From: an uncultured Gemmatimonadales bacterium
GTDB lineage: Bacteria; Gemmatimonadota; Gemmatimonadetes; Gemmatimonadales; Gemmatimonadaceae
Direction of reading: 5' to 3'
Length of the DNA: 64,000 bases
NCBI GenBank assembly: GCA_963707505.1
Contig: CAVPQB010000006.1
Span: 640,001-704,000 of the forward strand
Part shown: in pieces, positions 1-64,000 of the stretch
Position numbering within the stretch: the first letter of the stretch is position 1
Layout of the letters: each line of letters begins with the position of its first letter
Notes under the pieces: generated by a model
Database searches by the model: none
Told to the model about the DNA's origin: nothing
What the model saw: the letters and a program-made list of their open reading frames with translations, nothing else
Program-made: the position numbers and the translations under genes

Positions 1-333
1 GACTTCTCCTTCGGTTGCAATGGTCTGCCCGCCTTCGGACTCGGCGCCCTCAACTGGGATTACGGGAACTACACGTGGCACACCAACCGCGACACGTACG
101 ACAAGATCGTCTTCGACGACCTCAAGTCCAACGCGACGCTCACGGCGATGCTGGCCTACCTCGCCTCGGAAGACCCGACGATGATCACGCGCGAGCGCGT
201 CGATCTCGCCGCCGAGGCAGCTCGCATGGCAGCGCAGAATCCGGCAGCTACCGGCAATGGCCGGTTCCGTGCGCCGACGACCTGGCCCGCGTGCGTCAAG
301 GCGCCGCGGACGACGAACCCGCGTCTCAAGTAG
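1..333 (+). CDS. M28/M20-family metallopeptidase, C-terminal fragment (5' end outside window)
   Basis: Frame 1 is open from base 1: DFSFGCNGLPAFGLGALNWDYGNYTWHTNRDTYDKIVFDDLKSNA..., containing the WHTxxDTxDK motif typical of M28 C-termini; stop TAG at 331-333. Confidence 0.75.
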   Translation, partial: DFSFGCNGLPAFGLGALNWDYGNYTWHTNRDTYDKIVFDDLKSNATLTAMLAYLASEDPTMITRERVDLAAEAARMAAQNPAATGNGRFRAPTTWPACVKAPRTTNPRLK

Positions 334-348
334 ATCGGGTACGAATGA

Positions 349-390
349 AACGATCCCCGGCTGCGCATCGATGCGCAGCCGGGGATCGTT
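349..390. terminator. Perfect 42-bp palindrome between convergent genes, likely bidirectional terminator
   Basis: AACGATCCCCGGCTGCGCATC followed directly by its reverse complement, then GTTT. Confidence 0.65.
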
Positions 391-405
391 GTTTCTGCTA
401 CAGAA

Positions 406-435
406 TCATCATCCCCGCAAAAGCGGGAACGATGA
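406..435. repeat. Degenerate REP-like hairpin
   Basis: TCATCATCCCCGCAAAAGCGGGAACGATGA resembles the GTCATTCCCGCGAACGCGGGAATCCA unit at 17871. Confidence 0.5.
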
Positions 436-442
436 CCCTGTA

Positions 443-742
443 CTAGCCGGTTTCCTGTGTCGCGTCAGGATGTGGCTGGGCAGGGCCATCGATCAGCGCC
501 AGTAGCGCCCGATCACTCAGCTCTTGCCAGCCAGCCGGAAAGCTCCAGAAACGGCGGATCACCATCTCGTTGACGGCAATCAGCGACTTTCGTGCTGCAG
601 ACCCGTCGCTCTCCGCCATCTCCATCTCCCGCACTCGCCATTTCTTCCCGTTGGCATCGGCCACATCGCGGCACGCTCCCTGATGCTGGATGCTCACTGT
701 TTGACGCATGATGTAGCGGACGACTGGACCATCAGAACCCAC
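443..742 (-). CDS. Small hypothetical protein (start uncertain)
   Basis: 99-aa ORF with protein-like composition (WRVRE...SLIAVNEMVIRRFWSFPAGWQELSDRALLALID), fills the gap divergent from yajQ. Confidence 0.6.
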   Translation of the reverse strand: MGSDGPVVRYIMRQTVSIQHQGACRDVADANGKKWRVREMEMAESDGSAARKSLIAVNEMVIRRFWSFPAGWQELSDRALLALIDGPAQPHPDATQETG

Positions 743-989
743 GTTTCAGAGATAGCTGCGTTATCCACGGCGATTTTGGGATGAGTAGTTCGCCAAAAGC
801 ACTACTGCTCTGACAAACTCACCGCGAATTGTGAGCCACCTTGGTCCGATGCGCGGCGATCAGTCCTGCTTTGATTATCGGAGTGCGACACCCGGAACGA
901 ATGTTCGAGTCGGTGAATTACAAGCGATACACGGCTAGTTTTGGATGACAGTTGCATTTTTTGGCACTTTCATAGCAACCCAACCCACA

Positions 990-1490
990 ATGGCACAACT
1001 GAATTCATTCGACGTTACGACAGGCGTCGACATGCAGGAAGTCGACAACGCCGTCAATCAGTCGCAGAAGGAGATCGGGCAGCGCTATGATTTCAAAGGC
1101 TCCAAATCAACGATGGAGTTCAAGCGCGCCGAGGAGATGTTGGTGCTTGTTGCCGACAGCGAGTATCAGATGAAGGCACTTACCGATGTGTTGTGGGGAA
1201 AGCTCGTGAAGCGCGGCGTTCCGGTAAAGAATCTCGACATCGGTGAAGTGAAGCCCGCCGGCGGTGATACTGTGCGTTGCGAGATAAAGCTCAAGACCGC
1301 GCTCGACAGCGACACGGCGAAGAAAGTCGCTGCAGCAATCAAGGAAGCAAAGATTCCAAAAGTTCAGGCAGCGATTCAGGCGGACCAGGTGCGCGTGAGC
1401 TCACCATCGCGCGACGATCTGCAGAACGCCATGGGCGTGCTTCGCGCTGGCGACTTCGGCGTCGAGCTCAAGTTCGGCAACTATCGCTGA
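990..1490 (+). CDS. yajQ: YajQ-family nucleotide (c-di-GMP)-binding protein
   Basis: SFDV...QEVDNAVNQ...QRYDFKG, KVQAAIQADQVRVS, RDDLQ, C-terminal FGNYR. Confidence 0.93.
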   Translation: MAQLNSFDVTTGVDMQEVDNAVNQSQKEIGQRYDFKGSKSTMEFKRAEEMLVLVADSEYQMKALTDVLWGKLVKRGVPVKNLDIGEVKPAGGDTVRCEIKLKTALDSDTAKKVAAAIKEAKIPKVQAAIQADQVRVSSPSRDDLQNAMGVLRAGDFGVELKFGNYR

Positions 1491-1493
1491 GCG

Positions 1494-2042
1494 GTGGCAT
1501 CGCCGGTCGCAAGAACTGATGAGATGACAATTCGCGCTGCGACATGCGAAGACGCCGCCGCGCTCGCTGAATTCGCAGAGCGATCGTTTCGCGATACATT
1601 CGGGCGCGACAATGCGCAGTCGGACATGGCGCAGTATATCGCGAGTGCATTCAGTGAGGAGATGCAGCGTGCCGAGATCGCCGACTCGCGACGCGTCGTC
1701 CTGTTGGCGGAGAGGGGCGGGGCAATTGCAGGCTATGCGCAGCTACTGACCGACTCCGCGCCTGCCGAGATCGCGATGGAGCTGCCGGTCGTCGAGCTTG
1801 AACGGTTTTATGTCGCGCACGAGTGGCATGGACGCGGGATCGCGCAGCAACTCATGGCGCGCGCGACCGAGGCAGCATCTCAGTCGAATGCCGCGACTTT
1901 ATGGCTGGCCGTGTGGGAGCGTAATCCGAGAGCGATAGCGTTCTATCGCAAGTCTGGATTTGTGGACGTCGGCTCCAAGCTTTTTGTGCTTGGCAGCGAC
2001 CGTCAGACAGATCGTGTCATGAGCCGGCCACTGCGGAAGTGA
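1494..2042 (+). CDS. GNAT-family N-acetyltransferase (PaiA-like)
   Basis: ELERFYV...HGRGIAQQLM (motif A), LWLAVWERNPRAIAFYRKSGF. Confidence 0.9.
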   Translation: MASPVARTDEMTIRAATCEDAAALAEFAERSFRDTFGRDNAQSDMAQYIASAFSEEMQRAEIADSRRVVLLAERGGAIAGYAQLLTDSAPAEIAMELPVVELERFYVAHEWHGRGIAQQLMARATEAASQSNAATLWLAVWERNPRAIAFYRKSGFVDVGSKLFVLGSDRQTDRVMSRPLRK

Positions 2043-2056
2043 CCTGCCGCAGATCG

Positions 2057-2455
2057 TCAGTTGCATGCGGGCGCGCCGTCGAACACCGCCGGTGCAACAG
2101 GAGCCGTTCCGACAAAGATCGCGCATGTATGACCCGGCGCGTTGAGGTGCGTCGCCTTGGCACTCCAGCCGGACACTCCGGAAGCCGTCGCGACGACGGT
2201 GACATTCTGCGATGCACCGAAGGTGTTTGCCGAGTCGCTTGGTGTCGTGTAGGTGTGTGAGAAGTACGCGCCTGCGTTGGCGGATGCGTACGCCTCTTCC
2301 GATATCTCGAGATTCTTCAGATCGGTCTTGACCGCGGCAAGGTAAGCCCGCTCCTTGACCGCGCTGTATTGAGGAATTGCGATCGCCGCCAGAATGCCGA
2401 TGATCACGATCACAATCAGCAGCTCGATGAGGGTAAAGCCTCTGTTGACTCTCAT
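2057..2455 (-). CDS. Type IV pilin / prepilin-type N-terminal cleavage-methylation protein
   Basis: MRVNRG|FTLIELLIVIVIIGILAAIAIP class III signal with E5; C-terminal Cys pair. Confidence 0.92.
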   Translation of the reverse strand: MRVNRGFTLIELLIVIVIIGILAAIAIPQYSAVKERAYLAAVKTDLKNLEISEEAYASANAGAYFSHTYTTPSDSANTFGASQNVTVVATASGVSGWSAKATHLNAPGHTCAIFVGTAPVAPAVFDGAPACN

Positions 2456-2521
2456 TGGGTTTGCCCTCACGTCGACAGGTTTCCAGTAGGTGCTTCGTCC
2501 TGATGGACACGATCGGACTTG

Positions 2522-2536
2522 GCAACGCCCGCGCCA
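2522..2536 (-). promoter_or_regulatory. Sigma54 (-24/-12) promoter of pilin gene
   Basis: Minus strand TGGCGCGGGCGTTGC = GG-N10-GC with TTGC, about 65 nt upstream of the pilin ATG; imperfect inverted repeat CGTAAG...CTTACG at 2552-2580 just upstream. Confidence 0.65.
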
Positions 2537-2666
2537 CGTTGTGGCACTGACCGTAAGGTCTTGCTGCGTAACGGCTTACGTCTCTACCATGCCTGGGCGA
2601 AACGTTTGGTGCCCGTTGTAATCCGCAACCATTATTGCGTTTCGCGGCTGTGGCGGCCGGGATTCG

Positions 2667-3845
2667 TCAGCTGGCTGCAGGTACCTTGACCGGCTTGATC
2701 GCGTGACCGTCGCGGATGTCGTCCGAGGGGTTGAGCGCGACCGTCGCTCCCTCGTCCACACCCGATAGTATCTCTACTGTGGCGCCGTAATCACGCCCAA
2801 CAGCGACCTTGTGATAGTGCGCGATGTTATGGTCATCGATCACTATTACCTGAGTGCCGCCAGCATTGAAGAGAAGTGCGTTGGCCGGTACGACAACCGG
2901 CGCGACCATTCCGCCGGTGGCAAGATTTACCTGCACGAAGCTCCCAGAGAGCAGGGAATGATCGGTATTCGCGACGTCCACTTCTACGAGAAGAGTCCGC
3001 GTGCCGGGATCGAGTGCCGCAGCAGTGCGTGCAACCTTGCCGGTAAATACGCGGTCGTGCTGCTCTGCCAGCGATACACTTGCCTTCTGTCCGATCTTGA
3101 TAGAAGGCGCCAGCGATTGCGGCACGGTCACGTAAACGCGCATCGTATCTGTCTGCGACACGCGAAAGAGTCCAAGTCCGCCGGTGCCGGCACCGCTGGT
3201 TCCGGGACTCACGAGGGTGCCGACGTCGACGTTGCGTGCGGTAACCACGCCAGCGAATGGCGCAGCGACCTTGCTGAATCCCTGCACGCTCGTGAGGCGC
3301 TGAACGTTGGCACGTTGTGCATTGGCTGTAGCCGCGCTCGCCTCGTAGGCCGCTGTTTTCTCGTCCAGTTCCTGCTGGCTCACTGCACTGTCGCGCGCGA
3401 GTGACTTCCACCGATCCAGGTCGCTCCTTGCGAGCGCGAGTGACGCGTTTGCCTGACTCAGCTGCGCCCGTGCTTGCTGTACTTCCTGATCCACTTCGGG
3501 TGCTTCTATGGTCGCGAGCACCTGTCCGTCCTTTACATTGGCACCGATGTCGGCATACCAGCGACGCACGTATCCAGCGGAGCGCGCGTAGACGACGGCC
3601 TCGTGCAGTGGCTGAAGCGTTCCAGGCAGAACGAGCGGCGAGCTCTTTGCTCGCACAGCTGTCGAGACCGACGTCGGCATCGCGGTGTCGGAAACCGCGC
3701 GGACTTCGTCAGCCAGCGCGCGGCGCTGTGTGATCCGGGGAACGATTCCGATCGCAAGCAAGATCGCGATGATGCCGGCGAACACCGGCACTGTCGCGCG
3801 CGAGCGGCGTCGCGGGGCGGGGGGATGGGATGAAGAGTGCGTCAT
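2667..3845 (-). CDS. RND efflux periplasmic adaptor (membrane fusion protein)
   Basis: N-terminal TM, lipoyl halves (VYARSAGYV..., VAAPFAGVVT), helical hairpin; overlaps permease stop. Confidence 0.92.
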   Translation of the reverse strand: MTHSSSHPPAPRRRSRATVPVFAGIIAILLAIGIVPRITQRRALADEVRAVSDTAMPTSVSTAVRAKSSPLVLPGTLQPLHEAVVYARSAGYVRRWYADIGANVKDGQVLATIEAPEVDQEVQQARAQLSQANASLALARSDLDRWKSLARDSAVSQQELDEKTAAYEASAATANAQRANVQRLTSVQGFSKVAAPFAGVVTARNVDVGTLVSPGTSGAGTGGLGLFRVSQTDTMRVYVTVPQSLAPSIKIGQKASVSLAEQHDRVFTGKVARTAAALDPGTRTLLVEVDVANTDHSLLSGSFVQVNLATGGMVAPVVVPANALLFNAGGTQVIVIDDHNIAHYHKVAVGRDYGATVEILSGVDEGATVALNPSDDIRDGHAIKPVKVPAAS

Positions 3846-6800
3846 GAGTGCAACAGTGGGTCGTCCACGCCACCCGGCGGCCGGGTGCGCAGAACGCTGT
3901 AAACAACGGGAACGAGCACGAGTGTCGCAACTGTCGCGATGATCAATCCACCTATCACCGCTCTGCCAAGTGGTGCATTCTGCTCACCGCCCTCACCGAA
4001 CCCGAGCGCCATCGGGAGCATCCCGATAATCATCGCGAGCGCGGTCATGAGTACAGGGCGAAGGCGTGTCCTGCCTGCATCGAGGGCTGCCTCGACAGCA
4101 TTGAGCCCGTCTGCCCGGCGTGAATTCGCAAAAGTCACGACGAGGATACTATTGGCAGTCGCAACGCCCATCGCCATCACTGCACCCATGAGCGACGGGA
4201 CACTGAAGGTCGTGCGCGTTACGAAGAGCATCCACACGATTCCGACCAGCGCCGCTGGAAGCGCCATGATGATGATGAAGGGATCCAGCCACGACTGAAA
4301 GTTCACGACCATCAGGAAGTACACAAGCAGGATGGCGAAGGCAAGGCCGAAGCCCAGTCCTGTGAACGCATCGCGCATGCTCGACACCTGTCCCCGCATC
4401 ACGATGGTCGTACCGATGGGCATCCTTTTCTGTATTTGTGCGACGACGTGATCGATGTCGCGCGCGACGCTGCCAAGGTCGCGGCCTTCCGCACCGGCGT
4501 AAACATCATACACGCGCTGCACATTATAGTGGTCCACCACTGCTACGCCACTGCGCCGCGACTCGGTGGCGAGGTTGCCGAAGAGTTGCGGTGCCACACC
4601 TGCGGCAATCACTGGCGTCGATTCCAGATCGCTGAGCGACGACAGTCGATATTCCGGCGTCTGAACGGCAACCTTGTATGACACGCCGTTCTGCGGATTG
4701 AGGAAGAAATTCGGTGCTGTCTGGCCGCTCGAGCTGAGCGAGATCAGAAGACTGTTCGCAACGTCGCGTTGCGTGAGACCGAGCTGCGACGCTCGCGTAC
4801 GGTCGACGGTGAAGTAGAGCTCCGGCGCGTCGATCACCTGTTGCTGGCGCACGTCCACCGCTCCCGGGATGTGCCGCATCGAGTCTGCGATCTGGCTCGC
4901 GATCGCGTAGCCATCGACGTTCTTGCCGGGCACCACCTGCACATCGATCGCCGCAGGAAGACCAAGATTGAGTATGCGATTGACTATGTCGGCGGGCTGG
5001 AATGCGAACGTGACGCCGGGAAACCGCTGTCTGAAGTCGTCACGAAGCACGTTCATGTATTCGGCGGTCGAGCGAGCGCGGCCCTCATTGAGCGAGATCA
5101 GCAGCTCGGCATCGGCCGGCCCGATCGTCGCGTTGTCGCCCGTCGACAGGTTGATGCTGCTGGACGGAACTCCGACGTTAGCGAGGATCAGCCCGAGATC
5201 GCTGGGCGGAACGTCTTCGCGAATTGCATGCTCGACCTGCGCTATGATGGCGTCCGTCTGCTCGAGCCGCGTTCCCGCCGGAGCACGGACATGTACCCGA
5301 AACTGGCCCGCGTCGACACGCGGAAAGAAATCCTGACCCACGAAGGGGAGCAATACCACCGATGCGAGCACGGCACCCACTGCTCCCAGCGCGACGCGAC
5401 GCCGATGCTGGAGCGCCGTCGTCAGCAGGTTGCTGTACCATGCGCGCATGCGGTCGAAATGCGTCTCGAACCAGCGATTCACCCGCCAGAAGATGTCCGA
5501 TACGGCCTCGCCGCCATGGTGCGCCGCGTACATCGTTACTTCGGCCGGCAGGAGATACCGCACCATCAACGGTACGAGAGTACGCGACAGCACGTACGAC
5601 GCGAGCATCGCGAATATGACTGCCATCGCGAGTGGTTGAAACAGCGCGCCCGTGACGCCGCCGAGGAAGAACACCGGCGTGAACACGACACAGATGGCGA
5701 GCGTCGAGACAAATGCGGGGACAGCGATCTCGTCGGCACCATCGAGGATCGCCTGCATGAGCGGTTTGCCCGTTCCCAGGTTTCGATGAATGCTTTCTAT
5801 CGTGACCGTGGCGTCATCCACCAGAATTCCGACTGCAAGCGCGAAACCGCCAAGAGTCATGACGTTGAGACTCTGACCGAGTGCGGCAAGGCATATGATC
5901 GAGACGAGGATGGACAGCGGGATCGACGTGGCCACCACCAGCGTGCTGCGCCAACTGCCGAGAAAGAGCAGTATCATCGCCGCGGTCAGCAGTCCGGCTA
6001 TGATCGCTTCGCGAAGTACCCCGTGCAACGAGGCGCGCACGTACAGCGACTCGTCCAGCATGAGATTGAGCGAGACATCCGCGGGAAGCGCCGCCTTGAC
6101 GGCTGGCAACGCAGCCTTGATGCGCGCAACTACGTCCAGTGTCGACGCGTTGCCGTTCTTGACGACGCTCTGATAGACGCCGCGATGCCCGTTCTCCCGA
6201 ACGAGGTTCGTCTGTACTGCATAGCCATCGCGAACCTGTGCGACGTCCTTGATGTAGACTGTGGTTCCGTGCACCGTCTTGATCGGCATGTCGTTGAGCA
6301 TCGACGCAACGGTGGGGCTCGAGTTCAGTCTTACGTAATACTCCCGGCTGCCAAACTTCGCCGTACCCGACGGTAACACGAGATTTTGCGCGTTGATCGC
6401 ATCGCTGACATCCGACGGTGAAACGCCCTTGGCGTACATCGCTTCCGGATTCAGATCGACCATGATCTGACGTGCCTTTCCACCGTATGGTGCTGGCAGC
6501 GACGCGCCCTGAACCGTCGCGAGCTGCAGTCGCATCGTGTTGGTCGCAAGATCGTAGAGCTCGGTCTCCGATAGTGTCTTGCTATCGACGCCGATCTGTA
6601 GAACGGGGACATCGGTCGCGTTGAAGCGAAGGATGATCGGCGGCTGGATTCCGGGCGGCAGATTCTTGACGGCGGTCTGCGACGCGGAGGTGATCTCCGC
6701 GAGCGCGGTCGGTATGTCTGTGCCGGGCTGGAAATAGACCTTGATGACGCCAACGCCGTTGATCGACTGCGATTCGATGTGCTCGATGCTTCCTACGGTC

Positions 6801-7018
6801 GCGCTGTAGTAGCGTTCCGCTGTCGAGACGATCCGGCGTTCCATCTCTTCCGGCGGCATTCCGCCGTACTGCCACACCACGGTCACCAGCGGGATGTTGA
6901 TCGCGGGGAAGATGTCGGTCGGCATCTTGAGCGCCGAAACGACTCCGAACAGCGCGATCAGTATCGAGACCACGACGAAGGTGTACGGCCTGCGAAGCGC
7001 GAGTTTGACGATCCACAT
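3842..7018 (-). CDS. RND efflux permease (AcrB/AcrD/AcrF family)
   Basis: 1058 aa; TM4 GILVDDATV, TM11 RLRPVLMT, AVIGGLI. Confidence 0.95.
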   Translation of the reverse strand: MWIVKLALRRPYTFVVVSILIALFGVVSALKMPTDIFPAINIPLVTVVWQYGGMPPEEMERRIVSTAERYYSATVGSIEHIESQSINGVGVIKVYFQPGTDIPTALAEITSASQTAVKNLPPGIQPPIILRFNATDVPVLQIGVDSKTLSETELYDLATNTMRLQLATVQGASLPAPYGGKARQIMVDLNPEAMYAKGVSPSDVSDAINAQNLVLPSGTAKFGSREYYVRLNSSPTVASMLNDMPIKTVHGTTVYIKDVAQVRDGYAVQTNLVRENGHRGVYQSVVKNGNASTLDVVARIKAALPAVKAALPADVSLNLMLDESLYVRASLHGVLREAIIAGLLTAAMILLFLGSWRSTLVVATSIPLSILVSIICLAALGQSLNVMTLGGFALAVGILVDDATVTIESIHRNLGTGKPLMQAILDGADEIAVPAFVSTLAICVVFTPVFFLGGVTGALFQPLAMAVIFAMLASYVLSRTLVPLMVRYLLPAEVTMYAAHHGGEAVSDIFWRVNRWFETHFDRMRAWYSNLLTTALQHRRRVALGAVGAVLASVVLLPFVGQDFFPRVDAGQFRVHVRAPAGTRLEQTDAIIAQVEHAIREDVPPSDLGLILANVGVPSSSINLSTGDNATIGPADAELLISLNEGRARSTAEYMNVLRDDFRQRFPGVTFAFQPADIVNRILNLGLPAAIDVQVVPGKNVDGYAIASQIADSMRHIPGAVDVRQQQVIDAPELYFTVDRTRASQLGLTQRDVANSLLISLSSSGQTAPNFFLNPQNGVSYKVAVQTPEYRLSSLSDLESTPVIAAGVAPQLFGNLATESRRSGVAVVDHYNVQRVYDVYAGAEGRDLGSVARDIDHVVAQIQKRMPIGTTIVMRGQVSSMRDAFTGLGFGLAFAILLVYFLMVVNFQSWLDPFIIIMALPAALVGIVWMLFVTRTTFSVPSLMGAVMAMGVATANSILVVTFANSRRADGLNAVEAALDAGRTRLRPVLMTALAMIIGMLPMALGFGEGGEQNAPLGRAVIGGLIIATVATLVLVPVVYSVLRTRPPGGVDDPLLHS

Positions 7019-8353
7019 CTATCTGAGCTCCCGGCCAAGCACGCGCTCGAGCGTGGCTCGCGCGATCTGATAATCGTAGCGTGCCTGCACGAGCGAAGTC
7101 TCTGCCTGCGCGAGATTGAGCTGCGACGTTACTTCGTCGAGAAAGGTCGACGCGCCGGCTCTGTAGCGCAGCTCCTGCACGCGTAGATCTTCGCGCGCGG
7201 CATCCACTGCCTCGCGCGCGAATCCGATCCTCTGTGCCGCCACAGTCGCGTCGTCGTACGACTTCACCGCATCGGCGCGCACACCGCGCTCGGTATCCAC
7301 TGCGGCTGAGTGCGCTGCCGCAGCGTCCGCCTCTGCGCGCGTTACGGAGGCACCGCGCTGGAACCCGTTGAAGAGAGGATACGAAATCCCAAGCTGCAAT
7401 GTCCATCCGCCGACCGGGCGCGGACTCACCGACCGTTGCTCCAGCCATCCGTAACCGCCGCTCGCAAGAACCGTAGGCAGGTACTGTGCGCGCGCTGCTG
7501 TAATAGCGGCGTCCGCCGATTGCGCTGCGGCCGTCGCTGCGCGCGCCACCGGCGCTGCGCTCACTGCATTCCGCACCAGCGAATCACGAGAGACCGGAAG
7601 CGGAAGCGAATCATCATCGGGAACGGGTGCGGCACCGACAGGCACGTCGCTCCCGATTGTGCGGGCCAACGCGAACTGGCTTGCTGTCTTCTGCGATCCA
7701 GCCGTTGCAAGTGCGTCCCGCGCCGTGGCGAGGGCGACCCGCGCTCGAAGTACGTCGGAGCGTGTCGTCGTGCCCGCTCGCAGGCGGCTGTCGGCATCCC
7801 GCATTGCCAGCTGTGCCTGCGTAACCTGTGCTGTAGCGACGTCGACGAGCTCGCTCGCTCGCAACACGTTGAAGTAAGCCTGCTTGGTCGCGAGCCGCAC
7901 ATCGTATTCAGTCGCGTTCAGACCCGCATCGGCAGCGACCTGTTGCGCATCGGCGCTCTCACGCTCCGCACCCCGTCGTCCACCGGTGAAGACCGGAACC
8001 GCTGCCGAGATCCCGGAGCCGTAGATATCGTCCAGCGGCCTGACCGAAGACGACACCGGAATTCCGTTAGTGACGCTACTTCCACCTTGAACGGTCGTTC
8101 CACGACCGGCGCTGGAGGCGACGCCGAGTGATGGCAGGTATTCGCCGGTAACGACGCGGCGGTTTGCTCGGGCGGTTGTGACCGCTGCCTTGCCCGCGGC
8201 GAGCGCCGGGTTTACACGCGCGGCCATCGCCAACGCCTCGGGCAGTGTTACGGTGCGAAGCGAGTCGGCAGGCTGCTGGGCGCGCATCAGCGCAGGTAAC
8301 ATCACGGCGGCGGCGAGAAACGCGCGCAGCCTTAAAAAAAGTGGAACCGGAAT
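7019..8353 (-). CDS. TolC-family outer membrane efflux protein (start uncertain)
   Basis: Two OEP repeats (YLPSL...PVFTGG; YLPTV...YPLFNG; RYRAGAST), adjacent to RND genes; no canonical start before the signal peptide, an A7 run lies at 8334-8340. Confidence 0.85.
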   Translation of the reverse strand: MPVPLFLRLRAFLAAAVMLPALMRAQQPADSLRTVTLPEALAMAARVNPALAAGKAAVTTARANRRVVTGEYLPSLGVASSAGRGTTVQGGSSVTNGIPVSSSVRPLDDIYGSGISAAVPVFTGGRRGAERESADAQQVAADAGLNATEYDVRLATKQAYFNVLRASELVDVATAQVTQAQLAMRDADSRLRAGTTTRSDVLRARVALATARDALATAGSQKTASQFALARTIGSDVPVGAAPVPDDDSLPLPVSRDSLVRNAVSAAPVARAATAAAQSADAAITAARAQYLPTVLASGGYGWLEQRSVSPRPVGGWTLQLGISYPLFNGFQRGASVTRAEADAAAAHSAAVDTERGVRADAVKSYDDATVAAQRIGFAREAVDAAREDLRVQELRYRAGASTFLDEVTSQLNLAQAETSLVQARYDYQIARATLERVLGRELR

Positions 8354-8508
8354 GTTGGTTGGAGCTGGGATGGTACGACTTGATGTCGACTTGAGCGTTG
8401 GCGGCGTCCTGCCAGGACAGATACGCCCTGGTGCCCCCGCCTGTTGCGGCGGGTGGCGGCTGGAGTTCCGATCTGCTAAGCTACGCGTTCCATGACATTG
8501 TGTCTTCC

Positions 8509-9345
8509 ATGAGTGTTCTTGCCATGACGGGGCTGGTCGCGATCGGTTCATTCGCGGCGGGCATGCTTGGAGCACTCACGGGGCTCGGCGGTGGCATGAT
8601 CATCGTACCCATGCTCACTCTGGTGTTCGGTGTGGATATCAGGTATGCGATCGGCGCTTCACTGATTTCAGTGATAGCGACGTCGTCCGGTGCGGCTGCT
8701 GCGTATGTGCGCGAGGGCTACACCAACATTCGAATTGGAATGTTCCTGGAAGTCGCGACTACGGTCGGCGCGCTCGGGGGAGCCTACATCGCCGGACTCA
8801 TCTCGACGAGCGCCATAGCGGTAATCTTCTCGCTGGTCCTCGCATACTCGGCGTACCGGTCGTTTCAGCCGCGTGAAGAACATTCCATCGACGGCCCGCC
8901 GGACAAGTGGGCCACGCGGCTCAGAATGGACGGCACATATCCGACGGCTGAGGGTCTGCAGTCCTACACCGTCCACGCAGTGCCGACCGGCTTCTCGCTC
9001 ATGTTCCTCGCGGGAATCCTCTCGGGACTGCTCGGCATCGGATCGGGAGCGGTGAAGGTGCTCGCAATGGATCAGGCGATGCGTCTTCCATTCAAGGTTT
9101 CCACGACGACGAGCAACTTCATGATCGGCGTGACCGCGGCAGCCAGCGCGGGCGTCTATCTGCATCGCGGGTACATCGATCCTGTGCTCGCGTTTCCCGT
9201 CATGCTGGGTGTGCTTGCCGGTGCGCTTACCGGTGCACGAGTTCTTGCCGGCGCCAAGGTGCGTGCACTGCGCACCGTGTTCACCGTCGTCATAGTGTTT
9301 CTCGCCGTTGAGATGGCGTACAAGGGTCTGCGAGGCGGCATATGA
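8509..9345 (+). CDS. TauE/SafE-family sulfite exporter-like permease
   Basis: GALTGLGGG and SGLLGIGSG repeats, TTTSNFMIGVTAA, multiple TM segments. Confidence 0.9.
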   Translation: MSVLAMTGLVAIGSFAAGMLGALTGLGGGMIIVPMLTLVFGVDIRYAIGASLISVIATSSGAAAAYVREGYTNIRIGMFLEVATTVGALGGAYIAGLISTSAIAVIFSLVLAYSAYRSFQPREEHSIDGPPDKWATRLRMDGTYPTAEGLQSYTVHAVPTGFSLMFLAGILSGLLGIGSGAVKVLAMDQAMRLPFKVSTTTSNFMIGVTAAASAGVYLHRGYIDPVLAFPVMLGVLAGALTGARVLAGAKVRALRTVFTVVIVFLAVEMAYKGLRGGI

Positions 9346-9740
9346 GCGAGCCGCTGTGGCGCACCGGTCGTTGGAGCGACGAGCACGTAGAGCTCTTCGT
9401 CGGAAATCTCCTGCGTTGGGGAGTGATCATAGCCGCGGCTGTGACTGTTGTCGGTGGCGCGCTCTTTCTCTCGTTGCATGGCGGGAGAATCGCGGATTAT
9501 CACGTATTCCATGGACAACCCGACGCACTCAAATCCGTCTCCGACGTCGTGGCCAACGCGCTCCGGTTCCAGCCGGAGGCGGTGATCCAGCTCGGGCTGC
9601 TGTTGTTGATCGCAACGCCGATAGCTCGTGTCGCACTCTCCCTGCTCGCATTCGTGAAGCAGCACGACGGTACCTACATTGTAGTTACGGCGATCGTGCT
9701 GGGCTTGCTTCTCTACAGCTTGACTGGAGCGGGCGCCTAG
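9342..9740 (+). CDS. DUF1634-family membrane protein
   Basis: LLRWGV, IQLGLLLLIATPIARV; ATGA overlap with the TauE gene, its usual partner. Confidence 0.85.
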   Translation: MSEPLWRTGRWSDEHVELFVGNLLRWGVIIAAAVTVVGGALFLSLHGGRIADYHVFHGQPDALKSVSDVVANALRFQPEAVIQLGLLLLIATPIARVALSLLAFVKQHDGTYIVVTAIVLGLLLYSLTGAGA

Positions 9741-9779
9741 CCTGCCCACCCAAACCGTTCTCCGTAACTGGTTACGTCA

Positions 9780-11357
9780 ATGTTAGCATCGATTGTTACC
9801 CTCCTGGCGTTGCTCGGCACGGCATCGCCTGCGCACGTCGCTCCGGCGCCGGTCCAGCAGATCCACTACACTGTAGCGATGCCGGATCCGGCGTCGCACC
9901 TGTACACCGTCACCATCGACGTTGGTGGCGTGAAGGGATCCGTTTTGAAGCTACAGATGCCGGTGTGGTCGCCCGGACGGTACGCGCGCATGGATTTCGC
10001 GAAGAACGTACAGGAGTTCTCCGTAACTGACGGTAACGGCAGGGAGCTCAGATGGGATCGCGAGAACGGATCGCTCTGGCGCGTTTACCCCGGCACTGCA
10101 CATCGCGTTGTGGCTCACTATCGCGTCTTCGGCGACGATCTGTCCGGAACATTCAGCGTGCTGGACACGTTGCACGCGAACTGGAATGGCGCATCGCTCT
10201 TCATGTACGTCGAGGGCCGCAAGCCATCGCCGGTTACGTTGCATGTCGATGCGCCAGATGGGTGGCACATCATCAACGGCGACGCCCAGAAGCTCGATCA
10301 GACCGATTATTCATTCGAGAATTACGACCGCCTGATCGACACACCTACCGAAGTCGCGCCCAGTTTCATGGTCGATTCATTCACGGTCGACAACAGACTG
10401 TATCGCACCGTCGTCCACCACAACGGACCGACCACCCCTGAAGAGCGCGCGCGATTCGTCGCCTCGGTTCGCAGGATCGTCGAGGCGCACAATCGCGTGA
10501 TCGGGCCGCCGCCGCTCCGGATGTACACATTCCTCTTCCACATCGGCTTTCCCGGTGGCGATGGCATGGAGCACCTGTACTCCACGCAGATCATCGATCG
10601 CAAACCGTGGGTGGACACTGCGTCCGTTCTCGCGGGAGTAGAAACCGCAGCGCACGAGTACTTCCACGTGTGGAACGTCAAGCGCATCCGCCCGTTCGCG
10701 CTCGGGCCGTTCGACTACACGCGCGAGCAGTATCAACCCAGTCTGTGGGTGGCGGAGGGCTGGACGCAGTACTACGGCGAGATGGCGACATCGCGCGCGA
10801 AACTTGGCTCGACAGAAGACACGTATGCGATGATCGCGGGAATCGTCCAGGCGAATCTCACCGCGCCGGGCCGCAAGGAAGTCTCCGCGCGCATGGCCTC
10901 ATTCGAGGCTCCGTTCTTCGATGGTGCACCGCGCGCACAGAAGACAAATGCATCACAGACATACTTCACGTATTACTTCAAGGGCGCCGGCATCGCGCTC
11001 GCGCTCGATCTCATGATCCGCGACCACAGCAACAACGTGCGCTCGCTGGACGATGCGCTGCGTGCGCTCAAGAAGCTTTCGTGGGATCAGCCGAACGCGT
11101 CGTACTACCTGCAGGGACGCGGCTACACCGAAGCCGACGTGGAGCATGCGATATCACAGGTGATGGGCAAGGACATGCATTCCTGGTTCGAGCGTTATGT
11201 AGGCGGGACGGAAGACATAAACTTCGACGACATCCTCGCCCTCGCCGGGCTGAAGCTGAACCGCGACACCACGCGCTGGACGGTCACTGCCAATCCGGAC
11301 GCATCGTCCAGACAGCTCGCGATACGCGACTCGTGGCTGGCGGATTCACAGCAATAG
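9780..11357 (+). CDS. M61 glycyl aminopeptidase-family metallopeptidase
   Basis: Signal peptide, MPVWSPGRY, GMEH, AHEYFHVWNVKRIRP, LWVAEGWTQYY, YYFKG. Confidence 0.92.
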   Translation: MLASIVTLLALLGTASPAHVAPAPVQQIHYTVAMPDPASHLYTVTIDVGGVKGSVLKLQMPVWSPGRYARMDFAKNVQEFSVTDGNGRELRWDRENGSLWRVYPGTAHRVVAHYRVFGDDLSGTFSVLDTLHANWNGASLFMYVEGRKPSPVTLHVDAPDGWHIINGDAQKLDQTDYSFENYDRLIDTPTEVAPSFMVDSFTVDNRLYRTVVHHNGPTTPEERARFVASVRRIVEAHNRVIGPPPLRMYTFLFHIGFPGGDGMEHLYSTQIIDRKPWVDTASVLAGVETAAHEYFHVWNVKRIRPFALGPFDYTREQYQPSLWVAEGWTQYYGEMATSRAKLGSTEDTYAMIAGIVQANLTAPGRKEVSARMASFEAPFFDGAPRAQKTNASQTYFTYYFKGAGIALALDLMIRDHSNNVRSLDDALRALKKLSWDQPNASYYLQGRGYTEADVEHAISQVMGKDMHSWFERYVGGTEDINFDDILALAGLKLNRDTTRWTVTANPDASSRQLAIRDSWLADSQQ

Positions 11358-11470
11358 GATGGTAGTGGGGTAGTGCCGGCTCGGGTTTGGATCTCACCGT
11401 GCCGATCCTTTGAGTGTGGACGTGACACTGCCGTCGCAGGATCGTCATTTGTCAACCTCAACGACGTTTA

Positions 11471-12745
11471 ATGCAATCTGGGTCCCCTTCACCTGCGCGG
11501 TCATGGCGCGCTGCGCTGGTAGTAGCCTGCCTTGCCGGCACGACGGTGGTGTGCGCCATCCTTGCCACGGAAGTACGCCAGGCCAACGCCGCGCTCGAGG
11601 CGACGACGTCGCAGACACTCCGGGACTACGCGACCGCGGCGGGCCGGATCCTGGGCACGGAGGCGATCCGGCGTTCGGAGGGATTCAGGTCGAGACTTTA
11701 CGGTCCGTTGATGGGCACCATAGTCGTGGATGGAGCGGCGCCGCCTTTGACCACCTTCGCGCACCGCGCCGACTCACTCTACGCCGCCGAGAAATACCAG
11801 CCTGATTCGCTTCGCGGCTATATCCGCGTCGACGTGCGAACCCGCAACTGGGAAGGCGTGCGCTCGATGGCCGATTCCAGCCGCGCGGCTGCGGTTGTGG
11901 CCAAAGCCCTCGCGCGAGCAAGACTGGATACCGCACGAACGCCGCTCCTCATGCTTCCCGGCGCACACGAGCCGATAATCGTCTCGGCTGCTGCGGTCGC
12001 CGACTCGAACGGCCATCAGTACATGTATATCGTCGTCCAGGCGCGCGCAACGAATTTTCGCCACGCGATGCAGGCGACGATGGACTCAGTGCCGCTCCTG
12101 CCGCCGTCATTTGCGGGATCTGCGTGGAACCTGGACAAGTCCGCCGGTGCCAACCACGTCTCGAACGACTCTCTGATCGGTGTGCGGATCACGGCAGTCG
12201 ACGGAACGGTGCTCTACGTATCACCCCATTCGTACAACGGACCCTACCGCGGCGAGTACCACTTCCAGAGCGGACGGGACGGCTTCACCATCGAAACTGT
12301 CCTGCGCCCGAGTCTCGCTACGGCACTCGTGCCCGCAGTCGTTCGCACTGCCAGCCGGTCGCTCTACATCGGCCTCGGCCTGGTAGGCTGCTTCCTGCTG
12401 GCTGTTTCCTTCATCGCATTCTGGGGTGAGATGTCGCATCAGACGGCGGAGCGTGCCAAGTCGATGCAACAACTCACAACAGGCCTCCGGCATGAGCTGA
12501 ACAACGCGCTCGCGAGCGTAATGCTCGAGTCACAGATGCTCGCGGCGTCCGATGACGCATCGCTCGATGCGCGCTATGCCGGTGCTGCGATCGCTGAACA
12601 GGCGGAGCGGATGCGGAAGGCTCTGCGGCGGCTCGACAACATCGATCGCCTGCCGGTGGTCGACTACTTCGAAGGAAAGTCGATGCTGGATCTCACCGGC
12701 TCGCATCCCACCCAGCAGGAGCAGGAAACCGCGCGCGCTAGCTGA
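11471..12745 (+). CDS. Membrane sensor with HisKA phospho-acceptor domain but no ATPase domain
   Basis: Two TM segments around a large periplasmic region; H-box RHELNNALASV; protein ends about 85 aa later with no N/G1/F/G2 boxes. Confidence 0.7.
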   Translation: MQSGSPSPARSWRAALVVACLAGTTVVCAILATEVRQANAALEATTSQTLRDYATAAGRILGTEAIRRSEGFRSRLYGPLMGTIVVDGAAPPLTTFAHRADSLYAAEKYQPDSLRGYIRVDVRTRNWEGVRSMADSSRAAAVVAKALARARLDTARTPLLMLPGAHEPIIVSAAAVADSNGHQYMYIVVQARATNFRHAMQATMDSVPLLPPSFAGSAWNLDKSAGANHVSNDSLIGVRITAVDGTVLYVSPHSYNGPYRGEYHFQSGRDGFTIETVLRPSLATALVPAVVRTASRSLYIGLGLVGCFLLAVSFIAFWGEMSHQTAERAKSMQQLTTGLRHELNNALASVMLESQMLAASDDASLDARYAGAAIAEQAERMRKALRRLDNIDRLPVVDYFEGKSMLDLTGSHPTQQEQETARAS

Positions 12746-12763
12746 CGGAGCTTTCGCGCGGCG

Positions 12764-15307
12764 TTACTCACCCCTCCGCTTTGCCCTCGCGGTGGGCGCT
12801 GCAGTTAGTGGATCTTCCGGCCAGACATGCTTTGGATACCGTCCGCGCAGCTCCTTCCGCACCTCGAAATAACTCCCACGCCAGAATCCTTCCAGATCAC
12901 GCGTGACCTGCACCGGCCTGCGCGCTGGGGACAGCAGCTCCAGCGTCAAGGGAACCCTTCCGGCATCGACAGTCGGTGTCTGTTTCACGCCGAACATCTC
13001 CTGTAGTCTCACGGAAATACTCGGCGCATCCGGATTGCTGTAGTCAATTGCGACACGCGTACCGGTCGGTGCGGCATAATGAAGTGGCGCGAGTTTGTCG
13101 AGATCGCTACGCTGTCGCCAGTCCATCATCGCAATCAGCGCACGGTGGAGATCGTCGCCCAGATCGCGCAGAGACGTGCGGCCATCCAGTATTGGCGCGA
13201 GCCAGTCGTCGAGCGTCGCTGTGAGGAATTCATCGGACGGGTCCGGCCAACCCGGATGTCGCCCTCGCACGAATGTAACGCGCTCGCGCGTTATCTTCGC
13301 GACATCGCTCCATGGAAGTGTCTGAATCCCTTCCCGGCGCACGACGTTCAGCATCAGTTCCGTCGCGCCTTTCATCCCCGGCTCGGCAACGATCGATTCG
13401 CGCAGTGTGATCGCGCCTAGCCGCGTGCGCATTCGCGCGCGAACGCTTCGCGTCCGATCATCCCACTCCAGAACTTCTTCGATCTCCATCTGATCTGCAA
13501 ACTGCGCATCGATCTCCGATTGCGTCAACGATGCACCAAGAAATATTCGCGACGATCGCGCATCACCGTCGAGCTCGGCGGCTACCATGTATTGGGCTGA
13601 TGAGAGTCCCTGCGGGTGAGTGAGCGCTGCGCCGCGTCCGTTTCGAAGTAGAAAGCGCCCGTCCATGTTACCCCCGCGCGTCTGGCCGATGCGATCGGGA
13701 TATGCAAGCGCCAGAACTACTCCGGCGTTCGCTGTCTCCGTTGCGGAATCACCAGCAACCCCCAGCTGCCGTCTGAGCGCCGCACTTTCTAGCGCAATCC
13801 GTCGCAGCAGCGCTGCATCGACGTGCGCGCCATGCAACGCAACGCGAGCAACCGGCGCGTGCAGCAACTCCAGACGAATCCCGATGTCGGCGTCGGCAGG
13901 TCCGTTGACGCCACGTACGAAGTCTCGTTCGCCCAGTATCGCGGCAACGTCGCATGCCACCGCAGCCGCACCGAGAGCTATGGATCCTATCAGCATGTGC
14001 GCAATGCGCGGATGAACCGGCAGTGCCGCCATCGCACGACCATGATCCGTGATGATACCAGACTGATCGAGCGCGCCGAGCATCGTCAGCAATTGAGTCC
14101 CTTGCTCCAGTGCCGGTGGTGGCGGAGCATCGAGCCAGCGAAGCTCGTCCACGCTCCTTATTCCAGCAACTGCAAGCTCGAGCACGAGCGGCGCGAGATC
14201 AGCCTGAAGGATTTCCGGACTTGTGTGTTCCAGAAGATGATGCTGCTCGTGCTCCGGCCAGAGGCGGTAGCACCTGCCAGGCGCAGTCCGTCCCGCGCGC
14301 CCCGCGCGCTGGTCAGCCGACGAACGTGAAATGCGGACGGTTTCGAGGCGCGTCATTCCGCTTCGCGGCGAAAAGCGCGGTGCGCGCGCGAGCCCGCTGT
14401 CGATCACGACTCGGACACCTTCGATCGTGAGACTCGTTTCCGCGATCGGCGTCGAGAGCACGACCTTACGCGACCCGAATGGCGCTGGTGCAATCGCCGC
14501 ATCCTGTGACTGCTGCGACAGATCGCCATATAACTGCTCCACGTGCACGTTGGCCGGAACGCGTCCCCCAAGTAGCGCGGCAACGCGACGTATCTCCGCT
14601 CCACCCGGGAGAAATACCAGAACGTCACCGTCGTTATCGCCGAGTGCAGCTACGACTCTGGATGCAACTGTCGCTGCCAACCCGCGCACATCCGGCCGCG
14701 CAGAGTACGACAGCTCGACAGGAAAGAGCCGCCCTTCGCTTCTGATGACGGGCGCATCATCCAGAAGCGTTGCGACTCGCGCGCCGTCCAGCGTGGCTGA
14801 CATGACGAGTATTCTTAGATCGGGTCGCACCAGTGACTGCGATTGCAGCGCGAGTGCGAGTCCCGTGTCGGCGTGAATGCTGCGCTCGTGAAACTCGTCG
14901 AAAATGAGGAGGCCCACGCCCTCCAGCGTTGCATCACTCTGCAACATTCGCGTGAGGATTCCCTCCGTCACGACTTCGATTTTCGTTCTCGGTCCTGTTC
15001 GCGCGTCACGCCGCACTCTGTATCCCACAGTGTCGCCAGCGCGCTCGCCGAGTAGGTGAGACATGCGATGGGTTACCGCGCGCGTGGCCAGTCGACGCGG
15101 CTCCAGCATCACGATCTTGGAATCTCCGAGCCACGGCTCGTCGAGCAGCGCGAGAGGGACGTGAGTCGTCTTTCCGGCTCCGGGAGGGGCCTGCAGAACA
15201 GCGCCGTTCCCGCTCGCCAGCGCCGCGCGCAGGGCGGGGATGGCCTCGTCAACGGGAAGCCGCGCTCCAGGTAGTTCTGCGCCGGTGGCGTCCACTGGTG
15301 GAGTCAT
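12764..15307 (-). CDS. hrpB: ATP-dependent RNA helicase HrpB
   Basis: APPGAGKTT, DEFHER, MSAT, IAETSLTIEG, QRAGRAGR, HrpB C-terminus RLQEMFG...LLSPARRP...RYPKHVWP. Confidence 0.96.
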   Translation of the reverse strand: MTPPVDATGAELPGARLPVDEAIPALRAALASGNGAVLQAPPGAGKTTHVPLALLDEPWLGDSKIVMLEPRRLATRAVTHRMSHLLGERAGDTVGYRVRRDARTGPRTKIEVVTEGILTRMLQSDATLEGVGLLIFDEFHERSIHADTGLALALQSQSLVRPDLRILVMSATLDGARVATLLDDAPVIRSEGRLFPVELSYSARPDVRGLAATVASRVVAALGDNDGDVLVFLPGGAEIRRVAALLGGRVPANVHVEQLYGDLSQQSQDAAIAPAPFGSRKVVLSTPIAETSLTIEGVRVVIDSGLARAPRFSPRSGMTRLETVRISRSSADQRAGRAGRTAPGRCYRLWPEHEQHHLLEHTSPEILQADLAPLVLELAVAGIRSVDELRWLDAPPPPALEQGTQLLTMLGALDQSGIITDHGRAMAALPVHPRIAHMLIGSIALGAAAVACDVAAILGERDFVRGVNGPADADIGIRLELLHAPVARVALHGAHVDAALLRRIALESAALRRQLGVAGDSATETANAGVVLALAYPDRIGQTRGGNMDGRFLLRNGRGAALTHPQGLSSAQYMVAAELDGDARSSRIFLGASLTQSEIDAQFADQMEIEEVLEWDDRTRSVRARMRTRLGAITLRESIVAEPGMKGATELMLNVVRREGIQTLPWSDVAKITRERVTFVRGRHPGWPDPSDEFLTATLDDWLAPILDGRTSLRDLGDDLHRALIAMMDWRQRSDLDKLAPLHYAAPTGTRVAIDYSNPDAPSISVRLQEMFGVKQTPTVDAGRVPLTLELLSPARRPVQVTRDLEGFWRGSYFEVRKELRGRYPKHVWPEDPLTAAPTARAKRRGE

Positions 15308-15537
15308 TCACAGTTGAAGTTAATAACACCCGGCATGTTCCTGGTCGGAGCTCTTGCGCGTGCGCGAGCAACGGCGCGACCGGGAACATGCTGGTTGGTC
15401 TGAGTGAAGCCGTATGGACATGCCTTCGAACGCGTGATCCGACAATCGGTCCGCCTGTCCGTCCACGCCGACGACCTGTGAACCGTATATTCGGCGACTG
15501 GCTCGTGTCGGTCGTCAACCACTGCTGTGAGGGGTAC

Positions 15538-17793
15538 ATGCGATTTTTCAGTCTCCCGCTTCTCGTCTCGCTTGGCGTGCTCGCCGTCCCGCTGGTCGCG
15601 GCGTCTCCGCCTCCATCCGGCGACATCCTCGGCTTCACTCCAGCGTCGTCGCGCGTCCAACGCGACTGGGAGAACAAATTCCGCGCGTTACCCGATCCTG
15701 CGCATATGCGCGCCGACATGAAACTGCTTTCCGCGCGTCCACACCACGTCGGCTCGCCGTACGACAAGCAGAATGCGGAATGGATCCTCAAACAATTCAA
15801 GGATGCCGGATGGGATGCGCACATCGAGACGTTCAACGTGCTTTTCCCGACACCAAAGCAGCGCCTCGTCGAGCTTGTTGCGCCGACACGCTTCACCGCG
15901 AAGCTCCAGGAACCGCCGGTGCCAGGAGACCCGACGTCGTCCCAGACGTCCGAGCAGCTTCCGACCTATAACGCATATTCGATCGACGGTGACGTCACGG
16001 GCCCGCTCGTGTACGTCAACTATGGAATTCCGTCGGACTACGATGAGCTTGCACGACGCGGTGTATCGGTCAAGGGCGCGATAGTCATCGCGCGTTACGG
16101 CCAGTCGTGGAGAGGGATCAAGCCGAAAGTCGCCGCGGAACATGGCGCAATTGGTTGTCTGATCTATTCCGATCCTGGCGATGACGGTTACAACGATGGT
16201 GACGTCTTTCCCAAAGGACCGATGCGTCCGGCCGACGGTGTCCAACGTGGAAGTGTGATGGACATGCCAACGTATCCGGGTGATCCGTTGACTCCGGGTG
16301 TCGGTGCCACGAAGGATGCAAAGCGTCTCGCACTCAAGGACGTGAAGGTATTCACCAAGATCCCCGTGCTCCCCATCTCGTACGGTGATGCGAAGCCATT
16401 ACTCGCGGCCATCGGCGGGGATGTTGCGCCGAGCGGCTGGCGTGGCGCGCTCCCGATCACCTACAAGGTTGGGCCCGGACCTGCGCGAGTCCATCTCGTC
16501 GTCAAGTCCAACTGGGACATCAAGCCGATTTACGACGTGATCGGCCAGTTGCGGGGAAGCTCATCACCCGATGAATGGGTAGTTCGCGGAAACCACCACG
16601 ACGCGTGGGTGAACGGCGCCGACGATCCGATCGCCGGCCAGGTTGCGCTGCTGGAGGAAGTCCGCGCAATGGGGGCGCTCGTCAAGCAGGGTTGGCATCC
16701 CAAGCGAACGATCATCTACGCCGCCTGGGATGGAGAGGAGCCGGGTCTGTTGGGTTCGACCGAGTGGGCTGAAACACACGCAGCGGAACTCGCGGCACAT
16801 GCAGTTGCGTATCTCAACAGCGACACGAACGGACGCGGTTACCTCGGCGCCAGTGGCTCGCACGTGTTGGAGAAGTTCATCAACGGAGTGATGCGCGACA
16901 TAACCGATCCCGAAACCGGCGCAAGCGTTGCAAGCCGGTCTCGCGCACGTTCGCTCCTGCATGCGTCCGCCGCCACGCGCAAGGACATTCGCAACCGCGC
17001 CGACCTTCACATCGGCGCACTTGGCTCCGGCTCCGATTACACTGCGTTCCTGCAGCACGTCGGCGTTCCATCGATGAACCTCGGTTTCGGGGGCGAGGAT
17101 CAGGGTGGTGTGTACCATTCAGTGTATGATGATTTCTACTGGTACACGCACTTCTCCGATACGTCGTTCGTATATGGCAAGGCGCTCGCGCAAACTGCTG
17201 GAACGGCAGTGATGCGTCTCGCTGACGCAGACGTAATCCCATATGATTTCACCGATCTTGCGGAGACTGTCGGTACCTATGTGACCGAGCTCAAGACGCT
17301 TCACAAGAACATGACGTCCGATGCCGTCGAGCATAATCGCGAAGTTGCCGATAGCGGATTCTTTCTTACGACCGACCCGCGTCATCCCATGGCGCTTCCG
17401 AAGGATGAAGCGACGGTTCCACCTCTCGACTTCTCACCGCTCGACAGCGCAACAGCTGCGTTGTCTCGCGCGGCGCAACGGTACCAGACAGCGTTCACAC
17501 AATCAATGGATGGTGCGGCGACCGCGAGCTTCGTCAAGCTCAACACCGACCTGCTTCAGAGCGAGCGCGTGCTGCTATCCGACGCCGGTCTCCCAAACCG
17601 CCCCTGGTTCAAGCATCTCCTCTATGCGCCAGGTTACTACACCGGCTACGGTGTGAAGACGATCCCCGGCGTGCGCGAGGCAATCGAGCAGAAGGAGTGG
17701 CCGCTTGCAACAACCGAGATCGGACGTGTGTCAGCGGCACTCAACGCTGAGGCTGCGCTCGTGGACCGTGCCGCAACGGACCTGGGTCACTGA
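15538..17793 (+). CDS. M28B glutamate carboxypeptidase II-like peptidase (PA + M28 + transferrin-receptor dimerisation domains)
   Basis: Signal peptide, LVYVNYG, GNHHDAW, WDGEEPGLLGSTEW, GSGSDY, YHSVYD, RPWFKH. Confidence 0.92.
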   Translation: MRFFSLPLLVSLGVLAVPLVAASPPPSGDILGFTPASSRVQRDWENKFRALPDPAHMRADMKLLSARPHHVGSPYDKQNAEWILKQFKDAGWDAHIETFNVLFPTPKQRLVELVAPTRFTAKLQEPPVPGDPTSSQTSEQLPTYNAYSIDGDVTGPLVYVNYGIPSDYDELARRGVSVKGAIVIARYGQSWRGIKPKVAAEHGAIGCLIYSDPGDDGYNDGDVFPKGPMRPADGVQRGSVMDMPTYPGDPLTPGVGATKDAKRLALKDVKVFTKIPVLPISYGDAKPLLAAIGGDVAPSGWRGALPITYKVGPGPARVHLVVKSNWDIKPIYDVIGQLRGSSSPDEWVVRGNHHDAWVNGADDPIAGQVALLEEVRAMGALVKQGWHPKRTIIYAAWDGEEPGLLGSTEWAETHAAELAAHAVAYLNSDTNGRGYLGASGSHVLEKFINGVMRDITDPETGASVASRSRARSLLHASAATRKDIRNRADLHIGALGSGSDYTAFLQHVGVPSMNLGFGGEDQGGVYHSVYDDFYWYTHFSDTSFVYGKALAQTAGTAVMRLADADVIPYDFTDLAETVGTYVTELKTLHKNMTSDAVEHNREVADSGFFLTTDPRHPMALPKDEATVPPLDFSPLDSATAALSRAAQRYQTAFTQSMDGAATASFVKLNTDLLQSERVLLSDAGLPNRPWFKHLLYAPGYYTGYGVKTIPGVREAIEQKEWPLATTEIGRVSAALNAEAALVDRAATDLGH

Positions 17794-17829
17794 GTTTGGC
17801 GTTGCCAACATGATGTGTTGTAAACGATA

Positions 17830-17860
17830 AACGGCACGCACCCATCTGGTGCGTGCCGTT
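17830..17860. terminator. Hairpin terminator between convergent peptidase genes
   Basis: AACGGCACGCACC-catct-GGTGCGTGCCGTT, perfect 13-bp stem. Confidence 0.7.
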
Positions 17861-17870
17861 GCTATTGATC

Positions 17871-17934
17871 GTCATTCCCGCGAACGCGGGAATCCATGTT
17901 ATCCGCCGTCATTCCCGCGTTCGCGGGAATGACG
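17871..17934. repeat. Inverted pair of REP-like palindromes
   Basis: GTCATTCCCGCGAACGCGGGAATCCA (17871-17896) and CGTCATTCCCGCGTTCGCGGGAATGACG (17907-17934, reverse-oriented copy). Confidence 0.75.
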
Positions 17935-17957
17935 AGTCGATGGCGCAGTGTCCTTGC

Positions 17958-19550
17958 TCAGAGACCCGACGTCTTGTCGATGAAAGCCGCGACATTGGTC
18001 TTGAACTGCGCAAGTGATGGCACATGAACGTAGATCATGTGCCCCGACATGTACTCGGCTTCGGTGATCTGACTGCGCACCTGCTTGGGTACACCAAGAT
18101 GATCCATCGTCCATTCAGCGGCGAAGTAAGGCGTCGCAAGATCGAAGAGACCGCTGTTGAGCATCACGTGCAGCTTGGGATTCGTGCTCAATGTGTTCGC
18201 GAGATCTACAGCGACGTTGGTATGCCCTGGCCATCCGCGTCTGTCGCCATGCGTCCAATCCCACGGATTCACCCTGCCAGAGATCGTGTAGAGCTTGTCG
18301 CGGCCGTAGTTGAGGTCTTCGTGCATGTACTGGTTGAACAGCGACACATACGCCGAGCTGATGTCCGCTGACTGCGGATCGTACTCGGCATTTTCGGCGA
18401 GCAGGTCCCCGGTCTCACCGACAAAACGCGCATCGAGACGACCGACTGTCTGACCGTGCTCGCGTAGCAGCTCCTTCTCGAACTGCCCCGCGTTCACGCG
18501 CAGGTTCGCCTTGTCGATGTACGCGCTGTTGAGTCCCGTGTACTGCTGCAGCCTGGTGATGATCCTCGTGCGATCGGCACTCGAGAGATTGTCGCCGGCC
18601 ATGAGAGCCTGTGCATAGTCAGTCGTTGCGAAGTGCTCGACCTCCTTGAGAAACGAGCGCAGATCGGCCGGTCGATTCGCCAGTGCGTTGTGATACCACG
18701 CAACGGCAGCGTACGATGGCAGATACATGATGTACGGCACATCGTTCCCGGCGTCGAACGTGATTGTCTGGAAGTCCAGGACCGACGACAACAGAATCAC
18801 ACCGTTCAGATCGATGTTGTAGCGATTCTGCAAGACGGCCGACAGCGCCGCGGAGCGCGTGGTGCCATAACTCTCGCCCATCAGATAGCGCGGCGAGTTC
18901 CATCGCCCCGACTCACTCAGGTAACGGCTCACAAATTCGCCGAGAGAGTTGGCGTCCTGATCCACGCCCCAGAAATTCTTCCCCGTCGCCTTGCCGACCG
19001 GCTTGCTGTATCCCGTTCCCACCGGGTCGATGAAAACCAGATCCGCCTTGTCCAGCATGCTGTACTGATTGTCCACCAGATGATACGGTGGCGGCGCTGA
19101 ATGCGCGGTATCGGGGATGTCAACGCGCCTGGGCCCCAGCAACCCCATGTGAACCCACACCGACGACGATCCCGGTCCGCCGTTGTACGCGAACATGATC
19201 GGTCTGCGTGACCGGTCAGTTACGCCACGCTGCGTATACGCTGTGTAATAAATCTCCGCCGTCGGCTCGTCCGTGCTGTCGCGGAGAATTATGGTGCCAA
19301 CCGTGGCGTCGTAATCGATTCGCTTGCCGCCGATCATCGCCGAGTGATGTGTGACGACGTGCACCTCTCTCGCAGGTGCTGGAGCGCGGGGGCCTTGAAG
19401 GATGGTGGTTTCGACCGTCGTGTCGGCGCGACCGCGAATCGTCGTGTCGCGGCTACTGTCCGGGCGTGCTTCCGGGCGTCGCGTGGCACGTTGACCGAAC
19501 GCGCCGGCTGGAATCAAAACTGCCGCGACAAGAAAGGCGGCTCTCTTCAT
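17958..19550 (-). CDS. S10 serine carboxypeptidase
   Basis: Signal peptide, NGGPGSSS, IDPVGTGYS, GESYG nucleophile, DLATP, SGHMIY. Confidence 0.93.
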   Translation of the reverse strand: MKRAAFLVAAVLIPAGAFGQRATRRPEARPDSSRDTTIRGRADTTVETTILQGPRAPAPAREVHVVTHHSAMIGGKRIDYDATVGTIILRDSTDEPTAEIYYTAYTQRGVTDRSRRPIMFAYNGGPGSSSVWVHMGLLGPRRVDIPDTAHSAPPPYHLVDNQYSMLDKADLVFIDPVGTGYSKPVGKATGKNFWGVDQDANSLGEFVSRYLSESGRWNSPRYLMGESYGTTRSAALSAVLQNRYNIDLNGVILLSSVLDFQTITFDAGNDVPYIMYLPSYAAVAWYHNALANRPADLRSFLKEVEHFATTDYAQALMAGDNLSSADRTRIITRLQQYTGLNSAYIDKANLRVNAGQFEKELLREHGQTVGRLDARFVGETGDLLAENAEYDPQSADISSAYVSLFNQYMHEDLNYGRDKLYTISGRVNPWDWTHGDRRGWPGHTNVAVDLANTLSTNPKLHVMLNSGLFDLATPYFAAEWTMDHLGVPKQVRSQITEAEYMSGHMIYVHVPSLAQFKTNVAAFIDKTSGL

Positions 19551-19713
19551 GTTGGAATCCCGATTTTGGCTGAATTTCATGGTTGTGTCAGATTCGCACG
19601 CAGGCGCGTAACAGAGGCAGATATTACACGCACGACCGCTCTCCGCTAGCCGCCATCTCCCAGCAACCGGAATACCCAGCTCGGCTCATTACCTATATTT
19701 CAGTCCTACGCCC

Positions 19714-20205
19714 ATGAAGACCGCATTCATATATACGGCTACAGTCGCCGCTCTCGTCGCCTGCTCCCAGACGCCACCGGTTGCCGCACAAACACCTGTT
19801 CACTGGGCAATCGCCCCGGTTCATGGTGTGATCGGCAATGGTACGGTATCGAACGTAAGGATCGACGGGACCATTCAGGCTGGCTGGCACATCTACTCTA
19901 TCACCCAGCCGCCTGGCGGACCGTACGCCACACGGATCTCAGTCCCGGATGGTCAGTCGTTCGTCGCCGCTGGCAACCCCAAGGCAATCCTGGCGCCGCA
20001 CGTCGCATTCGACAGCGCCTTCAAGATGAATGTCCAGTTGCACGAAAAAGCGGCAAGTTTCGACGTCCCCGTGCGCTTCACTGGAAAGGTCGCCGCTGGC
20101 GACTCTGTCCACGTCAACGTCAGATACCAGGTCTGCAATGCCTCGCTCTGCCTCCCGCCCCAGACCGCGAAGCTCGTGGCCCCAGTTGTACCAACGGCCA
20201 GATAG
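19714..20205 (+). CDS. Stand-alone DsbD N-terminal (Ig-like) domain lipoprotein
   Basis: Lipobox LVAC, GWHIYS, YQVCNASLCLPP. Confidence 0.85.
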   Translation: MKTAFIYTATVAALVACSQTPPVAAQTPVHWAIAPVHGVIGNGTVSNVRIDGTIQAGWHIYSITQPPGGPYATRISVPDGQSFVAAGNPKAILAPHVAFDSAFKMNVQLHEKAASFDVPVRFTGKVAAGDSVHVNVRYQVCNASLCLPPQTAKLVAPVVPTAR

Positions 20206-20239
20206 CCGCAGTCGATGATACTGTGCGTGGGATGAATCC

Positions 20240-21610
20240 GTGATCCAGACAGCAGCGGGAATTTCGCCCGCTTTTCTCTGGCTCGCTGCGACCGCAGGTG
20301 CATTGTCGCTGCTCACACCGTGCGTATTCCCCATGGTGCCGATCACGGTGTCGTATTTCCTGCGTCACGCACAAACGAGCCGAGCCCGAGCGTTCACTGC
20401 CGTCGCGATCTTCGGACTTGGCATCATCGTCACGTTCACGGCACTCGGCGTTACCGTCGCAGCGCTCGTTGGTGCTGCAGGGCTGACGCGATTCGCTGCC
20501 AATGCATGGGTGAATCTCGCGATTGCCGCAATCTTCCTCGGTCTCGCGCTCAACCTGCTCGGTTTCTATCAGTTGAACGTCTCGAGCCGAGTGCTGAGCG
20601 GCATCGATTCGGTCACGCGCGGCAGGAAAGAATCCGACGCCACGAGCGCGCTGCTCATGGGTGTGCTCTTCACGCTCACGAGCTTCACGTGCACCGCACC
20701 GTTCATTGGAACGCTGCTGGTCGCTGCATCACAGGGCGAATGGCAACGGCCGATCGTCGGAATGCTGGTTTATGCCGTTGTATTCGCGCTTCCATTCATC
20801 GTCCTCGCGACCGTCCCGCGCTGGATCAACAGTCTGCCCAGCTCCGGCGCCTGGCTGAATCGCATCAAGGTCGTGATGGGCTTCGTCGAGCTCGCCGCCG
20901 TGGCGAAGTTCATATCCAACGCGGATCTGGTCTGGCACTGGAACATCTTCACTCACGATGTCGTGCTCGCGATCTGGGTAGTGCTCGCGCTGATCGCGAC
21001 GTTCTACCTGTTGGGCGCATTTCGTCTGCCGCACGAGCCGCAGCTGGAGCGTACGGAAGCGACCAGAGCATCGCAGCGCGCATTACCGCACATCGGCGCC
21101 TCGCAGGCTGTCCCGGCACTGATTTTTCTTGCGCTCGGTATGTGGCTGGCCACCGGCCTCACGGGCGGTACGCTTGGTACGCTTGAATCGTTCCTCCCTC
21201 CCGTGGGTGGCGCACCGGCCGCGGTCAACGCCGCGGACGTCCCGGCCGAGCTCCACTGGCGGCTCAATGATCTTCCAGCGGCTCTCGCCGTCGCGCGCCA
21301 GCAGAACAGGCGTGTATTCATCGATTTTACCGGATACACGTGCACCAACTGCCGTTGGATGGAATCCAACATGTTCAGTCGGCCCGAGATAAAAGTCGCG
21401 ATGAACCGGTTCGTCCTCGCGCGTCTCTACACCGACGGCGACGGTGACATCTATGACAAGCAGCAGATGATGCAACAGCAGCGCTTCGGAACCATCGCCC
21501 TGCCGCTTTATGCGATAGTCGATCCTGACGGTAAAACAGTCACGACATTCGCCGGGCTTACACGCAGCCCAAATGATTTTCTTTCGTTCCTGTCCGCCGG
21601 GCTGAATTAG
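20240..21610 (+). CDS. dsbD: DsbD/CcdA transmembrane domain plus thioredoxin domain
   Basis: LLTPCVFPMVP, SFTCTAP, PSSGAWL, IDFTGYTCTNC. Confidence 0.88.
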   Translation: MIQTAAGISPAFLWLAATAGALSLLTPCVFPMVPITVSYFLRHAQTSRARAFTAVAIFGLGIIVTFTALGVTVAALVGAAGLTRFAANAWVNLAIAAIFLGLALNLLGFYQLNVSSRVLSGIDSVTRGRKESDATSALLMGVLFTLTSFTCTAPFIGTLLVAASQGEWQRPIVGMLVYAVVFALPFIVLATVPRWINSLPSSGAWLNRIKVVMGFVELAAVAKFISNADLVWHWNIFTHDVVLAIWVVLALIATFYLLGAFRLPHEPQLERTEATRASQRALPHIGASQAVPALIFLALGMWLATGLTGGTLGTLESFLPPVGGAPAAVNAADVPAELHWRLNDLPAALAVARQQNRRVFIDFTGYTCTNCRWMESNMFSRPEIKVAMNRFVLARLYTDGDGDIYDKQQMMQQQRFGTIALPLYAIVDPDGKTVTTFAGLTRSPNDFLSFLSAGLN

Positions 21611-21809
21611 CTTTTCGTGTCGATTTGTCCGGTACGGATCGTACCATGCTATAAGTCAGATGTTGTATTTCTTGCCAGGCGAAAATTGCCGATTACCAAG
21701 TCATAAGCGGCTCGTCCTAATGGGACGCACGCGACCGCGTGCTGAGAAATTCGGGCGGAATCAGCTGTATGGGATACGTCCCTGTGGCGCACCTTTTGGA
21801 GGCTCGACC

Positions 21810-23444
21810 ATGTTGTCCCATCGCTCGTTGTGCATTGGGCTCCTGCTGTTGCCGGCGCTTCCTGCGTTCGGTCAGAAACCCGCCGCGTCGCATCGTCCTG
21901 CGCAGGCGCGCTCGCAACAAACGTCGGCATCTCTTGCTGCCCCGCAGGTACGTGCAGTCGTGCTTCCGGTCGACGGACTCGAGAGTGATTCGGTGCAGAC
22001 GATCATCTCGCGCGATCTGAATTTCGGCGATCGCGTACAGGTTGTATCCGATCTGACACCTGTCGTACCGTCCACCAAAAAGACGCAGCAGCCAACCGCT
22101 GTGGTCAGGACAGTCGCAACTGCGGCCGGAGTGACCGTATCACTTGTCGATCCGCTGAGCGGTACAGTCAGGCAGCAGCATGACTTTGCGCTCCCGCAGG
22201 TGTCGCGTCGTACGGAACAGGCAATTGCCGATTCGCTGAACCAGGCATTCGACGCGCGCGACCTCATGCGTCGCACACGCATCGTTCGCGCAGAGACAGT
22301 TCGCGATTCGCTCCAGGCCGAGATGGCCAAAAAGGCGCCCAAGCTGCGCAACAAGGAGGCGAAGGCGCAATACGCCGAGCTCGTGACACAGCGCAACAAC
22401 ATGCTCATCGGCGCGCTGGGGGAGCTGGCGACAATCCGTGGCGAGCGTGAGCGTGATGAAGCCGCCCGCGCCGGGGTTCAGCACGATGCCATCGCACGCG
22501 AAGCAGTGATTCGCGATTCGGCGACCGCGGCCCGCCGCTGGGCAATCCACGGTGTTTCTGATGCCGTTGAGGAGTGGATGACCGGACATCGCGGCATCGC
22601 ACAGTCGCGCGTCGCGTACGTATCGAACGGTGTGATTCGTGTCGTCGATTTCGATGGGGCCAACGATCATCCGGTAACGCGTATCGACAAGGATGGAGAC
22701 AAGGCCATGTCGCCCGCGTGGCGCCGGGATGGCACCGCCATCGTTTACAGCGAGATGAGTGATGCAGGCACGCAGATCGCCGTGGTCGATCTCGTCACCG
22801 GAACGACTCGCGCATTGGCTGCAACACCGCGCGGGCTCAACATCACGCCGATCTTCTCCGCTGATGACAAGTCAGTCATCTACGCGAACGGCTCCGATTT
22901 CCACACCAGTCTTGTCTCGGTCCAGCTTGACGCCGCCACGACGGCCAAGCCGCTTCCGGTAAACCGCGCCTTCGACGTGGATGAGCCGATTCTGAGCCCC
23001 GACGGCACGCGCATCGCCTACGTGTCGTCCCGCCCCAAGACCCCGCAGATCTATTCCGCCAATCTTGACGGAACAGACGAGCGTGTCGAAGCACCTGCAC
23101 CTCCAAAGACGCGTGTCTATCACACCAGCCCGGACTGGAGCCCCGACGGACGGATGATCGCGTACCAGCAGCAGAATGGCGATTTCCAGGTCTGGGTGGT
23201 GAACCGGGATAGCCGCAGCGTCCGCCGTCTCACCTCAGTTGGCGAGAACGAGGATCCGTCGTGGGCACCGGACGCGCGCCACATCGCTCTCACGTCCAAC
23301 CGTGGCGGTGCCAAGGCAATCTGGGTTCTGGATATCCAGACCGGTCGATTCCGGCAGCTCACGGCAGCCGGCGACGCTCGTCTGGCGGCCTGGTCTGGCC
23401 CGCTCGGCTCCAGAGCTCCAGCACCCCTGGCGATCGCTCGATAG
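21810..23444 (+). CDS. TolB-like protein with PD40 beta-propeller and helical insertion
   Basis: GGAGG RBS, signal peptide, IISRDL, IHGVSDAVEEWMTGHRGIAQSRVAYV, repeated SPAW/PDWSPDG/PSWAPD. Confidence 0.82.
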   Translation: MLSHRSLCIGLLLLPALPAFGQKPAASHRPAQARSQQTSASLAAPQVRAVVLPVDGLESDSVQTIISRDLNFGDRVQVVSDLTPVVPSTKKTQQPTAVVRTVATAAGVTVSLVDPLSGTVRQQHDFALPQVSRRTEQAIADSLNQAFDARDLMRRTRIVRAETVRDSLQAEMAKKAPKLRNKEAKAQYAELVTQRNNMLIGALGELATIRGERERDEAARAGVQHDAIAREAVIRDSATAARRWAIHGVSDAVEEWMTGHRGIAQSRVAYVSNGVIRVVDFDGANDHPVTRIDKDGDKAMSPAWRRDGTAIVYSEMSDAGTQIAVVDLVTGTTRALAATPRGLNITPIFSADDKSVIYANGSDFHTSLVSVQLDAATTAKPLPVNRAFDVDEPILSPDGTRIAYVSSRPKTPQIYSANLDGTDERVEAPAPPKTRVYHTSPDWSPDGRMIAYQQQNGDFQVWVVNRDSRSVRRLTSVGENEDPSWAPDARHIALTSNRGGAKAIWVLDIQTGRFRQLTAAGDARLAAWSGPLGSRAPAPLAIAR

Positions 23445-23477
23445 TCGGATGTTTATCATGGGCTGAAGCGTTGCACC

Positions 23478-23494
23478 TGTAACGCTACGTTACA
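23478..23494. promoter_or_regulatory. Palindrome, candidate upstream activator sequence
   Basis: TGTAACG-CTA-CGTTACA (TGT-N11-ACA), about 65-80 nt upstream of a -24/-12 element. Confidence 0.55.
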
Positions 23495-23558
23495 ACCATT
23501 TCGTTTCGCAAACCGGCGGGTCACACTGTAAGTCGTTGGTATCCAACGATTTAACTTG

Positions 23559-23574
23559 TGGCCCGCCGGTTGCT
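23559..23574 (+). promoter_or_regulatory. Sigma54 (-24/-12) promoter
   Basis: TGGCCCGCCGGTTGCT = GG-N10-GC with TTGCT, 47 nt before ATG 23621; preceded by IHF-like TAAGTCGTTGGTATCCAACGATTTA. Confidence 0.72.
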
Positions 23575-23620
23575 TTAGGGCTGTGTGCAAGAACCTTCGC
23601 ACATTACTGGAGCCAAGCAC

Positions 23621-24334
23621 ATGTTTCGTACTTCGATCGTTCGCTCTACCATATTCGGTCTGGGCGTCGCGCTCATCGCGACGGGGTGCACACCGGAGAA
23701 CCTTTCCGGACCCCAGGTATCGCTGACCCCACCGAATGCAGCAGTCACGGCACCAGCCGTAGCTGCACCGCGGGCAGGAACGCCTGGAGCCAACGCCAAC
23801 CTGCTTGGCGGAGTCCTCAATCTTACTGGAGCAGTCGTCCAGACAGTCGTTCAAACGGTGAATGACCTGCTTTACCCGGTCGTTCAGCGCCAGCAGGCCC
23901 TGGCTCATCCGATCACGGTCACGCACACGATCGGCACTGCTGGCGGATCGATCTCAATTCCGCAGGCAGGTCTCACCATAACGTTCGCCCGCGGTGCGGT
24001 GCTAAGGTCCACGCCGATCACGGTTACCGCCGACTCTGGCAAGGCGGTTTCATACGAGTTTGGTCCACACGGCACGCAGTTCTACGCGCCGGTAACGATC
24101 GCGCAGGACATGAGCCTGACGACGCTGGCGGACAAGCCCGGCGCCGCTTCCGGCATCCACGGCGGTTACACCGCGAACGGCCTGCAAGACATAATCGGCG
24201 GATTGCTGGCACGTGTCGCCGAGCTCCTCGATGCGACGACAACGGTCATAATCGGCCGCGATGGCAAGGCCCACCTCGGTACTTCCAGCTTCATAATCAA
24301 GCACTTCTCGGGCTACATCCTGATCAGCACCTGA
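23621..24334 (+). CDS. Lipoprotein with ZU5-like C-terminal beta domain
   Basis: GGAG RBS, lipobox ATGC; IGTAGGSISIP...FGPHGTQF..PVTI...HFSGY pattern recalls ZU5 domains. Confidence 0.65.
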   Translation: MFRTSIVRSTIFGLGVALIATGCTPENLSGPQVSLTPPNAAVTAPAVAAPRAGTPGANANLLGGVLNLTGAVVQTVVQTVNDLLYPVVQRQQALAHPITVTHTIGTAGGSISIPQAGLTITFARGAVLRSTPITVTADSGKAVSYEFGPHGTQFYAPVTIAQDMSLTTLADKPGAASGIHGGYTANGLQDIIGGLLARVAELLDATTTVIIGRDGKAHLGTSSFIIKHFSGYILIST

Positions 24335-24342
24335 GGCGCGCA

Positions 24343-25392
24343 ATGAACTCCGAAGCGATGCACTTTCCACCCACACCGTTCGATGAGCTGCGCGCACGCG
24401 CAGCTCAGTTCATCGACAAGGCCAAGACAGCTCAACGTCATGGTGATGCGGACAGTGCGTTGGCGCACTACGATGACGCGCTCTCGTTGATGGAGGATGA
24501 GGGCGATTCCCCCATGGCTGCCGATGTGCTCAGATGGAAGGGCTGGGTGTTGAGCGAACGAGGGGATACACCCGCAGCGTACCGGTTCTTCAATCGAAGT
24601 CTCGCAATGGCCGAACGGCTCGATTACGTGAATGGCCAGGCACATGCGCTCAACTGTCTTGGCACAATTGCACAGCGTCGAGGAGAGCTGAAAAATGCCG
24701 AGCGGTTGTACAGCCAGGCCGCGTTTCGCGCTGAAGCGAGCGCCGACCGTCGGTTGCTCGGAATGGTCGAGCTGAATCAGGGAGTGATCGCATCGTCGCT
24801 GGGAGACTGGGACACTTCGATAGTGCGGTTGCGGCTGAGTCTCAAGGCATTCGAGAGCGTCGGCGACAAGGAGGGAGCGTCCTACGCGCACAACAACATC
24901 GGACTGCATTACGCCGCAAGGAAGCGTTATGCACAGGCTGTCGAATCGTTTGAAATGGCTCTCGCGATCGCGTACTCGCGAGAAGACATGGTGGTCGAGG
25001 CAACGGTCGAGCTGAACCTCGGCGACGTTCGAATACGGCAGGCGGAGCTTGACAGCGCGACGCGGTCGGTTGCCCGGGCGCTCAAGATCGCTGAGATCCG
25101 GCGGGACCGCCTTCGCATGGCCGAGGCGCTGCGGCTCAAGGCACGGATCGAGAGGTTGCGCGGACAGTTGGCGACAGCCGTGGAGACGCTGCGGCAGGCA
25201 CGCTATCAGGCTCGGGAGGGCGAAGATGCCCTGCTTCAGCTGGAGCTTCTGACCGAGCTCGGCGAGCTCTGCCGCGAGCAGGGCGATTCGGAGCGGACCA
25301 GAGACGTTCTTCGAGAAGCCCTGGTCGGTTTTACCGAGATAGGCGCGATCAGACGAGCCGAGGCAATTGCGGAGGAATTGGCCGCTTTGTAG
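24343..25392 (+). CDS. Cytoplasmic tetratricopeptide repeat protein
   Basis: About 40-aa periodic helical repeats (AHALNCLG, VELNQG, AHNNIG, VELNLG); no signal peptide. Confidence 0.85.
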   Translation: MNSEAMHFPPTPFDELRARAAQFIDKAKTAQRHGDADSALAHYDDALSLMEDEGDSPMAADVLRWKGWVLSERGDTPAAYRFFNRSLAMAERLDYVNGQAHALNCLGTIAQRRGELKNAERLYSQAAFRAEASADRRLLGMVELNQGVIASSLGDWDTSIVRLRLSLKAFESVGDKEGASYAHNNIGLHYAARKRYAQAVESFEMALAIAYSREDMVVEATVELNLGDVRIRQAELDSATRSVARALKIAEIRRDRLRMAEALRLKARIERLRGQLATAVETLRQARYQAREGEDALLQLELLTELGELCREQGDSERTRDVLREALVGFTEIGAIRRAEAIAEELAAL

Positions 25393-25474
25393 GCCTTTGC
25401 AGGGGCGTCAGTTGGTTACAGCTTGATGCGAGGTTGGCCGACACTCTGAGGGTGTCACCAACCTCGCATCCGCA

Positions 25475-26559
<1,085 letters not shown>

Positions 26560-26563
<4 letters not shown>

Positions 26564-28188
26564 CGACAGCGACAATGACGCAGATTGGCGGAGTCTCGCG
26601 TCCTGATTCTCCTGTTTCGTTCGACGACGTGGTCGGCGAGGCGCGGAGTCTCGAGCGGAATGGCAGATGGACGGAGGCACGCTCCTGCTATGAGCGTCTA
26701 TTGGGTGACGATACACTCACCGCGGCGGCGCGCTCATCGGTATTACGCTGGATCGGCCGCACGCACGCCGAGGAAGGGAATCCGGACACAGCGTTCTCCG
26801 TGCTCGAGCGGGCCGTTGCGGCCGCGCAGGAATCAGGTGAGGTGGGCGTGGAAGCGCACGCGCTCAACGGGCTCGCGGTAATCGAGCAGACGCTGGGCAA
26901 CCTCGACCGTTCCGAGGAGTTGTATGTACGCGCGCGAAGCCGTGCCGCCGAAGCCGACGATGAGCTGCTGGTGGCGATACTGGACCAGAATCTCGCAACC
27001 GTGGCGAACATTCGCGGTAATCTGGAGCTCGCGCTCGAGTCGTATGGATCGAGCCGGAAGCGCTTCCATGCGCTGGGCCGTTCATCATACGAAGCACACG
27101 TGCTCAATAATGTCGGGATGGTGCTGACAGATCTTGGACGGTGGGAAGACGCCGAAGCGGCGTATTGCTCCGCGTGCGAAGCGTGTGCAAGCAGCGACGA
27201 CAGAGAGCTGCTGCGCAGGATCGAGGTGAATCAGGCCGAGCTCTGGATTGCACGTAACGATCTGCCCAAGGCGCGCGAGCGGTGCGAGCGGTTGCTGAAC
27301 GATGCACAGCGTGAAAAAAATGTATCAGCGCCATGGCTCGGCGAGGTTTACAAGCACTACGGCGTCGTGTGCCGGGAACAGCGTCAGCTTGATCGTGCTG
27401 AAGGTTGGTTTGCACAGGCAGCAAGGATCGCGGATAACTCGCATGACCTGCTCCTTGCCGCTGAAACGGCGCGCGAGCAGGCCGAGCTTTACTGGATTCA
27501 GGCGCGAAACAGCGACACGCTGCAGGCGCTGAACGCAGCACACGGCTGGTTTTCACAACTGCGCGCGGAGCGTGACCTCGATGCGATCGCACGGCGCAAC
27601 GGACGTCTGGAAGAGCGTTTTCTCGAAGTAGTGCGGAAGTGGGGCGAATCGATCGAAAGCAAGGACTGTTACACGCAAGGGCACTGCGTACGTGTCGCAG
27701 ACGTAGCGTGCATGCTCGCCGAGCGTATGGGGTTCGACTCGAAAACATTGTTCTGGTTCCGCATTGGCGCTCTGCTGCACGACGTTGGCAAGTTGATAGT
27801 TCCGCAGGAAGTGCTCAACAAGCCAGGCAAGCTCGATGACGATGAGTGGCGCATCATGAAGCGTCACCCCGAAGCCGGTGTCGAGCTGCTGGCCGACATC
27901 GAATTTCCGTGGGATGTGAGGCCCATGGTGCGCAACCATCACGAGCGCTGGGACGGCGCAGGATATCCGGATGAGCTGGCGGGTGAAGCGATACCGCTTT
28001 CGGCGCGCATTCTCTGCATCGCCGATGTGTACGACGCTCTCACGACGAATCGCTCGTACCGTAAGGGGTTCGATCATGAACGGGCTGTGGCCGTAATGAC
28101 CGAGAACAATGCGAACGGTCACTTCGATCCGGCGATATTCGATCTCTTCCTCGAATGGGCTGCGACGCACAACACACAGGTGGGATGA
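26560..28188 (+). CDS. TPR plus HD-GYP cyclic-dinucleotide phosphodiesterase
   Basis: N-terminal TPRs; [44 protein letters not shown] overlap with activator stop (alternative ATG 26575). Confidence 0.92.
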
Positions 28189-29783
28189 CAATGTCGTTCA
28201 TACGTCGCGAAGATGTTGGCGCATCGCTGCGATCGGTCGCGCTTGCAGGATTGATCATCATCGCTGTCGCTGCGTGCGCGGGAGAGGCGAGGGTCGGGAA
28301 GGCGAGTGGTGCAGGAGGGACACTCGTTGTCGCCACAGCCGGCGACGCCGACAACCTCTTTCCACCGCTTACACTGACCAGTCAGGGGCGCCAGGTGGTG
28401 GATCAGATATTCGATTATCTGGCGGACATCGGCCCCGACTTGAATACGATTGGCGATGGAGGCTTCACGCCCAGGCTGGCCGATTCCTGGCGCTGGGCTC
28501 CGGATTCGTCGTGGATAGCGTTCCACATCAATCCGCGTGCACGCTGGCACGACGGGCAGCCGGTTCGCGCCGGCGACGTCCGCTTCACATTCAAATTGCT
28601 GACGGACTCGACGCTTGCATCGCCGATTGCAGCGACATTGCGCGGGATCGATTCGGTAAGTGTGCGCGATTCACTTACTGCGGTCGTGTGGTACTCGAGA
28701 CGGACGCCGGAGCAGTTCTTCAATTTCGTGTACAACGTCGCGATACTGCCTGAGCATCTTCTGCACGATGTTCCGGTGAAGTCACTTGCATCGTCACAGT
28801 TTGCGCGGCATCCAGTGGGCAGTGGCCGGTTCAGGTTTGGCAGATGGGACGGCGGGTCGCGCATCGAGATCGTGACTGACAGTAATAACTATCGCGGACG
28901 CGCACGGCTCGATCGCGTTGTGTGGTTGGTGTCGCCGGACATGCAGGCAGCGACGACGCGGTTGCTGGCGGGCGAGGCGGACTTCCTCGAGGTCGTGCGT
29001 GGTCCCGCAGTGGATCAGGTTGTCGCATCGCCGCGCGTACGACTGTTGACGTCGCCGAGTCTCGATTACGGCTTTCTGGGGTTCAACGTTCGGCGTGCGC
29101 CGTTCAATGACAGGGAAGTACGGCGTGCGTTGAGCATGGCCGTGGATCGGTCGGCGATGGCCCGGAACGTGTTCGACACGCTGGCGCTCCCGGGGCTCGG
29201 CCCCGTGACGCGCGCGTTACCGGTCAGCAGGAACGTTGTTGCACTTTCGTATGATTCCGCGGCAGCGGTGAAGATACTTGCCGCGCACGGTCCGATCTCC
29301 TTCCGGTTGCTCGTTCCCACGTCGAGCGCCGTGCGCATGAAGTACGCAACGCTGCTTCAGGAGCAGTACCGTCGCTTCGGAGTGAACGTGACCATCGAGC
29401 CGCTCGAGGTCAACGCATTCGTTCGGCGACTCACAAGAAGCGACTTCGATGCGGTGCTCAATGCATGGCATTCCGACCCCAGTCCTGCCGCCGTTGTTCA
29501 GGCATGGGGGACGGCCGGCGCGCCGCCCGAGGGTGCGAATTTTGTCGGGTACACGAGTCAGCGCTTCGACGCGCTGGTGGATAGCGGCGCACGGTCATTC
29601 GATCCGGCGCGTGCGCGTGACTTTTATGCGCGGGCCTATGAGGAGATCGATGGCGACGCTCCGGCGGTGTGGCTGTACGACGCCCGGAACGCGAGCGGGG
29701 TGAGCCGTCGGGTGCACGTAGCTGGCACGAGGGCGGACGCCTGGTGGTCCGATCTTCCAGACTGGACAGTCGGCAAGCGCTGA
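28185..29783 (+). CDS. Family 5 (peptide/nickel) ABC substrate-binding lipoprotein
   Basis: Lipobox VAAC, PRLADSW, ARWHDGQPVRAGDVRFTF, PVGSGRF, VRRALSMAVDR; ATGA overlap with the HD-GYP stop. Confidence 0.9.
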   Translation: MTMSFIRREDVGASLRSVALAGLIIIAVAACAGEARVGKASGAGGTLVVATAGDADNLFPPLTLTSQGRQVVDQIFDYLADIGPDLNTIGDGGFTPRLADSWRWAPDSSWIAFHINPRARWHDGQPVRAGDVRFTFKLLTDSTLASPIAATLRGIDSVSVRDSLTAVVWYSRRTPEQFFNFVYNVAILPEHLLHDVPVKSLASSQFARHPVGSGRFRFGRWDGGSRIEIVTDSNNYRGRARLDRVVWLVSPDMQAATTRLLAGEADFLEVVRGPAVDQVVASPRVRLLTSPSLDYGFLGFNVRRAPFNDREVRRALSMAVDRSAMARNVFDTLALPGLGPVTRALPVSRNVVALSYDSAAAVKILAAHGPISFRLLVPTSSAVRMKYATLLQEQYRRFGVNVTIEPLEVNAFVRRLTRSDFDAVLNAWHSDPSPAAVVQAWGTAGAPPEGANFVGYTSQRFDALVDSGARSFDPARARDFYARAYEEIDGDAPAVWLYDARNASGVSRRVHVAGTRADAWWSDLPDWTVGKR

Positions 29784-29956
29784 TGTCCGATTCCGTACCG
29801 AATCGGTACGGCGCGTGCGGTCTGACGAGGCGATGAATACAATTCAGGGAGTCCAACCTGTTCGGTCAGCTCCGTGACTGACCATTTTGGATAGCCGCTG
29901 GCACCGCGCTGCGGCTCCGCGGGTCACGAGATTCCATTCTTTCGGAGTAATCAGAA

Positions 29957-31912
29957 ATGCTTCAGCCAAGATCGGCCGCTGCGGTGGTCGTTCTCTTCAG
30001 CGCGCTTGCGGCAGGTGCGCAGCAGCCGACTCCACAGCAGACAGAAGCGACCCGCAGAGGAGCTGGTGACACGTCGATCTTTGCACCGCTGGATCTGTAT
30101 CCGTCGCCCAACGTTTACAGGACCGGTGACGGCCGGCCCGGCGCTCATTACTGGCAGCAGCGCGCCGATTACGATCTGCACGCGACGCTGGATACGACGA
30201 ACAAATCGCTGAGCGCATCGATGACGTTGCGATACACGAACAACTCGCCAGATACCCTGCGATTCATCTGGGTTCAGACCGAGCAGAACGCATTCCGGCC
30301 GGGTTCGCTCAACACGCTCGTATTCGCACCCGACAGTCGCTTCGGATCGCGCAGCTTTGTGGGTGGCGATGTGATCGATCACTTCAATCAAGTCGTCAAC
30401 GGACGTGCGACTCCACTCAAGTTGCGCGACAACGGAACTGTGACCAAGGTCGATCTGGCCCAGCCACTGGCGCCTGGCAAGACGGCTACATTCGACGCAG
30501 CATGGCACTTTCTGATTCCGGAGCATGGCGCTGATCGCATGGGCCGCGATGGTTCGCTGTTCGAGCTCGCCCAGTGGTATCCACGTGTGAACGTGTATGA
30601 CGACGTCCGCGGCTGGAACACGGAGCCGTATCTCGGACAGGGCGAGTTCTATCTGGAGTACGGTGATTTCAATCTGAGCGTCACGGTTCCATCGGGCTAC
30701 ATCGTGGCCGCGACGGGAACGCTCGCGAATCCGCACGACGTGCTGACGCCGACCGAGATCGCCCGTCTTGCGAAGGCGGCCAGGTCCGACACACCAGTAC
30801 CGATCATCACGGCATCGGATCTCACCAGCGGGGCAGCGCGGCCACGGACTACCGGCACGATGACGTGGCGCTTCAAGGCACACAACGTGCGCGACGTGGC
30901 GTGGGCGGCATCGCCCGAATACCAGTGGGATGCATCGAGCTGGAAGGGAATTCTGGCGCAGGCGTACTATCGGCCGAGCGCGGCAATCAACTGGGACGAT
31001 GCGGCGGACCAGGCGCGCATGTCGATTCAGGAGTATTCGGAGCGCTGGTTCATGTATCCGTATCCTCAGATCACCGCCGTCGAAGGTCCGATCAGCGGAA
31101 TGGAGTACCCGATGCTCGCGATGGAGACCAAGAGTCGCGACAAGCCGGATCTGTACAACGTCGTGACTCATGAGATCGGACACAACTGGTTCCCGATGAT
31201 CGTCGGCTCCAACGAGCGCGTACAGTTCTGGCAGGACGAAGGTTTCAACACGTTCATCAACACCTTCAGCGAAGCGCGTCGCTATCCGCAGAACGGCGAC
31301 CAGATGCAGCGAGCAGCCGAGGAGCGTGCACAGGTCGAGCAGACGCAGAAGTTGAACATCGACGTTCCGATCATCACGAATCCGGATCGTATCGACCCGC
31401 GCAAGCTCGGCTTCACAGAATACGTCAAGACGTCTGTCGGCCTTCAGCTTCTGCGCCAGGAGATCATGGGGCCTGCGGCCTTCGACGACGCGTTCAAGGA
31501 ATACACGCGCCGTTGGGCGTTCAAGCATCCAACGCCGACTGATTTCTTCCGTACGATGGAATCGGTTGGCGGGCAGCGGCTGGACTGGTTCTGGCGCGAG
31601 TGGTTCTATGAAGATCCACATTTCGATCAGGCCATCGAGTCGGTGCAGGCGACTGATTCGAGTGGGGTGCAGCACGTCACGGTCGTGTATGGCAATCGTG
31701 CACGCGGTGTGCTGCCGATACGCGCGCACTTCACCTTCAGCGACGGCACAACGCAGGATTTCGAGTATCCCGCGCTGGTCTGGAGTACCAACAGTGTCCG
31801 CTATGTTCGGGAATACGACTTCACCGGCAAGACTGTGAAGCGGATCGATCTCGATCCCGATCGGCGTCTTGTGGATGTCGATCGGACGAACAACAGCTGG
31901 ATGGCGCAGTGA
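29957..31912 (+). CDS. M1-family aminopeptidase
   Basis: Signal peptide, YWQQRADY, GMEYPM, HEIGHNWFPM...DEGFNTF, WAFKHPTP. Confidence 0.93.
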   Translation: MLQPRSAAAVVVLFSALAAGAQQPTPQQTEATRRGAGDTSIFAPLDLYPSPNVYRTGDGRPGAHYWQQRADYDLHATLDTTNKSLSASMTLRYTNNSPDTLRFIWVQTEQNAFRPGSLNTLVFAPDSRFGSRSFVGGDVIDHFNQVVNGRATPLKLRDNGTVTKVDLAQPLAPGKTATFDAAWHFLIPEHGADRMGRDGSLFELAQWYPRVNVYDDVRGWNTEPYLGQGEFYLEYGDFNLSVTVPSGYIVAATGTLANPHDVLTPTEIARLAKAARSDTPVPIITASDLTSGAARPRTTGTMTWRFKAHNVRDVAWAASPEYQWDASSWKGILAQAYYRPSAAINWDDAADQARMSIQEYSERWFMYPYPQITAVEGPISGMEYPMLAMETKSRDKPDLYNVVTHEIGHNWFPMIVGSNERVQFWQDEGFNTFINTFSEARRYPQNGDQMQRAAEERAQVEQTQKLNIDVPIITNPDRIDPRKLGFTEYVKTSVGLQLLRQEIMGPAAFDDAFKEYTRRWAFKHPTPTDFFRTMESVGGQRLDWFWREWFYEDPHFDQAIESVQATDSSGVQHVTVVYGNRARGVLPIRAHFTFSDGTTQDFEYPALVWSTNSVRYVREYDFTGKTVKRIDLDPDRRLVDVDRTNNSWMAQ

Positions 31913-31920
31913 GGTAGAGA

Positions 31921-32559
31921 GTGAATTCGTCCGTACCTCCGGAATTCGAGCATCGGTACATCGCCGGCGAGGGCAGCCTCGCCGGCCTCACCGTGTTGCT
32001 GTTGCACGGTACCGGAGGTGACGGCGATTCATTGCTTCAACTGGGCTACACACTGGCACCAGGCGCCACGCTTCTGAGTCCTGCAGGGAAGGTGCTGGAG
32101 AACGGTGCGCGGCGCTTCTTCAAACGAGTGGCGGAAGGTGTGTTCGATCAGGAGGATCTGGCGCTACGCACGCGAGAGCTGGGCGAGTTCATTCGCGACG
32201 CCGCACGTGCGTACGACCTCGATCGGCATCGAATCGTGGCTGTCGGCTACTCCAATGGAGCGAACATCGCCACCAGTCTCATGCTGCGACAGTCGGATGC
32301 ACTTGCCGGCGCCGTGCTGTTCCGGCCGATGGTACCGTTCACGCCGGAGTCACGCGTGCTGTTGAGCGGGGTTCCGGTTCTGATCTGTGCGGGCGAGATG
32401 GATCCGCTGCTGCCATTCGGCGACACGGAACGTCTTGCGGAAATTTTCCGGTCGGCCGACGCGGATGTGACCGTGCACATCGAGCACGCCGGTCACGAGC
32501 TTGCAATGGGCGACGTGATCGCAGCGCGCGACTGGATTACGCGGAACTACGACGTCTAG
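31921..32559 (+). CDS. Alpha/beta hydrolase (phospholipase/carboxylesterase family)
   Basis: LLHGTGG, GYSNG nucleophile, DPL, GHEL. Confidence 0.9.
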   Translation: MNSSVPPEFEHRYIAGEGSLAGLTVLLLHGTGGDGDSLLQLGYTLAPGATLLSPAGKVLENGARRFFKRVAEGVFDQEDLALRTRELGEFIRDAARAYDLDRHRIVAVGYSNGANIATSLMLRQSDALAGAVLFRPMVPFTPESRVLLSGVPVLICAGEMDPLLPFGDTERLAEIFRSADADVTVHIEHAGHELAMGDVIAARDWITRNYDV

Positions 32560-32579
32560 CGTGCACGAGCGTCCTGGCG

Positions 32580-33356
32580 TCAGGGCTCGCACGCCGTCGT
32601 GAGGCGATCCACCACGCGCTCCACGAAACGCTCAATCGGCAGTGGCTCGCGGATCGCCGCAACCGAAAGCCCGCTGACAGCGATACATTGCTGCCGTAAT
32701 GCACGCTCCGAGCTCAGCCCAACCGCTCTGGCGACGTCGAGTAGGGTGAGGCTTCTGTCGGTGAGCACGTCGTAATTCCTGAGTAGTGTGAGCGCCGCCA
32801 CGAATCCTGACGGAGATGCGATTCCTGCGTTCCTGAACTGGCGCGACAGAGCCCAGCGCGTGATGCCGCAGATGCGGGCGAGCCTTTCGACCGAGTCGAT
32901 TCTGTGCCCATCGTCGCTCACATGATCGATGCAACTGCACAGCGCCGATGGGACGGTCTCAAGTCGGCGCGACAGAGCGGTCACGAGCAACTGAGCCCGC
33001 GTGGCCCGTGACTGGCGTCGCAGAATGTCAGCAAACGTCGTTGGATCGTCGTTGTATCCATAAGTGACGATCTCTCCGATGCCGAGCTCGCGAATGAGAT
33101 CGATCGATGCCTGCGCGTACTCCGGCGTGAGCAATATGTACAGTACGGTGCCGAGGTGCGCGCGAGACAGCGAGCCGGGAATGCCGCGATCGCGCTCTGC
33201 AAGCATGGGGTCCACGACAGCCACATCGGACGATCCACGCGTTACGGCATCGATGAAGTCAGCCGTACCTGATCGTATCGTCACCGATCCCGGAGGCATC
33301 ACAGCCGCGCGTGCGCGGTCGTGAAACGGTCTCCGGAGCATTGCCAGCGCTCTCAT
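32580..33356 (-). CDS. Divergent AraC-like HTH regulator
   Basis: C-terminal double HTH SVERLARICGITRWALSRQF...LLDVARAVGLSSERAL; N-terminal degenerate receiver-like segment (VAVVDP). Confidence 0.72.
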   Translation of the reverse strand: MRALAMLRRPFHDRARAAVMPPGSVTIRSGTADFIDAVTRGSSDVAVVDPMLAERDRGIPGSLSRAHLGTVLYILLTPEYAQASIDLIRELGIGEIVTYGYNDDPTTFADILRRQSRATRAQLLVTALSRRLETVPSALCSCIDHVSDDGHRIDSVERLARICGITRWALSRQFRNAGIASPSGFVAALTLLRNYDVLTDRSLTLLDVARAVGLSSERALRQQCIAVSGLSVAAIREPLPIERFVERVVDRLTTACEP

Positions 33357-33405
33357 CGAACGCCGTGCGCCCTTTGCGTCAAGAAGATCCGTCCTCGCGT
33401 GTCCC

Positions 33406-34755
33406 CTACAGTGCAGTGCTCATGGCAGCGCTCATCGGAGCGCTCGTATCGACGCCGTGTCCGGCTGCCATGATATCGAGCGACTCGGCAACGTGGCGAA
33501 TTTCAGACGGCACGCTGTCCCAGCCAATCGAAATTGCGGACGGGTTAGGCATCACATCGTCACTGACGGCGACGGTGTTCGAACGGGACCGCTCCGAACG
33601 CGGTGGTATCTCGCTGGGAGCGTTCTCCAGTGCCAGCAGGATATCACTCAGCTCTGTCTCTGCCTCGAACACAAGCTGAAAGTGCTGGTACTGATTTGCG
33701 AGCTCGATCGCCCTTTCCGCAGCCGATCTGGCCTCAGCAAGTCGGTTGAATCGCCGACATCCCTGTGCGATGAACAGCGCATATTGTGCTTGCTGGCGAG
33801 GTGTCAGTCGCTCGTCAGCGAGCTCAGCGCGGAGTGCGTCGAACCGCGGCATGCCTTCGTGATGTGCAGCGAGAAAGAACAGATTGAGCGTCGCATGACG
33901 TCTGACGTGTCTGTCGGGCGCAGCTTTCTGTACGACACGAAGCGCAGCCGATGCAACTGTGGGGAGTCCATAGTCACTGAGGAAGGATGCGAGATCGACC
34001 AGCGTCTGGTACTTGAGCTCGTCGTCGTCGTCCAACGTATCGAGGATACCGAACGCGAGGGAGATCGCCTGTTCGTACTCGCCACTCATGTTCGCGACCC
34101 CTGCGAGTGCAAGGGTGACTCTCGGAACGACCGAGGGGCACGATAGACGCGCCCGCTTGCCAATACCCGTGAGACGTAGTCGCGCCGCCTGCAGATTGCC
34201 GCGGCTCCACAGCAGGTTCGCCTCGCCGATCTGCGCGCGGAACGCGATGGACAGGTCGCCCGCTTCCCGGCCAAGCTGGGATGCGCGACGGTAGGCGATC
34301 TGCGCCATCTCCCAGTCTGCACACATGCGGTACGCGCGTCCCATCAGCAAGCGCGACTCCGCCGCGAGCCACGTCTCGCCGTCGAGCTCGGTATCCATGC
34401 CTGCGAGTGCGAATACCGTTGCGGCCATTGCCCACTCGCCCTCGCTGACAAGCGCCTGTCCGTACATCAGAAGCGAAGTGTACGTCGCCTTTCGTCCCAC
34501 GCGGATCGGTCCTGCACTCTCCCAGAAGTGAAGTGCGCAGATCATCGCTTCGAGCGCCGTGCGCAGCTTCGGCGAAGCGTCGATGCCTGCCACATCGGCT
34601 TCGACCTTGCGGAGGGCATCGAGCTGGAACGAATTCATGCCGTTCGTCTTGACGCTGTCGTAAATCTGCAGGATGGTGAATCCTGCGGCCGTGCGCGCGA
34701 ATTCAGCATCCGATCGTGCTGTAGCGAGATGCTGGAGGAACGAGATCTCTGTCAT
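33406..34755 (-). CDS. Divergent TPR-like helical repeat protein
   Basis: Ala-rich periodic helices (LLMGRAYRMCADWEMAQIAYRRA, IGEANLLWSRGNLQAA, LAGVANMSGEYEQA); ATGA overlap with upstream regulator. Confidence 0.7.
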   Translation of the reverse strand: MTEISFLQHLATARSDAEFARTAAGFTILQIYDSVKTNGMNSFQLDALRKVEADVAGIDASPKLRTALEAMICALHFWESAGPIRVGRKATYTSLLMYGQALVSEGEWAMAATVFALAGMDTELDGETWLAAESRLLMGRAYRMCADWEMAQIAYRRASQLGREAGDLSIAFRAQIGEANLLWSRGNLQAARLRLTGIGKRARLSCPSVVPRVTLALAGVANMSGEYEQAISLAFGILDTLDDDDELKYQTLVDLASFLSDYGLPTVASAALRVVQKAAPDRHVRRHATLNLFFLAAHHEGMPRFDALRAELADERLTPRQQAQYALFIAQGCRRFNRLAEARSAAERAIELANQYQHFQLVFEAETELSDILLALENAPSEIPPRSERSRSNTVAVSDDVMPNPSAISIGWDSVPSEIRHVAESLDIMAAGHGVDTSAPMSAAMSTAL

Positions 34756-35657
34756 GGCTTGGTTACCGGTTCGCCGGACGCCTTGAGGCGTACGTGTCGG
34801 GGGCGAGGTCTGCCGTGGATGAGTGTCAGCGACGGCTTGGCATCTTCTGCGGGACTGCCGGAAACGTTCGATTTCTGACGCGGCTTCCGTTCCGTCAGCC
34901 GCAGCGCGAGTGTGTCCGCCGCCTCGGCGGCCCTGAGCGGTCGAGCGCGGAGCTTTCCGCTCGTGGTGTCGAGGAGCAAGGTGAATTGCGCATCCATCGT
35001 TCTCTGTGACTTGTATCCAAGCAGCGAGGCGATGGTGGTGAGCGGAATGCGAGATCTGGTAATCGTTCTGTAGGCAGACGTGAGGTGCGTCGCCTCGACC
35101 AGTTTTCTCGCCGACACGAAGCCAGCATCGGCGATATAGCGATCCATGCTGCGCCGCGGCAGCGAGACGGCCGCCGACAGCGCGTCGGGGGAATGGGGGC
35201 CATCGCCGGTGCGGAACATCGCGAGCAGTCTGTCGCGGATGACAGGCGGTAGGAGATTCAGGTTGCTATCCAGCCTGGACACGAGCGCGGTCCAGAACTC
35301 AGCGTCAGGCGTGAGAAGGAGGGCGCGCTCGAGCAACGAGCGCTCGTTCGCGGTACCTCTGAAGACAAAGCGGGCAGGGGTTCGTTGCGCCAGGATCACC
35401 GAGCTTTCGAGCGCTGCGGTGCTTACCGAACTGAAGGCGACCACGGGCCGCGGAAACTGCGCAAGGCTGGCCGCGATCGACTGCGCGATGCCCGCAGTAA
35501 CGAGTGCTGGATCGAATACGAGGCAGTCGTCATTTGGAAAGGCGAGCGCGGCCAGAAGCTGACGCGTGTCCGGGATGGAGTCGATGATACCGTATCCACC
35601 CAGGGCTGCGTACACGTAGCCCATCGCCTGTGGCGCCAGAAATACGATGTACCTCAA
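34752..35657 (-). CDS. Divergent AraC-like HTH regulator
   Basis: SPDALSAAVSLPRRSMDRY..AGF...LTTIASLLGYKSQRTMDAQF; N-terminal CLVFDP parallels 32580-33356. Confidence 0.72.
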   Translation of the reverse strand: MRYIVFLAPQAMGYVYAALGGYGIIDSIPDTRQLLAALAFPNDDCLVFDPALVTAGIAQSIAASLAQFPRPVVAFSSVSTAALESSVILAQRTPARFVFRGTANERSLLERALLLTPDAEFWTALVSRLDSNLNLLPPVIRDRLLAMFRTGDGPHSPDALSAAVSLPRRSMDRYIADAGFVSARKLVEATHLTSAYRTITRSRIPLTTIASLLGYKSQRTMDAQFTLLLDTTSGKLRARPLRAAEAADTLALRLTERKPRQKSNVSGSPAEDAKPSLTLIHGRPRPRHVRLKASGEPVTKP

Positions 35658-35756
35658 TCAAGCCCCGCTGATGCACCTGCTGTCTGCGACATGGCACTCC
35701 TTCCCCGAGCGACGAGAACCCTTCAATAAGGTAGCGTCCGCCCGGTGCCGCCGAAA

Positions 35757-35792
35757 TGCGATTTTCGGCCAAGCACTGCGATTTCCGGCCAA
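35757..35792. promoter_or_regulatory. 16-bp direct repeat pair (period 20), candidate AraC-type operator
   Basis: TGCGATTTTCGGCCAA-gcac-TGCGATTTCCGGCCAA, 15/16 identical, 100 nt upstream of the AraC-like gene. Confidence 0.55.
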
Positions 35793-35811
35793 CCCGGGAA
35801 CGTGGGGTGAG

Positions 35812-35840
35812 CTGGTCGTAGCCTGGTCGTAGCCTGGTCG
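35812..35840. repeat. 11-bp tandem repeat, about 2.6 copies
   Basis: CTGGTCGTAGC CTGGTCGTAGC CTGGTCG. Confidence 0.8.
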
Positions 35841-35901
35841 GGGGGGGCCAGCCGCGAGCGGGTGCCTGGACCGCAGGCACCCGCTCAAATCCACAGTCCG
35901 G

Positions 35902-36090
35902 CTAGGGGCGTGCGACCTTGACGATGGCGGCAGACTGGGAGGTGCTGTCGGAGCCGCAGCGATCCCAGCCCTGGGTTCCGCCGCCGCTGCACAGGGCGTT
36001 GGAACGGGGGGCGGTCGGTTCTGCGCAAGCGACAGCGAGCGCGGCTAGGACTGCACCAAGGATGGTGATGTATCTGGTCGTACTGCGCAC
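35902..36090 (-). CDS. Small secreted lipopeptide (62 aa)
   Basis: GGAG RBS; basic N-terminus, hydrophobic core, lipobox AVAC, then AEPTAP...CSGGGTQGWDRC. Confidence 0.72.
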   Translation of the reverse strand: MRSTTRYITILGAVLAALAVACAEPTAPRSNALCSGGGTQGWDRCGSDSTSQSAAIVKVARP

Positions 36091-36427
36091 ATGATCTCCG
36101 GCAAGGGGGTTGAGCAGGGAGATTTACAGGGAGTTTCCCCAGTACGAAATGCTCGTTTGCGCCAATTACCTGCGCTTTTGTGCGGGTCGCTCCGATTGGC
36201 TGGAATTCGCAGTTCGTGGCTTGAATGCGCACTTGTCCGATCGCTGTCGCCGAGCAAATGTATGCTGTATGGCTGCGCTATGCGGAATCGACCGGACAAT
36301 GGCATGTGGCATCGCTCGAAGAATGAACTCAGCCAAGCGCCTTAAGGAATGGGCGGGGTCACATGCCAGTTTCCGCCTGCGAAGCCGGATCTTAGCCACT
36401 TTCCATCAGCATTGAACACCATAAGTC

Positions 36428-36649
36428 ATGCTCGACTCAGTTGTTACGTTTGATGTCGCCTCCCGGGTACGCGAGCTCGAGCTATCGATTGCTCGGCGCG
36501 TTCGCCAGGAATTGCGCCCCTACATTTGCGACGAGACGGAGTTGGAGCGCGCCACGAGCGAAGTCCTGATGATCAGCAGGGACTACGCCGGATCATTCCA
36601 TGCGATCAATGATCGGGCGCGTATAAGGCGGGAGCGGGACGTGGAGTAG
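36428..36649 (+). CDS. Small hypothetical protein
   Basis: 73-aa charged helical ORF with ATG start, co-oriented with the TonB receptor. Confidence 0.45.
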   Translation: MLDSVVTFDVASRVRELELSIARRVRQELRPYICDETELERATSEVLMISRDYAGSFHAINDRARIRRERDVE

Positions 36650-36693
36650 GCTGGGCCCACAGCGGTCCGACCAGTGCGGCCCGAAATTAGCAT

Positions 36694-38967
36694 ATGAAGG
36701 CCGCCATTACGCACGTCACCCTATCACAGATTGTACGAAGGAGTCACGGCCACCCTGCTGCGCATTCGGCGGCGATTGTCCTGGCGGTGTCGACGCTCTT
36801 TCTCATTCCCGTTACGGCGCAAGCGCAGCGGCGCACGTCCGCGCGCGATACGATCCCGTCCGATAGCTCCGCAAGACACAATGCGCATGCGGATACGGCT
36901 CAGCGGCTAAGGGGTGAGGTAATCACCGGTACGCGTCTCTCTCAGGCGGCTGACCGCACCGCTGCGCGTGTCGATCATCCGGACCTGACCAACGTGCCGC
37001 CCGGCCCTGCGGCTGCGGCCGACATACTCGCGCGGCTTCCCGGTGTGAGCAGCATCGATGATCAGGGCAGCCGCATCCAGCCAACGCTCACGCTCCGTGG
37101 ATTCACGCTCTCACCCGTCGTTGGCGTCCCGCAGGGAGTGAGCGTCTTTCTCGACGGCGTGCGAATCAACGAGCCGGATGCGCAGGAGCTGAACTTCGAT
37201 CTGATCCCGATGGAAGCGGTAACGAGCGCTTCGTTGATTCGCGGCCCGGCAACGCTTTTCGGCAAGAATACACTCGCTGGCGCACTGCTACTCACCACCG
37301 AGCGCGGCGATACGACGCCGCACGCATCGGCAACAATTGAAGACGGTGCATTCGGCTTCCGCAGCGCCACAGCAACGGCGAGCGGCGTCGCACCTGCACT
37401 TGGCGGGATCGACGGTTACATCATGGGTCGCGCGAGCAACGAGCGCGGCTGGCGCGATGCTACGCAGGCGCGGTCGCGAATGCTCTTCGCCAACATCGGT
37501 AAGAAGACTGATGCAAGTGATGTCACGCTAACCGCAATGTACGCGCACGACGCAGCATTTCTCGCGGGCTCCCTGCCGGAAAGCTGGATTACCGTGGATC
37601 CACAGGCGAATTATACCGACGGCGATTTCTTCGAACCAGAATTGCTTCATCTGGCGCTTCGCGGCGAGCGTGCTCTCTCACTGGGCGCAATACGCGCGAA
37701 TCTGTTCTTTCGCCGCAATAACGTTCAACAGTTCAACGCCAACATAGATGCGCCGAGTACACGTGCGTTCGTGGATAACAGATCTGCTGGCGGAACGGTG
37801 GAATGGTCGGTGCCGACGCACATCGGACGCCATGATCTCGCGTTCACACTGGGTTCGGAGTACAGCAGGAACGACGTGGATTATCACATCTTCGATGAGA
37901 AGACTTCCGCAGCTGCTGACTTGCCAACTGATTGCGACCAGATGTCCGGGTTGTGCGATAAGGTTCATGTTCCGGAAGATGACGCGTCGCTGTATGCACA
38001 GGGAATGCTGGCGGTATCTTCAAAGCTGTCGCTGACGGTGGCTGCGCGAGCGGACTATGTGCGCATTCCGTTCCGCGATCTGCGGGATCCGTCCAACGAC
38101 GGAACCAGTGTCTTTCGCCAGATGTCGCCGCGTATCGGAGCAACGTACCAGCTCGATGCGCGCACGAGTGCGTATGCGTCTGTGGGCACGGGCTTTCGCG
38201 CGCCTGCTGCGCTCGAGCTCGCCTGCGCGGATGTGAATGCACCGTGCGCGCTTCCGTCTGCGCTCGGCGACGACCCTCCGCTCGAGCCGGTTACCGTCCG
38301 CAGCTACGAAGTTGGCTTGAGTCGGGAGTTCGCGCACGAGGCGCGATTCGGGGTCAGCGCATACCGGACCGACGTGCGGGACGAGATTGTGTTTGTCGCG
38401 TCGAGCGTTACAGCGGGCTTCTTTCAGAACATCCCGCGCACGCGCAGGCAGGGGATCGAGATTACCGGTGAAGCAGGCCTCGGTGCCGGCTTCACCCTCG
38501 ACGCATCGTATAATTATCTCAACTCGACGTACGAGAGCACTGTCGCGCTCGCGTCGGAACTGGCCGGCAATGTGGTGCATCCGGGAGACAAATTTCCATT
38601 GTCGCCCGACAATCAGGCGAGCTTCTCCATCCAGAACACGCGCGCATTTCGCACTTCGGTTCTGCATGCACAGCTATCGATCCGGGGCGTTTCGAGTCAG
38701 TTTCTGCGCGGTGACGAGGCGAATCGCGAGCGGCAGCTCCCGGGCTACGCGACTACGGATGCGCGGGTTGAGTGGCAGGCGCATGAGTTCACTTTATCCG
38801 GCTATGTAACCAACCTGCTGGATCGGAGTTACGATACCTTCGGGGTTTTTGGTGAGAATCCGAAAGGGCCGTTGGGCGGTACACCTCCCGCCGCGCCGAC
38901 GCCGGAGCGGTTTCTTACACCGGCATATCCCCGCGCACTGACGGTGTCGTTGGCGATCCACATGTGA
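36694..38967 (+). CDS. TonB-dependent receptor
   Basis: Signal peptide, EVITGTR TonB box, plug LARLPGV...LRGF...VFLDGVRIN...IRGPATLFG, GFRAP, VTNLLD. Confidence 0.92.
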   Translation: MKAAITHVTLSQIVRRSHGHPAAHSAAIVLAVSTLFLIPVTAQAQRRTSARDTIPSDSSARHNAHADTAQRLRGEVITGTRLSQAADRTAARVDHPDLTNVPPGPAAAADILARLPGVSSIDDQGSRIQPTLTLRGFTLSPVVGVPQGVSVFLDGVRINEPDAQELNFDLIPMEAVTSASLIRGPATLFGKNTLAGALLLTTERGDTTPHASATIEDGAFGFRSATATASGVAPALGGIDGYIMGRASNERGWRDATQARSRMLFANIGKKTDASDVTLTAMYAHDAAFLAGSLPESWITVDPQANYTDGDFFEPELLHLALRGERALSLGAIRANLFFRRNNVQQFNANIDAPSTRAFVDNRSAGGTVEWSVPTHIGRHDLAFTLGSEYSRNDVDYHIFDEKTSAAADLPTDCDQMSGLCDKVHVPEDDASLYAQGMLAVSSKLSLTVAARADYVRIPFRDLRDPSNDGTSVFRQMSPRIGATYQLDARTSAYASVGTGFRAPAALELACADVNAPCALPSALGDDPPLEPVTVRSYEVGLSREFAHEARFGVSAYRTDVRDEIVFVASSVTAGFFQNIPRTRRQGIEITGEAGLGAGFTLDASYNYLNSTYESTVALASELAGNVVHPGDKFPLSPDNQASFSIQNTRAFRTSVLHAQLSIRGVSSQFLRGDEANRERQLPGYATTDARVEWQAHEFTLSGYVTNLLDRSYDTFGVFGENPKGPLGGTPPAAPTPERFLTPAYPRALTVSLAIHM

Positions 38968-38977
38968 ATCCGGTGCC

Positions 38978-39934
38978 ATGTCAAATCGAATTCCAATCGC
39001 AGCAATAATCGCTGGCTGCTTCATGATCGCGTGGGCACCGGCGACTGTCGATGCGCGCAACATGCCAGCACGAACGGTCGTCGCAGCCCAACCCGCGCTC
39101 GCGGACAGCACCGTTGTCGTGATGCTCGGTGTCGGAATGCCGAGGCCGGATCCAGATGCGTCCGGTCCGGCGACAGCTGTCCTGGTTGGGTCTCGCGTTT
39201 TTCTCTTCGATGCAGGTCCAGGCATCATGCGCCGGATGGCCGCTGCGCATCTTCCGATAAATGGCGTAACGGCTCTGTTCATCACCCATCTACATAGCGA
39301 TCATACGCTCGGACTTCCGGACCTGATCTTCACGTCATGGGTGATGGGGCGCAGGAACGCACTCGAAGCTTACGGGCCGCACGGATTGCAGGAGATGACC
39401 ACGCACATTCTGGAAGCGTGGAAGATCGACGAAGACGTTCGCACCAACGGACTGGAGCACGAACCGGCGAATGGCTACGCGGTGAACGTGCACGAGATCC
39501 AGCCGGGTGTCGTTTACGACAGCGGTGGCGTGCGCATCACGGCGATCCCGGTGCTGCATGGCAGTCTCAAGGAAGCGTACGGATACCGGATCGACACACC
39601 GACGCGCTCTGTCGTGATTTCGGGTGACACGCGGCCGTCGGACGCGCTGCTTGCCGCTTCGCGCAACGTGGACGTGCTGGTGCACGAAGTGTATTCGGCG
39701 GCGAAGCTCGCGCCCGAGAAGCGGCCCGGCGGCGACGCGTGGCCGCGCTATATGCAGGAGTTTCACACTTCCGACGTCGAGCTCGGGAAGATCGCCGCGG
39801 AGGCGAAGCCGAAGCTGCTGGTGCTCACCCACATCATAAGGATGGGGAGCAGCGACGAGGATTTGATCCGCGGCGTGCGCGCCGGTGGGTTTGGTGGGAA
39901 GATCGTGGTTGGCCGAGATCTGGCCCGATATTAG
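38978..39934 (+). CDS. Secreted MBL-fold metallo-hydrolase (RNase Z/arylsulfatase-like)
   Basis: FDAG, THLHSDH, ISGDT, LVHE, FHT, LTH; signal peptide. Confidence 0.88.
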   Translation: MSNRIPIAAIIAGCFMIAWAPATVDARNMPARTVVAAQPALADSTVVVMLGVGMPRPDPDASGPATAVLVGSRVFLFDAGPGIMRRMAAAHLPINGVTALFITHLHSDHTLGLPDLIFTSWVMGRRNALEAYGPHGLQEMTTHILEAWKIDEDVRTNGLEHEPANGYAVNVHEIQPGVVYDSGGVRITAIPVLHGSLKEAYGYRIDTPTRSVVISGDTRPSDALLAASRNVDVLVHEVYSAAKLAPEKRPGGDAWPRYMQEFHTSDVELGKIAAEAKPKLLVLTHIIRMGSSDEDLIRGVRAGGFGGKIVVGRDLARY

Positions 39935-40237
39935 ATGGGTTCTGGCTATACCGAGAACGTCCTGCCCCTACCATTGCTACGCCTTCGGAGTTGACGTAGA
40001 CTGGGCCTCGTATCGTGTCACTGCGCGTCGCGGACACCGGCTTGAGACTGCCACAAAAGGTATAATACGCGCTGCTGTGCGCCGACGTTGCGGTTCTTAA
40101 TACAGGCCGCCGGCGCGATGTCGGATTCGGAATAGTTAATATTTTATCCGATCTTGACAGCCCGGGGCCCACCTTTATGTTCGCTTGACATCACTGGCCA
40201 GCTGCTTCGTGCAGGGCCAGCCCGGTACAGCGACCCC

Positions 40238-41688
40238 ATGAAGATGAAGCGCCTCGCACTGTTGTTCCTGTCTCTCGTCACCACGGGTCTTGCGGCTGCG
40301 CAGAATGCGCCTCAAGAGCGTGACGTACTCGTAACTGGCGGATGGCTGTTCGCATCGACAGGCAACGAGCGAGTTCGCAATCCCGGCATTCTCATCCGCG
40401 CCGGCAAGTTCCTGCGCGTCGGCGGCGATCTCTCCATCGCCGCGGCGGACGCCGAGCGCGTTCAGCTCGCCGATACGGAGACGGTGATTCCCGGCCTGTT
40501 CGATCTCCACGCGCATTACGCGATGGATCTGTTCAACGCGGGCCGCAAGGACGAGACGACCGCGTATCCGTCGCTCTTTCTCGCGAACGGTGTGACGTCG
40601 ACGTTCCCGGCTGGCGAGATGAATCCGGACGTCGATGCACGACGCTGCGCATCAGGATCGATAATGGATTGGAGCCCGGGTCCGCGGCTGCTGAACTCCG
40701 GACCGTACTTCGGCACCGCACGACCCGAGTGGGATCGCAACATCATCGGTCGACACAGATCTACGCCGAAGTCGATCACTGGGCGGAGCACGGCGTGCAG
40801 CGGATTCAAGGCAAAGGGCATCACGCCAGACGCAGCTACGCGCGCTGATCGAGCGCGCGCACTCTGCACGGACTCACGGTGACCGGCCATCTCGATTCCG
40901 GCAATCGGCGAATCAGCGTGAATCCGCGCGACGCGATCCTTATGGGCATCGATCGCATCGAGCACTTCATGGGCGGCGACGCGTTCACGGCGGACAGTTC
41001 GGCGTACGCGTCGTACGAGCACATGACGTTCGACACGCCGGCGTTCAAGCGGATCGCCGCGCTGTACAAGACGCAACACGTCTACTTCGACGCGACGTTG
41101 AGCGCGTACGGTTACTACGGCAAGAAGGATCCCGCAGTCTACACCTACTTCACGGACGAGAGAGCGCTTCCTCACGCCGTACATGCGCTCAGTGATCGCC
41201 GCGCGGCCGCCACGCCCGGTGAATCAGCAGTTCGAGAACATCTACTGGACCAAGCGAAAGGAGGTCAAGGCGTTCTACGACGCTGGCGGCGGCGATCTCA
41301 TCACGCTCGGCACCGATCATCCGAGCTGGGGCGAGTTCTTCACGCCGTTCTCGGTGCACCGCGAGTTGTTGTCGCTTTCGCTGTCGGGCATTCCGAACGC
41401 GGCGGTGCTGCGCATCGCGACGATCAACAGCGCACGCGCGATCGGACTTGGCGACCGACTCGGGATCGATCGAAGCGGGGAAGTGGGCTGATCTCGTGGT
41501 CGTGCGCGGCAATCCGCTGGCTGACATTCGCCGAATCACGATTGCCGCGACTCGTGATCAAGGCCGGGACGGTCTACGACCCGCAGGCGTTGATGAAGTC
41601 GGTAGAGGGAAAGATCGGACCGGCGAGCGCCGCCGATACCGCCGTGTGGGCACCGACCCCACGCCAGCCGCGCCGCACGGTACGCTGA
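40238..41688 (+). pseudogene. Secreted amidohydrolase, multiply frameshifted (likely sequence error)
   Basis: Motifs spread over three frames: IPGLFDLHAH, LANGVT, NSGPYF, GFKAKG, TGHLDS, IEH, LGTD, ATINSA, GSIEAGKWADLVVVRGNPL. Confidence 0.8.
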
Positions 41689-41719
41689 CGGCGCTCGATT
41701 CAAACAGGGCAGTTACATC

Positions 41720-43777
41720 ATGAGATTCATCGTTCGATCCGTAGCCGTCGCGACCGTTCTGGTCGTGACCACCGCGGCGTCGCTCACAGCGCAACAGGCC
41801 GCGGGGCTTGCAAGCACGGATATCTCGGCGCTGCGCGGCCTTGGAGACGTTCAGGTTTCACCGGACGGGAAGCACGTTGCGTACGCCGTAACGCGGCGCG
41901 ATACGCCGGGCAGGCCGCGTAGCGAGACGTGGATTCGCGATCTCGCGACCAACGCCGAGTCGCGGCTTGGCACCGACGCAACTGGCGCATCGAGTCCGCA
42001 ATGGTCGCCGGATGGCCGCGCGATCGCATTCTTCGGCCGCGTTGGGGACAGCAGCGGTGTAGCGATCGCGAACGCTGATGGCTCCAATGTCCGATTCATC
42101 GCCTCGGTCAAGGGTACCAATCACGTACTTCCGTCAGTCGGCGAGCGTCTCGCGTGGTCGCCGGACGGACACCGGCTCGCATTCATATCGAGTACTCCGG
42201 GGCCGGAGGTCGACGCGAACGGTGATCCGATGATCATCACGCGGTATTCGTACAAGCCGACAGCGAGTGAAGGGCTGACGCGCTTCAACGACAATCGTCG
42301 GCTTCACATCTTCGTCGCCGACGTCGCCACGAAGCACGTGACGCAGCTCACGACTGGCAACTATTACGAGCACAGCATCGAGTGGTCGCCATCGGGCGCG
42401 GAGATCATGTTCGTCTCGAATCACGGTGCCGATCCGGATCGTGTCTTCAATTACGACGTGTTCGCCGTCAACGTGACGTCCGGCGCGCAGCGTCAGATCA
42501 CGAAGACTGCGTCGCCCGAGTACCAGCCTGTCTGGTCGCCTGACGGGCGCCGCATCGCGTACCTCGGCACCAAGCGGTCGCTGACGTCGTCCGAGACGAC
42601 GATGGAGGACACGCACGTCTGGGTAATGAACTCCGACGGATCGAATCGCCGAGAGGTCGGGATATCCGTCGACAATCGTCAACGTGCACCGCGGTGGTCT
42701 CGCGACGGTACTTCGCTCTACACCGTGGTGCAGGTGCACGGCGACAGCAAACTGTATCGCGTCCCGGTGGATGGCGGCTCGCCGCATGTAGTCGTGGGCG
42801 ATGAGGGCCAGATCGGATCGTGGTCGCTCATGTCGAACGGCGGGCTGATCTATGCCTTCGCCGCGCCGACCGAGCCGGCAATGCTTCGCGAGATGAATGC
42901 GTCGGGCGTCGCTCACGACATCGTTCGGCTCAACACGGCACTACTCGCGAAACGCCGTATCGCACCGGTCGAGCGCTTCACGTTCAAGTCGCGTGATGGT
43001 CTGCAGGTCGAAGCGTACTTCACCGCGCCGCTGGATCGCACAGCAAGGTCGAAGTATCCACTGATCGTGCAGATCCATGGTGGGCCGCATGGTGCGCAAG
43101 GATCCGCATTCAACGACAAGGCGCAGGTGTACGCGGCGCACGGGATGGCGACGTTGATGGTGAACTACCGCGGCTCGACCGGATACGGCCAGAAGTTCGC
43201 GGACGCGATCTTCAACGATCAGGACGGCAGCGAAGCTGAGGACGTGATGGCTGGCGTCGATGCTGCGCTTGCGCGTTATCCGTGGCTCGACTCCACGAGA
43301 ATGGGCGTGGAGGGAACGAGCTACGGGGGACAACTCACCGACTGGCTGATCACGCGCACCAACCGCTTCAAGGCGGCGATTCCAACTGCCGGCATCTCCA
43401 ATCTGGTCAGCTTCAACTACATGTCGTACTACCACGACTATCTCGCCGTGGAGTTCGGTACGTACCCGCACGAGGGTGCGTTGATGGACACGCTGTGGAA
43501 GCGTAGCGCGCTGCGTTACGTCTCTCGCGTGAAGACGCCGGTGATGTTGGTGCACGGTGAGAACGACAACGATGTGCCGATCGCCGAGGCGGAGCAGTTC
43601 TACATCGCACTGAAGGACGTCGGTGTGCCTATGGTGATGATTCGTTATCCGCGCGAAGGGCACGGAGTGCGTGAGACGAAGCACGTCATCGATTTCATCG
43701 ACAGGAGTATCGCGTGGTACAACCGCTGGTTTTCTCATTCGGGCCCAAGGGAGGGTCGATGTGAAAAGATCAGGTAG
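41720..43777 (+). CDS. S9 prolyl oligopeptidase-family peptidase
   Basis: Signal peptide, WSPDG propeller repeats, IHGGPH, NYRGSTGYG, GTSYGG, HGENDNDV, EGHG. Confidence 0.94.
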   Translation: MRFIVRSVAVATVLVVTTAASLTAQQAAGLASTDISALRGLGDVQVSPDGKHVAYAVTRRDTPGRPRSETWIRDLATNAESRLGTDATGASSPQWSPDGRAIAFFGRVGDSSGVAIANADGSNVRFIASVKGTNHVLPSVGERLAWSPDGHRLAFISSTPGPEVDANGDPMIITRYSYKPTASEGLTRFNDNRRLHIFVADVATKHVTQLTTGNYYEHSIEWSPSGAEIMFVSNHGADPDRVFNYDVFAVNVTSGAQRQITKTASPEYQPVWSPDGRRIAYLGTKRSLTSSETTMEDTHVWVMNSDGSNRREVGISVDNRQRAPRWSRDGTSLYTVVQVHGDSKLYRVPVDGGSPHVVVGDEGQIGSWSLMSNGGLIYAFAAPTEPAMLREMNASGVAHDIVRLNTALLAKRRIAPVERFTFKSRDGLQVEAYFTAPLDRTARSKYPLIVQIHGGPHGAQGSAFNDKAQVYAAHGMATLMVNYRGSTGYGQKFADAIFNDQDGSEAEDVMAGVDAALARYPWLDSTRMGVEGTSYGGQLTDWLITRTNRFKAAIPTAGISNLVSFNYMSYYHDYLAVEFGTYPHEGALMDTLWKRSALRYVSRVKTPVMLVHGENDNDVPIAEAEQFYIALKDVGVPMVMIRYPREGHGVRETKHVIDFIDRSIAWYNRWFSHSGPREGRCEKIR

Positions 43778-46700
43778 CCGTTGGCTACTGTTCGCGATGT
43801 TGTCATTTACGGGGGTAGGCGTTGCCGGAAGTGTTGCTGGAGCACAGGCCGGCGTGGCGTCACAGGGAACTGCAACGATCACGGGAACGATTACCGACTC
43901 GGCGGGACATGCACCGATCGCCGAAGTTCAGGTCTCTGCGGGTCCGGCTGGCGTTACATCAGGCACGGTGATAAAAGGTGGACTGACCGCGCCAAATGGA
44001 CGATTCACGATCACCGGAGTCGCGCCTGGTGCAGTGACAGTTCGAGCACGCTCTGCTCGGCTTCGCCCCGGTCACGAGGCAGGTTACCGCGACCGCCGGA
44101 GCTGTCACCACGGTCGACATCGCGTTGATGCACCAGACCGCATTGCTCGATCAGGTCGTTGTGACGGGTACAGCAGGTGCGACGCAACGTCGCGCGGTCG
44201 GCAACGTGATCGAGAGCATCAAGGCGACCGACATCCTAACCGTTGCGCCCGTCACCACGGTCGACCAGCTGGTGGAAGGCCGCACGCCGGGTCTCGTGGT
44301 GCTGCCTTCATCCGGACAGGTCGGTACCGGATCGCAGCTTGCGCGTGCGCGGTGTGAGCAGTCTTTCGCTGACCAACGAGCCACTGATCTACATCGATGG
44401 CGTGCGCATGGACGGCGAACGCCAGTCGCGGTCCGTCACAACGTGGTGGCATCGGGTACCAGCGCACTCGACGACATCAATCCGGAAGACATCGAGAGCA
44501 TCGAAGTCATCAAGGGGCCGGCGGCCGGAACGCTGTATGGCACCGAGGCGTCGAACGGCGTTATTCAGATCATCACCAAGCGTGGCAGGAGCGGCAAGGC
44601 ATCGTGGAACTTCAGCCAGCGACAGGGCACCAACTGGCTTGCGAATCCAGCGGGACGGGCCGGCACGCTGTACTCCAAGGATCCCACGACGCAGCAGCTG
44701 GACAGTGTCAACTGTACATCCACGAGGAACAGTCCGGCAACGGGCCGATCTTTCAGAACGGCATGCTCGAAGGCACCAATCTGAGCCTGGCGGCGGCTCG
44801 GATCTCGCCAGGTACTTCACGTCGGTGAATTACGACGATGACGTTGGCGTCGTGCCGTGGAACGTGGCCAAGAAGCTGGGTGCACGCGCGAATCTCGACC
44901 TGCTCGTCGGCAACAAGCTGAAGATTACGACGAACATCGGCCTACCTGCGCAACCGGATCCGGCTCGCGCAGGGCGCGATCGACATCGATCCATTCAGCA
45001 ATCTGATCTGGGGCAATCCGCTCACGCTCACCAAGGGGCAGCGCGGCTTCAATACGTCGCCACCGGAAGAATGGTCGACGGTCGAGAACCACGCCGACGT
45101 GGATCGGACGACGTCGAACCTTACCCTGAATTACACGCCGATTTCGTGGTTCACCAATCGACTCATAGCCGGACTGGATGCGAGCACCGAGAACAACTGG
45201 GTGCTGTATCCGCGCCAGCCGAACGGCAACCTGGACTTCCTGGGCAACAACGGCCTCGGCTCGAAGACAGTCTCGCGCGCGTTGCACAATTTCATAACGC
45301 TCGACTACTCTGGCTCTGCCAAGTATCATCGCGGTGACAATCTCGACTTCACAAGCAGCATTGGACTGCAGTACTACCATCAGGATCTGAACACGATCAC
45401 TGCAACTGGTTCGAACTTCCCGGCGATTCCGATCACGACTGTCAGCGGCGGAACGACGCGCACTGGCGCCGAGACGTATACGGGAAATGCGACGGTTGGT
45501 GTTTTCGGTCAGGAAGAGATGGCGTGGCGTAACCGCGTCTTCCTCACGGTCGCGCTGCGCGGAGACGATAACAGCGCGTTCGGCAAGCAGTTCAAGGCCG
45601 CCTACTATCCCAAGTTCAGCGGATCGTGGGTGATCGGCGAGGAGCCGTGGTTCCACGTACCGCTCGTCAACAGTCTGCGGTTGCGCGCTGCGTACGGCGC
45701 GTCAGGCACACAGCCTGGTGCCTTCGACGCATCGCAGCTGTACGCACCGTCGGTCGGTTATGCGGATCAGCCTGGTCTCGTACCGAATGCATTCGGGAAT
45801 CCTGCGCTGCGTCCGGAGCTCAGCAAGGAGCTCGAAATGGGCTTCGAGAGCACGGTGCTCGGCGGCAGCGACAGACCTCAGCTACTCGCACTATCATCGC
45901 AACATCACGGACGCGATCGTGAACTCGCCGCTTCCGCCGTCGACCGGTTTCCCCGGTTCGCAGATCGTGAACATCGGTCGCGTTACTGGCTGGGGTAACG
46001 AGCTCGCCATCAATACGCGACTCATCACGCGGCGACAAGTTCTCGTGGGCAGTCGGAACGTCGTACTCCAAGAACGGGAATCGCATCGAGGACATGGGCG
46101 GGATTCCGTTCATCACGATTGCGGGTGGTCAGGCACAGAATCGCGTCGGATTCGGAATCGGCGACATCTTCATGTACAAGGTTCTGTCTGCGACCATCGA
46201 CTCGGCTGGCTTCGTCACATCGGCGACGTGCGATGGCGGCACTGGCAAGCAGGGGTTGGAGATGGGTGGCAAGCCCGTTCCGTGCGCGCAGGCACCACGT
46301 GTACGCTGGGGCCCGTCGCAGCCGACGTGGCAGCTTGGTGTGAACACCACGGTCACACTGTTCAAGCGGCTGACTCTGTACGCGTCGGCTGACGGTAACG
46401 GTGGCAACTATCAGTCTGACACCGAGATTCGCGCGTTGCACAATCTCGGGCTCACCCGTGCAGTGATCGAGCGCGACGATCCAATTCTTCAGGAATACCG
46501 CAGCATCGAGAACGATGCGACCGGTACCTTCCTCGCAAGCTTCGTTCGACTGCGTGAGCTCTCGGCGACGTACAGCCTGCCGGATCATTTCGCGGGCCGG
46601 ATCGGCGCGCATGGCGGATCGTTCAGTCTTGCGATGCGCAATGTTGCGATGCTCTGGACTGGCGCACAGGGCTGGAATACGTCGCGTGACGGTCTCGTGT

Positions 46701-46828
46701 ATGTGCCTGTCGCCAACCAGCATGTCTGGGACGCGGAGACTCGTGCCGCAGGCCAGCTCTCACAAGGCTATCAGACCATTCTGCCTCCAGCAGCCAGCCT
46801 CACGGCGACGCTGCGGCTCTCCTTCTAA
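43761..46828 (+). pseudogene. SusC/RagA-like TonB-linked outer membrane protein, multiply frameshifted (likely sequence error)
   Basis: Fragments across frames: ITGTITD, LDQVVVTG, RVRGVSS..NEPLIYIDGVR, DINPEDIESIEVIKGPAAGTLYGTEASNGVIQIITKRG, LRLRAAYG, GNPALRPE, RLRELSATY, C-terminal LSF. Confidence 0.85.
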
Positions 46829-46846
46829 CGTTACGGGAATCCTAAG

Positions 46847-48130
46847 ATGCAATATCACAACTCAAACGGCAGCCGGAGAAAACCGTTCGGTCGAGGCGTC
46901 GCAAGATCGGTTCTGGTACTCGGTCTTGCGGCCGCAACCGCTTGCAGCAGCCTGCTCGACGTTACCAACCCGGGCGTTGTAAAGAGCAGCGATCTCGCCG
47001 ATCCCGCGCTGGCTCCGACTCTCGATGCAGCAGCACTCGGCAGCTTCAACTGCGCATTTGCGCAGTACGTGGCGACGGCCGGCGTGCTGTCTGGAGAATA
47101 CATAGTTTCCAACTCGTTCGTCGATGCGAATCAGTGGGGTTGGCGCGGAGTGGAAACCAAGACTCAGCCTGGAACGTGTCCTACGAGTCGCGCGACGACG
47201 TCGCTGGGTTTCTACACGCCGTTGCAATCGGCGCGCTTTCAGGCCGAGGATGCTGCGAAGCGCATCACCGCGTTCACCGATGCACAGGTGCCGACGCGCG
47301 CAACCATGCTGGCCGAGCTCACGACATACGCTGCATACACCTACGTTCTGCTCGGCGAGGGAATGTGCAACATGACAGTCGACAACGGGCCGCTCATAAC
47401 GCGTGACAGCACCTTCAAGATCGCAGTTGCCAAATTCACCGCGGCGCTGGCTCTTGCGCAGACGGCGAACTATGCGGCGATGACCAACATGGCGCTCGTG
47501 GGTCGAGCTCGAGCGGAGCTCGATCTTGGGAATCTGACGGCTGCGAAAGCGGATGCGCAGGCAGTGCCGGCGGGCTTCGTTCGCAATGCGGAGTATTCGG
47601 AAACCACGGTTGCACGTGAGAATCGCATCTACAATCTCACGATCAGAAACGACTTCCTGTCGGTTGGTCCGGATTACCGTAATCTCACCGTTGGCGGTGT
47701 GCCCGATCCCAGGGTGCCGGCGTTGAACACGGGTCGTTTCGGAAACGATGCAGTCACTCCGCAGTGGCAGCAGCGGAAGTTCATTGGAACCGGCGCGGTG
47801 CCGATGCCGATAGCGTCGTGGGCCGAAGCGCAGTTGATCTACGCGGAAGCTGCTGGTGGACAGGAGGCGAAGGACGCCATCAATCGCGTGCGCGCGTCGC
47901 GTGGCGTCGCGCCGCTCAACGGCAGCGAAGGCTCGGACATAGAGGCGATAGTGCTCGAAGAGCGCCGGCGCACGCTCTTCAGCGAGGGACAACGTCTTGG
48001 AGACATGCTGCGGACGAATATTCCGTTTCCGTCCGGCGTGAATCACAAGGGGCAAACGTACGGTCCGACCACGTGCGTACCGTTGCCCGATGTCGAGACA
48101 CAGAACAATCCGAACCTGCGCGGCTCGTGA
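46847..48130 (+). CDS. SusD/RagB-family lipoprotein
   Basis: Lipobox ATAC-SSLLDVTNP, EAQLIYAEA, INRVRA, EERRRTLFSEGQRLGDMLR, PLP..E..NNPN; follows susC. Confidence 0.9.
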   Translation: MQYHNSNGSRRKPFGRGVARSVLVLGLAAATACSSLLDVTNPGVVKSSDLADPALAPTLDAAALGSFNCAFAQYVATAGVLSGEYIVSNSFVDANQWGWRGVETKTQPGTCPTSRATTSLGFYTPLQSARFQAEDAAKRITAFTDAQVPTRATMLAELTTYAAYTYVLLGEGMCNMTVDNGPLITRDSTFKIAVAKFTAALALAQTANYAAMTNMALVGRARAELDLGNLTAAKADAQAVPAGFVRNAEYSETTVARENRIYNLTIRNDFLSVGPDYRNLTVGGVPDPRVPALNTGRFGNDAVTPQWQQRKFIGTGAVPMPIASWAEAQLIYAEAAGGQEAKDAINRVRASRGVAPLNGSEGSDIEAIVLEERRRTLFSEGQRLGDMLRTNIPFPSGVNHKGQTYGPTTCVPLPDVETQNNPNLRGS

Positions 48131-48149
48131 TTTTGTAGAGTTCACCTGG

Positions 48150-48190
48150 AATCCCCCTGTCATTGTCCTGAGATGGCAGGGGGATTTTTT
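48150..48190 (+). terminator. Rho-independent terminator after susD
   Basis: AATCCCCCTGTCAT...ATGGCAGGGGGATT stem followed by a T run. Confidence 0.8.
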
Positions 48191-48257
48191 GTTCAGTGCT
48201 GCATACGTGGAACCGTGCCCGTGGATATCATCTGAATCGCAGCTGGATCGCTGTCAT

Positions 48258-49706
48258 CTACATGTGTGCAGACGGATCCATGACCCGCGGACGCGGACGC
48301 GGACGGAGACGCAGAAATACTGTGGCGCCTACTGGCGTGCGCGTGCCGTATGTGTCTCGCAGGGTGGATGGGACCATGTTGATCGTACCGGCGGCACCCA
48401 GTCCCAGACTCCCACCGTGCACCGCTGCGAGCTCGCGCACGTAGCCCAGCGTGAGTTCACCGACATCGTACTGAATCGACGCCAGTGGTTTCGTGATTAC
48501 GATCGCGCTTGCGCGTGTCCCTTGTGTGAGTGAAGCGGCAGGTGCCATCACGCCTGGAACCGGGAGATCTTCGGGGCCCTTCTGCACGAATTCTGCGCGA
48601 GTGAAAACAGCGTTATTCCGGTCGAGCGTAAGATTGCTCTCGGCTAGCAGGCTATTGGACAGACTGCTCTGGCCGGTGTGCTTGTTGGCCCCATAAATGA
48701 GTGCGCTGGACCAGTCACTGGATGTACCAGAAGCAAGCTCGTACAGCACTGATGCGCTGATACGATGCAGCGACTCCTCGGGATGCAACTGTTCCGGGCT
48801 TTTGAGGTAAGCATACGATCCTGAAAGACTCCAGTTATCGGCAGGATTTACAGTGATACGTCCCGCGTAGGAATCCAGACTGCGTCCCTTGTAGTCGAAG
48901 TTGGTGCGAGTCTCATCCGGCTCCCGGCCGTTGAAGATCGAGCCTTCCAGTCGCACCGTGCGTGTATAGATACCGCCGGTGAGCACGCCGAATGAGATAT
49001 GCGTCGCATCCTGCCAGTGATGTCCGATCGGCGCGAGCGGGTCATTGGCTGCACTTGGGCGATGTGGGAATGCAACGGGGCCGATCGCTGGCTCACCGAC
49101 GGGCGCCGCATAAAGCGACAAGGCGAGATTGTCGCCGATCGCCTGATCGTAGATCGCCGCGATCTCCATGAAGAGATCGTGTGGATGTTGTCGATCGTAG
49201 AGCGGTTGACCGTGGTACGACTCACCCGATTGCAGAAGCAACGGATAGCCATGCGAGCCAATTGTGAACGGTTCGGCACTTACCATTCCGCGCAGGTTGA
49301 GACGACCACCGGCGAGATCGTGTCCGGCCATCAGCATTCCCCAATTCACGCTGCCGAATTGTCTGTCGCCGCGCCTTGTGCCCTGGTCATCGTACTGCAT
49401 AAAGGCGACGCCGTGCAGCATCACATCCCACGCGCCGAGCATTGTGTGAGATGCATGCATCGTCGTCACGTCCGGCAGCCACGATGTGCCCGAGCCCATG
49501 CGCTGCATGGGAATGCCGAGCGGCGCCGAGCTCATGGACATCCCGCGCATGGAAGCTTTCCCCGAGCTGTCGCGCGCGGGATTGTGATGAGCGGAATCAG
49601 CCTGCGATGGATGCGTGTGCTGGGCGAACGCCAGCGGAGCCGCGAAGGTCGTCGCGAGAGCTGCGACGAAGAGCGTGCATGCGTGGGAGCGTAATAAAAG
49701 CGACAT
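48258..49706 (-). CDS. Conserved outer-membrane protein with His/Met-rich N-terminus (putative copper/metal related)
   Basis: Signal peptide, QHTH...HH...MRGMSM, GSGTSWLP, DRQHPHDLFME, HHWQDATHI, alternating beta strands. Confidence 0.7.
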   Translation of the reverse strand: MSLLLRSHACTLFVAALATTFAAPLAFAQHTHPSQADSAHHNPARDSSGKASMRGMSMSSAPLGIPMQRMGSGTSWLPDVTTMHASHTMLGAWDVMLHGVAFMQYDDQGTRRGDRQFGSVNWGMLMAGHDLAGGRLNLRGMVSAEPFTIGSHGYPLLLQSGESYHGQPLYDRQHPHDLFMEIAAIYDQAIGDNLALSLYAAPVGEPAIGPVAFPHRPSAANDPLAPIGHHWQDATHISFGVLTGGIYTRTVRLEGSIFNGREPDETRTNFDYKGRSLDSYAGRITVNPADNWSLSGSYAYLKSPEQLHPEESLHRISASVLYELASGTSSDWSSALIYGANKHTGQSSLSNSLLAESNLTLDRNNAVFTRAEFVQKGPEDLPVPGVMAPAASLTQGTRASAIVITKPLASIQYDVGELTLGYVRELAAVHGGSLGLGAAGTINMVPSTLRDTYGTRTPVGATVFLRLRPRPRPRVMDPSAHM

Positions 49707-49843
49707 CTATAAATCCGGAAGCAATCGTCGCGGCGCAGTTGCCTGTGACGATCAAACGGTATTGGTCATCGGTGTCAGCTGTGGCACCGGGGAGTCTCCG
49801 CGAACAGTGCGTGACTCTGAGCGCCGCGGATCGCGGCGGAGGG

Positions 49844-50236
49844 CTACGCCTTGGGCGGCGGCGGCTCTGGCGCGACTGCCAGTGCGATCGGCGGCTCCTG
49901 ATACGCGGCATGTACCGATGTCACGATCGCCGTCGTAGCCTGAGGTGTAGCGACTGTTGATGGGAGCGCGATGGCGCTGCATCCTGTAACTGCGGGACAG
50001 CAGTTCGTGCCCGTGGAATTGTCGCACGGAGCATGTTTGTGCTGATCGAGTGGAGCTTTGGCCGGATCGTTGTCGGCGCGACGCGCGTGGTGTTGTGACG
50101 TAGGGGGCACCGCGCGAGTTGATGTGCCGGGCATCGCTGCCGACTGTCCCATCGCCGTGCACGGCGCCATGCCGATCCCTGTCAACACAGGGATCAGCAG
50201 AACGCTTAGCAGGATCCGGACGATGCGACTGGCCAT
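49844..50236 (-). CDS. DUF2946-like Cys/His-rich protein with C-terminal polyproline
   Basis: Signal-like N-terminus, HKHAPC...NCCPAVTGC, ends APEPPPPKA. Confidence 0.7.
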   Translation of the reverse strand: MASRIVRILLSVLLIPVLTGIGMAPCTAMGQSAAMPGTSTRAVPPTSQHHARRADNDPAKAPLDQHKHAPCDNSTGTNCCPAVTGCSAIALPSTVATPQATTAIVTSVHAAYQEPPIALAVAPEPPPPKA

Positions 50237-50473
50237 GATGAGAAATGTAAGTGGCAAATCACGCGCCGTTACTGGGGCAGCTGTCCGCCGACGCGTCACT
50301 GTCGCCCTGGCTGGTTTGCGATCGATGGCATGATCCGACGATAATCCGGGGGATACGGGAGCGGCATGGGGGCAACGGGATCGAGACATCATCTGACGGT
50401 CCGACGTATGCGTCTCACTTTCAGTCTCGATTCGAATTCCAGGCCGACGACTCCCTACACTGTAAGGTGCAAC

Positions 50474-51241
50474 ATGCGCGCAACGACAATTCGTAACAGG
50501 CCGGAGCGCTTCGGCCTGCCGCGGCGGCCCGCCGGCTCCATTCTCCTACTCATCGCGGCAGGAGCGGTCCTCGGCTGCTCGAAAGGCGGCACGTCTTCCT
50601 CAGCGGGCATGTCGGGAACTCCATCGGACTCCAGCGCGATGGCGGCGCCGTCGGCTGCACAGTCCAATCTTTCGCCCGTTCGCGGCACCATAGCCAGCGT
50701 CACCGACAGCATGCTCACGGTATCCTCGGACAGCGGTGCCGTGAAGGTGATGATTGCGGCGCCGCTGCAGGTGTACTCTCGTGTGGCGGCCAAGCTAGCC
50801 GATGTAAAGGAAAACTCGTTCGTGGGCGTTACGTCGGTGGCGCAACCCGATGGGTCGCAACGTGCGACCGAGATCCATATTTTCCCGGACCAGCTGCGCG
50901 GAACGGGTGAGGGCAGCTACCTCATGACGCAACAGGCCGGTGCCACTGGTCGTAACAGAAGCACAATGACCAATGGTACAGTTACGGGCTCGCAGATGAC
51001 CAATGGTACTGCGAGTGCTCCACGCATGACGAACGGCACGATCAGCGGGCAGGCCGGCGGAACGCTTACCGTGCAGTACAAGGGCGGCACACAGACAATC
51101 ACTGTTCCTGCAAACGTCTCCGTCACTGCAATCGCACCTACGCAGACCAAACTGGCAGTGGGCTCGAAAGTCATTGTTCTGGCGACCAGACAGCCGGATG
51201 GCACACTCAAGGCGTCGGCCGCGATGCTGCAGCGTGGCTGA
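50474..51241 (+). CDS. Lipoprotein, DUF5666-like OB-fold
   Basis: Lipobox VLGC; VRGTIASV, FVGVT, ATEIHIFP..LRGTGEG, MTNGT x3. Confidence 0.7.
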   Translation: MRATTIRNRPERFGLPRRPAGSILLLIAAGAVLGCSKGGTSSSAGMSGTPSDSSAMAAPSAAQSNLSPVRGTIASVTDSMLTVSSDSGAVKVMIAAPLQVYSRVAAKLADVKENSFVGVTSVAQPDGSQRATEIHIFPDQLRGTGEGSYLMTQQAGATGRNRSTMTNGTVTGSQMTNGTASAPRMTNGTISGQAGGTLTVQYKGGTQTITVPANVSVTAIAPTQTKLAVGSKVIVLATRQPDGTLKASAAMLQRG

Positions 51242-51314
51242 TGACATCGGCGCGACGGATTCGTTCCGATGCTCGCTGGTGCGGCCGTTTTCCACCCAAA
51301 TCGCCAGAGGCGTC

Positions 51315-52415
51315 GTGGGGACTCATTCGGTTATCAGACAGTCGGTCAGTTCGCTCATCGGTGTAATTCTGGCGCTTGCTTCGACGAGCGCGTCGCTCCA
51401 CGCCTTGCAGAACAAGCCGGCGTCATGTGCAGCAACGCTGACGTCACTGACGCCTGAGAATTATCGTCGCGTACTTCCGTCGACGCGCGCGCCGGCAAAT
51501 TCCGATCTCCGCGTCGTCACGGAGTTGCCACTACCGGGATCGGCCAACCGATTCGATTATCAGAGCTTCGATCCGATCACTCACAAGTTGTACATGAACC
51601 ACATGAACGCTGGAGAGACGCTGGTCTTTTCGACTGATAGCGGTCGTATCGTTGGGCGAATCGCGGGAGTGCCGCGCGCGACGGGCGTTCTGGCAATTCC
51701 GTCTCTCCACCGGGTGTATATATCGGCGGCGGGCGCTCACGAGGTTGTAGGAGTGGATGATCGAACCCTCAAAGTCGTTCAACGAACTGGCGACATTCAG
51801 TTTCCCGATGGGATCGCGTATGATGCAGACGCGGGAAAGCTTTTCGTATCCGACGAATCAGGTGGTGCGGACGTCGTCATCGATGCGGTCACGGGTAAGA
51901 AGCTTGCCATCATCGCACTCGGCGGTGAGGCCGGCAATACACATTACGATTCTGTCTCTCACTGCGTTCTGGTAGCGGTGCAGACGCGGAATCAACTCGT
52001 GGCGATCGATCCTGTAAGCGAGCGGATCGTCGGCCGGTATGATTTACCTGGATCGGAGCATCCTCACGGTTTCGCACTCGACCAACCCGGCCGGCTTCTG
52101 TTCATGTCGTGCGAAGGAAATGCAAAGTTACTGGTGCTGGATCTCACCACGATGCGCGTCATCGGATCGCATGACGTAGGGAACACTCCCGATGTGCTGG
52201 CATGGGATGCGGCGCTGCGCCGACTGTATGTCGCGTCCGAAGGCGGTTTGTTGTCGGCGTTCTGGGCAGATGGAACCACGCTCCGGCCGGCTGGTGAGTA
52301 CCGTGCGCCGCATGCACATACGGTCGGACTCGATTCACACAGCCACCGTCTGTACCTTCCGCTTCAGGATATTGGTGGTCGCCCCGTGCTTCGTGTTCTC
52401 GCGCCTTCGAATTAG
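51315..52415 (+). CDS. YncE/YVTN-like beta-propeller protein (start uncertain)
   Basis: RFDYQSFD, PDGIAYD, PHGFALD, PDVLAWD, AHTVGLD blade repeats. Confidence 0.8.
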   Translation: MGTHSVIRQSVSSLIGVILALASTSASLHALQNKPASCAATLTSLTPENYRRVLPSTRAPANSDLRVVTELPLPGSANRFDYQSFDPITHKLYMNHMNAGETLVFSTDSGRIVGRIAGVPRATGVLAIPSLHRVYISAAGAHEVVGVDDRTLKVVQRTGDIQFPDGIAYDADAGKLFVSDESGGADVVIDAVTGKKLAIIALGGEAGNTHYDSVSHCVLVAVQTRNQLVAIDPVSERIVGRYDLPGSEHPHGFALDQPGRLLFMSCEGNAKLLVLDLTTMRVIGSHDVGNTPDVLAWDAALRRLYVASEGGLLSAFWADGTTLRPAGEYRAPHAHTVGLDSHSHRLYLPLQDIGGRPVLRVLAPSN

Positions 52416-52464
52416 CGCAACATCGGAGCCTCCCGCCGCGTCGGCGACGTCGGCGGCGCGGGTG

Positions 52465-53304
52465 TCAGTGACGTGGCGCCGGAAAGCCGGGAATCCGGCC
52501 GACATTATACGTGAGTCCCGCGTACGCAGCATTGCCTCCCATGTGCTGCACGTTCAGGATCACTCCCGCATCGAACACTAGCCACGGTCGGACTTGCAGT
52601 GTGGGACCCGCGAGGAAGCCAACTTGCGGCGGCGCGCCCGACGCTCCACTGGTCCCCGGATAAGTAAATAGCTCGACGACCGCGCCCACAGGGCCGTGAA
52701 TCGGCGCACCGAAAGATGCGGTGAGGAGCGTGGCGTCGATTGGAGCCGTAGTTCCATTGCCCGAGCGGCGCGTGTAACCCGCATTCAGATCGAGCTCTCC
52801 GCTACCGATCGGGCGGCTGGAGATAGCCAGCAGCGATACATCAGTTGTCCCGGTACTGATTCCGTCCGATCCGGTTGCGAACTTGATCGACCCCTGTACC
52901 GAAAAATCATGCACGAGAGGCGCGGCATCCAGCACACGTTGCTTGAGTGCTATCGCCATATCACTCGCACCTGCATCGCTGGTACGTGGTGGCCCTTGCG
53001 TGATATTGCGTGCGTAACCGCCCTGCAGTTCCAGCTGCAGACGCGGAACAATGCCGAGTTTGATGACCACCGGAATGGAGAATTGCGAACTGGATCTGGG
53101 CTGCATGTCTTGCGCGCCAATTTCAACCTCGAGATATCCCGGCGCGACTGTGTACGCGTGCGTCGCCACTGTAGGCCGCTCTGGCTGCGCGGCGTGCGGA
53201 TCGGTCGCGACGGTCTGGCCGGATACATGAATCGGCGCCAGCATCGTGAGCCATGCCAGGCATATGGCGCTGGCCGATCGTGGATACGCCTGGGCTCGCT
53301 TCAT
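52465..53304 (-). CDS. Outer-membrane beta-barrel of the Phenol_MetA_deg/transporter type
   Basis: Signal peptide, QPERPTVATHAYTVAPGYLEVE, GASD..IALK, C-terminal YAGLTYN. Confidence 0.65.
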   Translation of the reverse strand: MKRAQAYPRSASAICLAWLTMLAPIHVSGQTVATDPHAAQPERPTVATHAYTVAPGYLEVEIGAQDMQPRSSSQFSIPVVIKLGIVPRLQLELQGGYARNITQGPPRTSDAGASDMAIALKQRVLDAAPLVHDFSVQGSIKFATGSDGISTGTTDVSLLAISSRPIGSGELDLNAGYTRRSGNGTTAPIDATLLTASFGAPIHGPVGAVVELFTYPGTSGASGAPPQVGFLAGPTLQVRPWLVFDAGVILNVQHMGGNAAYAGLTYNVGRIPGFPAPRH

Positions 53305-53464
53305 CACAGCTGTCCCGATTCTACGGTGTAATTGCGCGACCGACTTGCACGAGTGACCTGACGCAGCGGCGACATGAAATCCAGAGCCTGGATAGTTTTG
53401 TGAAGGAGACCGACTCATCCAGTCGTTCTGCATCAAAAGTACAGCTCACAATCCGGGGGCACCA

Positions 53465-53662
53465 TTGCAGACGACATCGGTACTTACCTGTCCCGAATGC
53501 GCCCGCGCCGAGGCGTTGGAGATGCCGACCGACGCATGCGTCTTTTTCCACGAGTGCGCAGGCTGTGGGAAAGTGCTTCGTCCCAAGGCGGGTGACTGCT
53601 GCGTTTACTGCTCGTACGGATCGGTGCCGTGTCCGTCCATGCAGTCACAACGTACCCGTTAG
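53465..53662 (+). CDS. GDCCVxC domain small metal-binding protein
   Basis: LTCPEC...MPTDAC..FHECAGC..LRPKAGDCCVYCSYGSVPCP. Confidence 0.9.
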   Translation: MQTTSVLTCPECARAEALEMPTDACVFFHECAGCGKVLRPKAGDCCVYCSYGSVPCPSMQSQRTR

Positions 53663-53696
53663 CGGGGTCAACTTCGACACGTCAGACCGAGCTGGC

Positions 53697-54533
53697 TTAC
53701 CGGGGCATCTTCCTACCGGTGAGCGAGTACGCTTCCTCCTCCCACGGTTGATGCTTGTACGGAATTTCAGGGGTGATTAGCTGGGCAAGCGCGGGAATGA
53801 GCAGGCCAACGTCCAGATGGCGTGTAAAGCGACCACCAAGCTGCGTCTGCTCCAGAAGTCCGCGCTCGATCGGCAAGCCGATCGCGTCGTTGGCGAAGTC
53901 CTCCTGCAGAACGTGAATCGTTTCGTGAGCGAGTACATCAGCCCGCAGACGTCGGCTTGGCCCAAGTGCATCGGGTGCAAGCCGGATCGTACCGAGTCCC
54001 TCGGCGCCAGCGAGCTCGAATTTGCCCGACTCACCAAAATGCCAACGCCGGTCGCGATAAACCGGCGCGCCGGCTTGCAGCGATCGGGAAAGATCCAGGC
54101 GTGTATTGGGAGACATCATCAGACCGATGGTCGATATGCTTTCGGCGACATTCAGGCGCCAATCCAGCTGCCGGTTGGGCAGAATTACAATCGTCGCAGG
54201 ACCAACCGGAAGCAGATACACCACGGTTGAATCGCCGCCAGCCGCAACGAGCGAAATTCCCACGCCCGACAGCTCTCGTCCTACAAATCCCGCGCTCTGA
54301 AATCGAAAGTCAACAACCTGTTTTCCAGCAGCTATGACGAGGCCGCCAACCGAGCCACGTCGCACGCCTGTCCATACCGACGTGTGATGCATTGTCGCGG
54401 AGAGTGCGCCGGCAACTCCTCCAATTGCAACGTTCACGAGAGCATTTGATGCGCGCGAGTGCATCGGCACCTGCGCCCTGACCTGTGCAGCGCCGATCAA
54501 CGACGCGAGAGCGATCGGGGCTGCGAGGCGCAT
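53697..54533 (-). CDS. Hypothetical secreted/membrane protein with HExxH motif
   Basis: Signal peptide; LAHETIHVLQ and PWEEEAY suggest a zincin-like site. Confidence 0.6.
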   Translation of the reverse strand: MRLAAPIALASLIGAAQVRAQVPMHSRASNALVNVAIGGVAGALSATMHHTSVWTGVRRGSVGGLVIAAGKQVVDFRFQSAGFVGRELSGVGISLVAAGGDSTVVYLLPVGPATIVILPNRQLDWRLNVAESISTIGLMMSPNTRLDLSRSLQAGAPVYRDRRWHFGESGKFELAGAEGLGTIRLAPDALGPSRRLRADVLAHETIHVLQEDFANDAIGLPIERGLLEQTQLGGRFTRHLDVGLLIPALAQLITPEIPYKHQPWEEEAYSLTGRKMPR

Positions 54534-54697
54534 CGGCAAATGGACAAAAAGTCTCACGCTACAAGTTCCCGCCGATCGCATCGATGTGGTGAACAAAATT
54601 TCACTGTGCGAATCTGGACAGTGCTGCCAGTGCGCACTAATATGGGCGCACCGGCGCCCGATCGCGTCACGGCGGTCATCCCCAACAGGAGCATAGT

Positions 54698-56308
54698 GTG
54701 TACGCAAGACCAGGGAACCAGCGGCTCGTCACATCCGTGTGCCTCGCGCTTCTGGTCGCGGCATGCGGTGGTGGTGGTGACGGACCGACGGCGCCTGGTC
54801 CTGGTCCCAGCCAGCCCGCTCGCAATGCGCCCGGCGTGCATGCCGTGCTCGGGGCTGGTATTACCGACACCATCGATGCGCAGCCTTTACAGGCGCTCGT
54901 CGTCGAGGTGCGGGGTCCTGACGGACAGCTGGCAACCGGAGCCGTCGTTCGGTTCCAGGCACAACCGCCTGCCGACACGACGCGCCGGAATGAACCCGCG
55001 GTGTCCGTATGCGCACTCACCGCACCGACGTGCGGGCAGTCTGGCTCCGTCTCGCAGTTTACGACTGATACCACGGATGCCCAGGGGCGCGCCAAAGCCA
55101 GTGTGAGGCTGGGACACGTTGCTGGCCGAGCCGTGGTGCAGCTGACCGTGCCGGAATTCGGAATGGAGGATTCCGCGACTTTCACTGTCCTGCCAGGAGT
55201 GGCCGCGCGCGTGCGCGCTCTGGCCACCGATACAGCGCTGGCCATCGGTGCCACAGCGAACCTGCGCGGCCACGTCGTGGACCGTTACAATAACAGCCGT
55301 CCGGAAACCGCCGTTCTCTCCGCGGGTCCCGGCAACGCGCTGACGATCGATGCCACTACTGGCGTTGTTACAGGTCGAGACATGGGTACTCAGTGGGTGT
55401 TCATGCACGCCCTGCAGTCCTCCGTTGACTCGACGAGGGTGCGTGTACTGCCAAGCGGGCGGCTGGTGGTATGGTCATCCAATGAGGCCGCGGTGCGACT
55501 CGTGAACTTGGATGGCAGCGTGCCGCGCACCCTCGTTACCAGCGTCGCGAGCGATCTGGGCGCTTTCCCGCGCTTCGACGCGGCGCGGAAGGCCATCACA
55601 ATGCATGACGGGTCACAGTTCAATGGCGGGGCGCCGAATAGCGTGATCGTGATCGACACGACCGGATCACCGCGTCGCGATGTCGGACCCGCTGTCGGGT
55701 TCGCTACCGTCATCGCAACTCGGCAACTTGCCGATGGCACGCTGCTCGTCGTGGGAAGTACCGTTGCGGGCGCGCCATGCGCGGGGTTTGCGCTATATCG
55801 CGTCGCGGCGGACAATTCACTTACGTGCGTGGCCGCCCTTCCGGGATTGGGCGCCACCTATGGCGCCGCGGACATCTCACACGACGGCACGCGCGTCGCA
55901 TATGTCGGCACCGATGCTTCGCGGCCATCCTCGTCGTTCGAGCTGCGCGTCCTCGACGTTGGCACCGGCGCGACGACAGTGCTCGAGCCCACTGCCAGCA
56001 CACCTCGCTGGTCTTCAAAGGACGATCGCGTGGCGTACCTCGTACCCAATCCGGCTGTATACAACGGCATCGATGGCTCGGCGGTGATCATCAATGCGGA
56101 TGGAACCGGACGCCAGACGTTGGGCACCTTCATCTTCAGTCCGGGCCTCGCGTGGTCGCCCGACGGAACGTACATCGTTGGGCGGAACAGCGGAACGTCT
56201 GACACTGCGCTGCGCGTGATACGCATCAGCGACGGCGCTGATGTGCTGCTGCGATTCCGGACCGCCACGGGTACTACTGCGGATTACTACCAGCCCGACT
56301 GGCGCTGA
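54698..56308 (+). CDS. Lipoprotein with Ig-like domains and TolB-like beta-propeller
   Basis: LVAAC-GGGGDGPTAP, TTDAQGRA, ISHDGTRVAY, PRWS, AWSPDG, QPDWR. Confidence 0.78.
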   Translation: MYARPGNQRLVTSVCLALLVAACGGGGDGPTAPGPGPSQPARNAPGVHAVLGAGITDTIDAQPLQALVVEVRGPDGQLATGAVVRFQAQPPADTTRRNEPAVSVCALTAPTCGQSGSVSQFTTDTTDAQGRAKASVRLGHVAGRAVVQLTVPEFGMEDSATFTVLPGVAARVRALATDTALAIGATANLRGHVVDRYNNSRPETAVLSAGPGNALTIDATTGVVTGRDMGTQWVFMHALQSSVDSTRVRVLPSGRLVVWSSNEAAVRLVNLDGSVPRTLVTSVASDLGAFPRFDAARKAITMHDGSQFNGGAPNSVIVIDTTGSPRRDVGPAVGFATVIATRQLADGTLLVVGSTVAGAPCAGFALYRVAADNSLTCVAALPGLGATYGAADISHDGTRVAYVGTDASRPSSSFELRVLDVGTGATTVLEPTASTPRWSSKDDRVAYLVPNPAVYNGIDGSAVIINADGTGRQTLGTFIFSPGLAWSPDGTYIVGRNSGTSDTALRVIRISDGADVLLRFRTATGTTADYYQPDWR

Positions 56309-56374
56309 AGCGGCGCGTTTGCGTCGCATAACTGCGCGCTACTCCCGCGTCACTTTCAACATATATCCCACCCG

Positions 56375-56393
56375 GGGGCTTGCGGCAAGCCCG
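56375..56393. promoter_or_regulatory. Palindrome resembling the rifamycin-associated element (RAE)
   Basis: GGGGCTTGC-G-GCAAGCCCG (perfect 8-bp arms), about 65 nt upstream of a Rox-like gene; RAE match is from memory. Confidence 0.65.
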
Positions 56394-56457
56394 GGGCCTC
56401 GTCGCAGATTCGTTGGCCGAAGCCAAAACCTTATCTGCGGAAAGCGAGGCACTAGAC

Positions 56458-57957
56458 ATGACTGAACATGCGGTGGTGATTGCCGGAGCCGGCCCGACTG
56501 GACTGATGCTGGCGGGCGAACTCGCGTTGGCCGGCGTCGACGTCGCGATTGTCGAGCGGCGCGCGAGCCAGGAGCTCGCCGGTTCGCGTGCAGGCGGTCT
56601 GCAGTCGCGCACGATCGAGGTGCTCGATCAGCGTGGCATTGCGGATCGGTTTCTTTCGGAAGGACAGATCGCGCAGGTCGGAGCGTTCGCGTCGGTAAAG
56701 TTGGACATCAGCGACTTTCCCACGCGGCACCCGTATGGGCTCGGGCTGTGGCAGAACCACATCGAGCGCATCCTCGCCGGCTGGGTAGATGAGCTGAATG
56801 TGCCGATCTATCGCGAACGCGAGGTGACGGGATTTGCGCAGGACAATACCGGCGTCGCCGTTCAACTGTCCAACGGCGAGTCGCTGCGGGCGGAATACCT
56901 TGTCGGGTGCGATGGAGGACGCAGTGTGATCCGCAAGACAGCCGGCATCGAGTTCCCCGGATGGGATCCGACGATGAGCAGCCTGATCGCCGAGGTCGAG
57001 ATGACCGAGCAGCCGGAATTGGGCGTCCACCGCACGGCCGCGGGCATGTACGCGTTCGGCAAACTGGAGTACGAGATCCGCGATGGCGAGATCATCTACA
57101 AGGATGGCGGGTCGATACGCGTAATGGTGCCCGAACCGCATGTAGGGAGCACCAGCGAACCAACGCTTGGCGATCTCAGCGCGGCGCTCATCGCCGTATG
57201 CGGGACGGATTACGGATTGCGCAGTGCCACGTCGATCTCCCGATTCACCGACATGACGCGCCAGGCCGCAACTTACCGCGACAGACGCGTGCTGCTGGCC
57301 GGAGACGCCGCGCACGTGCACTCGCCAGTGGGGGGACAGGGCCTCAACACCGGTGTGCAGGACGCGGTGAACCTTGGATGGAAGCTGGCCCAGGTCGTCA
57401 GGCGGACATCACCGGCAACACTGCTGGATACTTACCACGCCGAGCGCCATCCTGTCGGGGCACGCGTGCTGCGCACCACGATGGCACAAGTTGCGCTGCT
57501 CCGCACGGACGACCGCACCACGGCATTGGGCGATGTCGTCGCCGAGCTGCTCAGGATGGACGAGCCGCACAAGCGGTTCGCAGCGAGGATGTCCGGGCTG
57601 GACATCCACTACGACTTTGGGCCGGGGCACCCGCTGCTCGGACGCCGCATGCCCGATCTCGATCTGGTCACCGCCAACGGCACGTTGCGCGTCTTTACCC
57701 TGTTGCACGATGCTCGAGCCGTGTTGCTCAACCTCGGTGAGTCCGGCGGCTTCGACATCACTCCATGGGCGGATCGGGTGCAGTTGATGGACGCCAAGTA
57801 CGATGGTGTGTGGGAGCTTCCGGCCATTGGGGCGGTCACGGCGCCCACCGCAGTTTTGATCCGGCCTGACGGATATGTGGCGTGGGTGGGAGAGCTGACG
57901 CAGGTGGGACTCGTTGACGCGCTAGCCACCTGGTTCGGAACAGCGGACGCGGCGTAA
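56458..57957 (+). CDS. Group A FAD-dependent monooxygenase, rifampin monooxygenase (Rox)-like
   Basis: GAGPTGLMLAGEL, VGCDGGRS, SRFTD.TRQA..YR, LAGDAAHVHSPVGGQGLN, LLDTYHAERHPV, HPLLGRRM, LIRPDG, WFG. Confidence 0.85.
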   Translation: MTEHAVVIAGAGPTGLMLAGELALAGVDVAIVERRASQELAGSRAGGLQSRTIEVLDQRGIADRFLSEGQIAQVGAFASVKLDISDFPTRHPYGLGLWQNHIERILAGWVDELNVPIYREREVTGFAQDNTGVAVQLSNGESLRAEYLVGCDGGRSVIRKTAGIEFPGWDPTMSSLIAEVEMTEQPELGVHRTAAGMYAFGKLEYEIRDGEIIYKDGGSIRVMVPEPHVGSTSEPTLGDLSAALIAVCGTDYGLRSATSISRFTDMTRQAATYRDRRVLLAGDAAHVHSPVGGQGLNTGVQDAVNLGWKLAQVVRRTSPATLLDTYHAERHPVGARVLRTTMAQVALLRTDDRTTALGDVVAELLRMDEPHKRFAARMSGLDIHYDFGPGHPLLGRRMPDLDLVTANGTLRVFTLLHDARAVLLNLGESGGFDITPWADRVQLMDAKYDGVWELPAIGAVTAPTAVLIRPDGYVAWVGELTQVGLVDALATWFGTADAA

Positions 57958-58018
57958 TGACGTCGCTGCAGTGGCGGACCACGAGTATCGTGACTGCCGT
58001 CGTCGCCACACGTACATT

Positions 58019-58768
58019 ATGACGATGCCAAGCCGCCATTCATCCATCATTGCACCACTCGTACTCGCGACGTTTCTGGCTCTGGGCTGTGCTACAAGCA
58101 CAGCTACCAACGGGACGACTGCTGATCACACGGTCAACGATGTCAACACGCCTCGCAGTTCCGCGGCCATCCTGCTCGACCCGACGGATCCCGAGTGGCG
58201 GCGCGCGGCGCCCGCCAGGTCGCATCTCCGCTTCGAGACGACCAAGGGGGTGTTCGTGCTCGAGCTGGTGCGCGCGTGGGGACCCATCGGCGCGGACCGC
58301 CTCTACAACCTTGCTCGGCTCGGCTACTACGACGATGCGCGCTTCCATCGCGTCGTACCCGGTTACATCGTGCAGTGGGGGATCAACGGAAGCCCGGCAG
58401 TCAACGCGGCGTGGAAAGACCAGCAGATCGTCGACGATCCACCCCGCTCGCACAACGTGCGTGGCACGTTCGCTTTCTCGCAGTTTCCGCCGGGGCCGGG
58501 TCATGCGAATACCCGCAACACGGAGATCTACATCAACCTCCGGGACAATCCGCGCAGCGACGCCGAGCCGTTCACGGTGCTGGGGACGGTGATCGAGGGG
58601 ATGAACGTCCTCGACAGCCTGTATTCAGGCTACGGCGAGAAGTCAGGCGGCGGTGTGCGGCAGGGCAAGCAGGGTCCGCTGATGGATGGAGGGAATGCGT
58701 TCATGGATCGGGAATACCCGCGGCTTGACCGGATATTGAGCGTGACGGTGACGCCGGTAGAGCGCTGA
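58019..58768 (+). CDS. Cyclophilin-type peptidyl-prolyl isomerase lipoprotein
   Basis: Lipobox ALGC; FETTKG, FHRVVPGYIVQWG, NVRGT, IYINL.DN, GTVIEGM. Confidence 0.88.
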   Translation: MTMPSRHSSIIAPLVLATFLALGCATSTATNGTTADHTVNDVNTPRSSAAILLDPTDPEWRRAAPARSHLRFETTKGVFVLELVRAWGPIGADRLYNLARLGYYDDARFHRVVPGYIVQWGINGSPAVNAAWKDQQIVDDPPRSHNVRGTFAFSQFPPGPGHANTRNTEIYINLRDNPRSDAEPFTVLGTVIEGMNVLDSLYSGYGEKSGGGVRQGKQGPLMDGGNAFMDREYPRLDRILSVTVTPVER

Positions 58769-58868
58769 GCGAGCGGCCTACGCCGCAGATTCGTGTGGCA
58801 CTTAGATCGCATGTTGCAACACCGGGAAAACACAGCCGGTGCGGTGTTGAACGACTGCTCCACCAAAG

Positions 58869-59750
58869 TCACGTTGAGTGGATCGCGTTATCCGCTGCGT
58901 GCGCCGCATGAGTAGTTGCGGCGCCTCTCCATGCACCGATCGTGTTGCCGCGCTCGTTAGTGTAGTAACCCTGAATGGTGTAGAGCCCCGGGTTTGTCGG
59001 CGGACCCCATTTCAAGAGTATCCACGCTTCCAGGTCGCCATTTTCCTCGCCATCGTCAGCAACCCAGCCCTGACCGGGAACCTTGTCGGTGGCGGCTTCG
59101 GCTAATTCGTGAGCGTAAACGGCGGTGAAATCCCCGATCAATCCGCCACATCCCTGACACTTGGTAGAGGGAAGCACCGCGTACGCGACGGACGTGCCCA
59201 CATGGGTGAAGGCATCATGGTAACCGCAAAACGAATCACACGACTTGGATCCGTCGCTGTCGAACTCGGACGTCACGCCGTTCGGCAGAATCAGCATGAA
59301 CAACGAGTTGTCGTCAGCGTGCAGGATACCGGCATCGATGAGCTGTGCAACCGTCTGCTGAGCCTGGGAGTCCTTGAAGATTTTCTGTCCTTTTAGTGAA
59401 GGACCGTCGATGGAGCCGAGATACTTTCCCGACCCGGTTCCGTAGTGGAGTTGGTGGAGAGGATCGAGATAGCCGTTCTCCACGATCGCCTTGCTGAATC
59501 CCTCGACGAAGGCACGATTGCCCCAGAACGGGCCGAGATACACGTTCGTGGTATGCGGTTCCCCGATTTGACTCCCGGCGACGTTGTGAAATCCCTTGGC
59601 GCCCCCCGGCCCGGTTGGCGTCTGCAGCGGCCTGTTCGCCAGATCGGCGGCGTCGTCGTCGTGCAAGAGGTGCGGCCTAACGGAATTGCGCGTCGGCACG
59701 ATCTGAACGACGTTCCGCGGACCGATGCCAACCAGAGGATTCCGTGACAT
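58869..59750 (-). CDS. Hypothetical protein, Phi-1/EXORDIUM-like
   Basis: GGAGG RBS; FCGYHD, YAVLP, HELAEAATD, W...DGEENGD. Confidence 0.6.
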   Translation of the reverse strand: MSRNPLVGIGPRNVVQIVPTRNSVRPHLLHDDDAADLANRPLQTPTGPGGAKGFHNVAGSQIGEPHTTNVYLGPFWGNRAFVEGFSKAIVENGYLDPLHQLHYGTGSGKYLGSIDGPSLKGQKIFKDSQAQQTVAQLIDAGILHADDNSLFMLILPNGVTSEFDSDGSKSCDSFCGYHDAFTHVGTSVAYAVLPSTKCQGCGGLIGDFTAVYAHELAEAATDKVPGQGWVADDGEENGDLEAWILLKWGPPTNPGLYTIQGYYTNERGNTIGAWRGAATTHAAHAADNAIHST

Positions 59751-60084
59751 TGCAGCCTCCTGATCTATCGCCGGGTTATCCGACCTTTATGTCGCAGCAA
59801 GCCGCAAATGTCAGGAAGCGGAAACGCTGCGCGCGGGACTCAGGGTCGGAGATGACAGCTGCATCAAGAATCGTGCGTTACGCAATCAGCTTGAGCACTT
59901 TGACGAACGGCTTCGAGGACCAACACGACTTTTGGATCAGCCTTCGGGGCTCACGTCATTGCCATCGCTATTCGACCCGGAAGATCCGCGGGCTACCTCG
60001 AAACACTAGACGGCGCAGTTACAGCTGTATTCGGTTAAGTGTGGAACCGGTGGTCGGCGATCGACCAGGAGACTTAGGGATCCA

Positions 60085-60783
60085 TTAGGGGAGCCCCGTC
60101 CGCGCAAGACTACGGCCGTTTCGCCGACTCATGCCGTGAATTACATCGCTCGGCTTCGGGTGCGCACCTCGCTCTAGCGAGTCACGGACGGGGGCGCAGA
60201 GGAAGGCCGCGACCAGGGATCGCGGTATTACACTCGTCCGGTCGCGGACATATACGTCACGAACGAACTCCACCGTATCCACGTGGACGCGCACGGCGAT
60301 GCTATCCGGCATCGCATCAGTAACGGGATCGCTGAAGTAGACTCGCCCGCCCGCGGCCCAGTATCGGCCCTCGCTCGGTCCCCCATCCAGCGTGTTCGGC
60401 ACTCGTCCTGTGGAGTCGACTAGATCGGCGCAGCTCATAATCTTATAGATCCTGTCCGGCGTCAGGTACAGCCAGCCGGCGAGGACACGCTCGTATGAAT
60501 CGTAGGCTCCGCGCGGTTTGAGATCAGCTGGAAGTGGCACACCTTTGGCCAGCCGGAGCACATAGACGCCCGGTTCGGGGAGGCGCACCGACTGTGGCCT
60601 CGACTGTGGTACTGCTCGGGACACCGACTGGGGCTGGTCGACGGCCCCAGTCGGTGCTTGTGTGGTGGCTGGCGGGCGGCACGACGAGAGGAATATGAGC
60701 GATCCGAGCAATCCGCCAATCGCTCGTGCAACACTCCGACGCGTCGCTGTCCCAGTGAGCCACATCGCATTGCTCCTCATCAT
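60085..60783 (-). CDS. Hypothetical lipoprotein
   Basis: Lipobox LSSC after a hydrophobic segment; 24 nt downstream of the protease gene. Confidence 0.55.
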   Translation of the reverse strand: MMRSNAMWLTGTATRRSVARAIGGLLGSLIFLSSCRPPATTQAPTGAVDQPQSVSRAVPQSRPQSVRLPEPGVYVLRLAKGVPLPADLKPRGAYDSYERVLAGWLYLTPDRIYKIMSCADLVDSTGRVPNTLDGGPSEGRYWAAGGRVYFSDPVTDAMPDSIAVRVHVDTVEFVRDVYVRDRTSVIPRSLVAAFLCAPVRDSLERGAHPKPSDVIHGMSRRNGRSLARTGLP

Positions 60784-60807
60784 ATGCCAAACCCACTCAA
60801 CGACAGG

Positions 60808-62913
60808 TCAACTGCAGAAAAAGAGATTGCACATCCATACCGTACGCACGCTAGGGTCATAGCCGTTTCGTTGCGGTATTGCTCCCCACGACCACTGGAC
60901 CGGGACCGGGTCGAATGGTCCGCGTAGCCCTGCGAACTTGCTGCGCTCATCCGGTGTGATGTTGGGGGAATAATATCCAGGTATTGGCTGGCAGCCTGGT
61001 GGCCCTGTGTTTGCCGGCGACGCTCCCGATGTTGCAGCGGGTGCTGTCGCTGCCGATGAGGCCGACGCTGTTGTCGGCGATCCAGTCACACTATATATAC
61101 ACGCACTGTTATAACTGGCAGGCTTCTCCATACAGTACATCAAGTAGTCAATGCCGTCAGCTGGGATGAAGGTGTTGTCTGCCCGGGTCACCGTGCAATC
61201 GCGTATTGCGGTCGCGACCGTAGCGTGCGTGAATGCGACGTTGTCGCTGTAGTACTGGTAGCCGGGTCCGCTGCGGTACACCGTCCGCTGCCCCGTACCG
61301 TCGCCCAGGTGCAGTAGCGTCGACGCGATCGCGCCTTCCGTGCTGGGGCCGATTGGCGTAAAGCCCGTGCCGACTGGCGGTCCGGCGAAATCACCGTTGT
61401 TGAACTCCGGATACAGAGTGTCACCGAGCGTGGCACCCCAGAGAGCAACAGCCTGGTAATCGGCGACTCCTTCGCGTAAGGCGCATTGGTAATTCGTCAC
61501 CAAGGTGTAACTGTGGTGCGCGCAAGAGTATTGGTTGGCATTGGCGTCCGTGATGCGTATCCGTCCCAGAGCCTTCTCGTGGACAGCGTGCCCATATTCG
61601 TGTGCAGCTACAAAGAGGCCGTACGAGCCCGTGGCGTAGCCCTCGTGGATCGTGATCGAGTCGGTGCGTGGATCATAGTTGGCCAGAGTAGTGTCCTGTG
61701 GTCCGTCGACGAAATTGACACCAATCGCGCCTCTCGAAACCGCGAACACCTGCCGCGACCTGCTCACAGTCTGGCTCAAGTTGTCGAAGGTCTCTGCCTG
61801 CGATGGGGCGCCGACCCAGTAACCCCCGGTATATGTCCCGCACATGTCAACGGCAGCATTGGCTTGGTCGGGCCAGTAACCAAGATCCGCTTGCGGCATC
61901 GAGGGCCGGTTCGTTACCAGCACTGTCACAACCAAGTTGGTGGTGCTTGCCGACATCTGGAGATAGCCGCGCTCGTACGAAGGCGGGCAGTTCAACGTGA
62001 AGTTGCCGTTGGCGTCGGTCTGTGTCACCGAATTGAACCCGCTCCCTCGCGTGTCGAATATCCCGACCTGCGCGTTGGGAAGGCTCACGGAGTAGCCGGC
62101 GCGGGCGTTGTAGTACATGAGCGTCCCCGAGAATTGCGAGGGTGACGGGCCTGGTGGCGGTGGCGGGTCGCAGGTCGGGTCGTTCGGATCGCAGATTGGA
62201 ATCAGTGCCGGCTGCGCTGAGAGGCCAGCCGCAGCAGATGGAGCTGCTGCGTACTGAAGCACCGGGTCGACCGTCTTGTTGGCCTTCCGAAAGACTTGAA
62301 GATCACCGAGCGAGTTGATCACCTCACCACCGGTACTCGTCACATTTACCCATACGACCTTCGTAGCCGCGGTGTTCTGTATCATGCCATCGGCATCGAT
62401 TTCGGGGTCGTCGCTGGTGACTGATGCGCGCACGTAGTACAGCCCAGGCACAGGGAACGTCACACTCACAGCCCGTCGAACCTGCCTCGGTCCCTGCTGT
62501 GCTGCGCCGCGCCAGGACAGCTGCACACCTGGATTACGCCGCGCGGAGCTATGCATTCCGTGCGTCGAGCGATAGGCAATCTCGGTGATCGCTGGCACCT
62601 CGAGCTCGGCATGCGCACGCGTGGTCGAGATGTTCACATCGGCTGATACTTCAAGCGTGACCGGCGTTCCAACCCGAACGGCAGAGACCGCGTTGACACT
62701 GATCGGGCCGAACCGTTGTCGGACCGGCGGCTCGATGATGATACCTGCTTGTACCTGCGCGGCGGGGGAGATCGCGAGGTCAGCGCGCGCTCCGGGCACG
62801 TTGTTCGGAGCAACTGGAGAATCTTTCGAGCAGCTAGCTATCAGAACGCCCGCGATTATGGCAATCCCAGCTAGAGGCAGGCGGGTCAAGCATTTCCCAA
62901 ATATGCTTCGCAT
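60808..62913 (-). CDS. Lipoprotein zinc metalloprotease (gluzincin-like)
   Basis: GGAG RBS, lipobox IASC, Pro linker, AAHEYGHAVH with downstream EGVADY. Confidence 0.7.
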   Translation of the reverse strand: MRSIFGKCLTRLPLAGIAIIAGVLIASCSKDSPVAPNNVPGARADLAISPAAQVQAGIIIEPPVRQRFGPISVNAVSAVRVGTPVTLEVSADVNISTTRAHAELEVPAITEIAYRSTHGMHSSARRNPGVQLSWRGAAQQGPRQVRRAVSVTFPVPGLYYVRASVTSDDPEIDADGMIQNTAATKVVWVNVTSTGGEVINSLGDLQVFRKANKTVDPVLQYAAAPSAAAGLSAQPALIPICDPNDPTCDPPPPPGPSPSQFSGTLMYYNARAGYSVSLPNAQVGIFDTRGSGFNSVTQTDANGNFTLNCPPSYERGYLQMSASTTNLVVTVLVTNRPSMPQADLGYWPDQANAAVDMCGTYTGGYWVGAPSQAETFDNLSQTVSRSRQVFAVSRGAIGVNFVDGPQDTTLANYDPRTDSITIHEGYATGSYGLFVAAHEYGHAVHEKALGRIRITDANANQYSCAHHSYTLVTNYQCALREGVADYQAVALWGATLGDTLYPEFNNGDFAGPPVGTGFTPIGPSTEGAIASTLLHLGDGTGQRTVYRSGPGYQYYSDNVAFTHATVATAIRDCTVTRADNTFIPADGIDYLMYCMEKPASYNSACIYSVTGSPTTASASSAATAPAATSGASPANTGPPGCQPIPGYYSPNITPDERSKFAGLRGPFDPVPVQWSWGAIPQRNGYDPSVRTVWMCNLFFCS

Positions 62914-62971
62914 TACAGAACTCCGCGTCCAGGGTGGTTGATTAACTACTCCATCAACGACAACCGCAGCT

Positions 62972-63003
62972 TCGGATGATTCTCTACGCTCGGATGATTC
63001 TCT
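62972..63003. repeat. 14-bp perfect direct repeat (period 18)
   Basis: TCGGATGATTCTCT at 62972 and 62990, about 60 nt upstream of the protease ATG. Confidence 0.75.
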
Positions 63004-63466
63004 CTTGCGCCAGACAGTAAACAGAGCCCGCAGAGCACGAGTTCGGTTCTGGAAGGTCCCCCCAAACGCGAAAATGCGCCAGACAGGGTGTCTGCGCAAG
63101 ATGGCGTCGGGATTGGTTGGTAAACGCTTGAATAGCGCCGGCATTCAGAGCAAAAATGTTCGAGGCTCAACGCGCAAACTTTCCGCGGACGATCCGGGGA
63201 AGTTTGGAAGGCATCCTCATCATCCACGTCGCCATTCTCGGATTACAGAATTGTGGAGATGCGCCAGAGTGCTTGCGACTTTCGCATGGCGCGAGTCGAA
63301 GTCATTGCGAATGGTCGGTTCTTGGCCAAAGACGATGCGAACAACAGGCTCTGCGCGTACGCACGCGTCGTTCAGCCCGTCGCAGTGCCTTTGGCTGTAG
63401 TCGCAGCAACTTAGACCAATTCGCATCCTCTTTGTCATCCGACACCCCCGTAAACATCTGCCGCAA

Positions 63467-63504
63467 GCAAGTGCCCACTTGCAGAAATGAACACGCGTCC
63501 ATTT
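63467..63504. promoter_or_regulatory. Two adjacent palindromes, candidate TetR operators
   Basis: GCAAGTG-cc-CACTTGC (63467-63482) and AAATGAAC-acgc-GTCCATTT (63485-63504) directly before the TetR ATG. Confidence 0.6.
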
Positions 63505-63515
63505 AATTCTTCCCC

Positions 63516-64000
63516 ATGGAAAGGCGCGAAGAACTCCTCCGGGCTGCCGCCCGAGTCTATGCTCGGCACGGATACCGGGGCTCGACCACCCGACGCATCG
63601 CCGACGAGGCGGGGGTCAATGAGATAACCATTTTCCGGCAATTCGGGACCAAGGATACGCTCATCCATGAGGCCATCGCCTCGTCGGGGATGAGTGGTCC
63701 GCTAGTCGAGCTTCCCAAAGTGCCGGTTGATCCCCAACGTGAGCTGCAGGAATGGGCGGCTGCGCTCCGCTCTCATATATGTGCCTCCCGTTCACTCATG
63801 CGACGCTGCATGAGCGAGCGCGAGGAACACCCCCAGTTGAGCGCTTCAGCCAATCGTGGTCCGATGCGTGCGGCGGCCGCTCTGCAGGCATACTTCGGAC
63901 GGCTTCAGCAGCACGGCTTCATCAAGGGCGACGTCAATGCCCGTGCGGCGGCGGCGATGTTGATCGGTACGATCTTTTCCGATGCAATGGGCCGAGATGT
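63516..64000 (+). CDS. TetR/AcrR-family regulator (3' end outside window)
   Basis: Translated by hand from ATG 63516: MERREELLRAAARVYARHGYRGSTTRRIADEAGVNEITIFRQFGTKDTL; absent from the ORF track because no stop is in the window. Confidence 0.92.
   Translation, partial: MERREELLRAAARVYARHGYRGSTTRRIADEAGVNEITIFRQFGTKDTLIHEAIASSGMSGPLVELPKVPVDPQRELQEWAAALRSHICASRSLMRRCMSEREEHPQLSASANRGPMRAAAALQAYFGRLQQHGFIKGDVNARAAAAMLIGTIFSDAMGRD

Follow-up and report, generated by a model that had tools for sequence, protein, structure and literature searches.

A mini-lipoprotein, TPR and AraC gene cassette in Gemmatimonadota as a candidate peptide-signaling circuit

The window analyzed here is a stretch of 64,000 nucleotides from an uncultured Gemmatimonadales bacterium (contig CAVPQB010000006.1, positions 640,001 to 704,000). 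ORF calls place four co-directional genes on its minus strand, in the order peptide, A1, TPR and A2. The peptide gene (35902-36090) has a GTG start with GGAG 5 nt upstream and encodes a 62-aa mini-lipoprotein precursor, confirming the small lipobox peptide that a preliminary description of this DNA had placed here. A1 (34752-35657, TTG start) encodes a 301-aa AraC-type regulator and shares a 4-nt ATGA overlap with the gene for a 449-aa TPR protein (33406-34755), in agreement with the translational coupling claimed earlier. A2 (32580-33356) encodes a second AraC-type regulator of 258 aa, with an atypical receiver domain and an AraC/XylS double HTH. Because all four genes run in the same direction, the earlier term "divergent" for A1 is apt for its sequence and wrong for its orientation. 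In the window A1 lies between the peptide and TPR genes, which are not directly adjacent. Divergent from the peptide gene, on the plus strand, is a 73-aa gene of a family without a name (36428-36649), a predicted regulon member absent from the preliminary description that occurs at 10 of the 13 genus loci from L031 to L043 (L038 and L040 stop short of it), has a pN/pS of 0.10-0.14 and gave no usable match in an Atlas search. A TonB receptor gene by the cassette (36694-38967) is not syntenic; it was rejected as the peptide importer, being absent from the three closest loci.

By our own lipobox rule, the precursor is of the SPII type, with a basic N-region and a hydrophobic stretch in signal peptide residues 1-21 and a lipobox with LAVA-C22 (Cys22, 36025-36027). 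The mature part consists of a T-x-P tether, a ring and a variable tail. The ring is a predicted disulfide between Cys34 (35989-35991) and Cys45 (35956-35958) that encloses SGGGTQGWDR. Residues C22, T26, P28, C34, G36-G38, W42 and D43 are invariant in 12 genus homologues. The T-x-P tether also occurs in 41 of 166 loosely called lipoproteins and is a general lipoprotein motif here, so its conservation is uninformative on signaling. The peptide matches no Pfam family, and its gene is under purifying selection (pN/pS 0.20-0.32). Among 116 peptides, the mature part has a median length of 24 aa (range 18-66 aa), and additional cysteines in the tail number at least two in 83, none in 33 and exactly one in 0. 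Short motifs are duplicated in the tails of five of these peptides, including three copies of HTIGSGN in L173. Tails are conserved inside a clade, and their similarity drops from 0.8 to 0.2 with falling TPR identity. Co-resident cassettes carry different tails in 13/13 genomes with at least two peptides called, and each extra cassette retains its own peptide.

The TPR protein matches Pfam TPR models below their curated cut-offs (best E 1.8e-4), and no signal peptide was seen in it. Its structural model (pLDDT 87.9) begins with four N-terminal helices, followed by approximately seven TPR hairpins that a further helix caps. Relatives are mostly 400-450 aa long; Arg143, on the predicted groove face, is invariant in 116/116 and D254 is present in 103/116. 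We predict that this protein is a cytoplasmic peptide receptor and an AraC partner. Among bacterial structures, its best fold matches include Rap proteins (8rte, Z 19.6, rmsd 5.5 over 300 aligned residues; 6t3h, Z 18.3; RapH-Spo0F, Z 17.7), but eukaryotic LGN outranks them (Z 21.8) and is the best sequence match as well (E 1.6e-11). The sequence profile reaches NprR (E 0.024) and RapH (E 0.028), both trailing LGN and consensus TPRs by a wide margin, and the fold Z-scores of RRNPP receptors are level with those of unrelated TPR proteins. The fold match to Rap is generic. LGN/Pins, which binds extended peptides in its groove according to entry titles, likewise shows generic repeat similarity and does not share the context. 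In the Atlas, TPR clusters at or above 0.96 are solely from Gemmatimonadota and one mostly Bacteroidota cluster appears at 0.94; a search of viral contigs with one query returned no relative.

We infer that the processed peptide binds the TPR protein. The preliminary description had suggested peptide/TPR covariation as a check. With groove positions taken from the repeat register instead of coordinates, and the register of repeat 6 doubtful, the partial r between groove and tail was 0.137, a value reached by 52/200 matched random position sets and not above overall relatedness. A complex prediction of TPR residues 1-432 with peptide residues 23-62 scored 0.03 against a mark of 0.32 and, no controls having been folded alongside, counts neither for nor against binding.

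Both regulators match Pfam HTH_18 below the curated cut-offs (A2, E 3.5e-7; A1, E 1.4e-4), and a double HTH is backed by matches to AdpA, SoxS and MarA and by the helical pattern of the A2 model (pLDDT 93.6). In the PDB, the AraC profile matches AdpA best (E 6.4e-17). Sequence identity between A1 and A2 is only 26% across 105 aa, yet together with solo copies of the genus they form one clade (support 0.977). Canonical response regulators carry an acidic pair after beta-1, an Asp after beta-3, a Thr/Ser after beta-4 and a Lys after beta-5. Although Foldseek with the A2 model gave nothing at E<=0.001, a wider structure search matched its N-domain to receivers (NtrX, Z 14.0, rmsd 2.5, 112 residues aligned). 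In 64 aligned proteins the receiver Asp (D49, after beta-3) is kept in 62 and the Thr/Ser in 45, and the acidic pair and the Lys are missing. The modeled A2 N-domain is a receiver fold without the canonical residue set, a pseudo-receiver, which agrees with the degenerate receiver-like N-terminus of the preliminary description. A1 is a genus-specific paralogue with an atypical receiver and an AraC/XylS double HTH. No AraC-TPR fusion occurs among 148 representatives or, in a weak search, among longer proteins.

Tandem boxes lie at the promoters of this locus. The box of the peptide gene (36151-36185, minus strand; units 36172-36185 and 36151-36164, period 21) is the best site in the genome with phylum-wide matrices, at 23.2 and 26.4 bits compared with shuffled-contig maxima of 16.4 and 11.6, and the hexamer at +24 is TAAATC in the window and TAATCT in the closest relatives. 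The A1-TPR-A2 operon has its own box (35758-35791, minus strand; units 35778-35791 and 35758-35771, period 20), the top match in the genome at 38.6 bits (shuffled genome maximum 19.0) to a matrix built from eight relatives with the window left out. A -10-like TACCTT (35728-35733) follows 24 nt past its second unit, and A1 is predicted to bind the period-20 box. A third box, on the plus strand (36197-36230; units 36197-36210 and 36217-36230, period 20), faces the 73-aa gene; it scores 30.4 bits, is kept in relatives and is an inverted copy of the A1 box, with CAAATG and not TAnnnT at +24. Across 112 regions, period 21 gave 24.3 bits; periods 18-24 otherwise reached 14.0-17.5 and shuffled regions approximately 7. 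The -10 element TAnnnT occurred at +24 in 48 of 111 regions and at most twice at any other offset. The boxes at both the peptide and the regulator promoters support an autoregulatory loop. Just past the peptide stop is a perfect 13-bp inverted repeat (35856-35886); hairpins at the same spot in relatives were judged by eye, and it is likely a terminator that keeps transcription of the peptide gene separate from that of the A1-TPR-A2 operon. Box sequence appears by eye to follow the HTH recognition helix, a covariation that is confounded by descent. A generic sigma-70 scan found nothing beyond chance. Sigma-54 promoters have GG-N10-GC spacing; a sigma-54 reading was rejected, as 0/3 window boxes fit and many relatives show TGTC, TGCC or TGAT.

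The cassette of mini-lipoprotein, TPR protein, pseudo-receiver AraC and tandem boxes is conserved across Gemmatimonadota, a large phylum of bacteria from soil. The TPR profile matches 127 of 301 genomes, approximately 40% of those sampled. A fixed rule placed a lipobox mini-gene beside the TPR gene in 85/94 held-out loci, with three more by eye, compared with a background of 12/1590 long ORFs of the window's own genome, and a peptide gene is present in 21/22 further TPR loci. These counts, which include related genomes that are not independent of one another, uphold the adjacent small ORF that the preliminary description had proposed to look for. An AraC gene is present in 85/93 held-out loci, and TPR and AraC tree distances correlate (rho 0.86, n=108). 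In the usual layout of the phylum, a single AraC gene and the peptide gene diverge from each other, and the latter converges on the TPR gene; over three gene orders the peptide keeps its place by the TPR gene in approximately 90% of loci. The two-AraC layout is a genus-level duplication. Since most of the phylum has one AraC, the earlier idea of a heterodimer or antagonistic pair describes no core feature, and the test for a hybrid A2/A1 site at the peptide promoter was weak: the proximal unit was more A1-like in 6/9 loci, the window not among them.

Within the genus, a tandem box precedes 8/8 copies of gspE, the type II secretion ATPase, in relatives, often near Rhs genes; four of these eight loci were found independently of the box pattern search. 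This gspE occurs in 7/13 genus genomes with the cassette type vs 0/9 without. The type II secretion operon was not found in this genome, which is 83% complete, and a box upstream of Rhs genes was absent in 3/3. We predict that the genus output is the type II secretion operon and its sigma-54 activator, and thereby nearby Sec-signal Rhs proteins, and that it likely serves density-dependent interbacterial competition. Type II secretion is not a phylum-wide target: no such target was found in 15 genomes outside the genus, five other genera showing the cassette box alone and ten genomes of a second family showing mixed targets. Box targets beyond the cassette are scattered and differ by lineage; they encode proteins that are exported, among them other small Cys-rich peptides (L205) and lipoproteins.

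By analogy with Rap-Phr, we lean toward the view that this gene set is a self-amplifying peptide-signaling circuit in a diderm phylum. Two AraC monomers would occupy boxes spaced 20-21 bp from each other, immediately before the -10 element, and so switch on the peptide gene, the operon that encodes the regulators and the regulon. The peptide would be exported by Sec, lipidated at Cys22 and oxidized to the Cys34-Cys45 ring. A protease would release the ring, which would build up outside, re-enter through some importer and dock in the TPR groove. The TPR protein, otherwise likely keeping the non-phosphorylatable AraC receiver domain inactive, would then release it and complete a positive loop. 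Of all parts of the circuit, the direction of this last effect is the least certain; we slightly prefer an anti-activator over a co-activator. The cassette has no linked protease or importer. It also counts against the circuit that the cytoplasm would reduce a disulfide ring and that re-import is complicated by a lipid anchor and two membranes. More tentatively, and short of an even chance, the circuit could represent phylum-wide diderm peptide quorum sensing, with hundreds of ring or repeat codes cut from minimal lipoproteins and read by TPR proteins that gate pseudo-receiver AraC activators, of an origin either separate from Firmicute RRNPP systems or very remote from them, and switching on type II secretion and Rhs competition in the genus.

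The same parts could instead serve a single cell as a private envelope or export monitor that does not report density, an ExsE-ExsC-ExsD-ExsA-like partner switch in which the precursor binds the TPR protein only upon a failure of export, lipidation or periplasmic oxidation, or a periplasmic fragment is recycled inward, so that AraC activity follows envelope or secretion state. The boxes, arranged much as for ExsA, and their placement before a secretion operon would suit such a monitor, as would a lipid anchor that keeps the peptide and the lack of a linked importer. However, clade-specific diverse tails, tandem copies and differing co-resident tails suit identity codes better, and no secretion target was found in the 15 extra-genus genomes; we regard a monitor as unlikely. 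Slightly more doubtful is a role of the lipopeptide as output, in which AraC control yields a surface tag or an antagonistic lipopeptide and the TPR protein senses another ligand or protein. In favor of an output, the box at the peptide gene is the best site, other targets are also exported and groove-tail covariation was negative; against it stand the steady place of the peptide gene beside the TPR gene, when other targets are scattered by lineage, and the presence of a peptide in every extra cassette.

The signal in the preferred circuit would be the ring. Enterococcal sex pheromones are cleaved lipoprotein signal peptides, and here too the signal peptide might be the signal and the tail a passenger. 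A lipobox is present in all members, by definition, and the signal region tracks TPR identity about like the tail (rho 0.35 vs 0.36), but the invariant residues of the genus sit in the tether and ring and not in the signal, and the paired cysteines and tandem repeats are located in the tail, making this reading highly improbable. A translational leader, in which co-translational export gates the downstream gene, has a precedent in CutF as described in the accessible part of its source (PMC9973294). In the window the peptide gene does precede A1 on the same strand, and the peptide contains two paired Cys and ends in Pro. A CutF-like leader sits immediately before the gene that it controls and shares its transcript. 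Gene order has already largely excluded such a leader, to which we give almost no weight: most loci have the peptide gene convergent on the TPR gene with nothing co-oriented behind it, and the window has a hairpin and a separate promoter between the peptide gene and A1.

The accessible text of PMC10075063 gives an RRNPP signature of five criteria, among them a Sec propeptide of 10-100 aa, a 250-500-aa TPR receptor and adjacent genes; its strict level covers Sec/SPI and its relaxed level admits Sec/SPII. The 62-aa propeptide and the 449-aa receptor with its TPR superhelix fall within these sizes, the precursor, of apparent SPII type, would suit the relaxed level alone, and adjacency is lacking in the window and present in 85/94 held-out loci. 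Sec/SPII propeptides account for 211/2734 in RRNPPA, in the portion of PMC9765709 available. Like Rap-Phr (3q15 RapH-Spo0F, 6t3h Rap pLS20, 8rte Rap phi105), the cassette pairs a small propeptide of apparent Sec type with a 250-500-aa HTH-less TPR protein that has a helical N-terminal extension and predicted control of a response-regulator-like partner, and some propeptides have repeated motifs; repeated pheromones in one Phr propeptide are known, from the available part of PMC11343458. In contrast to Rap-Phr, it belongs to a diderm phylum, has a lipobox throughout, a Cys-paired ring and a linked pseudo-receiver AraC as partner, and shows no convincing sequence homology (RapH, E 0.028). Membership of the RRNPP family by descent would call for homology to Rap, NprR, PlcR, Rgg, PrgX or AimR.

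Similarly, the ExsA-ExsD-ExsC-ExsE system of Pseudomonas aeruginosa has an AraC activator with sites 21 bp apart, one overlapping the -35 (PMC12648661, as far as its accessible text goes). Besides an anti-activator, it includes a small protein that is exported and a regulon for a secretion system. The cassette differs in its lipoprotein-signal small protein, its TPR-solenoid candidate anti-activator, its receiver-fold AraC N-domain and a type II secretion target in one genus. AdpA is the closest solved HTH relative, and the A1 box starts like its consensus, TGGCSNGWWY in the part of PMC3372375 available; unlike AdpA, the Gemmatimonadota regulators have a receiver-like N-domain and a strict tandem box at fixed spacing to the -10. 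The preliminary description knew of no characterized example, and our literature search likewise gave no description of a lipopeptide-TPR-AraC system, supplements such as that of RRNPP_detector aside.

The accessible part of PMC10075063 assigns gene-encoded peptides that are read by cytoplasmic TPR receptors to Firmicutes, and small-molecule signals made by enzymes to Proteobacteria and Actinobacteria. If our proposal is true, peptide communication, a circuit type hitherto reported mainly in Gram-positive bacteria, would extend to a diderm phylum whose regulation is little known. More than 100 receptor-peptide-regulator-box sets would become available for reconstruction in a laboratory host, along with a first predicted regulon and a new mode of AraC control, in which a TPR protein acts on a pseudo-receiver. 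If growth or secretion in Gemmatimonadota needs such signals, synthetic peptides would be a direct tool for their study. Finally, in favor of the circuit, one TPR relative, P0112, shares its reading frame with an ECF sigma factor, and three of the five members of its cluster are long.

We conclude that the window carries a real, phylum-wide regulatory cassette. The four minus-strand genes of the preliminary description were all recovered as ORFs, namely the 62-aa lipobox peptide (35902-36090), the AraC-type regulator A1 (34752-35657), the TPR repeat protein (33406-34755, overlapping A1 by 4 nt) and a second regulator, A2 (32580-33356); a conserved 73-aa gene (36428-36649) is divergent from the peptide gene. 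In a Pfam and NCBIfam scan the AraC HTH and TPR matches fell below threshold and the peptide matched no family. Named homologues belong to Gemmatimonadaceae or Gemmatimonadales. The TPR protein was matched in 33 of 61 related genomes, and a profile built from 41 sequences matched 127 of 301 genomes from the phylum with a cut-off of E<=1e-20 (both tallies include the unpublished genome G028, of which the other results are independent) and 707 representatives (50% identity) at E<=1e-30.

The small exported ORF that had been expected beside homologous TPR/AraC loci was indeed found there. A lipobox rule was set on 34 training loci and then run on 96 other loci from the 127-genome list, skipping the training loci and most truncated matches; 94 had sufficient flank. 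A convergent lipobox ORF lay within 450 nt of the TPR gene in 85 of these 94, against a background of 12 in 1590 long ORFs of the window's genome (G000), and three of the nine misses show one by eye. The AraC gene came next in 85 of 93 held-out loci. A further set of 26 loci, less 4 truncated ones, had the peptide in 21/22 (two of the 22 duplicate training loci), and TPR and AraC tree distances correlated (rho 0.86). The proposed pair of AraC regulators did not generalize: the tree places A1 and A2 together in a clade at the level of the genus, so the ancestral unit is one peptide, one TPR protein and one AraC protein. Gene order within the genus is peptide, A1, TPR, A2. Outside it, the TPR and peptide genes converge and the AraC gene diverges from the peptide gene, or, in a few loci, AraC and TPR genes in tandem converge on the peptide gene.

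G000 itself has one TPR protein of cassette type and several solo A1/A2-like regulators; one A1-like gene (L068, contig C6, 269636-270293) is spread over two frames and apparently broken. An enlarged locus in another genome (L044:4977-10780, G012) has two TPR genes, of which one is split into two ORFs, beside three AraC-like genes and a single peptide. A TonB-dependent receptor gene directly downstream of the 73-aa gene (36694-38967, plus strand) is probably a recent insertion, since it is missing at that position in the three closest relatives. Close to the cassette, a sigma-54 activator without a receiver match, followed by a TPR-HD-GYP protein (25475-28188, plus strand), makes a second TPR-containing signalling pair.

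The peptide gene is, judged by its substitution pattern, coding, because its pN/pS against three close relatives (0.20-0.32) is comparable to that of A1 (0.20-0.22). A T-x-P tether follows the lipobox Cys in 110/116 precursors, with a short motif next; of 166 lipoproteins called loosely across G000, 41 have a T/S/A-x-P tether shortly after this Cys, which might be a sorting motif specific to the phylum. Besides the lipobox Cys, 83 of the 116 precursors have at least two further cysteines, 33 have no further one and 0 have a single one; the spacing is 6-11 residues in 82/83. These counts and spacings suggest a disulfide ring that forms outside the cytoplasm. A short motif is repeated within 5/116 precursors, up to six SGYNGSGT copies in locus L158; propeptides with multiple pheromones are known for Rap-Phr (PMC11343458). 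Peptide tails are kept within a clade and diverge along with TPR identity, and in all 13 genomes for which at least two peptides were called, co-resident cassettes have unlike tails. In the window, the Cys34-Cys45 segment is the candidate signal; its GGG and WD do not vary among 12 sequences from the genus.

The TPR model (pLDDT 87.9) has four N-terminal helices, then TPR hairpins. Its best fold match is LGN (Z 21.8) and its best bacterial matches are Rap phi105 (19.6), Rap pLS20 (18.3), NprR (18.1) and RapH-Spo0F (17.7); on this modelling, the matches are of peptide-binding solenoid type and not evidence of descent. Arg143 (invariant in 116/116 TPR proteins) and Asp254 occupy positions predicted, by a rule for TPR repeats, to face the groove. 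The A2 model (pLDDT 93.6) contains a predicted receiver domain (Z 14.0) in which the Asp is kept in 62/64 proteins and the acidic pair and Lys are absent, so kinase control seems unlikely and a protein partner plausible. In protein P0112 an ECF sigma factor and a TPR protein of the family share one reading frame, which hints that the TPR module serves as a gate on transcription factors; alternatively, a stop codon may have been lost, as 2/5 cluster members are short.

Upstream of 112 peptide genes lies a two-copy box with a period-21 peak of 24.3 bits, against 14.0-17.5 at periods 18-24 and about 7 in three shuffles of these regions. A -10-like TAnnnT stands exactly 24 nt past the second copy in 48/111 (other offsets, <=2). 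Where the genes stand in their usual order, the box adjoins the beginning of the divergent AraC gene or overlaps it. The window's peptide box is the best-scoring site in G000. A period-20 matrix from 8 relatives, with a shuffled maximum of 19.0 bits, found four further strong sites in G000, scoring 38.6 at the A1 promoter, 34.0 at C2:137295 upstream of a 430-aa lipoprotein, 32.3 at C6:246919 next to an Rhs-like gene and 30.4 at the 73-aa gene. The geometry is like that of ExsA, whose sites are 21 bp apart with one over the -35 (PMC12648661); in sequence, the box is similar to the consensus of AdpA (PMC3372375). We infer that A1 and A2 bind the boxes. A sigma-54 promoter was rejected on the window's boxes. 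The 430-aa lipoprotein (L180:7838-9130; G000:C2:135837-137129), without a Pfam match, has a hydrophobic hairpin at its C-terminus and is followed by a gene for a small membrane protein, an arrangement that looks toxin-immunity-like by eye.

A self-amplifying peptide circuit through TPR and AraC, working like Rap-Phr, is the most likely mechanism, and we favour it with modest confidence. The AraC proteins would activate the peptide gene; the lipoprotein would be exported and oxidised; its ring would be released, re-enter and bind the TPR protein, whose presumed effect would be to let go of the pseudo-receiver AraC protein. Gene linkage, selection on the peptide, cysteine pairing and box geometry are observed, and the protein folds are model predictions. 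No protease or importer was identified with the cassette, and the suggested peptide/TPR co-variation was not borne out when the matching of peptides to receptors was put to a direct statistical test. A private envelope or export monitor of ExsE type is an unlikely account of the same genes, and a peptide that is output only is quite improbable. That the signal peptide is the pheromone is highly improbable, and a CutF-like leader hardly credible.

The RRNPP signature, as excerpted from PMC10075063, is mostly present at a relaxed, lipoprotein level, but the peptide and TPR genes are not adjacent in the window. Membership by descent found no convincing support in the sequence profile search. SPII-type propeptides are a minority, and the family is described in Firmicutes, in PMC9765709. 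Searches of literature listings, mainly of open-access papers, gave no account of this cassette, which is apparently undescribed.

A box pattern search across 10 genomes of the genus found 26 sites (reversed control, 0), with two genomes having none. Four of the 26 precede a GspE-type ATPase gene heading a type II secretion (T2SS) operon with a sigma-54 activator at its end (Pfam run on the G003 copy; the G015 copy is cut by a contig end). Direct search found 8 gspE loci in 7/22 genus genomes, 7 of the 13 with the cassette type and 0 of 9 without, many genomes being incomplete and three close kin. All 8 loci, 4 of them new, have a box (15.5-36.7 bits), with TAnnnT at +24 in 7, and 5/8 have Rhs-type genes nearby. 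Rhs genes lack a box and have a sigma-54-type promoter in 3/3 examined, G000 among them, suggesting a two-step cascade from box-driven T2SS and sigma-54 activator to Rhs. Generality is countered by G000, whose assembly yielded no T2SS operon, by five other genera, where only the cassette box was found, and by a second family: in ten of its genomes the search gave 0-9 additional sites per genome (control 0-1), and the genes behind these sites, judged by eye, encode exported proteins, kinases, response regulators and other products.

The same histidine-kinase-like gene follows a period-21 box in three second-family genomes (L239, L249, L253). An identical sigma-54-type promoter word and upstream palindromic element precede Rhs genes at G000:C6:420893, L212:6901 and L292:7780; these start with a Sec-type signal, making their products candidate T2SS-exported polymorphic toxins. 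A solo A1 paralogue sits within Rhs loci (L066:5073-5912, that is G000:C6:429072-429911; L212; L290), and in G015 and G016 one is transcribed divergently from gspE, with boxes in both directions; for the G000 paralogue an Rhs fragment and an insertion element stand in place of the gspE side. Finally, a box with TACCTT precedes two genes for small exported peptides rich in Cys, together with a thioredoxin-like gene (by eye), at L213:4700-6135 (G009) and also L205, a possible bacteriocin-like cluster within the regulon.
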